DNA of 64,000 nt from Chrysemys picta bellii (Eukaryota), in NCBI RefSeq assembly GCF_011386835.1, contig NC_088800.1, forward strand, positions 24,428,001-24,492,000, read 5' to 3'. The notes under the pieces were generated by a model. It saw nothing but the letters and a program-made list of their open reading frames with translations, was not told the origin of the DNA and made no database searches. Shown in pieces: positions 1-64,000 of the stretch. The position numbers were made by a program, and so were the translations under genes. Numbering within the stretch: position 1 is the stretch's first letter; each line of letters begins with the position of its first letter.

Positions 1-654
1 AGGAGAGAAGTGGGCTACACTGGTGACCCTGCAATTAGAATTTAGTTAATTCCAGGGGAGATTTTCCACAGGCACAAAAGGCACCCTGGATGTGACTTCA
101 TTGACAGTCAGTGGGAGCTGGGTGCCAGCTTGCCATTTGTGACTTTGAAAATCGCCCTTTCTGCTAACAATGAAGTGCCAGGCGGAAGCAAATCCAGTTG
201 AATCCTCAGAAATGTGGTGTTCTATAGGGCTGACAGGAGTGAACTGTAATGAAAACTTACTTTTTTCACAAAAGTCAGCAGATTTGACTCTGAACACACA
301 CAGGGAGCAGATCTGCTGGCTCAGAAAGTGCCATTTGTATACAGTCACTTTTCTGAGTACACGGTGAGCTTCATTATCCCATGTGATTGACAGCAGGCTA
401 TGTTAACTAAATGGTACCATCAAGATATTTTAAACAAGGTGTTCAAAATAATAAAACAAATCTCTGCTGATGTTAGCAGCCATGACAAGTTTTTCAACTG
501 CAGGTTATTCTGGTTTTGACAATTTTGCATTCAAATGAGAGATTTCCAGTGTATGAATAATAATGGAAAAAGCGAGTGATCTGTATTTATATTTACTACA
601 GAGAATATATAAATTAGCCATCATAAACTCTGAAAAATGTGTACACAGCTAATG

Positions 655-1040
655 GAGAGAGAAGGTGGGTGAGGTAATATATTTTATTGGACCGACTTCT
701 GTTGATGAAAGAGACAAGCTTTTGAATACACAGAAGCAGAATTCTGTGTAGTTTGAAACTTGTCTTTTCCACCAACAAAAGTTGATCCAATAAAAGATAC
801 ACCTCTACCCCAATATAACACAACCCGATATAACCCAACTTCGGATATAACACTGTAAAGCAGCGCTCCGAGGGGGCGGGCTGCACACTCCGGCGGATCA
901 AAGCAAGTTCGATATAATGCGGTTTCACCTATAACGCAGTACGATTTTTTGGCTCCCGAGGACAGTAATATCGGGGTAGAGGTGTATTACCTCACCCACC
1001 TTGTCACTGTAATATCCTGGGATTAATATGGCTACAACAT
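655..1040 (+). mobile_element. Fold-back Penelope-like pLTR insertion (family C), interrupted by a Tc1/mariner MITE
   Basis: Inverted arms aaggtgggtgaggtaata...ttattgg / ccaataaaagata|ttacctcacccacctt, 3' tail ending ggctacaacat, flanking repeats acacagctaatg (643-654) and acatggctaatg (1041-1052). Confidence 0.7.
800..984. mobile_element. Tc1/mariner (Tigger-like) MITE
   Basis: TIRs cacctctaccccaatat / atatcggggtagaggtg; TA on both sides (798-799, 985-986). Confidence 0.85.
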
Positions 1041-1493
1041 ACATGGCTAATGACAGTTCCAGTTAATTTCCTTGACTGCAGTCTTTCCATTGTTACTGAA
1101 AGCTTTTGACTGGCTGAGTATGCTATATAGTATTGGGAAAATATTTACAGTTACACTGTTTTAGTCCCAAGTATGCCAAGGAGGAATGATAGGGTGAAGT
1201 GCTCATTAAGGATATCCATGTTTAGTTCCAAAATTCATGACAAACATTCTCCCAGTGCAAGCAAAAAAAAAAAAAACTCCTTTCTTAGATTTTGAAAGCC
1301 TTTCCTACTATGCAGGGAATCATAAGACTTGAACTGAGTTAGACTGTAACATTACATTGCTTACAGTGCATTAAAACCACAGCTTTAGAAGGGAATGTCA
1401 GTGATCAGTGTTGCAGAAAATACTTGCTTTTATCATACACACTGTATAGTAGATAAACTCTGCAGTTAATCTTTAGATTATTGCACATTAGCT

Positions 1494-1600
1494 AGATTCA
1501 TAGATTTTGTGGCCAAAAGGGGTCATTATGATCATCTAGTTTAACCTTCTGCATAACAGAGGTCATGGAATACACCCAGTAATTTCTGCATCAAGTCCCC
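1494..1600 (-). mobile_element. CR1 LINE 3' end fragment
   Basis: gattcatagatt...atgatcatctagtttaaccttctgcataaca is the reverse complement of a CR1 3' terminus with its ctatgaatc-type tail. Confidence 0.7.
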
Positions 1601-1781
1601 AGCTAACAGAAGTTAAAATGATATTCTCTTCAGCACTCTCCTTGATTTCCTATTAACCTTTCTTTTCAAGACTCCCTAGACTGTGTTTTTTCTCCTTTTT
1701 TTTTTTTTTGGCCACTGTTGCATGTGGTCCTTCACAATGAAAGCTGCAGGGTAAAACCTGTTTGTTTCATTTTTGTTGCAG

Positions 1782-1923
1782 TGGTTTGTGCTCAGGGTTT
1801 ACAAGCTAAGGATAAAACAGGCTCAAGTGATCCATACGTTACAGTACAAGTTGGCAAAACCAAACGGAGAACTAAAACTATCTTTGGAAACTTGAATCCA
1901 GTATGGGATGAAAAATTTTATTT
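1782..1923 (+). CDS. UNC13C: UNC13C internal coding exon (C2B domain, N-terminal half: [48 protein letters not shown])
   Basis: Acceptor ttgcag at 1776-1781, donor gtaagt at 1924; 142 nt, phase 1 in, phase 2 out; peptide is the Munc13 C2B start. Confidence 0.97.
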
Positions 1924-4842
1924 GTAAGTATAAAAGATGCAACTGTTTTTTGGTTAACTTTGTGATGTAATGCTATTGAGTGAGATTATTTCATCTGTAA
2001 ATATTTGTTGTACACATCTCACATTTCCATAATGCATTAATTAGCAAATCTTTGGTTGGAATGACTACATAGATACTGAAATCTCGGTTATGTTATGACT
2101 GCCTCACATGGGGATGAGCAACCCAAAGTCAAGTCTAACAGTGAACTGATCTGTTTTGTTCATTGAGCTGGGGCAAATTAATTAAAATAATTATAGCCAT
2201 TGTGATCGTAAATTCTTCTTAATTTTCTTTTAAATATCTGTTTTCCTGTGAAATGTACAGCAGAAAAAAAATGACATTTAGGAGAGATTTTCAAAGGCAC
2301 AGATGGCAGATAGGTGCCTAACTCTCACTGCTAGTCAATAGGAGTTAGGAGCCTAGCCATTATTTTTGCCTTTGAAAATCTTGCCTTTAATGCCTTTGCT
2401 GAGTGTGAAACAACTCAACATAAGGAACAAGGGACCCAAAAGGAGGTCATGAGGTGTGTCTGAAAAGTTTCCTGCTCTTGCCAAGGAAAACATATTACCA
2501 TAGGCTTATACAGGGTATTTCCCTGGCAGCTGATGTGAAACTGTCTTCACACTGGCTTGCGGGGAAGGGTCACCACATGTGTACTTTGTCACAAACAACT
2601 AAAAAGACCAATTTCAAACTTGAAGTACTTAAGCTAAGGTATCCAATCTAAATCAGTGCTTAGGTGTCCATGTACCTGTTCTAGGTGCCAACTGGAACTC
2701 TTAAATGTAAAAATGGCTGCCCTAATTTAGGTAGGAACATTTCAATAATGGACCCAGATATTGTAGATAGCTGATAAGGGAATGGATTTTAGTGTGTGAA
2801 GAAGAGAATCTGTGTGTGCAGTTTGAGATGGTTTGAAAATATGACTATGCATTATACTTAGTGTTTCAGCACAGAGATTTCTTGGTTTTTGCTCTGGATA
2901 TACAGATAAAGAAGAGCCCAGCTAGGAAAACCATTAAAATAAATTCCTTTTTAATAATGGTAGTCTAATGAAATGTTGTTTTAAAAAGTTATTTAGATAA
3001 CTATAACTATAACTATATATATATAAATATAATGTTACATTGCCTTTATATTTGTTGGTGTCACCTCATTCATCAATATGATGTATGTGGAAAGTATATT
3101 CCTATAGCGGCCAGTGTTCCATTTGTTTAAATGTCAGTGTGTGTGTTTGGATAAGGCGGCAGGCATTAGACTAATATGTTATAATAAAAATATTTGTAAT
3201 AAATACCAGAAAGCCATACCCTACCAGAAAAAAAAGTTTTACTATGCATAGAAAAAGCCCCTTTGACTAGAACTGCTTATTACCTAATTTCAAAACTTCC
3301 TTTCCTTGCAAATCAATTTCTAAAATCTTCCCATGGTCAAATACTTTGTCTACATTTTAATTTTTCCTGAGCCTATTGCCATGTGTTTCACAGACTTCAG
3401 AGAGAGAGAGAAAAATCTCTTCTTGGCTTACCTTTCATTAGCACAATGCAAACTAGTCTCATTTTGTTTAATGTTCACAAGTTTATTTATAATTTAATAT
3501 TAGACCTCAAACTTTGGTTGTGTATGACCTGTGCCGGGTTTTACACTACCTTTATGGCCTTCCCTCCTGTAATCCTAGCTTCAGCCAGAGAATTGGTGAG
3601 TTTCCAGCATGAGTTAGACCAGCCTCAGGGCTGCTCTAATTTAAGCCTGACAGCCCCAAACACAACCATTGTTTCCTGCAGCTAGGTATCACCAGGGATT
3701 GAGATGTCATGGCCATACCTCCTTTCCTTGGCTATGCACCCTCACGGGGAGCCAGGAGAAGGGGTGGGCTGGAACCACTATAGCTTTGTTACAACTCCCA
3801 AGGACTCCCTCACAGTGGGGGAATCTTCCACCAGCCAGTTAAGCCAGCTGTGCTGGATGCTGCATTTTTCTGGGAATGACATCAGCCGGAGTATAGGACC
3901 ACTTAGTACTGTGTATTACCTGTTTGTGTCTAGTAAGGAGTATATCAATGTCAATCCATTTTTCAGCAGGATTGCTATATGCCACAGTATGATATGATGT
4001 ACTTAACTATTATTGTCAAAGGCAATTAAGGATTCTGAGAAGTAAATCGAATCTCTGGGTTAGTTTAGAAAATATAATTGAAAGAGAAATATTTATTTCA
4101 GGCAAGGTTTTATGTTTTTACGATAGTTTTAGTATATTCAGGTCTGGCCTGGTATTACGTTATTATTTGATGTTAGATATTTTTGTTACGTGTGTGAAAA
4201 ACATTAATATGTTTATATTAACTTTATATAACCACATAATATTAGTAATCATTTTTGCAGAAAATACATGCAAATTATAATAATATAATGATCCAGTTTT
4301 GAGTTATATCTGTCCATTACATCTGTTATTAATAATGCCATTCAAAACATAACAATAACAAGTATAATTTTATCTGGTGAAACTCCATGTACAGTGGTGA
4401 TGCACATCATCTTCGTCATTATTATGAGATAACCTCAGAACATTTACCACAGAATTCTACAAACCACTCAGGATATTGCAAATTGCCCAGAGGGATCCAA
4501 TATCTTTCAGTCGATGACACTGAATAATCGCTCATTCAAGGTGCAAAATACTCTACACTCTGGATTATAGCAGTGTTTAATCTCTGCTCTTTCTCCTGCC
4601 TTCCTTTCTAAGAAAAAGAATCTCTAATGGAAATTCCCTTTTATATGTAAAATATTCTTTTTTATCCATGAATAACTTTCCTATGTGAGTGGATAATATG
4701 AGTACCATGTGTCCATATGAAAGAGAAGCTTTATCTTCTCTAAGGTGTAAAGTTCCAGGAGAGGAAAGACTACCCAAGAAGTGATAGATGAGGGGCTAAA
4801 TTCCTGCCCACACAGGCGGCCAGAGCCACTCTCCTCCCCTCT

Positions 4843-5031
4843 AAAAGAACGAGGAGTACTTGTGGCACCTTAGAGACTAACAAATTTATTTGAGCATAAG
4901 CTTTCGTGGGCTAAAAGTGGGTAGCCCACAAAAACTTATGCTCAAATAAATTTGTTAGTCTCTAAGGTGCCACAAGTACTCCTCGTTCTTTTTGCTGATA
5001 CAGACCAACACGGCTACCACGCTGAAACCTG
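4843..5031 (+). mobile_element. Fold-back Penelope-like pLTR insertion (family A), minimal form
   Basis: ~71-bp inverted arms (4843-4913 / 4922-4992, 2 mismatches), 39-nt tail, 13-bp TSD tctcctc(c/t)cctct (4830-4842, 5032-5044). Confidence 0.8.
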
Positions 5032-8000
5032 TCTCCTCTCCTCTGTCTTCCTTGACTAGAATCCACTTTTCTACTTGTAAAAACTAACTATAGTATTCCC
5101 CCTGTCATGGCCAGGCACCCTTACTTGTTTATGCCCTCACTACAACAATCCAGCTATTAACTTATATGTAAATTGCTCCCATAAATTAAAATACTAGAAT
5201 TGAGTAATTCACAGTAGACAGTGTATTCAAGAAATGTAGCCTTATTTTCTGCTCACAGAATAGCCATAAGCAGATCAATATTTGTATTTATTCAACAAAT
5301 ATTGTTGTGAATTTTTTACTTCATGGATTCATTGTAAATATTCTAAGACAAGACTTTTGTTGCTTGCTTGTGATTGGTCAGATATGTCATATAGTATTGT
5401 CTCTGTTCCCATTTGGATAATCAAATAAACAATCTGGCATGAATGTTGAAATGTATTTTCTGTGGATGCCCATCATTAAAGTAGATTGTTCATATGTCGA
5501 TGGGAAAAGGACACAAAAAAGGTCTGAGCAGAGCTAGAATGAATTCATTTAAAACTTGGAATTAAGGTTTGCATTTTTTACCCAACTCTAATCACTGCTA
5601 ACATCTTCTGAAAGGACTCTATAGATGTCACCAATAGTAATATAATGATGTAACATAAATTTTCCGAATAAAAGTACTGAACACTGATATTTTACCTGCT
5701 TTTTGAACACCTTTGGTAAAAGTTATAATTTTTAAGAAAAATTATCCCCTCGAGTTATTTGATGGACTAACTTTCAATAGCCACAAACATTCAAGATTTG
5801 AGAGTTTATGAAGTTTATTAACCTAAGCTAAAAATCTTTTAGCACAGAATTAAACCTACAAGGAAATTGCTACAACTGTATTTCAGTGACTCAGTACGGT
5901 TTGTTTAAATTAGGCACTACTAGTAATATATGTCAGAGTATCATTTAAAACAGCTTTAATCAATATTATTTCCCCTAAATGCTAAACCTTAGGAGAGAGA
6001 CCATCTCATAAAATCTTAGTCATACACTCAATCAGATTATTACAAACATCCATTTCCAACTCCCCATCTGAGCCCAAACAGTGTCTTGAAAGAAACATCC
6101 ACTTCTCAGAATGCATTCGCTTACTCACCTTTGGTAGTTAAACTCAGATATAAAATTTCCAGAAAAGTATTCAGGGTTGAATAATCTAACCCGATCCTAA
6201 AATGATTCTCTCAATAATAAGTAAAGAGTTAATTCAAAATTCTTAATAATGCTTCCTCTACCTGACCACAAAACAGAGCGAGAGCTCTATGGATTTCAAT
6301 ATGAGAACTCACAAGCTAACTTCCTGAAAGATTTCTTACAGCTGGGTATTTCAGAACAAACATCCAAGTAAAGAGCGACAACACAAGAATTAATTTTTGA
6401 TTCAAATCTATCCCTTTGATATGCAACACTATGAAATTAATAGCTTGATGCAGTATAGACATAGAGGGTTTTGGTCTCTTTACCATAATCAGAAGCGTCG
6501 TATCAGAGCAAGATTTTTGGTTTACTGGGCATCAGAATATGTCAGTCCTACAAGGCTTTATAATGATCCTGATTTGGTCCTTGGCCAGCCCAGAATCAAA
6601 GGAGCAGGCTTAAAGCTACTGTTGTCTCCATCCCTCCCAGCTGCACTGAGTGGAAGTTTGATGTGACTGACTATGAAGTAAGTGAAAAGAGTCTGCATTT
6701 TTGTTTTGAGTGACGGGGGGAAAGCATTTTTCAAATCTTTCTAACCTGTAAACGAGTTTAGCTGTGTAGGTTTAAGCTTTGGGCCAAAGTTGGAGTCTGT
6801 TTTTACTTTATTCAAATCTCTACCTCCATCCTTGGAGTGAAAATTTCTTTCTGCTCCTTTACTCCCTCTTTTATTGTCTGCTCTCCATACTTCATTCAGT
6901 TTGTTGAAATATGCCTTTTCACAGCCAAGTTGTACATCAGGTATGCTACTCCAGATTGCCTTGTGGGTTTTCCAGAGGTCAAGCTGAATGGAACTTCTTG
7001 TTGTGTGTGCATTTGAACTACAGTTTTATAATCTAAAGACTTCTATATAGCTGGTTGCTTATTTTATACCACTCAGTATGCCTTTTTTGACTGTCATTAG
7101 GTGACAATATGGTATCAATAAATAGCTTCATTAGGTATCTGCTATTTCCTCTAATTTATCAAAGTGTTAATTAACCCAAATTAAGCCAACAATTAGGCTT
7201 TTTGAAGATCGTGATTGCCACCTGGCCAACATGAGTATCCTGGGCAAATCACTAGAATTTGGCAGGTCTCGGGTGTTCTTGAAGATTTGCTACAAATATT
7301 TGTCACCAAAGACCAGGAAGGGAGCTCCAATAAACAGTGGTTTGGAGGATTTAATACTGCTAAGGGGTACTTGGAAATAAAGCTGCCATTTGTGGGCTAA
7401 TAAACCAGATTGTCCAAGAAAATCCTCACTGCTGTACAAATTAGCAGATACAATGAGAAAAATATGAGTAAAAGGAATCACCCCTTCATGCCAAATCATT
7501 CTGCTTGTAGGCTAGGACCAATGACCAATTCCTGGAGATAGACTGAATGGCAGTCTCCAAACTGGAAATGGGCAAGCTGATTTTTAAAAATGAACCTGTC
7601 CAGCTCTCGCATGTTTAAGATTTTCAGATTCAGAGCTGATTCAGCCAAAATTTCTGGCAGCTGCTACACTAAGTGTTGTTCTACTACTGTCACACTTGAC
7701 TCTGATGCTGGGGCTCATGTACGTTGATTTGTCCACTAAAAAAGTGATCTGTGGCCCCACTAAAGGCTTACTCATTGTAGGCACCCATGTTTAGGAAATG
7801 AACATCTCAGCAGAGAGCCTCCTTTCCAATCCCTCCCACTCCCATTCCTCACCAACTTAAATTACTTGATAAAGAATGTAAGGCATTGATGTGACTGAAT
7901 ATGGTGTTTCTAATGTTCAGTAAGATTGAAAGTAGCCCCTGGTGGGGGTGGGAGGGAGGCGCAGAAGCAGTTAGTTTAAGGATTGTTTTGCAGGAAATAG

Positions 8001-9957
8001 TATCTGCCAGAGAATTAGAACCCCTAGTTTTCAGAACCTTTGAAATAACAAGAGGATACAAACCCCCAAATGAATTCTCTGAATTTTTCCATGCTAAAAC
8101 TTCTTCAGTAAGCAGCCAAGTCAGTAACTCTGTGAGATGCAGTTCTGTAATAAAATAACTATGCCACATAGCTTCAGCCTAATGCAGCCAACAGTACAGT
8201 ACCAGCAACCAATAAAAATGATAAATGTGGTCATCTGCCTGATCAGTTAATAACACAAATAATTTCCATTTTCACAATAGACATCAGCCTGATTCTCCCC
8301 TCTCATTGGTCTGAATCGGGTTAACTCCATAGGAGTCTGTTAAGTTACACCAGTATAAAACAACCATGAAATCAGAATCAGGCCCCTTTTATTTTCCTCC
8401 CTAAGGAAAATAACTGCAATCAACATGTAAAAATTCCAATCTATTCCAATTGACTCAGTCTACAATCAAGGCTACTTAGAATCATAATTAATTTTTGTCA
8501 GTTTGAGCTGGTATTCAGAAAATTACTGTCCTTGATAACAGAACAGGAAAGAATGCATTCACAAATGCAAATACAACTGTCCTTTACATTTCCTGATTAC
8601 TGCTGTTGTTTAAGCCCTAGTACGTCACAAATTTGGTGCATGTCTTAACAGTTCTCTCTTGCTTTCCAAATAGCTGAAAATTTTTATTTCAGTTAAACAA
8701 TCCTGTCTTGTTAATACATTCCCCCTCCATGCAGTTCAACAAGCTCATGGTCAACAATGAAAGATACTCTTTCTAACCCCAACAGCCAACTTAATCCTTG
8801 TCAATAACACCATTTTCTTTCCTGAATGTCCAGTACTACTGTCGTGGTACAATGGCTTTCAACACCCTTATTCACTGACACCATATGTGGAAATCCCTGA
8901 TGTTACAGTTGTAATGATTTACTGACCCCAGGGAGCTAGGCTGCAATCATGGTTTCAAATCACACCACTCATCAGCTGATAAAATAATTAAATTGATTTA
9001 AATAAAGAAAAATCTTGAGAATTAATGATTTAACTTTCAAAAGGAATTAGCCTTCTGTTAATTCACTGACTGCACTGAATACTCAGGTTGTGCAAAACTC
9101 TGACTTATATCATGTATAAATGTGAACAGAGAGGTGGTGTAATGGATATTCTGCATAAAGTTAGATAAAGACAATGAGCATTACAGGGTAGCTTTTCAAA
9201 GGCACAAACAACATTGAAAATTACTGGGAGTGAGGCACATAACTGCCATTTGTGTCTTTGAAAATCCCACACTACATGATTGGACCCCAAAAATTAACAC
9301 CTGAAAAGATAGAAACATAAAAATCCCAGAGGATTTGGGGTCCTCTGAAAAAATAGTATGTGATTTTATAATCAAAGACTATCATAATGCACAGGGGGGC
9401 CGAATTAACATTACATGGGCAACTTTAATTCAGGCATTTCCTAACTTTTGAGTACTTGATTTTGCAACCTTAACATTCTTTTAACATGGGGAAAAGGGAG
9501 TGTTGGTTGGTTGGTCTGTGCGGTTTTTTTTTGGAGTGGGGGCAGTGGTTATGTCAGGTTCAACTGAAGAAATCAATTTTTAAGCTCACTTTGCAAACAG
9601 ATCTTGCAAGTACTATTAGCATTCCTCCCAGTTTGTTGATATAATTGATACATATTACAGAGAAAGGATCAAAATCAATGGCAGCCTTTGAAAAGGATAA
9701 TAGATATGTATGATGGCGGTTTTGAATAGAGTACGTTAACAAAGAAAAGGCACAACTGTTCTGAAAAGCCTGACATTGTTTTTCTATGCTTTATTCCACA
9801 TCCAAACAGTCCATAGAGGACTTCACCAAATGGAGAAAGAAGGCAAACAAGAACTTTAAACACACCTTTTATTTTTATAAAATGTTTCTATTTTATTATA
9901 AAATACACAGTAACTCAGTTCTGCTGTTTGCTATGTAGGGGAAACAATGCTTACCAT

Positions 9958-10228
9958 CAGTGGCGGATTAGTCACTGCTCCAATGGGGCCTGTTCCCAGG
10001 GATCCCAGGCAATTAGGGGGCCCCTGGAAAAATGGGTGCCCCCATGCCCTAACCTGCTTTGCCTGCCCAGCACTCCTGCCGGAGAGTGGGCAAGCCCCCG
10101 CAACCCAACCCCACTCCCCAGCAGGAGCGCATTAGAGGGGTTTGGGGGGGGGACTGCAGGCAGATGGGGACAGGAGGGGCCCCCCACTTGCTCTGGTCCA
10201 AGCCCCACAAACCCCTAATCTGTCTCTG
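9958..10228. mobile_element. GC-rich non-autonomous DNA transposon (MITE), superfamily uncertain
   Basis: Imperfect TIRs cagtggcggattag / ctaatctgtctctg; GC-rich island in AT-rich intron; no clear TSD. Confidence 0.6.
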
Positions 10229-10569
10229 ATGGATGTAAAAAAGAAGAGAGAGATAGGAAGGAAACAAATAAATACCAAAAATAAAAAAAGGAATTAAAAT
10301 GGATTATTGAAATGGTCAGTCCTCTTTGAAGAGGACTTTTGCTGCAAAATCCGAAATAGTTAACTTGAATAGATAGTTCATGTTCCTTTGGCAACTTTAT
10401 GTGCCTTAGGCCCATTATTTTCCCTATTGCTGATGTAATAACGTACTGACTGGCCACTTGTACAACATATCCTTTTCAGGAGAAATAAAGTATTTCTCAT
10501 AAATAAAAATGATCCAGAGTCACACTAATAAGGATAATTTTTTAAAAAAATAAGGTTATTAATGATCAT

Positions 10570-10752
10570 GTTTCAGGGTATAAGGCAGCCTCTAACTGAG
10601 GGGGTGAGGAAGAAACATGCCATCTAGACAAGTTATCCCATACATGTCTTCAGGGTTTTTAGCACCTTCCTCTGCAACATCTGGTACCAGCTATCATCAG
10701 AAACATGATGCTAGATGGACATAGGTCTGATCTGGTATGGTAATTCTTATCT
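10570..10752 (+). mobile_element. Older CR1 LINE 3' end fragment
   Basis: ttatcccata...gcaccttcctctgcaacatctggtacc...ctagatggac...tctgatctggtatggtaattcttat matches the CR1 3' UTR pattern. Confidence 0.65.
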
Positions 10753-12673
10753 CCTTGTGAATTGGTTAAGAATTAATCATATAAGAATTATATAATTTAA
10801 TCTCTACATGTATATCATCTATACTTGCCATCCAAGATTAGCATTTTAGCAGAAAGGCCTGAGGTTTTAGGAGGTTTAATTCTAAGATTACAAGCATGGA
10901 TTTATTTTATGTTATACAAACCTTTTTCTTTGACCCAGCTCAATCTTTTAAATAATCCTGTGCTTTATTTCTAAGAGTACATACAAAATTCAACAGCAGT
11001 GTGCCAGTTGAAGGGAGATTTCTGTTTATATATGTTAATGCTTCTAGTGTTTCCCCACATAGGCCATGCATACAGCCAAGTGGCACGTGGGATTTTTATC
11101 TGCCTATGGAAATATGTCCCTGTCTTTCATATAAATCAGTTTTGGTTAATTGAAATGGTATAACACTTGAAAGCACAAAATGTTTAGATAGTGGAATATA
11201 TTTGGTGCATTGTGGTGATAGAGAAATAATTAGATAAACATTCATAAAAGGAAAAAATTTACTATCCAAATTTTATCCTCTTTCCAAATCATGTGAGTGA
11301 TAAGTGTCATTTATTGAGTACTCTAATGTGTTGCTTGCTTCATAACCGCACAATTAATGTAAATACAGGGTTTTTTCCTAACAGAATTAAGGAAGAATAA
11401 ACTAGTAAAGAAACCATAGTGTTCTGTTCTGTAAATATAGTTTGAGGTGCATATGACACACAACAAAAGAAAAACAATTGTGCCCTTTGGAAATTCCAAT
11501 AAACTCCACCACAGTCCATCCTTGGCTGCTAGTGGTTTATACTGGTCACTGTAGTTCCAAGTGAAAAAGTGGACTTTGACTCTTGCATTGCCCAAAAACA
11601 TAGCTGCTGACTGGAACTAGCTGAAAATTTCTGGCAAGATCTTCAGCTAATCTTCCACATATTTATATTGACTTCAGTGGAACTATGCCAATTTATACTA
11701 GCTCAGGATCAGATATTTGCAATATAATTTCTGTTAAGATATTTAAATGGATGAGTTTTTTTATTGGATCTTCAGCCAGCACTATGCTTGTAAAGTATGT
11801 CTGAATGTAGAGAGCTCTGTTCATATTTCTTGGTTTTATGGTAATCTTTGTAGATAACTGATGTTGACAAAGAAATGCCTGACATTTAAAGCACTTTAAG
11901 AAGACTACAAAATAGTTGAATCTGTTTTTAAAGAACGTTGTAAACTGGCAGGTAGAGTTCTCAAGGAGAGCAAAGTACTGCACTTAGTGGTATGTTCTGT
12001 ATTTCAGCTGAATAAGACTCTTTATCCTGCTTATCTTTATCTAGGAGGCTGGTTTCAAACCAGCAAGAAGCTTTTAATTGAACCAGTGTTGGAGTTCAAA
12101 TCTCACTTCATTTAACATAAAACTTAATTCCAAAAATGGAGAATAAATGATGTGTGGTAATTCTAATCACCAGTTTATATCCCAGGTAGGACCCAGACAC
12201 TAAACTATTTTTACACATCACCATTATTCCAATAACTCCACACCTCACTACGTCAAATTATTACAAGAATAAAAGTAATATTTGTTGAATATACTGTTCA
12301 GAATTGAAACATCCCTGGTGTATATGCAGATCTAAGACCATTGTTGGTAAACTGAAAATCAGTGTACCTAGACCTAATTGCCTTCCTTTAAGGTGTGAGT
12401 ACTGATCTGAAATTGTCTATAAAACTAGAGGTGGCTTTAGGTGCCTACAAAACCCACAGTCATGAGGGATCGCATAATCTAGATAAAGCAGCTCAAATGT
12501 GACCCACGTTTGCCTTCCAATGGGAAGAAAGGAATTATGTCATTGATTTTGCTTCTTAATCAGTAGTGACTCTGTTTGGTAGAGCTGACTGTCAAAGGAT
12601 GTTGAGGCTTTCATCTCATTGCTGAGCATGCTGCCTGAAATGTGCATTGTTTGAACATTATTGTTCTGTAGTT

Positions 12674-13080
12674 CAGTGGTTCTCAAACATATTTGATCAC
12701 GCCCCCTTCTTTGTGTCTGTAGTAGTTTATACCCCAGCCCCCCATCTCCTGGTGCCTGGCCGGCAGCCACTGTTCTCTGGGCACCCAGCTCTGAAGGTGG
12801 AGTGGAGAGCGGCGGCTGCTGGCCAGGTGCCCAGCTCTGAAGGCAGCACCACCACCAGCAGCAGTGCATAAGTAAGGGTGGCATGGTATTGTATTTCCAA
12901 CCTTATTTCTCTGCTGCTGCTGGTGGCGGTGCTGCCTTCAGAGCTGGAGGCCTGGCCAACAGCCGCTGCTCTCAGCCACCCAGCTGTGAATGTGTACAGT
13001 ACATTTTTTTTCCCTTAAAGCTTCTAATGCCCACCCAGAATACATTCCGTGCCCCCCCATCACCAGTTTGAGAACCTCTG
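12674..13080. mobile_element. hAT (Charlie-like) MITE
   Basis: TIRs cagtggttctcaaac / gtttgagaacctctg; 8-bp flanks ctgtagtt / aagtagtt (6/8). Confidence 0.85.
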
Positions 13081-14159
13081 AAGTAGTTTATAGCTCCGAC
13101 AAGAGTTCCCCTTCTGTTGCTCACTCAGTGATATCCTAGATATTGAACCTCACTCAAACTGATAGCAAGTGTTGACCCTACTCATCATCTGCCCACAACT
13201 GTTATTTTGATCCAAGACTCAATTATCTTCTTTTTCTGTGAACATGTAAGTGTTTCCCATCATGACTGGAATCTAAATAGTACCTCTTGCATTCATGTTA
13301 GTCTTCAGTCTGCTTTTCCATTTTCCCTCTGAACTCTGAAGTCTTTCACTTCAAGGAGGGGTTAGAATCTGATTTCTGACATGATCAAAGGGTAATGCTT
13401 TAGATCCAACAAATAGAAGGACAAAAGGAGCTAGATAGAAAACACCATTTTTCTTCTACTGGCATATGTAGAACTTGACTGACAACAGCTTGTGCTGGCT
13501 TCCATTGGTACTTTTTCTTTCTGATCTTGCCACTGCCGATAGGATCTTCTGTAATTCCTTTAGATTGTGTCCGTAGTGTACTTTTTGTTAATATTCTGCT
13601 TGGAGCAAGTCTAGACACTGCATGCTTTTGTTTATTTTTATTCTGAATTGATTATGTCATTAGTAACACGCTTTGAAGCAAACTATGTAGTTGGAAAATT
13701 AAACTTCTGGTTTAAAGCCAAAAAATTTGCTTTTTCTCCACACTTTTTAATTACCTATGGGTAGGATTTTTTCTCTCACCATCTGATTTTTAAAATGTTT
13801 TTCTCCAGTTACTCTATGCATGTATGTAGGGAGGAGGTAGAGATTTGCTGAGGAAATATTCTTTATCATTTTGCTTAGACTTGGCTTTGCAAAACCTTTC
13901 TTTGAATTTACTGTATCGTCTGGTTTATGTGCCAGTGCTACTCCTTTTTTTTTTTTTTTTAAACTAATTTCTTAGGCCACAATTCAGCAAAGTGCTACAC
14001 ATCTTTTAACTTTCAGCATGAGTTGTCCCACTGACATAATTGGGACCACTTGCATGCTTAGCGTTAAACCTTACATTTAGCAATCTGATGACAATTTCTG
14101 TTTAAAACATCTACTTTCACTAATAATGAGTAGATATCAACTTTTTGAACAAAAATAAG

Positions 14160-14340
14160 TCAGGATGGTCTTGTGGGTAAGGCGGTGGACTGAACCTCGG
14201 AAGATCTGGGTTTAGTTCCTGGTTCTGCCACAAACTTCATATGTGACCTTGGGCATATCATTTAATCTCTCCATGCCTCAGGTACCCATATGTAAAATGG
14301 TGATGATGATGGTGCTTCCTTTCTCTGCCTCACCTCTTCA
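14160..14340 (+). mobile_element. MIR-like CORE-SINE
   Basis: tRNA-like head followed by tgtgaccttgggc...tttaatctctccatgcctcag...tgtaaaatgg core. Confidence 0.7.
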
Positions 14341-16295
14341 GGGGGGAATTTACAAACGGGAACTGGACGTCTGTCTCTCCTTTGGGCCTTTGAAAATCTT
14401 CCCCTTAGACAGTTAGCTCTTCAGGCCAGGAACTACCTTGCTACATGTTTGGGACCCCTATTATGCTAGACAGTGTACGTTCTCAGCTGGGAGCTCCGAG
14501 CTATTGTAATATAAATAATTATTTTCTTTTGTATGCCAGTGTATACATATTTAAATTGAAGTAACCAATATGATAAAGGGTGTGTATGTGTGTGCAAGCA
14601 AGAGTAAAAGAGAGCTAACGTGACTCCAGAGGGGCAGATCACTTCATTTTCCTACAAAATCTAGCTTTCTGAATGATACCAGTGGGTTTTTTTTATGAGT
14701 CAAACTTAAAACAATGCTGCTGGGTTTAGCTTGTATTGTTTGGCTTCTCAGCATAAGGTGGTGCAAAATCAATGTTTCTGTGCATAAAAATGCACCTGAA
14801 ATTCGGCTGATCTCTGAAAAAAACATGTGCTTTAAGGGCATTCAGACAGCTGTTGCTGTCACAGTTGTGATACAGGAGAAAGTTAAGTTCACCTTTCAGC
14901 TTCAATGCCTAACAAAGCTATAGTTTTCTTACAAAGGAAAAGCAGCTGGTACTTTATCCTCACTTATCATGGCAGGCATTTGAAAATTAATATGATAGAC
15001 CTGACAGTAATCTGATGATGGAAAAAATGTGTATCTTGCTTTTGGGAGACTGTTCAATATAACAGTCCTCTTTATCCCCCTTTTTAGTGTGCACTGTTTG
15101 TCTGGGTTTTTATACAGAACTGTAACATAAAAATGCCTTACCTTTTTTTTTTTGAGCAAATGGTTATTTGAGGAAAGCTAGGTCAAAGCAATGTGGTTTA
15201 CATTTTTGTATTGAAGATATTGAGATTTGTGGTGATTCTAAGATGATCTGGCAGTGAGTTCCACCGTCATGGGCCAGCTTCCAAGAAAGCTCTGTCTCCA
15301 GCTGCCATGAGTCTTACTTTTGTGGTTGATAATTCTATTGTTCTAGTGAAATATAGCCGTCAAGCTCTGGTGGTCACATTAATACAGCAAGGACAGTTTG
15401 TTCTAGGTAATGAGGAAGTCGCCTTTCTATAGTTCCTTCGTGGCCTGATACAATATCACTTCTAGGAAAGCCACACACACAAAAATTCCTGATAAAATAC
15501 TGATCTGAACAGATATTAAATAGTGATTAGTGCCAATATTGCTTAAAGCCAGAACAGTCTGGTGAGAGGGTTGTTATGGGTTTACATGCCTTCATGCATT
15601 TAGTTTGCTCACACTTATAATACATTATTACATGGATGGTGGGAAAAATTCAGTGCTGATAGAAGAGTTCTTTGCAAGCTAAATCATAACTAAAATATGC
15701 ATTACAAAGGTATATGATGTCACATAATATGTAAACAAAGATGAATGATGTGTGAATTATGTCAATCTGAATTAATGTTTTTCTTTTAATTATTGTTGTT
15801 GTTATTATTATTCTTATTATTATTATACTAACCAAGATTATGAAGTATTACATTTAAAGGAATCACCCAAACTGCGCTTAAGAGGAAACTGTAAAGGTGA
15901 CATCATTGAATCAATGGAGCTATTCCGATTTACATCTGCTGAAGATCTGAGCTGGTCATCTTTATGACGGGTGTAGATTTAAGGATTAGGGCTTAATGGA
16001 CTAATGAACTAATGGGATGCTTTTATGAAGTGGAGGGGTGAAAAGTTTGTGTCTGGACCAACCAGGAGTAGATGCAGCTAAAATGACCAGCAAGGAGGCA
16101 GGATTGGCAAAAAATGAGCTTCCAGGCATGGCAGAGATGGACAGATTTGGTAAAACAGTTGCAGTATTTTGCTCCCTTAGAGCTACAGCCTTTTTTGTTT
16201 ACACTGCTGATGACAATCCAGTTGGCATTTGCTGCCCTATCTACCCATTAGATTTTTTGTCCCTGTTGTAAGGGCTACCTAAATACAGAGAGGCA

Positions 16296-16465
16296 TGTGG
16301 TTTGCTTTGCTTGAGGAATGAACGTGGGACTGGGAGTCAAGAGTTCTAATCACAGCTCTGACACTGATGGCTTAAGTAGGTGAAATGGAGATAATACTTG
16401 ATACGCAACTCATGGGAGTGCTGTGAGGATAAATTCATTAATATTCCTGTAAAGCATTTGGAAAT
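16296..16465 (+). mobile_element. MIR-like SINE, internally deleted
   Basis: gggactgggagtcaagagttctaatcacagctctgacactga...tgaaatggagataatactt...gtgaggataaattcattaat. Confidence 0.55.
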
Positions 16466-17965
16466 TAAGTTCTATGACGCTTAAATGCCAAGACTTATTA
16501 TTTAGCTACTCCAGTAAAGATGATTTTGAGGAAGAACAGCCTTGAAAAAAATGATTTTTTCTGTATTTAAAATACCCTGTTACATCTGCTGTGTTCAACA
16601 TAGTACAATTCACTCCCTTAACCTTGAACTCCAAGGGGACTGTCAGAGAAATACTTGATCTAATAACTTACCCAAACAACAAAATGTCAACCATTCCTCC
16701 ACCACTAGAGAAGATAAATGAATCTCAGTTTAATTACTTGAAAAGATGAACAGAAATTAAAGAAAGAAGAATAGATGGCCCCAGTACAAAGAATTGAATG
16801 AACCAACTTTGGAACAAGAGGTTTTTCTACTAGAAATCTTGTCTAAAATGCTACTGTGTGAGACAAGTGCTGGAAGATTTTGAGAGCCAAATTCATTCTT
16901 GGAATATTGTCACATTGGGAATTATCTATAACTAGAGATTGCTTCTCAGTGCCCTGGGGCAGATGAAAAAGACATTCCTGTATCAATCAAGATAGCTTTC
17001 AGCTCAGTGTAATTAGCAGTAATAAATAAGCTTTCAGACTTCCAGAGATCATTACCATCCATATGAGCTGTTTGACTTCAACTGCACATTCTTTTCAGAA
17101 ATAGCAAGGTCTTTTTTTCTGGATATAATCTCTGCTATGCAGGTATGGGAGAAGAAACTGAATACTTAGAAAAATCTTTTACTCAGGGAGACATTCAATT
17201 TTTTATTTTTATACCTGCCAAACCATGGATGAAAATTGATATGTATTTTAAGACTATGATTTGGGGAGCCATCTGTTGACAAAGAATCAATAGGGAAACC
17301 CCCCAAACAAGCTGTGATGATAATTCAACAAAAGACTTTTAAATTTGGTTTAAGGTAGCTTTACAGTTTGTGGTCCCTCTGCTTTGAATTTTGCTTCTGT
17401 CCTCTATCAGGTCTCTTCAAAGATATGACCCGCTAATATATGCAGGCATATTCTATTATTTTACCTTTTCAATGCTAGATACATTATTGAAGGAACTGAA
17501 TTAGCTTGGGGTTCACTTTAGAGTTAAAGTGACAGTCCTGCTGACTCTCTCAAAAAGCTGAATAGAACTGGCATTACAGTGCTAGACATTCCATTTTATC
17601 TTATACAGTTGTTTCTATGTTGTTAGATCATTCCACATACCTTTATAGTGAATAGCTATTTTTACAACTAATATTTATGTTGGGTAAGATGTTCTGTTCT
17701 TATTACCTTTCCTCAAGGATTAATAGATGTATCTGCCTTGTGAGAACACTGTAGGCTCTACTATACATGAAACACAGGAACGTTTAGTTGGGGAGAAATC
17801 TTGAAGAGTTTAACTGTTAGAAGGACATTTTTAATATGTTATGTTTGTTTTCCTAACCTATGTTTGGTGCTGCACTGATCAGTAGAACAATATTAACAAT
17901 ATAGGCTCTCAGATACTAGGTCCATTTTCTTATTCCTGCAAGCAGGGAAAAAACATGCACAGTAC

Positions 17966-18300
17966 ATTGACTATGGACTTCTCTTGTCTGGTATCAGAAA
18001 TGTGACAGGAGTTAACAGAACTGCCCTGAGATGGTTTCATCCATTTCTGTCAGGCCACACCAGAGAGTCATAATGGAGACATACGCCTACGCCTCCAGAG
18101 CCCTCACCTCATCTGTCCACTTCCTATCCTGTTCAATATCTATATAAAGCCACTAAAGGAGACTGTGAAATAGAATGAACTAAAATGATACTAGATATCT
18201 GAGACCCAGTTCTTGGGAAGGGGGGCAAATGTTCTTACCTATAATATGCTACTAGCCCGGCCCACTGTCCTGTGGCTTGATCATCATCAAGGCAGATATA
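17966..18300 (+). mobile_element. Ancient L2/CR1-clade LINE reverse-transcriptase remnant
   Basis: Manual translation: IDYGLLLSGIRNVTGVNRTALRWFHPFLSGH (from 17966), then PILFNIYIKPL (from 18124, different frame), resembling the RT motifs TIDHxxLL...WFxSFL and PILFNIYMKPL. Confidence 0.6.
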
Positions 18301-18976
18301 AATCTAAAATTCAACTGAATTCTAGTTCTATCATTATTTATTTTAGAATAACAGCATTTTGATTAAGCATTTATTTCAAAAGTTAAGAATTACATCCTCA
18401 GAATATTAGTTTTGTAAAAATAAGTCATCTTGGTCAAAGCAAATTACAGCAGAATCTGAGTTCTGCCACAGAAATTGTGGTAAAGAAAGTGTTGGGTCTG
18501 ATTCAAAGCCATCAATGGAAAGACTTCTCTTGACTTCTGTGGATTTCTGATGAGACCCATTATCTGAGAAGGGAAGGAAAAAATCAAAACTATACTGAAC
18601 TGGTTTGGAGACTAGCTTTCTTAAACAAAAACAGTTAAACAAATTAGACAGTGAGGAAAGGACAGAATTATTGAAGACAATGACAGTTAAGCCATTAGAT
18701 TCTCAAAGTTATGGCTTTCCCCAGAAATTCCAATTAACAGAAACAGTACTATAAGAACCAGCAAAAGATCCAGCTAGTGCTTCAAATTTTATTACCTATT
18801 TTTTCTGAAATATTGAAATATTTTCAAATCTCAGTTAAATGAGATACTAAATTATTCATTATGAAATTTAATATGTAATGCCTCAAATTTAACCTCCACT
18901 TAATGATTTTTAAACAGTTGAAAATGGGTTTCTTATGATTTTTTAAAATTAATCCTATCACCGCTTCATACTAAAA

Positions 18977-20186
18977 TATGGCTGTTGATAAATCGCAGTT
19001 AATTCACGTGATTAACTAAAAAAATTAAGCGCGATTAATCACAATTTTAATCACACTGTTAAACAATAGAATACCAACTGAAATTTATGAAATGTATGAA
19101 ATTTATTAAATACTTTGGATATTTTTCTACATTTTCATATATATCTTATTCTGTGTTGTAATTGAAATCAAAGTGCATATTATTTTTTATTACAAATATT
19201 GCACTGTAAAAATGATAAACAAAATAAACAGTATTTTTCAATTAACCTCATACAAGTACTGTGCAATCTTTGTCATGAAAGTGCAACTTACAAATGTAAT
19301 TTTTTTGTTATATAACTGCACTCAGAAACAAAACAATGTAAAACTTTATCGCCTACAAGTCCACTCAGTCCTACTTCTTGTTCAGCCAATCGCTAAGACA
19401 AACAAGTTTGTTTACATTTACAGCAGATAATGCTGCCCCCTTCTTATTTACAATGTCACCAGAAAGTGAGAACAGGCATTTGCATGGCACTTTTATAGCC
19501 AGCACTGCAAGGTATTTACATGCTAAAGATTCATAGGCCCTTCATTCCAGAGGACATGCTTCCATGCTGATGATGCTCATTAAAAAAATGTGTTAATTAA
19601 ATTTGTGACTGAACTCCTTGAGGGAGAATTATATGTCCCCTGCTCTGTTTTACCCACATTCTGCATATATTTCATGTTATAGCAGTCTCGGATGATGACC
19701 CAGCACATGTTGTTCATTTTAAGAACACTTTCACTGCAGATTTGACAAAACGCAAAGAAGGTACCAATGTGAGATTTCTAAAGATAGCCACAGCACTTGA
19801 CCCAAGGTTTAAGAATCTGAAGTGCATTCCAAAATCTGAGAGGGACATAGGGTGACCAGACCGATATTTTGGTGTCTGTCCTGCGTCCCGAGACGCAAGT
19901 TGTCCCGATATCCGCCGGCAGCACTGCCCCCCTCCTCCCCCGCATGTGTCCCGATATTTTCTTCCCCTCATCTGGTCACCCTAGAGGGACAAGGGGTGGA
20001 GCTTTCAGAAGTCTTAAAAGCGCAAACCTCTGATGCGGAAACTACACAACCCGAACCACCAAAAAAAGAAAATCAGCCTTCCACTGGTCGCATCTGACTC
20101 AGATGATGAAAATGAACATGCATCGGTCTGCACTGCTTTGGATTGTTATCAGCACGGACGCATGTCCCCTGGAATGGTGGTTGAAC
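18977..20186. mobile_element. hAT transposon derivative with transposase C-terminal remnants in both orientations; right side truncated
   Basis: Degenerate TIR (tatggctgttgataaatcgc) and subterminal (gcgattaa)n; minus-strand dimerisation-domain remnant ~19420-19565; plus-strand ...KIATALDPRFKNLKC... ~19716-20186. Confidence 0.85.
19848..19983. mobile_element. Young hAT MITE nested in the hAT derivative
   Basis: Perfect 13-bp TIR tagggtgaccaga / tctggtcacccta; perfect 8-bp TSD gagggaca. Confidence 0.93.
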
Positions 20187-21293
20187 TTATCCTTTGTCTT
20201 GGAGAAATAGGTTTAGCCACTCCCCAGACCTGCATAGTAAACACACTTCAGTCATCATTTCAGCTTATGTTCACAACTTCACATATAATGTTGTTTACGT
20301 ACATTTCACCATGATATTGTTGACCAATGAGTTTTTAGTTTTCAAATGATACCTTACAAGGCATATTTTCTACAAAGATTATTACAATAGGGGTGTATTC
20401 CATCATAGAGTGACATCACATCAGCTGGGCTTCTGAACTCCATTGACGGGGAGCCACGCCCAAGGAGACCAGCAGAGCCCTGGTGGGCATGTAAGCGCCA
20501 GGGAGAGGAAACTAAGCCTGAGGAGTCTAGTGGAACTCTGGAGGGCATCCAGGCTCCACCCAGAGGCAGCAGCGTATGCATGAGCATGGTGTGAACATAT
20601 GGGCAACCTGCTGTGTGCTGTGTCTCATTCGGGCTTGATTTTGAAATGGTACTACTCCTTGACACCCCCAATTCAACTCCTGCTTCTTGTGATTCAAATA
20701 CAGTACGCTGAAAGGTGATTTGATATTGGCTGAGTACGTTGAATCCCCACAGCACATTATCTTTTCAGGCACATGTCTAGAATCATTCTGAAATATAAGA
20801 CGGTTTGCAGGTTCACCCTTTTGCTTAGTGGAAGAGGGATTTGTTTATTTCCAGCTACTCTAGGATTTTCCCAGGCAGCTTATATTACAAATTGATAAAC
20901 TAGCATACTTATTTTATCTATTATAGGTATTTCTAAGGCACCTGTCACTGTGTTACCTAAGGCCCAGAGTCTCTGCATTGGTCAAGTTGTGATCAGCTCA
21001 AGTGGAAGGGCAAAGATAACTTTGAGCTACCTTTATGAGATCATTAGGCACCAGCCTGGTCCCCTGAATTTAAGACAATAGCCTGAAGTTTTCTCTATTT
21101 AACATTGTTTGCCAGCAGCCCACAGGGGCCATTCAGGCAGCTAGGGATTGGTTCTGAACAGGAGCACTTCTCCACCCACTTCCTCCCTTAAGCCATACAC
21201 TAAGAAGGGGATGGCATAGGAGCTATTACAGAAGCCCTGTGTCATCCGAGGATTCTTCTATGCAAGAGGAATCTATAATTGACCAGTTCAGCA

Positions 21294-21361
21294 GTCTCTA
21301 AGGTGCCACAAGTACTCCTGTTCTTTTTGCAGATACAGACTAACACGGCTGCTACTCTGAA
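21294..21361 (+). mobile_element. Penelope-like pLTR family A 3' fragment with tail
   Basis: agtctctaaggtgccacaagtactcctgttctttttgcagatacagactaacacggctgctactctgaa is nearly identical to the end of the 57767-58205 copy. Confidence 0.8.
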
Positions 21362-21368
21362 TCCAGAT

Positions 21369-21430
21369 CAGTGTTTCTCAAACTTGGGACACTGCTTGTT
21401 TAGGGAAAGCCCCTGGCGGGCCGGGCCAGT
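21369..21430. mobile_element. hAT MITE terminal fragment
   Basis: Starts with cagtgtttctcaaacttggg, a Charlie-like TIR; no partner end. Confidence 0.6.
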
Positions 21431-21630
21431 TTTTTTTTCTCTTACTTAATTGGCCTCTCAGAGTTGGTAAGACAACTCCCACCTTTTCATGCTCTCTGTA
21501 TGTGTATATATATCTCCTCAATATATGTTCCATTCTATGCATCCAAAGAAGTGGGCTGTAGCCCACGAAAGCTTATGCTTAAATAAATTTGTTAGTCTCT
21601 AAGGTGCCACAAGTACTCCGGTTCTTTTTA
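21431..21630 (+). mobile_element. Penelope-like pLTR family A fragment with decayed hammerhead (21539-21578)
   Basis: Reverse complement of 57767-57970; core reads CCAAAGA (G5 lost), stems intact. Confidence 0.8.
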
Positions 21631-22168
21631 CTGATCTGGATGATGGGATTAATTGCACCCTTAGCAAGTTCACAGATGACACTAACCTGGGGGGGAGAGG
21701 TAGATACGCTGGAGGGTAGGGATACGGTCCAGAGTGACCTAGACAAATTGGAGGATTGGGCCAAAAGAAATCTGATGAGGTTCAACAAAGACAAGTGCAG
21801 AGTCCTTCACTTAGGATGGAAGAATCCCATGCACTGTTACAGATTGGGGACCGACTGGCTAAGAAGCAGTTCTGCAGAAAAGGACCTGGGAATTACAGTG
21901 GATGAGAAGCTGGATGTGAGTCAGCAGTGTGCCCTCATTGTCAAGAAGGCTAATGGCATATTGGGCTGCATTAGTAGGAGCATTGCCAGCAGATTGAGGG
22001 AAGTGATTATTCCCCTCTATTCGGCACTGGTGAGGCCACATCTGGAGTATTGCATCCAGTTTTGGTCCCCCCACTACAGAAGGGATGTGGACAAATTGGA
22101 AAGAGTCCAGTGGAGGGCAATGAAAATGATTAGGTGGCTGGGACACATGACTTACGAGGAGAGGCTGA
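21631..22168 (+). mobile_element. CR1 LINE ORF2 (RT C-terminal region) fragment, truncated at both ends, frameshifted
   Basis: ORF 21589-22209 gives GGEVDTLEGRD...FNKDKCRVLHLG...LVRPHLEYC...LERVQ...HMTYEERL; the FxDDT motif lies in another frame before a G7 run. Confidence 0.95.
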
Positions 22169-23508
22169 TATACAATATAAGAAAATACAATAGAGTTGAG
22201 GCAGTGTAGGTTACATTAAGTTTACATAAATATTACATAAGTATGTTTACTTATTATAGAGGTTGTTAATCCAAATCTGCACTTTGAATTTACAAAAAAG
22301 GAGTAATGTGACCATTATGAATTCATGTCTGTAAAGCACTTTGTAAGTGTGAGAGTGCAGTAGAGTACCCCTATTCTATTGAAAAATTATGAAAACGTGC
22401 ATGTACCATTTAGTATCTGAATATACTGCAACCTTTTCAACTTTGGAATGTAGCTGTTCCCAGAATCTTTGTGCACTAAATAGCAATTCACTTCTTAGCC
22501 TCCTCACGCTGTACTTTGCTCCACGTTCATCTTTTCTTACTAGAGAGTGGCTGGAGGGAGAATGCTTCTGAAGGGCAACTTTTATCCTCAGAGTCAGGAT
22601 AGGCTGGGCACTGGACAGGTAAATGAGGTAGGCAGGAGCGGGAAATCCTCCCCCCCCACACACACACAAGGACTCAAAGTCTCATATGTAGGTTACTGTA
22701 GTCCAGTGACTACAGTGGCATATGCAGTCCATGGCATAAGATGCTTGAGAAGATTCATGCAGTGGCACAGCCTTCATAATCTCAGTGGTAAATCTCCCCA
22801 TAATCTTACTGCCTCCCCATGGAGCTGTGCACCTACTATTCAGCCTCCTGGGATCCTGTCCCTCCTTCCACACTGGTTTTGCTGCCTGAGGAGCCCCTGT
22901 CCACGTGGAGGAGGGGCTAGATCTGGGGCTAAGGGCTCAGACATGGTGATGGTATAAATGCCTAGATAGTAATATGTCTCACCACAACACACTAAACAAA
23001 GATCAAGAAGAGAAAAGGATACTTTTCGTGGCGTTAGGAAATTTTCTCATGTAAGTTTAGTTCTAACCCCCATTGAAAAAGACACATGAGATAACATGCC
23101 AGGAACACATCTAGAATAAGTGCTTCCACCTGACCCAGCCTTTACTAGGAGCTGCACATGGATAAATTGCAATTTAATCAGTATTTACCTTAACTTCTGA
23201 TGAGAATTGTGCTTTGGTTTCTTCCAAATCTTGTGAAGTAATTAATCTTCAAGAACGAAAAAATGTGTTAGACAAATTTAAGCCCCAAACTTTAGTCCAA
23301 AAAGTCTTTGCTTACACTGTGATTCAAATAAACAGGGACCTGATCCTGGTGTCCCACCAAAATTGCACCCAGTAGGCAGATCATTGTTGCCCTCCTCTGA
23401 AGCGGAGTTCAAGGCTGGTCCCCCAGCTTCCAGAGCATCCTCAGTGCTGTTCTTAGTTATGCTAGCTGCAAGCAACTCCAAGGGAGCCAAAAGTACATGA
23501 AGATTGGT

Positions 23509-23711
23509 AAAAAGCAACAGAGGGTCCTGTGGCATCTTTAAGACTAACAGAAGTATTGGAGCATAAGCATTCGTGGGTGAATGCCTACTTCATCAGACGC
23601 AAGGCATTCACCCACGAAAGCTTATGCTCCAATACTTCTGTTAGTCTTAAAGGTGCCACAGAAACCTCTGTTGCTTTTTACAGATTCAGACTAACAATGC
23701 TACCCCTCTGA
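23509..23711 (+). mobile_element. Fold-back Penelope-like pLTR insertion (family B) with hammerhead on minus strand (23561-23600)
   Basis: Inverted arms, 32-nt tail, perfect 15-bp TSD tacatgaagattggt (23494-23508, 23712-23726). Confidence 0.85.
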
Positions 23712-23973
23712 TACATGAAGATTGGTGTCACATTGGAATGCTACGGTCATATTCCCTTTCCTCTGACATGCTAACTTTCCCCTGCTACACCAAAAGCTCA
23801 CATGATCCTTCTGGGGTATAAGCCATCTCTATGAGCATCAAACCAAAGTATATATAACTGTAATACTTTCTTAATGCAATACCAAACTCTTGACTCCAAT
23901 CAAAAAATGGAGTCCTTGAAAAATGCAGAGAGAGAAGGAAAGATCTTTCAATTGCCATTGCAAGCTACCTTAA

Positions 23974-24170
23974 GGGGGAGGGATAGCTCAGTGGTTTGAG
24001 CATTGGCCTGCTGAACCCAGGGGTGTGAGTTCAATCCTTGAGCGGGCCACTTAGGGATCTGGGGCAAAAATCAGTACTTGATCCTGCTAGTGAAGGCAGG
24101 GGGCTGGACTCAATGACCTTTCAAGGTCACTTCTAGGAGATAGGATATTTCAATTATTTATTTATTTTAT
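23974..24170 (+). mobile_element. tRNA(Lys)-derived turtle SINE (tortoise Pol III/Cry-type) with CR1-like 3' end
   Basis: A box tagctcagtgg ~23984, B box gagttcaatcc 24027-24037; 3' ggctggactcaatgacctttcaaggtc shared with the CR1 3' end; (attt)n tail. Confidence 0.9.
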
Positions 24171-25468
24171 TGTAGGACTTAAAGTTGGAGAATGCTTTAA
24201 CTCTCATTTTAGTTACTTCACCAGGATCCAGTCCTGGAGACACTTACATATATGTCACTTTTCTCATATGAATAGTCATGCTGAGGCCAACATATCTTAA
24301 TGGTTACCCTCAGGATTGGGTCCTATGATTTTAAATTGTGCAGTCTAATTAGTTGGATGGCCATCCTCAAGGCCGTGTTGGCTTTCTTCAGAAAAAGAGA
24401 GCAGATAATTAACGCATACTGAAATACAATCTACAGTAAACTGGTTTTGTTTATTCATTGACCTAGATTTACCACAAGCTACCATATCATTTGAAAAGCA
24501 CCTCTCTTATCACAGCAGTTATGATGTAGTTCTTTAGAGCAACTAACGAGGAAATATTCTTCAGGCTTTTTAGATTCACTCTGAAGACAAATAGACGTTT
24601 TAGCTACTCAGCCACACAAATCAAACACTAAAATAACCATACAATGTTTTATCTTCCTTTTCTTACCCCAATTAAATTAATCCTTGAATGCAGCTACAAG
24701 AGAAGTGATGATATTTTGGGTATATCAATCAGATGCAAACAGTTGATTATGTTGGATTTCACATGCAGATGTGAGCTGAAATGCTTTATTAGCCTTATTA
24801 ATTAAAATGCATTGCTGGGCTGGATACTTCACTGATAGGAACAGGAAGGAACAGAATCTGGAGAAAATGGGGAGAGGGCTTCAGAATGGGGAAAGCTTGA
24901 GGGAAAACTCTTTAGTCCTTTGGGGCCAGGGCTCCACAGCCAGTGAGGAGAAGGGATTCTAAGCAAGGGGCAGCAGGATGAGTGGTCCTGCCTCTCTACT
25001 GTATGCTCTTCTCTGAACCTGGTAGATATCAGAATGGGAATTAGCACTTCTCCAGGAGAATAAGATATGGCAGTAAATCAGGAAGCAGGAAAATAAAAGA
25101 ATAATTCTCTTTCATCTTTACCATGGCCTTGTTTGAGTTTTATGTCTCTTAACTGTAATGCCTATGAAAATGTTCTCATTTAGTTTCCACTGTGTATAAA
25201 ATACTGGACTGTATGCTATAAATGCAATTTGGGGACTTTGTCCATGATGCTAGGCAATATTTTAGAAAACACTGGAGTGAATTATTATTATTTGTTAATT
25301 ATCAAAGCCCCATAAATTTTAAAAAATTGGCAGTTGGTCTAGCACAAGCATTTTTGTGATACCCAAACAACTGCTACAATGAAGCAATGTAAAAGATGGG
25401 TGTGCCATATTTACTTATTGATTGGCTCCGAGGGCAATAACTCTTTTCACTTAACGTGTTTACAGTGT

Positions 25469-25871
25469 TGTGACGGAACAGAGATCAGGGCAGATTTGAC
25501 CTGGGAATGTTGCCTGGGAGTGGCATTGAGCTACCTGAGCCAGAAGCGGGGTGGGGAGAAGTGACACCTTCTGCCCGGGAGACTGAACAAAGGAAAGGAA
25601 GGGCAGAGGGGAAGAAGGAGAAAACTGCTGGGGGGATTTGGGAGTTTCAGTTTTGGGCTGGGTGGTGCAATGCAGGGAACACCAGGCTGGGGTCTAAGCT
25701 CCCTGAACCCCCAGAAGGACTTGATTGAGGGGTCCTGGTTGTACCTACAAGCTCTGATGTAGACTGTGTTCATATTGTCCAATAAACCTTCTGTTTTACT
25801 GGCTGACTGAGAGTCACAGCGAATCTCAGGAAGAGGGGTGCAGGGCCCTGACTTCCCCACACTTCGTGACA
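25469..25871 (+). mobile_element. Solo LTR (Gypsy/ERV-type), 403 bp
   Basis: TGTGAC...GTGACA ends, perfect 5-bp TSD agtgt, AATAAA at 25781. Confidence 0.9.
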
Positions 25872-25963
25872 AGTGTCAAAGGTCATTAACAACCATAATT
25901 ACTGCATTTTTGGAACACTCCTGTGAAATGCCAGTTGGGAGGTAAGTACTCATATCACCACAT

Positions 25964-27100
25964 TGTAACGCTCTGTACCTCGGGGGAACACCCTACACCC
26001 CCATGTTCATCCTTATAAAATGATTGTGTGGTATCCAATGTAACGTTTGTCATGTTGGGTGTCTTTGGAAGGCTCACGATGCACTGAGCATTGTTATTAT
26101 AGTAATTGTTGTTACAGTAATGTTATAGGTTGTAATTTCATATATATAGTTATGAGGCTGAAAATGTGTCTTCGTGGCTTAAAACAAGCCCAGCCAAAAC
26201 TCTCCAGGAATGGAGGGGCAGTTCACACCTCATCAGGGCATGTATGGGACAAATCTAGCCCAGCCTCACAGGAACAAAGGACACTGGCCTAGGCAGCAAC
26301 AAAGGATCTGTTGGACTCTCCAGTGAGTCACCCCCATTCCCTTGGTCAGCCAGGGACTACGATGAGGTAATGCTCACCTGACTCTGAAAGGGTGGGGGCA
26401 AAGCCAAGAGGGAAGGAAGAACATGATAAAAGGGAGAGATGTTTGTCCTGCTCTTCCTCTCTCTTCCACCTCCATCTACAGACATCACCACCAAGCGACT
26501 GAAGTGCTGATAAAAGGGGAGAGCCTGGCTGAAAGGCAACCAGCCAGCCTGTGGTGAGAAGCATATAAGTTTGAAAGAGTACTGAAAGTGTTAAGATCAG
26601 CTTAGAATGTGTTTTACTTCTATTTCATTTGACCAAATCTGACTTGTTATGTGTTGACCTATAATCACTTAAAATCTAGCTTTATAGTTAATAAATCTGT
26701 TTGTTTATTCTACCTGAAGCAGTGCATTTGGTTTGAAGCGTGTCAGAGACTCTCCTTGGGATAACAAGCCTGGTGCATATCAATGTCTTTGTTAAATTGA
26801 CGAATTCATATAAGCTTGCAGCATCCAGCAGGCATAATTGTACACTGCAAGATGGAGGTTCCTATGGTTGTATCTGGGACCGGAGATATTGACTAGTGTC
26901 ATTCAGTTTACACAGTCCACACAGCAGCTGGCCAAAAGTGCCCACTAATGTAGCTGGGAGCAGCTGACATACCAGAAGCTGTTCATGAACATCCCGGGAG
27001 TGGGGGTTCTCACAGCAGAGCAGGGTAAGGCTGGCTCCCAGAGTTGAGGATTAGAGTGACCTGGCAGATTGCCGGTCCAGATAACACCAGGGGAACATCA
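25964..27100 (+). mobile_element. Solo LTR (Gypsy/ERV-type), ~1.14 kb
   Basis: TGTAAC...CA ends, 5-bp TSD cacat (25959-25963 / 27101-27105; the end could be 27102), AATAAA 26690-26695. Confidence 0.85.
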
Positions 27101-28014
27101 CACATATTAATACTGGAGAAACTGAGACACATTGTCAATTAGTGGTAGAGCTGGGATTGGAACTCAGACTAGAAATCTGCAGCCATTCTCATGTTTACTC
27201 CAGCAGACCATGCTAAAGATACAGGCTTATTATTGAATTAAGACCCTTTTTGCAGGTTAACTAAAACTAAGATAACATTTTAAAACTTGTTTGTAGAGTT
27301 ACAGAATGATTTAGCTCTGAAATAACGTAATTGCTTCTACAAATAATGGAAAGCAAGCATCAGTCTAGCTAGAATGAGCTTGCCTATAAACTGACACTGC
27401 AGCTTGCTCATGGTTCTGCAGATTTCCTATACCTGAGGATTCCTACTGATGGCATTAAAATGCCAACACTGAGTAACAGTTAGCTACACAGTGGTTACAC
27501 GAATAAGAAGTAACTGTAAACCTGATGGGCTTTACTACAGGAGCTGATGGGAGGAGAAATCTGCAAAGTTTCCTCTCTGAGTTTTCTGTCCTGTCATTGC
27601 ATCAAGACAGTATGGAGTCTGCCTCTCCTCTCTCACGTAATATACTGTGGGGCACTTCCCTTCTCTCCCACCCCTTCCCCATATCCCTCAAATTTCTCAG
27701 AATCTCTGCAGTGCCCAGAAGGTCTGTGAGAGGCCATGTACATCCACATGGAATCTTTGTGCCGCCAGAACAGTTCCAGGCCCCTGTGGTTCTTCTGGCC
27801 TCCACTTTGGCAGCATGGGTCTAATGGAGCTGCTCTGCCAGGGTCTCTCCTGGCTGCAGCTGCCCTGGGCTTCCCCTATAGAGGGGGATCTTCACCAGTG
27901 GTGAGGTGTCCATGGCAGAAAGTAAGGCATACTTCAAAAAATTAGTTGTGTTTTGAAGGCTACTGCTGTTTGTTTTCCCTGCCTTCATAATTATCCTTCC
28001 CTACCATCTGTTGT

Positions 28015-28146
28015 CTCTTGTTTTATATTGTGAGTTCTTTGGGGCAGGGATTGTCTTTTTTGTTTTGTGTTTCAACAGCACAATGGGGTATTGGTCAATG
28101 ACTGGGGTTTCTAGCACTACAATAATAAAATTAATAAATAATAATA
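28015..28146 (+). mobile_element. L2/MIR-type 3' tail fragment
   Basis: ttgtgagttctttggggcagggattgtc...cacaatgggg...atgactgggg...(aat)n tail; related fragments near 14410-14520, 60730-60790 and 61440-61520. Confidence 0.6.
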
Positions 28147-28215
28147 AACAGTAATTCACAAGTCTGTTTGGGGAAATGTATCATGGCCTGTATCTTGTTG
28201 TATGTTGTTTTACAG

Positions 28216-28385
28216 TGAATGCCATAACTCCACAGACAGAATAAAAGTAAGAGTCTGGGATGAAGATGATGACATTAAATCTAGAGTAAAGCAACATTTC
28301 AAAAAGGAATCAGATGACTTTCTGGGACAAACAATCATTGAAGTGAGAACACTAAGCGGAGAAATGGATGTATGGTACAATTTAG
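28216..28385 (+). CDS. UNC13C: UNC13C coding exon (C2B: [56 protein letters not shown])
   Basis: Acceptor tacag 28211-28215, donor gtatt 28386; 170 nt; TT|T joins the previous exon in frame; [11 protein letters not shown] is the UNC13C-type variant; acidic Ca2+-binding loops intact. Confidence 0.97.
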
Positions 28386-28490
28386 GTATTAATCATTTTC
28401 TATTACTTAAAATTAGTTTAGAAAAAATCTCAAGATGTATAGTGTTGTGAACTTTGTAATGCATATTTGTGGTATGAAAATAATATTCCC

Positions 28491-28833
28491 CTTAATATAT
28501 AAAATTATACTCAGTTTTGGATTCCAGGTTTAAAAGGGTGGAATTAGATCTCACTTTTGAGTCAAATTTTAGAGAAATAATTGTCTGGCTATGCCAAAAG
28601 GACAGGAGACACCTGATATGATTTTAATCAGGTTGCAACTTTACTATTAGATGCCTGGGACTACCCGGCAGATAAAAGCGTACAGTGCGGGTAACTCCAT
28701 GTTCATTCAATATCTACCTGGAGGCTTCCGCCAACCTCCTTCTTAATATATAAAATTATATTCAGTTTTGGATTCCAGGTTCAGGTCAAGGTGGAATTAG
28801 ATCTCACTTTTGAGTCAGACTTAAGAAAAATAA
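28491..28833 (+). repeat. ~90-bp direct duplication (28491-28580, 28742-28833) flanking the LTR-like fragment
   Basis: cttaatatataaaattata(c/t)tcagttttggattccaggtt...ggtggaattagatctcacttttgagtca...aaataa occurs twice. Confidence 0.9.
28582..28741 (-). mobile_element. Terminal fragment of the LTR-like element also found at 56572
   Basis: Aligns by eye (~75-80%) with 56572-56730 (aaggacaggagacac...attttaatcagg...gggactacccggcagataaa). Confidence 0.7.
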
Positions 28834-30738
28834 AACTTTATTTAAAGATTGAATAGCAGGCCAATTAAAGCAATTCCTACTCCAAAAGACAAATTTTTGA
28901 TTTAATTCAAAATGAGATCATTTCAAAGGATTTGGTAGATAGTTTTGCTACAGCTATCGGGATAGTGTAAATAAATACCTCATATCACTTTATTCACATC
29001 TCATTGTATGTGAAATGAATCACATATAGAAACACATAGAATCATTTGCTTACTGAGAATCAAATAATAATCATGTTATCATTTAATATATGTTTCTGTA
29101 TAGTCCTGGGCCTAATTCTCCTTTGACATTTCACTTGTGCTCGTCTGTTATCATTGGACTCTCTTCTAATTTATACCCATGTAACAGAGATGAGAATAAG
29201 GCCCATGATTACACACAATGTGCCAATTTGTATTTGTTCAAATAATTAATGTTTGCAAGTAGATGTTAGCTTACATAAAGATAAGCATGCAATATTGCTT
29301 TTTTTCTGAAGCAAGTTTGTATCCACTAGATGTGCTGTAACTCAAGTACTATCCTCCTCTACTTGTTTGATAATATAAATATGCTAACAACGTTTCATCT
29401 AGATTGCCTGCTCTGCAAAAGGTAAATTATCTAACAGGGAGTTTGCCAAAGTTGGAACACATGTGTTTTCTGGGCAAAAATCTTTATCACGCAGTGTAAT
29501 ATCCTTATTTCTCCACTGTTCTACTCAATGTTTCGTTAGCCATTGAAATATACGGACATGTAAAGAAAAACTTTTGATTCTTTGCAGCAAATTAAACAAA
29601 TCTTTTAGCCATGTGTTTTTATATTTGTACACAGAGTAATTTTTTAATAAGATAAACAAGTCATTGTCATCCTGAAAGATTTCCTTAGTATCTTTCAATT
29701 GATAAAACTGATACAATAATAGAAAGCAATTGACAAAACTGATGCCTCAAAAATTGTTGCTTAACTGATTTGATTGGAAGCAATTTAATGTTGAAAATAC
29801 ATACCCTTATTGTATAACTGGAGAAAAGAAAGAAAAAGTATAGACTGCAAAGCTTTTAACTGTCTTCTACAATAAACTTTATAGGTGGCTCCTGATAATT
29901 GTAATATCTTAAAAAGGAGGATGGTATATGTCATTCTAGTGCCCACACACACACATTTCGGGGGGGGGGGAGGGAGTTTCAAAAAAGAAATGCATTGGAT
30001 TAGTAAAAGTGCCAGATTCTTACTCCTTATACCATTCCCTTTATTCATGATTCATTTCACAGCACGGTACAAAGGATTTATTTAAAAAAAAAACGTAATG
30101 CTTGTTAAATCAGATTACACTGCTTGAATGGACTGGAATAATAATAGGTGAAATCAAAGAACAGCTGTCAGCATAAGAAGCAGTAGTAACTTGATAAACT
30201 AATATAGATGGCTTCATGCAAAGTTCTCAAGATGTTTTCTTCAGTATGATTCAGCCCCAGTTGAGGAATCACGCCTATGCACAGAATTTGGAGTTTCCCC
30301 TCAGGCATGGATGTCTTTGAGGCTGTTGGTGCTGCCCATGGGGAAGCACCAATAGTAATAATAAAATAGTAAATAAGAAATAGGTGAATTAACTCATTTC
30401 CTTTAAAAGAAAGTAGTACACACATTTGTGTACAACCTATTTTGAGTTTGTTTGGGTGACAAATTATGGGAGATTTGTTACTTCACGGCAAGATATTGCA
30501 GTCCATGGTCTGGACCATATGGGAGCTCAGGTTTGCAAAAATATCAAAAATGACATTACATTAGAAATTCCTAACTATGGAAATCAATATATGTTGTGCT
30601 CAACAGCTGGACTTTGGAGGCATAGAAAACATTACAGTATTTGGACCGAAACAATTTTTAGAACTGCAGTAGTGTTTCTCTGTTTTGACAGAAATGTATT
30701 CTTGGTAAAAATTAACAATTATTTTTCTGTTTCTTCAG

Positions 30739-30854
30739 AAAAACGAACAGATAAATCAGCTGTCTCTGGTGCCATTAGGTTGAAAATCAACGTTGAAATA
30801 AAAGGAGAGGAGAAAGTTGCTCCATACCATGTGCAATACACATATTTACATGAG
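30739..30854 (+). CDS. UNC13C: UNC13C coding exon ([39 protein letters not shown])
   Basis: Acceptor ttcag ending 30738, donor gtatgt 30855; 116 nt; G|AA joins in frame; [10 protein letters not shown] is UNC13C-type. Confidence 0.97.
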
Positions 30855-32952
30855 GTATGTTGGTGAAGTTTGTTCATGTACAAGATCATTTTGCTACATA
30901 GAAATTAAATAAATAGAGAACATAGGGCTATGAAGGCTAGAACAGTGATACATTTAGTTTCACTTCAACACGTTTTTCAGTTAAAACTCTTGGAATATGT
31001 ATCGATGATTGAATCTCATGACCAGATTCAAAGTTATTGTATCCAAGGAAGAGAGACTGATATGCTACTACATCAGCAGATTAGTCTTGCCAAATGGTTA
31101 GAAAGTAGAAATAGGTGAAATGGCCATGTGACTTCCTAAGCTTTGCTTCTGCAGTTCTCTACGCTCTACATGTTAAATGCCAGTCATATGCTTGTTAATA
31201 TCATCAAGAATACTAGGATTGTATTTGTTTATTTTTAAATTATTAAAAAAAACCCCTCCAGAATACATATGCTCCCACATCATCCATGGGAGACATGAGA
31301 AATCAGTGATGCAATGTTTAGGATAGTTGACACACAGGCCATAGCAATCCATATGGAGCAGTGTTTCCCTTCCTGGGGGCTGACTGGTCAGTTCTTTCTC
31401 AGTCAGATTTCCGGTTAGTTTCATTTGGACTTTGTCTACAATAGAAGTCCAGGATCAAATTGTGTTGGCAGAGCTTTACATGGAATTAGGAAAGCATCTA
31501 ATAAAATATTAGACTTTTTTTTTCTCCTGCTCATGCCATATAGTTTTCAGATTTTAACTACTGACCTAGGTGGCTTATTTCTAATTTTAGATCCTTAGGA
31601 GGACTTAGGATGTGATTAGGAATAAATAATATGAAAGATAGAGGGTGGGAGAGCAAGGGAGACTCTTCATTCGCTGTGTGAACAAAGGACAATATCTTAT
31701 TATCTATGTACGTCCCGTCCTTCGATTCATTGAAGGGTGCCTTGCAGTGTACAGCAGCACTGGTAGATGAGCATTAATATCTCTGCAATGTCCCAGAAAA
31801 ATAATAATATGAGGACAGGCAGAAGAATTCCTGGGAATGATGGTGAGAAACAAGCAGCACCAAGAGTAGACGGCCTTTGACATAAATTAAAAGAAAATTA
31901 ATCACAAATAAATGCAGCAGCTACTTGAGAGCATCTCTGTGTCCATTAATTCCTGTTTGCATCAGACTGGCCCACCATTTAATTTTTATCCCCCAAGCAC
32001 AAGAAAATAGATAAATGTTGTATGGGTGTGCTATGAAAGGTACAGTACTAAAGCTCTAAAGGGTATCTACAAAAATGTCTCTAAGGTATAGTTGCATTGG
32101 GCACGTGTCTTCATGCACAGTGTGTGTATCTAAGTTGTATAGGGCCCAGATCAGCTTCACTTTGAAGTGAATGGCGGAACACCATTAATATCAATGGTGC
32201 AGGATCACCCGCTACATGGTTATGGACTGGGCTAAAGAGAAATGGTTGTGTAAAGGTAAAATGGAGATCTCAAAATTGTTGGTCATCTTTTGTCATTGAA
32301 AATATCCAGGAAACTGAATTCAACAGTCCTGTTTTTTGGATTTGTTTGTAGCTAAGCCAGGCAATCTGAGAAGAACAAATTCTCTGTCATTGCATGCAAA
32401 TTAAATGCTAGCTCTTGCTGTGAAGGTTGCTAAACCCTGATCCTTGCTATGTCCCTTTGTTCTTTGAGCAATTTCTGAGATATTCTTAACTAATTGCCTA
32501 TAATTCAGAATTTTTAAATCATGAAACTTGAAATTCATTGGTTAAAAATCCAATTCAAGCTGCTGGACAGTTCAGTGAGCATTATAACATAATGATATAA
32601 TTCATTAACAAGGGCACATAAGACAAAAGAGAAACTTCCTGCACTATTTTGTATAGCATTAGAATTGTCTCTGTTGGCAATGGTTAACTGAAATGACCTT
32701 ATGTCAAGGAGATAGATCAGGTTGCTGAATCACTAGCCTGCACTGGGAGAGCTCCATTTAAAAAGTATTTTTAAAGCTTTAGTCTTTCCTCTCCAAATGA
32801 TGGTTAGTTTGGTATTAGTAATTGCAGAGGCAAACAAAAATTGAAATTAATGAATATTCTGAAAAAATATTTTATAATATAGAATAGACTTATATAATGC
32901 CACATAAATATTGAAATTTCCCATTAATTTGAAAAAAATCTCTTACCTTTAG

Positions 32953-33116
32953 AACCTATTCCATTATTTGACTGAAGTTAAATCTAATGGTGGTGTAAAA
33001 ATCCCTGAAGTGAAAGGAGATGAAGCCTGGAAGGTATACTTTGATGCTGCTGCACAAGAAATTGTAGATGAATTTGCAATGCGTTATGGAATTGAATATA
33101 TTTATCAAGCTATGAC
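32953..33116 (+). CDS. UNC13C: UNC13C coding exon ([55 protein letters not shown]); absent from the ORF track
   Basis: Manual translation; acceptor tttag ending 32952, donor gtaagt 33117; 164 nt; phase 0 in, phase 2 out. Confidence 0.96.
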
Positions 33117-34069
33117 GTAAGTATATCATTTCTAATTTTTAAAAAATCTATCAGAGTAGAGTGAAGAATTCAAAACCTTCGTCCTTGTTTCTTCTTTTCA
33201 AATGCAATCCTGATCAAAAAAGTCTGTCTCTTAAATCTATTTCTCAAAGAATACTCAGAGTGAAGTACTTCCCAGTTAACAGTAGAAATGTGAAAATGTT
33301 TTATTAGCTATTATTTTTATCCGCAGAGTATACTTACCAATAGACCATCATAATCTCTGTGGGCCAGATCCAGAGCCCATTGCGGTCAGTGGAAAGACTC
33401 TCATTTTCATCATGGCTTTGGTTCAGTCCAAATTATTTTTGGATTAATCAATAAATCAGTAGGTGTAGTGATATAACATCAGTCCCAGAAGTACAGAAAA
33501 CTTAATGGTGATGTCAATAATACAGTAGTACATTTTCACAATTTTATATATAAAGTATGCTGACCACAACTTCAAAAACTTGTAGGTGATTTGTAGTGGC
33601 ACTAGATAATCTAAATTGAAATACCCTCTGGTCACATTAGAACAGGGCCCCTTACTTAAGGGGCTTTGTGTCTGGAGCTTAAAGGAGAATAATTCTCCAT
33701 TATACACAATATATTTGCCCAGTGGAAAATCTGTCAGTATAAAAGGACCAAATTCTGCTTTCAACCATGCTCACGGAAATCCAGATGAATATTATTAAAT
33801 TCACTAACACTACAAAAGTTGCTGTTATAGATCTTTTTTAATTATTATTATTCAGGCATGTATCTTGTTTCCACCATTTCTTGATAGTATATTTTAAAAA
33901 CAAAGTATCTTCTCTTATAATGCTAAGGCACATAAACCCCAAAGTTTTTCATCACAGGATTTAATGGCACCATCTATTGCAATGGTTATTTCTTTTATTT
34001 ACTGCATCTTATTGTTAAATATTGTACTGGATCTCTATCTGCAAGGTAGGAGGGCATTTGTGTATTTAT

Positions 34070-34265
34070 ATGCACTTGTTTAGTGCAACTCCTCCAAGGA
34101 TCTCAAAGCACATTGGACAAATGAATTAGTTAAACCTTGCAATTCCCCTCTGGTATTATTAAATCCATGCTACATGTAGGGAAACTCATGCACAGGGTGT
34201 GCATACGTAGAACCTAAACCTCTGATTCCCAGTTCCCTGCTCTAACCACTAGATGCATTTACTCT
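34070..34265 (-). mobile_element. MIR-like SINE
   Basis: ccaaggatctcaaagcac...agggaaact...ttcccagttccctgctctaaccactaga is the reverse complement of MIR-like segments. Confidence 0.6.
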
Positions 34266-35322
34266 CTCTCCTTTATCTTTCCATTACCTTTGTACATCGT
34301 TACATCTTGCTTAAAGAGGTGAACTATTACTTAATGTACTATTATAATTTTATAGCTAGATTTATTTCTATTGTACAATGTTCCCATAAATGATTTAGGA
34401 CCAAGTCCTTTAAAGAGAAATGACATTTATTTTATAGTATAAAACAATGCAGTGTATGGTGCCTACTGCCTTCACTTCCTTGATGAAAACAAAAACAACA
34501 CTGGTTTCTACTCCATGATAAACTCTTGAGAGTTAAGGCCTAGGCATGAGATGCCTTTCTCAGAAAAAAACAGGTCTGATTCTCTGTCACAAAGTTCCCT
34601 TCTAACTACCCCTTGGGTTTGACTGGTTATCTCACTGAGGGATAAATGTGCATCAGTCAGAGATCTTTCGCTGAAAAATGTCTTTACTGATATATATATA
34701 TATATTTTTTTTTTTACTTCATGATGACTAGATAAAAAAATCTATTGGAAAGTTTGAGAGTACTGTCATTTTTCCACAGGGTGATTTAAATCTAACTATT
34801 TCTGGATTTCAAATATGATGTAAGCTAGGGTTGTATGTTTGGTTCTTTTGGATTAAGGTTTTCATTTAGTAGTAATAAAAATAGAAAGATTATTTTTTCA
34901 TATAAAGAGGAAACTGCAATTTTCAATTGGTAAATAATGTAACAACAGCCTGATTTTCATCATAAAAAAAGGAAGAGAAACAGAACTGAGCAAATACTGC
35001 AACACATTTTCTAAGAATCTTCATTCCCTTTATTTTTTATGAATTGGCTTAGATTGGTTTGTCCCCTTTTTGTGTTTGCCATCCACAAATATTCTATGAA
35101 CTGATTTTGTCAGGAATTCCAAACTAGAAATTGTAAAGCAAACATTATAGAATATTGCAGAATGTGAATTTCAGATTCATAATCACAAGTAATTTCACCA
35201 GAACCTGGAGACTAAGAATTATGATCATCCAGTCAGGGAAAAGAAGCCTATCATGACCTATTACGTTTTAAATTTTGTGTGCTCACAGTGAATGGCTCAT
35301 ATATAAGTTACAGACCAAGTAT

Positions 35323-35507
35323 CAGAGGGGTAGCTGTGTTAGTCTGAATCTGTAAAAAGCAACAGAGGGTCCTGTGGCACCTTTAAGACTAACAGAAGTA
35401 TTGGAGCATAAGCTTTCGTCTGATGAAGTGGGCATTCACCCATGAAAGCTTACACTCCAATTCTTCTGTTAGTCTTAAAGGTGCCACAGGACCCTCTGTT
35501 GCTTTTT
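35323..35507 (-). mobile_element. Fold-back Penelope-like pLTR insertion (family B), with + strand hammerhead core (35416-35455)
   Basis: Tail on the left (35323-35353), ~65-bp inverted arms, 13-bp TSD acagaccaagtat (35310-35322, 35508-35520). Confidence 0.85.
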
Positions 35508-36159
35508 ACAGACCAAGTATTGTTTGTTTAAATTAATTGGCAATAATTAATTTTGAATAATGAGCATGTTCACAAACCTGTGGACAATTTGTGAATAAAA
35601 AACGGATAATTTATCAAGTAAATTTTATGTAGTGAATTATTCAGCCAAATCTAATGGGCAACTCATAAGAGTATGTGCACTCATACAGCTCAAGAGAGCA
35701 TCTTGGTAATACTGCAGTTCTACTGCAAGGAGTTTTCTTTCGGGGTGATCATCAATTGGCTTTGCTTGTGTTTATGAAAAGACATCTTTTTTGTGGAGTA
35801 TCTTTAACAACCAAGACAAATTTTGTAGTTTCTTGCTTTGGAGAATTGAGTGACCAGAATAAAGAGCAGATCCCATGTGGTAAATATATCTCCAGTCTAA
35901 AAGAAAAGCAATTTTCCAGTATACAACAGAAAGAGAATTTGAATGTAATTACTTGGCTCAGAGGAACACTTTGTAAGCATTTGACACTCCAAGTTCTGGT
36001 TTGCAGACTCTGTCCATTTCATCTCTTTTGGTAAAATTCACAAAAAGCACAACAACTGGCACTGATTAATACCTTTGTTGTTGTTCTCTTCAGAGAGGTT
36101 AAGTGGCCACAGAGACCCTTTCATCCTTAGACCTTATCCTTCCAGGAAAGGCCTGAGGT

Positions 36160-36926
36160 TAGGGTTTCCAGGTATCCATTTTTTTACCAGAACGCCAAGT
36201 CGAAAAGGGACCCTGGTGGCTCTGGTCAGCACTGCTAACTGGGCTGTTAAAAGTCCGATCAGCGGTGCTGCAGGTCTAAAGCAGGGAACCACAGCCAATG
36301 GGAGCTGGGGGGGGGGGGGGGGGAGGGTGGTGCCTGCTGGCAAAAGCAGTGCGCAGAGCCTCCTGCGCCCCTCCCCCCCGCACCTAGGAGCCGGACCCGC
36401 GGACCTGCGGCTGACCACTTCCGCAGCTTAGCGCAGTGCCAGGACAGGAAGGGAGCCTGCCTTAGCCCCGCTGTGCTGCTGACCAGGAGCTGACCGAGAT
36501 AAGCCTGTGCCCCAACTCCAAGCCCCCTGCCCCAGCCCTGAGCCCTCCCCAAACCCTAAACCCCCTCCTACACCCCAAACCCCTCATCCCCAGCCCCAAG
36601 CCCTCACCCCCTCCCACATCCCAACCCCCTGCCTCAACCCACAGCTCTCTCCCGCACTCCGAATCCCTTGGCCCCGCCCCCAGCCTGGAGCCCCCTCCTG
36701 CATCCCAACCCCTCATTCCCAGACCCACCTCAGAGCCCTCACCCCATCCTGCACCCCAACCCTCTGCCCCAGCCCAGTGAAAGTGAGTGAGGGTTGGGGA
36801 GAGTGAGCCACCAAGGGAGGGGGAATGTAGTGAGCAGGGGTGGAGCCTTGGGGAAGGGGCGGGGCCTCGGGGAAGGCACAGGGCTAGGATACTTGGTTTT
36901 GTGCAATTAGAAAGTTAGCAACCCTA
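36160..36926. mobile_element. hAT MITE with C-rich internal minisatellite
   Basis: TIRs tagggtttcca / tagcaacccta; 8-bp flanks cctgaggt / tctgagtt (6/8); internal ccccctcctgcaccccaac-type repeats. Confidence 0.85.
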
Positions 36927-37093
36927 TCTGAGTTACAATGGATGGGGATGGGGCAGTGGGAAAAGGCTTGCAAAGCCACTGCCGATGCAATAGCTGTTCT
37001 GTATGTCAGTCATGAACTCCTGTCTCCAGAGCTGCAGCTCTGCAACTCCTCCAGCTACACTTACTTCACCATAATCCTGTATTGAGCTACTGG

Positions 37094-39865
37094 TTCTTTG
37101 AGTGACTGTATACATGGATTCTACTCCTCTTGGCTGTGCATGCACTCTGTGTGTGCAAGACTAGATTCTTTTGGCCTATAGTATCGGTCGGGGCTGCATC
37201 TGCAGCCTAGGGGTATGTCCACACCACTGAAAGAAGCATGCAGAGTATAGAGAACATACCTGCAAAATCCCCCTAGCACAGGCATAAATAGACTAGCATT
37301 GAAGCTGGTGAGGCACAGTTTAGGCAAGAAAAGACTTGTCTGAAGGGTGTGGGTATGTAGATGAGTACATACCCTATATGTTCTCTACTCCCCAAAGCTA
37401 TGCCTCCCTGTCTACACTGCTCTTATTAGCCTCTATTCCAACTTCAATAACTTCTAACAGTGGTAGGAAGAACCACCACTTAAAACTGAGCCAAGGCATA
37501 GGTCACCTTCTCCAGTGCCTACCTAGGTGAGGCACAAGTCATCACATGCCCAGCTTTTCTGAGTTCAATAGTCAAAGGGCAGCCAATTGCCTGAGAATAG
37601 TCTCTCTGGAGTCCTAGTACTAACTGTTAAGAGAGTGGTGGTGATACCCGCTAAACCTGTAGACTGTCTCTCTCTCAGTAATGATCATTCCATATCCAGT
37701 AACTCAGTACCCACAGCCTCTGTACAGGCAAATTTGGAACCATGCTCCCTGTGCTTTGCACATCGGTACCTAGTGTGTTGGTACCTAGGGCATCTATGGT
37801 TCTGAGTGATTTATATGAGAGCACAGTATTGGAGTCTCCAATACTTGAGGGGATGAGGGTCGTGCTAAGCCACGTCATCAATACAGCAGGTAAAGGAGGG
37901 ATCTGCGATACTGACTTCACCATCTTCACAGTTAAGAGAGCACTACAGAGCCAGAACCCTGCTGACAGGACAACCTCTCTCGGAAGAGGTGTATCTCTTT
38001 TCTTCATCCTCATTGAGGCATAATAGGGATTTCTCTCTGACATGCACCACTTCCTCTTCTGCCAAGCCTGGCAGGCTCACCAGGCCTACAAATGAGGAAC
38101 AGTTGGAACCTGCACAGATCTGTCTAAACAGCTTGCAGCAGTGAGCCTGCCAATCCAGGTCAACAGACTCAGGCTCGTGCTATTGTACTAAAGTAGCTGT
38201 GTAGACATTGTGGCTCGGGCTCTGAAGCTAGCGATGGGTTTCAGAGCTTGAACTCCAGCCCAAGCCACAGCTTCAAATCCCTGTCTATACAACTATTTGT
38301 AGCACAAGCCTGAGTCTGTTGAACTTGGCTGTGAGAATCACTGCTAGGTAGACCTACCTCAAAATATTTGTTGCACATGCCAGTATCCATTCCCGCCATG
38401 TCCAAGGGAGCTGACAGGTTTTGCAGAAAAATGCTCAGAGGATCACCTGGACCCAACTTTGTTATATCTGACAGCCTGGGTGCTGGCTGGCAACACTGAA
38501 AGAAGCTGTTCAGCTAAAGTTTAGACCATTCTGTTCCAAAGCAGGAAACCCTCAACCAGGGTAACTTATAAAGCTAAGTGGAAGAGGCTTTCTGTTTGGG
38601 CATCTCAGCACCAGTTGGTTCCCTTGACATCACCCGTGTCAGCAATATTGGACTATTGACTAGCCCTGAACAAAATTAGGCTATCAACTCCATAACAGTC
38701 CATCTAGCAACAACATCAGCACATCATCCTACTCTCCAGGGCCACACTTTATTTTCCCATGCTACAGTTGCAAGATTCTTTAAGGGCCTTCCTTGTGTTT
38801 TTCACACCAGTTTGAGAGCCCTTTCTCTCTTGGGACCTAAATATAATATTAACAGGGTAGATGGGTCCATCCTCCCCCCGCTCCTCTACCACCTATCCAT
38901 GAAAATGGCCTTTGTAGTAGCTATTGCATCACCTTGGAGAGGTAAGGGAGATATAGTCCTTGGTTCAATGTTTTAAAAGGACAAGGTCAATCTCAGGCTT
39001 CATCCTAAGTTTCTGCCCAAAATTGTTTCAACAAGCTATATGAGTCAGTTTGGTCATCTCCCATTGTTCTTCCCCAAGCCTCACTCAACCCCAGGTAAGC
39101 AAAACTTCTCACACTTGATGTGGTAAGGGCACTGTATTTTTACATTGACAGGATGAAACCATTCAAGAACATCCCTAAATTGTTAGTGGTGGTTGCAGAA
39201 AGGATTAAGGATCAAGCAATAGCCTCTCAAATATTATGCAAGTGGATTTCCAACTGTATAAGGACAAGTTACATATTCGCCAGGTAGATCCACCTAGCCA
39301 CTTTAGAGCTCTTTCCATTAGAGTTCAGGCAGCCTGTTAGAAAAATGTCCCTATTTGTGAAATCCGTAGGGCAGTTGCATGGAGCTTGATCCAGAACTTT
39401 ACAAGATACTACTCTTTAATACAGGCTTGCAGATCAGATGCCTGCTTTGTTAAGGCTGCTCTGCAGTCACTGTTTAAGTAGGACCCCTACTGCCTGCCTC
39501 CAACAACTGCTTGTTAGGTACCAAGAATGGAATCCATGTGGAGAATCACTCAAAGAAAGAAGTTACTTACCTTACAGTAACTGTGTTTCTTCAGGATGTG
39601 TTGTCCAAATAGATTCCATGGCCCATCCTTCTTTCCTGTCCTACTCCTCTGGGATTCTGTAGTGGCAAAGGGACTGAAGGATGGTTGGTCCTGCTCTGCC
39701 CTTTATGCCCTCAGCTGTGGGGACATGACAATATCTGGGATACTGGCGTGGCTTCAACAGACACTGTTGGCCAGGGCAATCTGATGTGACACACCCCAGG
39801 GTGACTCCATGTGGACCACACATCTCAAAGAACCACAGTTGCTCTCCGGTAAGTAACTGTTCTTT
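37094..39865 (+). mobile_element. DIRS tyrosine-recombinase retrotransposon, internally deleted and decayed
   Basis: Left terminus ttctttgagtgactgtatacatggattc; YR remnant ~38440-39481 (YKAKWKR...LHPKFLPK...LHTLDVVRAL...FTRYY...QSLFK*); ICR 39528-39618 complementary to both termini; right terminus 39802-39865. Confidence 0.88.
38130..38360. mobile_element. Harbinger-like palindromic MITE nested in the DIRS element
   Basis: Internal palindrome caacagactcaggctcgtgcta...gtgtagaca / tgtctataca...tagcacaagcctgagtctgttg; ends gtagacctacc. Boundaries approximate. Confidence 0.6.
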
Positions 39866-41012
39866 TATCTTTGCTCCCTCATAGTACCAAAGGCAGGGAA
39901 CCCGCTGAAGTGTGGCTGCTCATACATGTAAGGGCACAGTGGGAATGAGAAGGGGGAATTTGGGAAGCAGTCAGATAGAACAGAAGCAGTACATGGAGAG
40001 AAGGACATTTGGGGCAATGGAGAGAGACAGACAAAGAAGGAGGGCAGTAATGAAGGAAAGCACCTAGACACATTAAAAAGGGTTAAATTTTCCAGCGGTC
40101 CCCCATTTTGAGGATCTGTGTTACACATTGTAGCATGGGGATGTTGATGTATGCTGCAAACTTGAAGGAGAATTATGTGAGTGAGGATGGGAAACTTACA
40201 ATTAAAGTGGTAACAAAATAGAGGAGAAGATGTTTTCGTCTCCTTCCCCAGTCCAATCTCATTTATTTCCCTTTAAAAGAAATAGCCAAACCAGGGGCAA
40301 ATACCCTGACGCTGAAATTATGTATTTGGAGGCCTGGGCATGTGCTATAGTAGAGTCAAGTGCAATAAGCCTTGCGTCTTCTCCTCTCACTAGCAAGAGT
40401 CAGCATGGACAGCACTTAACCCTCCTATCTCAACAACATAATTCTCATTCCAGCAGAGCAATTCCCATTTGCTGTATCACCTCTTTCGCCTACTAGTCTT
40501 TACTGAATGTGACTGAATTGCAGGAAGCACACCAATCACCCACTAAGGTCATTTTCTTCTATAGCTTTTGCTTCGTTTAGGTGTGCTCGTTAATTAGCCT
40601 GTCCTGCATGTGTCTCTGTCAGCTTCAGCTGCTGATAAGATTCATTCTAGCATGAAGAGCAGAAGAGTCACAGGCCCTAGAGATTGGTTGTGATCTTGCA
40701 TTGTTTTAGGGCAGCAATAAATAACGACAGTGGACCTGGCTTTCAGTGATTCTGAGCAATCATGCTCCAAATGAAGTCAGTGGGATGTCATCGCCTCTGA
40801 AAATCAGGCCCCAGGTCAGTTTTGGCTACAGATGCAGTAGCACCATGCCACCCACCGAGCAACTGAGAGTTTTCTTAGTTTTCTGCCTGATCCAGCTCTC
40901 CTTCAAGTCAACAGAAATGTTGCTATTCACTTCAGAGGAATTAGGGTCAGATCCTTAGATTGCAGGCTCTTCTTTCCAGGGCTTTAGGGGGAATTCACCC
41001 CTGTGCTTTGGC

Positions 41013-41275
41013 CAGGGGTGACTCCAGGCACCAACTCAGCAAGCGCATGCCTGGGGCGGCAAGCCGCGGAGGGCAGCGTGCCGGTCGCCATGAAAGCTGC
41101 AGTAAGGCTGCAGTCAGGCAGCCTTCAGCAGCATACCTGCGGGAGGTCTGCCAGTCCCGCAGCTTCGGCGGCAATTTGGTAGCGGGCACACCGAAGGCGT
41201 GGGACCGGCAGAAACGCCGCCGAAGGCCGCCCGGCTGCCGTGCTTGGGGCAGCAAAAAACAATGAGCCGTCCCTG
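41013..41275. mobile_element. hAT MITE
   Basis: TIRs caggggtgactc / gagccgtccctg; perfect 8-bp TSD gctttggc. Confidence 0.92.
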
Positions 41276-44200
41276 GCTTTGGCCACAAAGATACACCGAG
41301 AAAAATAGCTGAAAGCAGACTGCAAGCCACATCCTTGATGTAGGGAGTCTCTTTGACAGACTCATAGTCCCCAGAATAGGTGATATACCATGTGTGGGTG
41401 GGGGGGGGGTGCTCCCAAAGGGGGCCGGGGTGGTGAAGGGCGTCATGTTGGGAACAGGGAGGAGGAATAGCCAGTTATTCCTATGCTCCAGCTATTCCTC
41501 AGCTGCTGACAGGACCATAGCTACCATGGCAGCCGGGTGCTGGGCTGCCCTAGCCAACTCCAGGAGTAAGCTGGACCCTAGCAGCTTCAGGATCAGGAAG
41601 CTACAAACTGCATTTCCTTGTTCCTTGGACCGGCATGAGGTGTCTTCTGTGGAATGTAAGATCAAGAGAGTAGACTGTGACCTTTATTCCCCATCTCCTT
41701 GAGATGCTTTGGCTCCACTTCTCAAGTCATATTTGCTACAATGCTAGTCTACTTAGTCACCTATTTGTCTTGCAGTTTTTTGTGAAAAAAGAAAAATGTC
41801 ATCTAATAACACTTAGAAAGGCAATAGAAGAAATTTTATATTTTCAAATGATTTTCCTTATATTAATTTTCTAAAACCCAGCAATATAAGACTATTATTG
41901 CAGATCTGCTGCTGCTGAAAATATGCCACTAAGCTCCCTCATTAACAGCAATTTAAATGTTACATACTTAGAATTTCAACTATGTTGATACAGTAAGGAA
42001 ACTGCATTTAGATTTTTTAAATTGTTTTGACACCAAGCTAATTTTATTGCAAAATTGAAGCCAAAGTGCTTGATGTTAATAATCCAGTGCCTTTTAACCG
42101 TGCTGTGGAAAAATGTAAGCATTTCTAAAGCCTGTAGTTTCATTCTAAAAAATAACTGAGATATTTGCATTTTAATTTGTTTTATCTTACAATACAATCT
42201 ATTCTTATATGGTGTCATTTGTGAAATGCATCCTAAGGCACTCTTCTAGCCTATATCATTCCCCCCTGTGCTTTGGCCACTTGATGCACTAGGCAAAATG
42301 GCTGAAAATGGCTCCCAAAAGCAAAACACAAATTTCCTTTTATGGCTGACCATAAAAAACCTAGGACTAAGCTTGCAAAGCTTAATTTGTGTGATTAATC
42401 CATACTCATAGAAACAGTCCACTGCACTGAGAGATCCAGATATAAGGAAGTGCCACAGTTAAAGGGCTGAAATCCACACCTTGGGCCAGATCCTAGTTCT
42501 TTCTATGTCCTCCTTACTCCAGCTGCAAAAAGGAGATCATAAAATTGGCCTAAATCATGTGTCGCTTGCAAGAGGAAGGAGAGTGGCTAGAGCACTGCTG
42601 CTTTCTGGCAATCCACAGCTGTCAGAATGGGCATTTTGAGGAACATTGCCAGCTGCTGCAAGTTAGAGCAGCACTGAGGGTGCTCTAACTTTCACAGGCA
42701 GCTTAACCAGCCCAAAGCTGGTTTTAGGAACTGGGGAGCTGAAAGGCAAAGTAAAGCCACCTTTGTCCTCCTTGCCCCCTCTCAGATTCACACAATGTAC
42801 TGCTAAGCCAGAGTCAAGGACTGAGGCTCTTGAATGTGGCACTGACCCTTCAACTTCATACTTACAAGCAGTCCCATAAGTGTTTGCAGGCTCAAGTCCT
42901 AATTCTCTTATGTTAGTATATCTCCAGTGACGTATATGGAATTGTATCAATGATCTCTAAATGAGAGGAGCTGGATCGGTATGTCTAGTAGTAACCAGAA
43001 CTTGTCTTGTCTGATAATCTCTTTCCTCCTATAAAAAATGTAATAACCAGATTTTATAGTTCTATAATTTGATTAATGCTTTATGCCATCCAAAAGATAT
43101 GACTGTAGAATATCTTTTTAGATTTTTTTTACTTAACATAGGATAGTATATTTATGAAAATTTATTATCAACTCCTGCTGAGCAAAGCTAGATGTACCTA
43201 AAGTTTACAATAGCATGTGCTTTAAACATCTAGGATGGAGTTAATCTGTGTCAGAAAATAAAAACAATATGACAGCAGAGAATAAATATTAGATAAAATA
43301 TTATGACTGAATTGTAGGTTAAAAGTAATTCTGCTAAACAGTTGCCCATGGAGAATTGCAGCAAATTTTGCAATTTACAATCTATGAAGTGCTAAGAACA
43401 ATTTAAATGTATTCCATTCCAAAAACCAAACTCTTAGCTCTTTGGATTCCTATTTCTAAAATCGTTGTCCATGTATTGTTAAATGAATAGCCATTTTAGA
43501 GTGAAAGTAACATTTTCATTATAATAAAAGTATAATGATTTCTAAGTCTTGAACTCCTTATTGCAATTTCTTCCTTTTTAACATTGGTGAATGAATATAT
43601 TGCTCTTGAAAATGAAGAACTAAAGGAACTGATTTAAACCAAGCTCCCTGGTATGGATCTTCAACATCATGGGCATTTCTTGAGCAGGCACCACCATTTA
43701 TATTAAATGTTTAAGTGCCAAATTGTGGCCTGGCTTTTTTGACATTCCCTTAATCCCCTGCCTGTGTTACCTACATTGTGGGTAACAGTGTGGAAAGGGA
43801 AGCAGGCCCTTCAGAGCCACTATGAACCCCCTTCTGTGCGGGTGGGCTGAACATGGTGGCAATGGGACAGAGCCTTCACACTACCCCCAATGCACTGGCC
43901 AGAATAACTGTGCCAAAGAACTGCACTGAACCTACTTCCAGTACAATTTACTCCCTCCTTGGGGAGCCAGGAGAGAGAGTATGATTGAGTCACAATCTCT
44001 AGCCCAGGCTGCTCCAGGGAGTGCAGTAACGCCTAGCCCTTTCTCAGGGCTGGTCATATAGTCTCAATCTAACCTAGAGTGGGTCTTTTGTTGTGAAAAA
44101 ATGGGATGCAGAATGAGATAATAAATGTCATTTTCATTTGTGACCCTAAGGCTAGAGGTTAATTAGAAGTGAGCAAAGAAACTGAAACAAAATTCAAAAA

Positions 44201-47200
44201 CTTCGAAAATGGAGGTTTTCAGATTTTTTTTAATTGCTCAATTTCTCTCACAAAAGTGAAATTTTATTGTTAGCCCATTTTCTCTCAAAAATCTGCCTAT
44301 TTCCAACTGCATATGCAAAATTTAAAAGAAAAAAATCAGTTTTTTTCAGATCAATGTTACTTCCCATCAAAATCATGAGAAATTTCTGTTACTGATGTGA
44401 AACTAGCAATTTGACAGAATAATTGTGCAACAGCTTGAAACAAAACTATGAAAAGGTTCATATGTAAAAATAGTAGGATTTGTTTGTACAGCTCTACCTT
44501 GAATCAAGGTCTCTAGAAACGAAAGGCGAGTGCAGTAACTCATTCTGGCTACCTGCTGTCAATCATATTGTAGTATCCCAGGTAATTAAACCAAAGAATG
44601 ACATTGGGGAAAATTCTGCTCCTTGAGCAAATGTAGGCTCTCTCCAATGTCGGGGAGAACCAAAAATGCACCTCCAAGGATAGATTTTTTTTTTAATTAT
44701 TTTTAATTATTGCATTTGTTTTGAAAGATGATGATGGCTCTGTACTGTTGGAATATTGAAAGGTTTTTTTTATTAAGATGAACAGCCACTTATTTTTAAT
44801 GGCCTGGAACATATGCAAAACATGCATTCATGTTCCCATTTTTTATATTTTATAATTGCACTCTTTTTTTCTGTCTTGGTATATAAGAAAACTCCATTAG
44901 TTATGATATAGAGCACTGGAGCCCTTGTCAGTTCAGCAACTGATAAACTCAGAATATTCCTATCTAGAAAAAACTGTCTAGCAAAAATTCCTTGCACTAG
45001 CAAAATGTTTGTTCAGTAGAACAATAGATGGAGAAAGACAAACTGATGTATGCAGTGCTTGTGCCTAATGTATTGCTGATATTGTTCAAAGACCTGCTGC
45101 ACTTTATTTTTTAACACACATTTATTTTTATTTTTATTTTTTGAAGAGTGAGGACAAATCTTTAAGAAGTTTGTCTTTGTGTAAATACCATTGCCATAAT
45201 ATTGTTAAGGTTAGTGCCAGACTTTAATACCTACAGCATTAAAATCAAAGTCCATAAGGCAACCTGCTAAGGAACTACTGGTAGTTATATTTGCACATTG
45301 ACATTTTTAGAACACGTTCCAGGATTAGTTTCATGAATTACTTTAGTTGGTGCATGTGTTCCATTTCCTCCTTTTTCACTGCTTAAACCCATTTTCATTC
45401 TTTTGGACTCCTAATACCAAGTAACTACCATACTGCTGAGTAAACAGAGTTGGAGTTTTTTAACCTACTTGTATGAGTATTACATTTCTCAGATAGTCAT
45501 ATTATAAATATCGCATACAAAATACTTGAGCTCAGGCCTTAGGAAGGTTATGATCAATATGTTGATGACCAGTTTAATTCAGGTTTTCAAGCGTTAGACC
45601 AGATTTTTAAAGATATTTAGGCATTGATCCACTCAGCATTCCAACCCCTATGTCTCATTTTAAAAAGGGACTTGGGTATGAAGGAACCTAAATCCCATTG
45701 ATTTTAAATTGGCATAATTCTTTAGCTTCACTTTTATTATAAAGGGGATTTAAAAATGAAAAATAAATCTCTAATTGATTAAACATTAGAATGTATTTAC
45801 CGAATAAGCTGTCATCATTTTAAACTATTTTGTGATTCAGAATGATTGAAACCAACTGACAAAAGCAAAGAACCCAATTCTCGAACCTTTACTCAACTCT
45901 GGGTAGCACTGACTCACAAGGATAGTCCAATTGAAGTCAATGTTACTATTGATATGAATAACTGCTACTCAAAATGAAAATTGAATACTCAGGGTCTTAG
46001 TAGTAAATATTGCTTTTGGCTGAGAGAAACACATTTAGCACACAATTTCTGATTTTCAATACTCATGGTTTTATTTTGCACCATTTAAACTCTCAAAGAT
46101 CATGAGCAGCATAAAAAAGGACACCATTAGTGCAAAGTTAATATCTCACAATTTAACTGAATAGAACAAACTGGGGGAGTGTTAGATTTTACAGTAAAAC
46201 TTGTAAAATTGTACACAGTAGCTGTGAAATTGCTGTATGACATGAGAGCTTGACTAAAAGTAACCAAGAAACAGACTAGAAGGATCTTTGGTGTTTTCCA
46301 TTAACTGCAAAGTTTGTATGGAAATAATATTAGATCAGCAGTGGAATTTTAAGTATAATAAATTGGATGTTTCATCTAATTATTGAAAAAAGATTGTGTT
46401 GATTATCCCTATATATGCTGATTAATGCCTGTTGAAATTTTAAACACTAATCTCAAAATGCACTTGGTGAATCGATCAGTGGTGTTTTCTATTAACCTTG
46501 AAGGTTACTTGAAAATGCTGATGAAAATCATCCCAGGTCAACATTGCAATTTCATACAAAGCAATTGGGCCAGGTAATTAGAACACCCGAATAATAAATG
46601 AGTATCTGGATGATGATTTGCTCATATTTGTGTTTTAACCTTAAAAGGTTGCTGAAATACTCTGGCATTAATGAAAATAAACTTTGACTAGCAACATGAT
46701 CATGAGCCAGATAGCAAGGAAGTGCTGATTTTTAAACCCAGGCCATGTCATTCACTGCTTTCTCTGATTCTCTTTCTCTATCTGTAAAATGAGACTAACA
46801 GGACTTAATGGTCTGCCTCACAGAGATGTTGGTAAATGTTTGCAAAGCTATCAACATAAAAAGCATGATATAATCACTAAGCATTAATGTACACCATTTG
46901 TTAATGCACTTCAGCTCAAGGATCTCTATGCCACTTAAATCCTGCATAGAGAGTGCATTGGAGTGGTGGAGAAACCCTGGAGCCCTGGGAAAGGGTCTTT
47001 ACCCCAACTTTCCACAGTCAAATATGGAAGGTCACAATGGGGCCAGGCAAGGGAAGGGACCCCAGAATCACTTGAATCTGAGCAGAGGTCGGTGAAATTT
47101 TTCAGACCATTAGTATATAAATCAAAAATGCAGTTTTGGGATGACTATTAACGAATTGGACACATACACTGAATCGTGTCAGCCAAAAAAAAAAATTAAA

Positions 47201-47995
47201 AATTGGGGTCTAGATTCACAAGGGCACTTGTAAATATCTAGCCCTTCATTTATTTTACTTTTATTAAGAGTTGAAAATGCACAAAATCTAAACAAAATTT
47301 TTCTGACTTTTTTGCTTCACCAAAAATCTTGAAAAATGTCAGTTTTGGTTTGACCAAATTCAGTTTTTTTTATTTGAACTGCAGCGACCTGAAAAATCAG
47401 TTATTCACTCAGGTCTAAACAGGAGTCCCATAGCATCTGCTCCAGGGGGCTGCACCAACTGTCCAGCCCCACAACCTGGCTCATGGTTGGGAGTGAGGGA
47501 TGGATTTATCCCCACAACCAGTGCACACTAACCCTGCACGGTGCCTGAATCCTCTGTGTTCTTAGCTATTAAGAAGTCCACAACATATTTTAAAATAACA
47601 AAAACTAAATAGAAGGTTAGGTATTTTTGAAGACTTTTGTGGCTGCACAAATTAATGACTTGTTTATTTCTCGGAAGTCGTGATTTTAAAACAAAACTAT
47701 AAGGTTACTTGTCTTGAATGAGTTGCTATAGGGAGTTAGAAAATTGCAGTATAATAATTTTTTCCAGCCAATTGCATTTCAATTACAAGGGTCAGTTGAT
47801 TATGTCTCTCATGTTATATTCTTTTAGAAAAAGACCTAAAATGTTTTAAACTAAAATAAGGACAAGACATATGGTTGGAGCATTTACTGGTGGTTGGAGC
47901 ATTTGGGAATACACTGGAATCTATTCTGACTCCATTTGTGATGATCTTGCTCTGAGATCAATGGGATACAAGTCATTGATTCAAGCTCAAATGTC

Positions 47996-48248
47996 TGTAG
48001 CACTGACTAATGTCCTTCCTGACTGATTAAGGCTAGTGGGGAAGAGCTGTGTCTGGAGGTGCATGGGTGTGGTGTTCTGTCCCATCTAGTGGCACCGAGA
48101 CCACTTAGAGAGATTAATGAATTTGCTCTACATGCCTTAGCTAATAGCCAGTTGGCTTTTAGCTCATGCGGTAGAGGCTCATGCACTAAGCTCCAGAAGT
48201 CTCAGGTTCGATCCTGCCCCCCGATGACCAGAGTCTGTCCCTGTTACA
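47996..48248 (+). mobile_element. Short LTR-like element with an internal tRNA-like A/B-box module
   Basis: A box tagctcatgcgg 48160-48171, B box ggttcgatcc 48205-48214, ends ...gttaca at 48248; left boundary uncertain. Confidence 0.55.
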
Positions 48249-49836
48249 CATGTAACACATATGTAAAAGAGATCCAGAATCAGAGATCAGATATACTTAA
48301 ATCTGACTCCTGATCCTGGATTCCTGACTCTTGATGCCTGAGACTTGTAATGTGGAGGTAGCAAAAGATGGTAATGGGAACAGTCTCTTCATCCAAGTGT
48401 CTACCTTGTTGGAGCTGCAGGTTTCTATCTTCTCTTATTCCCTGATGTGTTCATGAAGCAGATAGTGATTGGTGCAGGTTTAAACTGGTGTATCACCAAC
48501 CATGCCTCTTACTGCCTCACCACTGAGGTCTTCCTCACGGCAGTTTGGCAGGCATTTTTGCTTTAATTATTAATAATAATTTGTGTAGTGTTCACAAAGA
48601 ATTTACTAAGGGCCAATTCCTGAGGTTTGAGTTTTCCTGGATAAAAACTGGGTAACACCAGTGCCAAACCAAGTATTCAGTAATCATGCCTCAGGCCCAC
48701 AAAAATCATGAGATTAGCTTAAAAATAATGAAAATTTAAAAATACTCAATTTTTGAGCCCTTTGGGTTCGTGTTTTTGAGCTTTTCAAGGGCTATAAAGT
48801 TAGCTTTTCTTAATGAAAGCTAAGATTGTCATGTAATCACATCACTCCAGAAGTTGGGGCTCCAAGAAAAACACCTTGTGTTGAGAGACTGGCAATCAAC
48901 TCAAAAGAGTTTTTGGCAACATGACGGCACCCTTGTAAGCACCTCCCTGAAGGGTACTTGCTTTCTCCTCCACTCTTCTCTGTCCCCCCTGGATCCTTCA
49001 ATCACAGGTACTCTATCCTCCTCCTGAACCCCTCCTATAGTCTCCTAATTGCCCACCATGCCACAGGCTCCCTGTGTCTCAGCCTCTGAACACACTATGC
49101 CAGGGGTTCTTTTGTGTCCCCAGTGAGGGAGCCTCTCCTCCATCACAGAGAGTACTTATTTTCCTTCCCCGCAGAAGGAAGTGGGACAGCTATGTGTCTT
49201 CTCTCTTTCTCTTCCTCCTCCACCAAACATGATGCAGGATATGACGGGGCAGCTTGTTGGGAGGAAAGAAGAAAAGGAAGCTCTCCTCTAGGCTCTTCTC
49301 GTTCCCCTTGCTGACTGAGCATGGAGGTGTTGAGTGGAGTTTTTATTTCTGAGAGCTGTTCTCACACAGCAGAGGGGTTGAGGGCTGGCTGCCCGCTGCA
49401 GCTGACAGGAGCACTTTTGGCTTTGGTGCTGAGGACCTCTCCACACCAGTCTGAGAGTTAGGAAGGAAGCGGGAGGCAAGAGAGTCCTATTTTCCTCTCT
49501 TAGCATCCCCCCTGAAATTATACCTCTGCCTGGAAAAAGTAGCTTTTAAGACAGGGAGAGATGGTGCTTGGCTGACATGAAGAGACAAACTGTTCCAAGA
49601 GATCATAGGAATCTGTGTTATTGAAGGCCAGGTTATGATGCCAGGAATGGTATCGTGGACCCGGACAGAGTCATTTTTGTCTCTCCAGCAGGGGGTTTGA
49701 GCAGCTGCAGCTGTTGGGACCGATCAGGACATGACAGTCAGTCACAAGCAGATGGAGGGAGCAGTTCAGAAAAGGGATTGGGAGCACCACAGGTGGTGAA
49801 TAGGAGAGTTGGAAGATATAAAAGCAGTGATGTAGG

Positions 49837-50270
49837 CAGGGCCGGCTCAAGCAAAAAAAAAAAAAAAAAAGGTGCGGCCAGAATGGCAAAGCAAAAAAAA
49901 AAAAAATACAACCTGCGGCATGGCCGGAGCACGGGTGCAGGGAGACCGGCTGGGGATGGAGGGGGGGCGGGAGGGAGCAGGCGGGAGAGAGAGAGAAGGG
50001 GATGGCCAGGTCTACAGCAGGGGCGCTGCCACGTGGCCTCCTGCCGCCTGCCACGAGGGCTCCACTCCGGTCGGCGGGGAAGGAAGGAAAAGGACTGCCC
50101 TGCAGGTCGCTCTGGTTCTCCGCGCCGCCGCCCCCTACAGGGCAGCCGGAGTGGAACAAGAACAACAAAAAAAGGGGGCCGTGCCGCCCTAGGCTTGGGC
50201 AGAATGCCGCCTCAAACAATCTGCTGCCCCAAGCACCAGCTTGCTCAGCTGGTGCCTGGAGCCGGCCCTG
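49837..50270. mobile_element. Young hAT MITE
   Basis: Perfect 12-bp TIR cagggccggctc / gagccggccctg; perfect 8-bp TSD gatgtagg; CpG-rich. Confidence 0.95.
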
Positions 50271-51406
50271 GATGTAGGCTGGGTGAAATTAAGTAGGGAG
50301 TTGTGGAAATGTAGCAGGATTTAATGTGTTTTATAGACAAGAATCCAGTGACAGGATTGAAGTGAGGGAGGAGATATGGACAAACAGTGTAAGTGGAAGA
50401 TGACATTAGCAATGGCATGAATTAGGATATTTGGCTTAAGTTCACCTATACAAAATTAAGCATTCAGTGCTTGTATTACATTCTTTTTTCTGTACAATCT
50501 ACAGTATTTTGTATTTTCAAAGTCTTTTTCTTTTTTTCATTCAAATGAAACAGAAAAAGTGTGTACCAACAATAACATCAACTTTGTTTTAAATTCAGAA
50601 GTGTTGAAATTGAACTCCTCATCATTTTTACCTTGTGTATTAATACTTCTTTATGACTTATACTATGTTTTTTAAATGTTCTGTGACCTTACAGCTGACA
50701 TTGTGTTCTCATTAGTTTATCAATAGTCAGAATTTCATCTAATTATATGTAGTTGTCCTATGTAACAGACTGATTAGCACTCAATATTGATTCTAGAAGA
50801 ACACCATTTATTCTGGTTTTGCACTCTCACCTGAGTGGAAGTCAGATATTCACTATTTTATTGCCTGGTGTACGACCAGTATTGATGCTCTTTGGTTTCT
50901 TTTGAGTGTAAAGCAAGATGGAAAGATTTCTAGTGTCCAGGACTTTTGGAAGTCCCACTTCTCGGTAATAAAATAGCCTAAAAAATAAGCCTTAGTAATA
51001 CTTTAGAAAAATTTCATTCTCTTTATACCTACCACCCAAACTCTTTGAACCTGAAACTAACCTGGGTGGTGTAGACCCATTGTAGCCTTCTGTGATAACA
51101 CATTTTATATTTGATAAACATTTTTCTTTTAATACAGTCAAATATAATACTATATATAAAATCACATTTTATTTTAGAATTGATACAACAAGTTAACATT
51201 TCTAGCTGTATTCAGTTTTGAATCACCAGTGTACAACCCATAGCAGCAGTATAGATCAGAGCTAGATTCTGATCTCATGTATGCCAGTGTAAGTCCCAAG
51301 AGCCGCCATTGGAGTTGATGATGTTACTTGGAATTTACACCAGTGGAAATGAAAGCAGAAGCTGGCCATAGAACGCTTGGAATGTATCTGTATAGCATAC
51401 TTCTAA

Positions 51407-51634
<228 letters not shown>

Positions 51635-51827
51635 TGACCCTTCCGGCGGGAGGGGAGCCACACCGACTCACTACAGTTGGGATAGATAGACAGTTATTTC
51701 AGCAGTTCCGGCCCTCCGGTGCAGGGACGGAGCAAAACCGACGGCTAGCTAGGGAGCCCAGGCCCTAGATCAGGGCGGGGCCCGCACCGTTCTAGCCCAG
51801 GCCCGTAGGTGCGGGGGCTGGGCGGGC

Positions 51828-52080
51828 AAACAGTTAAAGAACCCAGGCCCTGGATCAGAGCGGGCAAACACAGTTCAAGCTCAGGCCCTTATTTGCAGGG
51901 GCTGAGCGGATAAACAGTTCAGGAGCCCAGGCCCGGGATCAGGGCGGGGCAGACACAGTTAAAGCTCAGACCCTTATTTGCAGGGGCTGAGCGGATAAAC
52001 AGTTCAGGAGCCCAGGCCCTGGATCAGGGCGGGGCAAAACACAGTTAAAGCTCAGGCCCTTGTTTGCAGGGGCTGAGCGA
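51828..52080. repeat. Tandem repeat, 3 x ~84-85 bp (each two ~42-bp subunits), inside the LTR
   Basis: Units start at 51828, 51912 and 51997 (aaacagtt...cccaggccc...gggcgggg...acacagtt...ttgcaggggctgagcg). Confidence 0.9.
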
Positions 52081-52710
52081 GCAAGCAAATAGGTAGGGTA
52101 CACCTAGGCTTCTGTAGCCGAGCGTTGGGTGAGGGGGACGCCTGCCACCCGTGAGCGGGGGTGGCAGGGGGGAACGCAGGCCCACCCACTCCACTGCGTT
52201 CCAGCCCGGGGCCCTAGCAGCGGTTACTGCCGCTGCTGGTCAGTGGGGTATCCAGACCGCAACACACTGACATTGGCTCACACTCGTTTGCAGCCGGACC
52301 GGGGTCGGCTACCCCCGGGCTACTTCTGAGATCCCCCTCAGAGCCTACCTCGTTCGTCACACCGGGCTCGGGCCAGTCCATCTGCATGGGCTCCTCGCGG
52401 CCAGGGCTTGGTGGCAGATCCGGTAGTTCTGCCAGGAAATCCGGCCAACGGCACTCGGGCGGCTCCTCCGGGTAGCAGCAGGGGCGGAGGGGTTCTGGTG
52501 CAGTCTCGCCCTCGGTGTTAGTGGGGGGGGCTCCCCGGGATCCTCCCAGCGACGGGAGCGGACGGGCTCCGGCGGCTCCTCCTCGTAGCGTGCCCGGGGT
52601 AGCTCAGGCCAGTTAGGGCTCGGGCCTCGGAGGTCTCCTGGTCGGGAGCTCCCGGCCACACGTCTGCTCCCTGTGGTGGCTGGCCGCCGACTGAGCTCTG
52701 GCGGCTGGCC

Positions 52711-52760
52711 TTTATACTTCCTGTCCCGCCCCTTGACTTCCGGGGGGCGGGGACAGGCGG
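52711..52760 (-). promoter_or_regulatory. Putative LTR U3 promoter (TATA box plus GC boxes), antisense to UNC13C
   Basis: Minus strand reads ...ccccgccccccggaagtcaaggggcgggacaggaagtataaagg. Confidence 0.5.
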
Positions 52761-52938
52761 TGGTGGCTCCACGCACTCTGGTGTCTGCACGTGGGCTCCC
52801 TCTTCTGGGCAGGAGGGGAGCCACACCGACTCACTACACCCTGGCAATATGATAGAATTCCCAGTATCTACTTTCTAAGAGTTGATGTAGTATGGAACCT
52901 ATGACATTAGGGATGATGATATTTTCAAAAGTGTCTAA

Positions 52939-53256
52939 GGCTGTAACTACGCTTGGAGCTAGGGTTGCGATTCCCAGCTCATGTAAACATATTCACGCTA
53001 GCTCTCATTGGGCTAGCATGCTAAAAATAATGGTGTAGCCACAGTAGCATGGGCAGCAGCGAGTAGCAGCATGGACTAGCTACCCCAAGCACGTACTCCT
53101 AGGGGCCAGGTGCGTTTGTACTTGAGCAGCTAATCTGTGTCACTTCTTACTGCTGTCCGTGCTACCTTGGCTAAATTACAATTTTTGGTGCTTCAGCTCA
53201 ATAAAAGCTAGTGTGATTATATCTGCACAACACTAGCTCCAAGCGTAGCAGTGCCC
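52939..53256. mobile_element. Harbinger-like MITE
   Basis: Inverted ctacgcttggagctag / ctagctccaagcgtag near the ends; TWA flanks (taa / tta). Confidence 0.7.
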
Positions 53257-54727
53257 TTAGTTACTTGGGAAAAAGAGACTTAGGTGCTTTTGAAAATTTT
53301 GCCCTGGGTCTCTTTGATAAGTTAATATTAGCATGCTGCGTACTTTGGTCACATCTTTTTTTAAACTCTTACATACATAAAGATTGGCATGCACATTATT
53401 TGTGACATTTTCAATGAAATTCACATCAGAAGAATTTTGGTTTGATTTAAGGGAGAAGCTTACAAACTCATCACAACTCTATATTAAGATCGATAGACCA
53501 GTACCTCAGATGGGATATTGGACGTACTTGGACCCAATGGATCTGGCCCTAAATCATCAGAATAGAACCTTCAGGGCCATTAGCATAAGAATATTTGTAG
53601 TGACGGTCTTTAAAAATGTGCATTTTTTGCAATTTTGCATAAGTCAGTAATAGAGAAACATTATAATGAAGATTCAGCATCTTTTCAGATGAGAGTGTTA
53701 CCATCATTAGTGGAAACACCAACTAAGATTTTTCCCTCTAACTAGTTACAGGAATAATTCTACATATATAATAGGAACTCAGAGTAGGTGTCTTTCCTTT
53801 GTCTCCATCATTAGGGAAAGTGCTTGCAATAAATCTTTCATCTAAGAAACTAAAAATTACACCTTCTGTTTCAGGTTCGGTACTGAACTCTCTTTCTGAA
53901 CGCCTCTCTTTTGTAGAAGTAGATGGCATCAGGACAGGACTATTAGAAAACACAAATGATCAAAGTGTGCCAATCCTGTATAGGGAAAGTGAAGTTAAAC
54001 ATGATATTTCTGTTTGGTATAACTGGAATGGCTCTTAAAGTTAGACTCCTGGTAGAATGATTTTAAATAGGTTCATACACTATACAAGACAAGAAAGATG
54101 GCTTATCAAGGGTCGTTTTCAGTTATTGAAAACTCAGTAAGGAATTAGTGTTCTGCGTACTAAGGGCGAGATCATGAGATGATGTAATACCTACTCTCAG
54201 GACGTGGCAAAGCAGCCCAGGAGGGAGATCATGACTCTCCTGGTTCCCCAGCACCTTCAAGGAGGGAGCAAACTGTGCTGTGTCAATACCTGGCATAGTG
54301 TGTACTGCCCAGTGCTTTGGTAGTGGTAGAACTAAGGATCTGCTCATTTCTCCAATCTCCACTTCCCTTCCCCTAGCTACACTGGGGAGGTTGGCAAAAG
54401 AAGGGAGAGTAGCAGCTCTGGGGAGCCTGCTTCCACTCCCACACTACTACTCATGATAGATAGCCAAAGAACGGGCACAAACACAATTTGACCCTGAATA
54501 ATTAATATATTCATTCTTCATTTTTTTTAGTTTGCATTGCTATTATTTGTATGTTAACCATTTTTAAGGAATAATCCTCTGATTCATTACCAAATGCAAA
54601 CACACACTAATGATTTCTAAAATATTATTTATTAACATCTATTTTATTAAATTTGGGATTTAATCAAATATCAAACACAATATTAATGAAGTACAAATTG
54701 CAGCTGCATGAAGCACTGTCTGGTGAT

Positions 54728-55612
54728 TAGGGCTGTCTAGCGATTAAAACAAATTCATCGCGATTAATTGTGCGATTAAAATAATTAATTGTGATTAATC
54801 GTGTGATTAATTGCACTGTTAAACAAACTAAGTGTAATGAAAATATTTCCACTTCTGCATGATTTTCAAGGGCATTATTATCAAATAATAAAATTTGGTG
54901 GGTTTTTTTTGTTTGTTTGTTCTTAAAATGAACAATATGTGCTGCGTTCAGTCACAAATTTAATTAACACGTTATTTTTTTAATGAGCGTCATCAGCATG
55001 AAAGCATGTCCTCTGGAATGGTGGCTGAAGCATGAAGGGGCCTATGAATGTTCAGCATATCTGGCACGTAGATACCTTGCAATGCTGGCTACAAAAGTCC
55101 TTTGTGAATTCCTGTTCTCACTTTCTGGTGACATTGTAAATAAGAAGTGGGCAGCATTTCTGCTGTAAATGTAAACAAACTTGTTTGTCTTAGTGATTGG
55201 CTGAACGAGAAATAGGACTGAGTGGATTTGTAGACTCTAAAGTTTTGCATTGTTTTGTTTTTGAGTGCAGTTATGTAACAAACAAAAAATCTACATTTGT
55301 AAGTTGCAATTTCATGATAAAGAGATTGCACTGCAGTACTTGTATGAGGTGAACTGAAAAATACTGTTTTGTTTATCATTTTTACAGTGTAAATATTTGT
55401 AATCAAAAATAATATAAAGTGAGCCATGGATACTTTGTATTCTGTGTTGTAATTGAAATCAACATATTTGAAAATGTAGAAAAACATCCAAAATATTTAA
55501 TAAATTTCAATTGGTATTCTATTGTTTAACAGTGCAATTAAAACTGCGATTAATCGTGATTAATTTTTTTGAGTTAATTGAATACATTAACTGCTATTAA
55601 TCGACAGCCCTA
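54728..55612 (+). mobile_element. hAT derivative (same family as 18977) with transposase dimerisation-domain remnant
   Basis: TIRs tagggctgtc / gacagcccta; ORF 54983 gives CPLEWWLKHEGAYE...LFSLSGDIVNKK (hAT C-terminal motif); TSD decayed. Confidence 0.9.
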
Positions 55613-56571
55613 TTTGTTATTAAAACATTCTGGCTCTTGTACTTTTGTTGAAATGGCACGCTACTGTTTCAACAAAACCCTTTATCAGATGTTTTATGTT
55701 TGATCCAGCTTTTGAAATGTAAAGTTTTGCTGTTTATTTCATCATGGATTTTCTGTTCTTTATTTCCATTTTGCTAGTGAGCAGAACATTTTTTTTTATC
55801 CTCAGCTTGGAGGGGCAGATTAAGTCCTCTCTCTGATGTTAATGCCAATTTACCTTTGACGCAAATACCAATCCAATTTGTAGTTCAACAGATGGGTAGA
55901 AAGACAGTATTAAAACATCTCTAATAGAGGTTCTGGGCTCTGTTTTCAAACAATTGACTTATAGGCAAAATATAAGATTATTTTTCTCATTTCTGAAGCC
56001 CTCTGGGTCAGGTTGCATGATAGTGGATAGCTGCACACCATTCATCAAAAAGAACATCCCAAATTCAAATCCTCAAGCCTACATCTGGGATGGATTTGCC
56101 TGAGTATTTCAGTGGAGATTTATAACATGGCAAAAACATCCCCTTGTGTTGAACACGTAATGGAACTGTGCCAGATCAAAGGCTTTACGTGTAGGTTAGT
56201 ACTCCGCTGCCATGCAAGTTATACCATGGTCACATCATTGCATAGTTCTGAAGTGTGATAGAGGTCAGAACATATGTTTATGGGTATCAGATCTTGCTAC
56301 TTCCAATGGTCTGTAGTCTTTACATATTCGGATGGTGTAACTGCATATTTCTTTGCAATTGGATAAGGGGTATAAGTGTTTCAACACAAAGCATGAAAGG
56401 CATACAACTCTCATTAACATTACTGGGACTCACACAGCTCAGTTGTGTGCATTGCACTAAAATTTTACCCTTGGGCCTTTATATGCCAAAATCACAAGTC
56501 AATCTCCATTTTCAAAGGGAAAAGCTATTGCTCAGGTAGGTTTCACAAGGCCACCATCTCTAATGGGTCAT

Positions 56572-57017
56572 TGTCTGGGTACACCACAAGAAGGACAGGA
56601 GACACTTGTTATGGATTTTAATCAGGCCGCAACTTTATTATATAGATGTCTGGGACTACCCGGCAGATAAAGATAAATATGTCAGTGCAAGCAAATCCAT
56701 ATTTATTCAAATCAATTCTCTGGGGCATCCATCAGCTCCCCTTTGTTTCCATCCAGGTCCCCCAGCCGACCCATGGCTTGGACCTTACCATCCACCAGCC
56801 TCGTAAGAGGGTTAAAGTGGGCTATGAGAACAGGGGGCATTGGCTCCCTGCCATACCAATCATAGGAGTCCCCAACTCCCTCCCCCATTCTGTATTTTTA
56901 CATCTTGCTAAAAATCCCCTGTGCAAACAAATAATGTGCTCTACAGTTTTAAAAGGGGCAAGCAGAGTTTTGTAAGGAGCTGAATACAGAAACAGAACAA
57001 GCTGATCTTTTCTGACA
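56572..57017 (-). mobile_element. LTR-like element
   Basis: TGTC...GACA ends, minus-strand AATAAA at ~56633-56638, homology to 28582-28741; no TSD found, right boundary uncertain. Confidence 0.5.
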
Positions 57018-57430
57018 AGCCACACACCCATCACTGAAAACCTGTGAACTTTAATTTGAATTGATACTGTTGTTGTTCAGAGTCTTCTGACATTATTTTT
57101 TCAGTTTCCCTAGGTATTTTTGTTTTAGTTATTTACTTAACAACGCATCAGTTATTAAGATAAAGGAAAGCAGTTTAGGGGAAAGGCTGCTGTGCTTCAC
57201 TAATGCATTTTAAGGCTGCATGATGGTGAATGAATGCCAGAGATTTGTGCTATATTAGATGAATCATGAAATATGGCAGAAGGCATAACACATTTACGGT
57301 TTCTGATATACTTACTGTTATGTCAGACCAATGCTTTTATACAAATAAATTGAAAACTGCACACTTTCCAAACAGATCCAGAATGGAAGGCAGCAGATTG
57401 TATGCTTTGTGATAAATGTGTGGGCTGTAG

Positions 57431-57679
<249 letters not shown>

Positions 57680-57766
57680 TGACATGAAATTTGAAAGAAT
57701 AAAGATGCTCACACTATCACCAATCCTTGAATTAGAATTCAAATTTTAGGACATCAGTGTTTGAAT

Positions 57767-58205
57767 AAAAAGAACAGGAGTACTTGTGGCACCTTAGAGA
57801 CTAACAAATTTATTAGAGCATAAGCTTTCGTGGACTACAGCCCACTTCTTCGGATGCATACAGAGTGGAATAAATATTGAGGAGATATATATACACACAT
57901 ACAGAGAGCATAAACAGGTGGGAGTTGTCTTACCAACTCTGAGAGGCCAATTAAGTAAGAGAAAAAAAAAACTTTTGAAGTGATAATCAAGCTAGCCCAG
58001 TACAGACAGTTTGATAAGAAGTGTGAGGATACTTACAAGGGGAGATAGATTCAATGTTTGTAATGGCTCAGCCATTCCCAGTCCTGAAGTGGGCTGTAGT
58101 CCACGAAAGCTTATGCTCTAATAAATTTGTTAGTCTCTAAGGTGCCACAAGTACTCCTGTTCTTTTTGCGGATACAGACTAACACGGCTGCTACTCTGAA
58201 ACCTG
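57767..58205 (+). mobile_element. Fold-back Penelope-like pLTR insertion (family A), best-preserved copy
   Basis: Perfect 82-bp inverted arms (57767-57848 / 58086-58167), 38-nt tail, 13-bp TSD tcagtgttt(g/t)aat. Confidence 0.88.
57818..57857 (-). ncRNA. Minimal type I hammerhead ribozyme motif (PLE-type), variant core CCGAAGA
   Basis: Minus strand: GCAU-CCGAAGA-A-GUGGGC-UGUA-GUCCAC-GAAA-GCU-U-AUGC; stem I 4 bp, stem II 6 bp, palindromic AGCU stem III. Activity untested. Confidence 0.7.
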
Positions 58206-58940
58206 TCAGTGTTTTAATAAAACCATATTTTCTGATCTTTCTTGAGATTAACAGCTAAGAAAGGAGGGTCATTGTGTGATATTACAATTGGTGAGGCAGT
58301 TTTTTAGAGTTTAGAAAATCAAAAGTTTCATGCAGCATAAGTGTCTGTCTGTGGGTTCCTTCAGTGTTGAAGAATGATATCCACTCCCTATCAGACTATA
58401 AGGATAGTTGAGTAGTCCTTTGATGGTATGAGGCCATTAAATGACCACCAAAAATGTTTCCTGGGTATCAATCTGCCTGCTAATCTAGGGAACTCTTAGT
58501 ATTTCACATAAATTCCAATTCATTAAGCTTATTATGAAACTACTAACATTGTTTCTGGAACTGATTTATATATGATGGAGAGCAAATAAAAGGGTTTCCT
58601 TTAAATCACAAACAGTGTTTCTTTAACCTTTTTCATTGCAGTATTTTCTATGAGATTTTTAGAATTGGCAATGCAATATTTTAAAACTTACATATTGTTA
58701 CCACAGGCCCTAAGAGTTCCCAAAATGGTCAGTTTGGGCCTAACTCTGCTCCCATTGATGTCATTAGGCATTTAACCATTGACTTCAATGGGAGTGTAGA
58801 TGGACCAACACCAAGTGTGGTTGATAATCCCACCCACTGTGTTTATCGCTTTCTTTGTTTTCCTGAAAGTTTTTTTTTCTTAACATTTTAAGGGTCTCGC
58901 TCTTAACCTTATACTTATTTCCTTTTCCCCGATTAACTAG

Positions 58941-59030
58941 GATAATTTTCCTGCCAGCAATTCTGAAAGGCTTCAAGACCTGAAATCAACAGTAGACCTG
59001 CTAACCAGCATTACTTTTTTTCGAATGAAG
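58941..59030 (+). CDS. UNC13C: UNC13C coding exon ([30 protein letters not shown]); absent from the ORF track
   Basis: Manual translation; acceptor actag ending 58940, donor gtacca 59031; 90 nt, phase 0/0. Confidence 0.96.
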
Positions 59031-59410
59031 GTACCACACTTTATCTCTGTTACTGGCATCAGAGAAACATAGTGCACATTTATTTTCTAGGAAAGCCACA
59101 CGGTATTTGGTGCTCTTGATCACCACTATCAAACCCCAATGATTAGGTTGTGCTCTTGATATCTTAGCTTGATGAATCCTGCACTGAGACTTGATTTAAG
59201 ATACAGAACATCACTGGTTATAGTCTCTAAATATATTTCAGCTGCCTTAGTTTTAAATTAAATCCCTAAGCTTTCTGAAGATCTAGTTAAATGGAAATCT
59301 TATACTGAAAGAATGCAAAAGGGAGAGAATGCAGAAGTGCTACAAACTATCTTTATCTTTCTCTGGTTTAACTGAAGAGATATTATTGAACTGCAGCTCC
59401 TAAGAATATA

Positions 59411-59788
59411 CAGTAGAACCTCAGAATTACAAACATGAATAGAGGTTGTTCATAACTCTGAAATGTTCATAACTCTGAACAAAATGTTATGGTGGTTCTT
59501 TAAAAAGTTTACAACTGAACATTGACTTAATACAGCTTTGAAACTACTGTGCAGAGAAAAAACACTGCTTTTAACCATCTTAATTAAATGAAACAAGCGC
59601 AGAAACAGTTTCCTTACCTTGTCAAATCTTTTTTTAAACTTTCCCTTTATTTTTTAGTAGTTTAAATTTAACACAGTACTGTATTGTACAGTGTTTGTTT
59701 ATTTTGTCTCTGTTGCCTGATTGCATAATTCCAGTTCCAAATGAGGTGTGTGGTTGACCGATCAGTTCATAATTCTGAGGATGTACTG
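59411..59788. mobile_element. Tigger/pogo-like Tc1/mariner MITE
   Basis: TIRs cagtagaacctcagaatta / taattctgaggatgtactg; TA on both sides. Confidence 0.85.
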
Positions 59789-61272
59789 TATGTAACAGCT
59801 GTATTTAAAAAAATAATCTTGTTCAGTTTTGCTCTTTTGCCACCACTAAAACTAGCTTTGCTCCTGTCATCTTTCTAAGCTTGGCAGAGGGTAGACGCAA
59901 TGTAGTTTTCTTGCCTCCAAAGCCAGGCAAAGATATCCTCTACTATCCAGTGACTTTTGATGTTGAATGGCTCAAACGCTTTGCCTTTGGGTTTTCATCT
60001 CTTCAATGCTATGAGCAACTGCTTTGCAAAGAGACCTTTTCATTGGTGGCAGGACTCCAGAAATTGCTTTTCTGATGCAGAAGTTACACCTGAATTAATG
60101 CTTTACCTTTAAGAGCACACAGTTGCAAATATTACTCACCTGGTCTGTCAAGTCAGTGCTCTGACTTTTTATCATTGTTCATTAACAAGAAGCAATTCAA
60201 GGAGAGAAAGTATTACTTTTCAAATGACAGTTGTCCTGTTTGCACTTTGTATCTAGCAGTATTATAAAATAAAAATCATTCTACTGGAGAAAGCAAAATA
60301 ACCCCCAATCTCTAACATTTGTTTAAACTCAGTTAAAATTAGGTTTAAAGCTTCTCCATTGGAGTAAGATTAGGGCTAGGTTTAGTGAACAGAATAAACT
60401 GAAAATCAAACAAAAGCAGCTGCGACATCTAAGGTATTCATCAGGAAGAAAAATGTTTCCTATTATTATTTCAAACATCAAAATGAGGCTAATGACATTA
60501 GGCCAAAACCTACTTGCCATAGATATACAAGCAGTCAATGTCAAGGTGATCATGAATAAGGTGAGCAAGATTTCCCCATGATAAGGAAAAAATACACATT
60601 GCTACAACTGGCTCAAAATATAAAAACACAAATCAAAATTTTCAATTTTTGTTAATCTAATAGTGTGTTAACAGACACATCCTATTAGTAGCAAGAGTAA
60701 TATTTCAGTAACACTTATGAGCATCAGTAATGGACTAGGACTCTATTGGGCTCGGTGCTGTACAAACACAGAACAAAAAGATGGACTATTGAGGTGAAAC
60801 TCAGCTTAAGTATATGTATTTTAATGGATAGGCTAAATGTTTATAGAAACAAATGCTTTAAAAAATATGTAGCTGTTTGTGCACTAAGACACTAATTCAA
60901 AAGGGCATTCCTATTTGGGAAAACATTTAAAGATGTGCCTAGCTGCTTTCCTGAATAAAGGTGTAAAGGTAAGATCATGCAATCACTTAAGCATGTATTG
61001 TACTTTTCTCATGGGAATAATCCTATTGAAGTAAGCGTCAATGTGGGACTACTCCTATGCTTAAAGTTAAGCATGTGTTTAAGTGTTTCTCTGGACTGAA
61101 GCCACAGTGCATAAATCTATGTACTTTTTAATATTGTATTGATCTTTATTATATTTTATTGCTCCCAATTCTGCATTGGACAGATAACTCAGTACACATA
61201 ATGTACAGATTTTTCTAGTCCAGCTGTTTATGAAATTCTCTTATTTTCTGATTTTATGAAATATTCTATAAG

Positions 61273-61401
61273 GTCCTGGAATTGCAGAGTCCACCTCGAG
61301 CCAGTATGGTGGTTAAAGACTGTGTCAGAGCTTGCTTAGACTCTACCTACAAGTATATTTTTGACAACTGCTATGAACTCTATTCCCAGCTAATGGATCA
61401 G
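61273..61401 (+). CDS. UNC13C: UNC13C coding exon ([43 protein letters not shown])
   Basis: Acceptor ataag ending 61272, donor gtaaga 61402; 129 nt, phase 0/0; [15 protein letters not shown] is UNC13C-type. The next exon was not found in the window. Confidence 0.96.
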
Positions 61402-61940
61402 GTAAGACCAACCCCTTGGAATTTCTCAATGCCTTTGTTCATTCTTTTTTGTTGGTTTATATAAGGCAGGTAATAATACAACAAATACAGAACAAAAAGA
61501 AAACAGTTGCCGAAGACATTCAAATAGTCCCATTACATATAAGGACCCTGCCTAATTCTGTTACATCTGTAGGGGAAGGAGTAAGAAGGGAGGAAGCAAG
61601 GTATAAAAAACAAACTCACAGATGGGCTATGAACACTAAAATAATTAACTAGATGAGTCTCAAAATGAATGTAAAAATGTCAATCCAAAAATCTATTTCC
61701 TTGTATGGGGCAAGGAAGTAAAAATGTCCATGACTTTATGGAAGAAGAAATTAGATTTGAGAACTGTATGAGGTCTGTAATTGGAAAATAGAAAAAAAAT
61801 CCCATATTTCTTCAAACAATGTAATGGCTCCATCAAGAGATTTTTATGTTTTTCACTTCACTGGGGAGAAGTGTTACAACCATTTGCTGAAAGTGGTATG
61901 TTGTCTTTCTTGTGCCTTAGATTTATATATTAACAACTAA

Positions 61941-62642
61941 GGGTTTGGCCACACTTGCGAGTTACAGTGCATTAAAGGAGCTACAGGTGCACTAGCTCAC
62001 TACCCGTCCACACTGGCAAGGCACATAGAGCGCCTGGACTCCACGGCCAGAGCGCTCCTAGTACTCCACCTCGGCGAGTAGAATAACGTTTGATGCACCC
62101 CCGGTGGAGCGCCCCAGCATCAGTGTGAACGAGTGTTGCATTACAGTGCTCTGATCAGCCCCCGGAAATGTCCCATAATCCCCTTAAGTCAAGTGGCCAC
62201 TCTTGTCATTGTTTTGGATATGCCCTTTGAAAGCTCCGTTTGACAGCTGGCATGCTTATCTGTTCCGAGACAAAGCAACCATTGCTGTGGAATGCTGTGT
62301 ATGTGGGGGGGGGGAGGTCTGCTGCTGTCTGAACTTACAAGACAGCATGCTGACCTGCTCTCCGCCCCCCAAAAACCCACTCTCTCTTCCCCCATATAGA
62401 CACAACACACTCCCCGTCACACTCCACCCCCTCCCCATTTGAAAAGCATGTTGCAGCCACTTGCATGCTGGGGTAGCTACCACAATGCACTGCTCACTGT
62501 GACCATTGCAAGAGCTGCTAATGTGGCCATGCCAGTGCGCTGTCAGCTGTCAGTGTGGACAGACTACAGCACTTTCCCTACTGTGCTCTATGAAGGCTGG
62601 TTTAACTCAAAGCGCTCTATATCTGCAAGTGTAGCCATGCCC
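61941..62642. mobile_element. PIF/Harbinger non-autonomous element
   Basis: TIRs gggtttggccacacttgc / gcaagtgtagccatgccc; perfect 3-bp TAA TSD. Confidence 0.88.
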
Positions 62643-64000
62643 TAAGATACATGCTTGGGGCCCACTTTTTGTATTTATCTCAAGAGAAGGGAAATTTGGA
62701 ATGGTTATTACAAAAGGATATTGTTACGGCTAGAAAATTTTTGAATAAGGGCCTATCTATTCTTAGAAATCAATACAAAATAATATAGCCTTTGTCATTT
62801 TCCAAATACCACCACAAACCCTTGTAGATGTCACTCTTTTCTGTAATGTGCTCAGTCCATTTGATAAATATTAAAATGATTAAGTTCACACCTCTGACCT
62901 ACAAAAATACCCAGGCCTATATAGTACACCATTGATTCCCCTGTGTATCATTTGTACAATACCTTTGCCCTGTTTGACTGGAAATGATATTTCAGTGACT
63001 ATTCCCACTTTGGAAAGAGTAAATTATCCAGTTAGGAAAAGACATCTATGCTGTAGAGTGTATCCCATATAAGAACATGCATATTATATATGATTAGACA
63101 CAGAAAATCGTTATCCGAAAGCAAACTGCAGTCAGACCCAAATACATTCTGACATGCGTCTGTCTGAGTTCAAGGAGAGCAATACATTGAGTCCATGTTG
63201 TTCTGAAATGAGAAAGGTCTAGCTATGTTGTTTGAGTCCTGTTTTATGAGCAAATGAATTTATCTCTAGATATCAAACCTTGGGTGAGATAACCTTTCAA
63301 TAGTACCCTTGAGCAAAACATTTCCTCTCCAAAAATCAATGGAGTGAATTGAACCGCATTAAGGTCTGTCTGATAAAACACAAGATTCAGTAACTTTAAG
63401 CCTCCAAATACGTAAAGGGTGTATATAGTGAAAGAAATACTTCACATTTTTTATTTGTTCACCCTTGAGGAGTTATTGACTATTTTGTCAATACTGAGAA
63501 TGTTTCCTTTTACACAAGAGCCAAGGACTTTTTTATATTGTGCTTTTAAAAAGGCGGAAAAAAGTTTGTAATGGAAGCGCCTCATGTTTTGATATTATAA
63601 CTCCCACACATTTATCAGAGCCCTGTGATAACACACCAAGAAATGTTAAGGATACAGCGCTGAATCTCCATTTCCACTAACCATAAAGATGTATAGTTTC
63701 ATAATACCTGTTTTATTTGCTTTCTGTAAATAAAGTATGAAAATCTAAATCAAATCTCATTCAAATATTAATATGTTAGAGTTTTATTTAAATACTCCTG
63801 TGAAAAGAAGGTGCATGTGATAAGACATGGTGCATTGCAGCAGGCTCTGCTGCATCAGTGATTTTGAGAGGGAGGCTTCCAGTAGCCCACTCTGCCTCCC
63901 TGGACCATACAGTTAAGGCCCCAACTCAGGCAGGTAGTTAGGCACATGCTTAATTTCAATCTCATGTTTAAGTCCCAGTGAATTGAAGAGATACTTTCCT

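What the first reader, a model, noticed from the sequence alone, without database searches (positions are those of the whole stretch)
57767..58205. Fold-back Penelope-like insertion carrying a complete, non-canonical minimal hammerhead ribozyme
Seen: perfect 82-bp inverted arms, a 38-nt tail found only on the direct arm, and a 13-bp TSD. The minus strand at 57857-57818 folds as stem I GCAU/AUGC, core C3-C4-G5-A6-A7-G8-A9, an extra A, stem II GUGGGC/GUCCAC, then GAAA, a self-complementary AGCU stem III and a CUU triplet (cut predicted between 57822 and 57821). Known: Penelope-like element pseudo-LTRs carry minimal type I hammerheads with palindromic stem III thought to act as dimers, and have a ~35-nt tail; an extra A after A9 occurs in a viroid hammerhead. 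Inference: this is a recently mobile, non-coding ribozyme-bearing unit with an unusual U4C/U7A core and a CUU site, which motif searches for CUGANGA and GUC would miss.
Basis: partly seen in the sequence, partly recalled or inferred. Interest (0 to 1): 0.8.

Follow-up and report, generated by a model that had tools for sequence, protein, structure and literature searches.

The report
Truncated Penelope-like fold-back with mutated hammerhead
This is an ordinary, dead-on-arrival fragment of a very abundant Penelope-like retrotransposon. Its inherited minimal hammerhead motif has a mutated core (U4 to C), which is mildly interesting because the lineage kept multiplying with that mutation.

Summary
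There are perfect 82-nt inverted arms, a 38-nt tail on the direct arm only, a 12/13 target-site duplication, and a hammerhead-like motif on the minus strand at 57857-57818.

Two corrections are needed:
- The 237-nt "spacer" is element sequence, so the inverted copy is 319 nt long (57767-58085).
- The fold-back is not a mobile unit. It is a by-product of one insertion. Four other fold-backs in the window have different junctions but the same layout.

The layout (inverted 5'-truncated copy, tail at one end, TSD, hammerhead near the 3' end) matches published Penelope-like element (PLE) hallmarks.

The motif descends from a canonical PLE minimal hammerhead. Older copies in the window carry CUGAUGA, other subfamilies carry CUGAAGA, and the young, very abundant subfamily carries CCGAAGA in about 88-94% of contig depth. 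The "extra A" is normal for PLE hammerheads. U4C is known to reduce activity strongly.

At this locus an 82-bp duplex would bury the motif in any minus-strand transcript. No raw RNA reads were available, so cleavage is untested. Rfam misses the canonical copy too, so its silence says nothing.

Other first-stage notes report the same family elsewhere in this genome.

Verdict: a new member of a known kind, of low to moderate interest.

The parts
57754..57766 (.). Left copy of the target-site duplication (TCAGTGTTTGAAT)
   Evidence: Matches 58206-58218 at 12 of 13 positions. The flank is single-copy (depth about 39, 12 and 39 in three DNA runs).
57767..58085 (-). Inverted, 5'-truncated copy of the PLE 3' region. 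It is 319 nt long, its sense strand is the minus strand, and it has no tail and no ORF.
   Evidence: The whole stretch is a high-copy repeat in three genomes. 57767-57970 matches 21430-21635 at 93%. All three frames are closed.
57818..57857 (-). Hammerhead-like motif. Stem I is 57854-57857 with 57818-57821. The core CCGAAGA is 57853-57847. The extra A is 57846. Stem II is 57845-57840 with 57835-57830. GAAA is 57829-57826. The AGCU palindrome is 57826-57823. U17 is 57822. The predicted cut lies between 57822 and 57821.
   Evidence: Sequence read and fold. Homologous copies with a canonical CUGAUGA core lie at 23584-23596 (-) and 35420-35432 (+).
57767..57848 (-). Left arm of the perfect 82-nt inverted repeat (the part of the inverted copy that is shared with the direct copy)
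   Evidence: pair I1, 100% complementary.
58086..58167 (+). Direct, more severely 5'-truncated copy (right arm). It starts at G8 of the motif, so it lacks stem I 5' and C3 to A7.
58168..58205 (+). 38-nt PLE 'tail', present on the direct copy only
   Evidence: a tail follows only the direct arm at all five loci. In Anolis Poseidon the tail is the stretch between two reverse-transcription start sites (PMC11167929).
58128..58184 (+). Conserved arm-to-tail stem (58128-58136 pairs with 58176-58184). Its loop contains the tail-less end of the element (58167/58168).
   Evidence: RNAalifold on four direct arms gives a 9-bp stem kept in both subfamilies, plus one compensatory U-A/A-U pair. It was also found as pair I8.
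58206..58218 (.). Right copy of the target-site duplication (TCAGTGTTTTAAT)

Best explanation
The stretch is one dead-on-arrival insertion of the 3' end of a very abundant Penelope-like retroelement (PLE) family.

Shown:
- An inverted 319-nt copy without a tail abuts a direct 82-nt copy with a 38-nt tail.
- The pair is flanked by a 13-bp target duplication.
- There is no ORF.
- The family occurs as tens of thousands of contig pieces per genome.

Inferred mechanism, by analogy with the Anolis Poseidon enzyme, which cuts and extends both target strands and starts reverse transcription at two sites that bracket the tail:
- One nicked target strand primed cDNA from the outer start site, giving the direct copy with its tail.
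- The other strand primed from the inner start site, giving the inverted copy without a tail.
- The two 5'-truncated cDNAs were then joined. This yields the fold-back with a one-sided tail.

The hammerhead-like motif was simply inherited from the template RNA. It descends from the canonical PLE minimal hammerhead (CUGAUGA, then CUGAAGA, then CCGAAGA). In the young subfamily it carries a U4C change fixed in the source copies.

Most likely (inferred) this core is catalytically weak or inactive, and cleavage was not needed for the lineage to keep amplifying. At this particular locus the motif is inert. Any minus-strand transcript would lock stem II, the GAAA box and the cut site into an 82-bp perfect duplex, and the locus' unique flank is absent from the one putative RNA run laid.
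For: Architecture:
- Searches show the arms, the one-sided tail and the TSD.
- Searches show four more fold-backs in the window (4843-5031, 21293-21635, 23509-23717, 35316-35507). Each has a tail on the direct arm and its own junction. TSDs are 11-14 bp, for example 14/14 at 23.5 kb.

Repeat nature:
- laid 29,000-40,000 contig pieces per DNA run on 57767-58085, while the flank is single-copy.
- Contigs of three organism labels cross the left junction with 0-1 differences.

Published PLE hallmarks:
- High 5' truncation, an adjacent inverted 5'-truncated copy, a 30-40 bp tail at one end and a hammerhead in the pLTR (PMC8557442).
- Both strands cut and extended, two reverse-transcription start sites that define the tail, initiation in an AC-rich stem-loop, and hammerhead mutants that do not affect insertion (PMC11167929).
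- One search finds a conserved stem between the arm and the AC-rich tail that encloses the inner end.

Descent of the motif:
- Searches show CUGAUGA in the older copies.
- Loose-end consensi show subfamilies with CUGAAGA and CUGAUGA.
- At 57852 only 6-12% of depth reads U4, and that site is a CpG. No variant reaches 5% at the other 5'-core positions (57846-57850, 57853). Only CpG decay occurs: G5 at 57851 (3-7%) and, in the GAAA box, G12 at 57829 (4-9%).

Impairment:
- U4C 'considerably decreases activity in vitro' (PMC3088659).
- All single mutants of the CUGA turn have low activity (PMC9901934).
- PLE minimal hammerheads have low activity even when canonical (PMC4209133).

Sequestration and silence:
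- One search gives -205.9 kcal/mol, z = -18.8, with the 82-bp stem.
- One search shows X25 depth 0 on 57600-57752.
Against: - No RT or GIY-YIG coding sequence was seen at this locus or in the nine ORFs of 120 aa or more in the window. The link to an autonomous PLE therefore rests on structural hallmarks, the literature and unchecked notes from other windows.
- The two-strand priming model is taken from one Anolis element studied in vitro. That study saw no difference in start site between strands, whereas here the tail is always on the direct arm.
- The block GAAA / stem III / cut site / stem I 3' is 91% identical between young and old subfamilies, against 72-75% for the neighbouring arm and tail. 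This hints that part of the motif is still constrained.
- A viroid U4C variant stays functional in vivo (PMC3088659), and the Anolis hammerhead is protein-assisted (PMC11167929). Residual activity of the C4 core therefore cannot be excluded.
- All runs were contigs, not raw reads, so RNA ends and expression could not be examined.
Confidence: 0.78

Rival explanations
1. One reading: the C4/A7 motif is a working, selected hammerhead (dimeric or protein-assisted) that processes the element's RNA, and the variant core is a tolerated or adaptive form.
For: - All other defining positions are intact: C3, G5, A6, G8, A9, G10.1-C11.1, G12-A14, A15.1-U16.1 and the NUH triplet.
- The isolated motif folds into stems I and II.
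- 90% of pair cells are kept across four copies, against 17-49% in slid controls.
- The variable sites in stem II (57830, 57834, 57840) all give G.U wobbles rather than breaks.
- The sixth stem II pair is C-G in the young subfamily and U-A in two other subfamilies seen as loose ends.
- The 3' half of the motif is the best-conserved block between subfamilies.
- A U4C viroid variant is viable in vivo (PMC3088659).
- The Anolis PLE hammerhead cleaves only with protein (PMC11167929).
Against: - U4 lies in the uridine turn that forms the catalytic pocket. U4C and all other single changes there give low activity (PMC3088659, PMC9901934).
- Minimal PLE hammerheads are already poor cleavers (PMC4209133).
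- Hammerhead-dead mutants insert normally in vitro, and no RNA-seq ends were seen at the site in Anolis (PMC11167929).
- Depth along the element shows no step at the predicted cut. It drops about 12% there, against 44-61% further 5' (this measure is coarse).
- There is no compensatory double change among the in-window copies.
- Variation within a young repeat family is mostly neutral decay after insertion and says little about selection.
Confidence: 0.17
2. The young subfamily is a short non-autonomous derivative (pLTR-only, SINE-like or retrozyme-like) mobilised in trans by PLE enzymes, rather than truncated copies of a coding element. This is compatible with the best explanation for this locus.
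For: - Copy number is very high.
- There is no ORF in 319 nt.
- The stop codon and the lost AUG, relative to the older subfamily, make the region non-coding.
- Vertebrate non-LTR retrozymes are proposed to be non-autonomous pLTR derivatives of PLEs (bioRxiv 10.64898/2026.07.22.740005).
Against: - There is no tandem array here, whereas retrozymes are tandem.
- The 5' end of the family was not reached. Repeat depth continues to 58085, where this copy is truncated.
- Other first-stage notes report RT/GIY-YIG ORFs in this genome (unchecked).
Confidence: 0.3
3. A DNA transposon or MITE with 82-bp terminal inverted repeats and a TSD.
For: Perfect terminal inverted repeats and a flanking direct duplication.
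Against: - The ends are asymmetric, with a 38-nt tail on one side only at all five loci.
- Arm lengths and junctions differ between copies, and TSD length varies from 11 to 14 bp.
- The 'internal' part is continuous with one arm as a single 319-nt antisense copy.
- The depth profile falls towards the 5' side, as in reverse-transcribed, 5'-truncated copies.
Confidence: 0.02

Closest known systems
Minimal hammerheads of metazoan Penelope-like elements (Cervera and De la Pena 2014, PMC4209133)
   Same: - Type I layout with a short helix I (4 bp) and a long helix II (6 bp).
- An unpaired nucleotide between A9 and G10.1.
- A G10.1-C11.1 pair.
- No real helix III, but a palindromic 15.2-16.2 (AGCU) suited to dimer formation.
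- Located near the element's 3' repeat, often as two motifs close together on opposite strands.
- That paper reports such motifs in turtle and snakes.
   Different: The core reads CCGAAGA instead of CUGANGA, so their descriptor would not retrieve it. Older subfamilies in the same window do have CUGAUGA.
Poseidon element PAc of Anolis carolinensis (PMC11167929)
   Same: - A hammerhead lies upstream of the insertion's 3' end.
- The tail is bounded by two discrete 3' ends.
- An AC-rich stem-loop sits at the initiation region (here the arm-to-tail stem).
- The geometry is similar. Here the ends lie 55 and 93 nt after the predicted cut. In PAc the start sites lie roughly 85-92 nt after it.
   Different: In PAc the region is the start of the ORF. 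Here no frame stays open in the young subfamily. There is no biochemical data for this family. PAc has a canonical core with tested C3/G8 mutants.
Natural U4C hammerhead variant of a viroid (Ambros and Flores 1998, as cited in PMC3088659)
   Same: The same core substitution occurs in a naturally occurring hammerhead.
   Different: The viroid motif is a full-size type III hammerhead with tertiary contacts. The variant was a minority sequence, not the fixed state of a family with tens of thousands of genomic copies.
Complex tandem or inverted PLE insertions with a one-sided tail (PMC8557442, Fig. 2 legend and text)
   Same: An inverted 5'-truncated copy adjacent to a direct copy, a 30-40 bp tail at one end only, and high 5' truncation.
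   Different: None of note; this locus is a textbook small example.
Animal non-LTR retrozymes (PMC7229834; bioRxiv 10.64898/2026.07.22.740005)
   Same: Non-coding, hammerhead-bearing sequence related to PLE terminal repeats.
   Different: Retrozymes are head-to-tail tandem arrays with canonical type I hammerheads. Here there is a single inverted pair and no tandem repeat.

Membership tests
Penelope-like element (endonuclease-bearing) insertion | Single ORF with telomerase-like RT and GIY-YIG endonuclease in the parent element | not testable with these tools
   There is no ORF in the 319-nt copy. There is no Pfam hit in the nine ORFs of 120 aa or more in the window. The rest of the genome could not be searched. 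Other first-stage notes mention RT/GIY-YIG ORFs in this genome, but these are unchecked.
Penelope-like element (endonuclease-bearing) insertion | Inverted or tandem 5'-truncated partial copy adjacent to the main copy (pseudo-LTR structure) | tested here: met
   Searches show it. The same layout occurs at five loci in the window. It is described as typical in PMC8557442.
Penelope-like element (endonuclease-bearing) insertion | 30-40 bp tail at one end only | tested here: met
   The tail is 38 nt at 58168-58205. It is about 33-38 nt at the other loci and always lies on the direct arm.
Penelope-like element (endonuclease-bearing) insertion | Hammerhead motif in the terminal repeat | tested here: met
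   The core is canonical in the older copies (23584-23596, 35420-35432) and is the C4 variant in the young copies (57841-57853, 21543-21555).
Hammerhead ribozyme (PLE minimal type I) | Conserved 5' core C3-U4-G5-A6-N7-G8-A9 | tested here: not met
   Position 4 is C (57852) in this copy and in about 88-94% of family depth. All other positions fit.
Hammerhead ribozyme (PLE minimal type I) | G12-A13-A14 box, A15.1-U16.1 pair, NUH cleavage triplet | tested here: met
   GAAA, then AGCU, then U17 (triplet CUU) at 57829-57822. The block is kept in nine arms of the window.
Hammerhead ribozyme (PLE minimal type I) | Helices I and II with G10.1-C11.1; unpaired nucleotide after A9; palindromic 15.2-16.2 | tested here: met
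   Fold and pair counts (90% paired). These features are listed as conserved for PLE hammerheads in PMC4209133.
Hammerhead ribozyme (PLE minimal type I) | Covariation in helices across copies | tested here: inconclusive
   There is no double change among the four in-window copies. One possible C-G/U-A exchange at the sixth pair of helix II rests on low-agreement loose-end consensi.
Hammerhead ribozyme (PLE minimal type I) | Self-cleavage at the predicted site | not testable with these tools
   Only contigs were available, not raw RNA reads. No bench assay was possible.
Hammerhead ribozyme (Rfam families) | Match to an Rfam hammerhead covariance model | tested here: not met
   There is no hit at gathering score in the window or at E <= 10 around the locus. 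As a control, the canonical-core copy at 23.5 kb is not found either, so this test does not discriminate.
Non-LTR retrozyme | Head-to-tail tandem repeats of a hammerhead-bearing unit | tested here: not met
   There is no tandem array and no direct repeat of the unit.
MITE or TIR DNA transposon | Symmetric terminal inverted repeats at both ends and a TSD of fixed length | tested here: not met
   The one-sided tail makes the ends asymmetric. Junctions vary and TSDs are 11-14 bp.

The most novel reading that the evidence does not exclude
The most recently and massively amplified PLE subfamily of this genome has a U4C hammerhead core fixed in its source copies. There are two possible readings. Either canonical hammerhead catalysis is dispensable for PLE retrotransposition in vivo, which would be a natural counterpart of the in vitro result for Anolis Poseidon. 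Or a C4 core is rescued by the element's protein, which would be the first fixed U4C hammerhead in a DNA genome.
Probability: 0.55. Interest if true: 0.45.

Novelty: new member of a known kind. Interest (0 to 1): 0.27.

Why it matters
As an object it is routine repeat annotation: a truncated Penelope-like insertion. The one point of wider interest concerns what PLE hammerheads are for, which is still open. They cleave poorly in vitro, and in the one element tested they are not needed for insertion in vitro. Here a lineage reached very high copy number after changing a core nucleotide that normally cripples the ribozyme. That makes it a natural test case. Comparing C4 and U4 subfamilies for cleavage, RNA ends and copy-number history could show whether catalysis matters for PLE propagation. 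It also warns that descriptor and Rfam searches undercount PLE hammerhead relatives.

Tried and rejected
- Rfam at gathering score and at E <= 10 gave no hammerhead. A control on the canonical-core copy also gave none, only generic hairpin matches to miRNA families. Rfam is therefore uninformative here.
- Two scans of metagenome contigs for family copies were run. The first found nothing. The second found five unrelated bacterial chance matches. No extra copies were obtained for covariation analysis.
- A search for raw-read RNA runs, to look for RNA ends at the predicted cut, returned only contig-level runs. Expression and cleavage in vivo could not be tested.
- I considered a coding reading by analogy with Anolis PAc, where the ORF starts at the hammerhead. 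The older subfamily has an open frame of about 39 codons from the AUG inside CUGAUGA to a stop at the tail end. The young subfamily loses that AUG and has a stop at codon 22, and no frame is shared. I rejected this as probably chance.
- I rejected the MITE/TIR-transposon reading because of the asymmetric tail and variable junctions.
- I rejected the retrozyme reading because there is no tandem array.
- I rejected snap-back (self-primed) synthesis as the origin of the fold-back on reasoning. It would only make the second strand of one copy, not an inverted duplication with a tail on one arm.
- A Pfam scan of the nine ORFs of 120 aa or more found no RT or endonuclease.

Full report
**Observation**

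- Arms 57767-57848 and 58086-58167 are 82 nt long and 100% complementary.
- A 38-nt extension (58168-58205) follows only the direct arm.
- The flanks 57754-57766 and 58206-58218 match at 12 of 13 positions.
- On the minus strand, 57857->57818 reads GCAU-CCGAAGA-A-GUGGGC-UGUA-GUCCAC-GAAA-GCUU|AUGC.
- Folded alone, this 40-mer adopts stem I plus stem II as its minimum-energy structure (-11.1 kcal/mol). That is only 1.7 sd better than shuffles.

**What lies between the arms**

The 237 nt between the arms are not a unique spacer.
- blastn inside the window matches 57767-57970 to 21430-21635 at 93%.
- I laid contigs of three DNA runs and one putative RNA run on 57600-58085. They put 29,000-40,000 pieces per DNA run on 57767-58085. 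The left flank stays at single-copy depth, and individual contigs run through 57831-58061.
- The locus is therefore an inverted 319-nt copy without a tail, abutting a direct 82-nt copy with a tail.
- None of the three frames of the 319-nt copy is open.

**The family in the window**

Four more insertions have the same layout: 4843-5031, 21293-21635, 23509-23717 and 35316-35507.
- In the alignment of all ten arms, the tail follows the direct arm only.
- TSDs are 11-14 bp, for example 14/14 at 23.5 kb.
- Junction positions and arm lengths differ from locus to locus. The fold-back is therefore produced anew at each insertion and is not itself a transposing unit.
- Contigs of three organism labels cross the left junction of this insertion with 0-1 differences (records 1, 9 and 17). 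It is fixed or shared among very close relatives.
- Several observations make it a young copy: the perfect arms, the retained CpGs and only a few differences from the majority letters of the family. The age cannot be stated more precisely.

**Comparison with known PLE structure**

Published descriptions list the following as typical of Penelope-like elements: high 5' truncation, an inverted 5'-truncated copy next to the main copy, a 30-40 bp tail at one end only, and hammerhead motifs in the terminal repeats (PMC8557442).

For the Anolis Poseidon element PAc (PMC11167929):
- The purified protein cuts and extends both target strands.
- Reverse transcription starts at two internal sites whose spacing is the tail, in an AC-rich stem-loop.
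- Hammerhead-dead mutants insert normally.
- The hammerhead cleaves only when protein is added.
- No RNA-seq ends were seen at the cut site.

In the present family a 9-bp stem between the arm (58128-58136) and the AC-rich tail (58176-58184) is kept in both subfamilies, with one compensatory pair beside it. It encloses the tail-less end.

I therefore infer the following mechanism:
- One target strand primed from the outer start, giving the direct copy with its tail.
- The other strand primed from the inner start, giving the inverted copy without a tail.
- The truncated cDNAs were then joined.

This is an inference from one in vitro system, not a result shown here.

**The hammerhead-like motif**

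It is not a chance match. The older subfamily in the window, about 75-80% identical, carries CUGAUGA-A-GUGGG...CCCAC-GAAA-GCUU|AUGC at 23.5 kb and 35.4 kb. This has every feature Cervera and De la Pena list for metazoan PLE minimal hammerheads, which they also report in turtle and snakes (PMC4209133):
- a short helix I;
- a long helix II;
- an unpaired nucleotide between 9 and 10.1;
- a G10.1-C11.1 pair;
- a palindromic 15.2-16.2.

The real deviation is U4 to C.

The pile-up shows the following:
- 88-94% of depth has C at position 4 (57852). The 6-12% with U sits at a CpG and may be deamination.
- G5 (57851), C11.1 and G12 show CpG decay only.
- No other variant reaches 5% in the core.
- Loose-end consensi reveal further subfamilies with CUGAAGA and CUGAUGA cores.

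The likely series is CUGAUGA, then CUGAAGA, then CCGAAGA. The last state is fixed in the source copies of the young, abundant subfamily.

**Is the C4 motif active?**

This is untested.

Against activity:
- U4 belongs to the uridine turn of the catalytic pocket.
- A natural viroid U4C variant "considerably decreases activity in vitro" (PMC3088659).
- Comprehensive mutagenesis found low activity for all single mutants of the CUGA turn (PMC9901934).
- Canonical PLE minimal hammerheads are already weak (PMC4209133).
- Depth along the element shows no step at the predicted cut (a coarse measure).

For residual function:
- All other core positions are intact.
- 90% of pair cells are kept in four copies, against 17-49% in slid controls.
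- Variable stem II sites give wobbles.
- The block from GAAA to stem I 3' is 91% identical between subfamilies, against 72-75% for the neighbouring arm and tail.
- The viroid variant remained viable in vivo.

No compensatory double change is seen among the in-window copies. One C-G/U-A exchange in helix II rests on low-agreement consensi.

**This locus**

- A minus-strand transcript across the locus folds into the 82-bp perfect duplex (-205.9 kcal/mol, z = -18.8). This buries stem II, the GAAA box, the cut site and stem I 3'.
- The unique flank has zero depth in the one putative RNA run laid.
- The direct arm begins at G8 and so has no complete motif.

**Database controls**

- Rfam finds no hammerhead in the window or around the locus at E <= 10.
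- It also misses the canonical-core copy, so its silence is not informative.
- Two metagenome scans for more copies gave nothing useful.
- No raw-read RNA runs were offered.

**Verdict**

This is a textbook small PLE fold-back insertion carrying a core-mutated descendant of the known PLE minimal hammerhead.
- The object is ordinary.
- The fixed U4C core in a highly successful subfamily is a modest, testable point about whether PLE hammerhead catalysis matters.
- First-stage notes on other windows of this genome describe the same family, and also RT/GIY-YIG ORFs. I treat these as leads only.

Noticed in passing
window 4843-5031; 23509-23717; 35316-35507: Three more complete fold-back insertions of the same PLE family. 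One is of the young subfamily and two are of an older subfamily with a canonical CUGAUGA core. Each has a tail on the direct arm and its own TSD.
   Followed up: yes
window 21293-21647: A complex copy. A short arm plus tail (21293-21364) lies in the same orientation as a long tail-less copy (21430-21635). They are separated by 65 nt that begin with the reverse complement (21365-21374) of the 10-bp flank repeated at 21638-21647. It looks like a standard fold-back in which the short arm and about 65 bp of flank were inverted, or like an assembly artefact. The insertion sits in a CR1-like LINE ORF2 C-terminal fragment. That identification is from the translation and from memory; Pfam gave no hit.
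   Followed up: partly
window 58086, about 4915, about 23601: In 3 of 5 loci the direct (tail-bearing) arm begins within 1-2 nt of the same position. This is the 5' base of hammerhead helix II (G8/A9), not the predicted cleavage site. Family depth also falls most steeply at 57838-57871. It may be a reverse-transcriptase stalling or template-switch hotspot.
   Followed up: partly
window 58128-58136 with 58176-58184 (and equivalents at 4.9, 23.6 and 35.3 kb): A conserved 9-bp stem joins the arm to the AC-rich tail, with one compensatory pair between subfamilies. It is a candidate recognition or initiation structure, like the AC-rich stem-loop of Anolis PAc.
   Followed up: partly
window 57851-57852: C4-G5 of the variant core is a CpG. 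Deamination on the sense strand turns CCGAAGA back into the canonical CUGAAGA. 6-12% of family depth shows this letter.
   Followed up: partly
window 23560-23717 and 35316-35432: In the older subfamily an open frame of about 39 codons runs from the AUG inside CUGAUGA to a stop at the end of the tail. It is reminiscent of PAc, whose ORF starts at the hammerhead, but it is not kept in the young subfamily. It is probably chance.
   Followed up: partly
window 23522-23665: The fold-back at 23.5 kb gives sub-threshold Rfam matches to several miRNA hairpin families (mir-548 at 55 bits against a gathering score of 90, and others) on both strands. These are generic long-hairpin matches, not evidence of a miRNA gene.
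   Followed up: no
window 23685-23722 and 35311-35348: In both older copies the boundary between tail and TSD reads ACATG or ACTTG. This is part of the duplicated target, and it resembles the last five tail letters (ACCTG) of the young copies. It may reflect microhomology between target and template at initiation.
   Followed up: no
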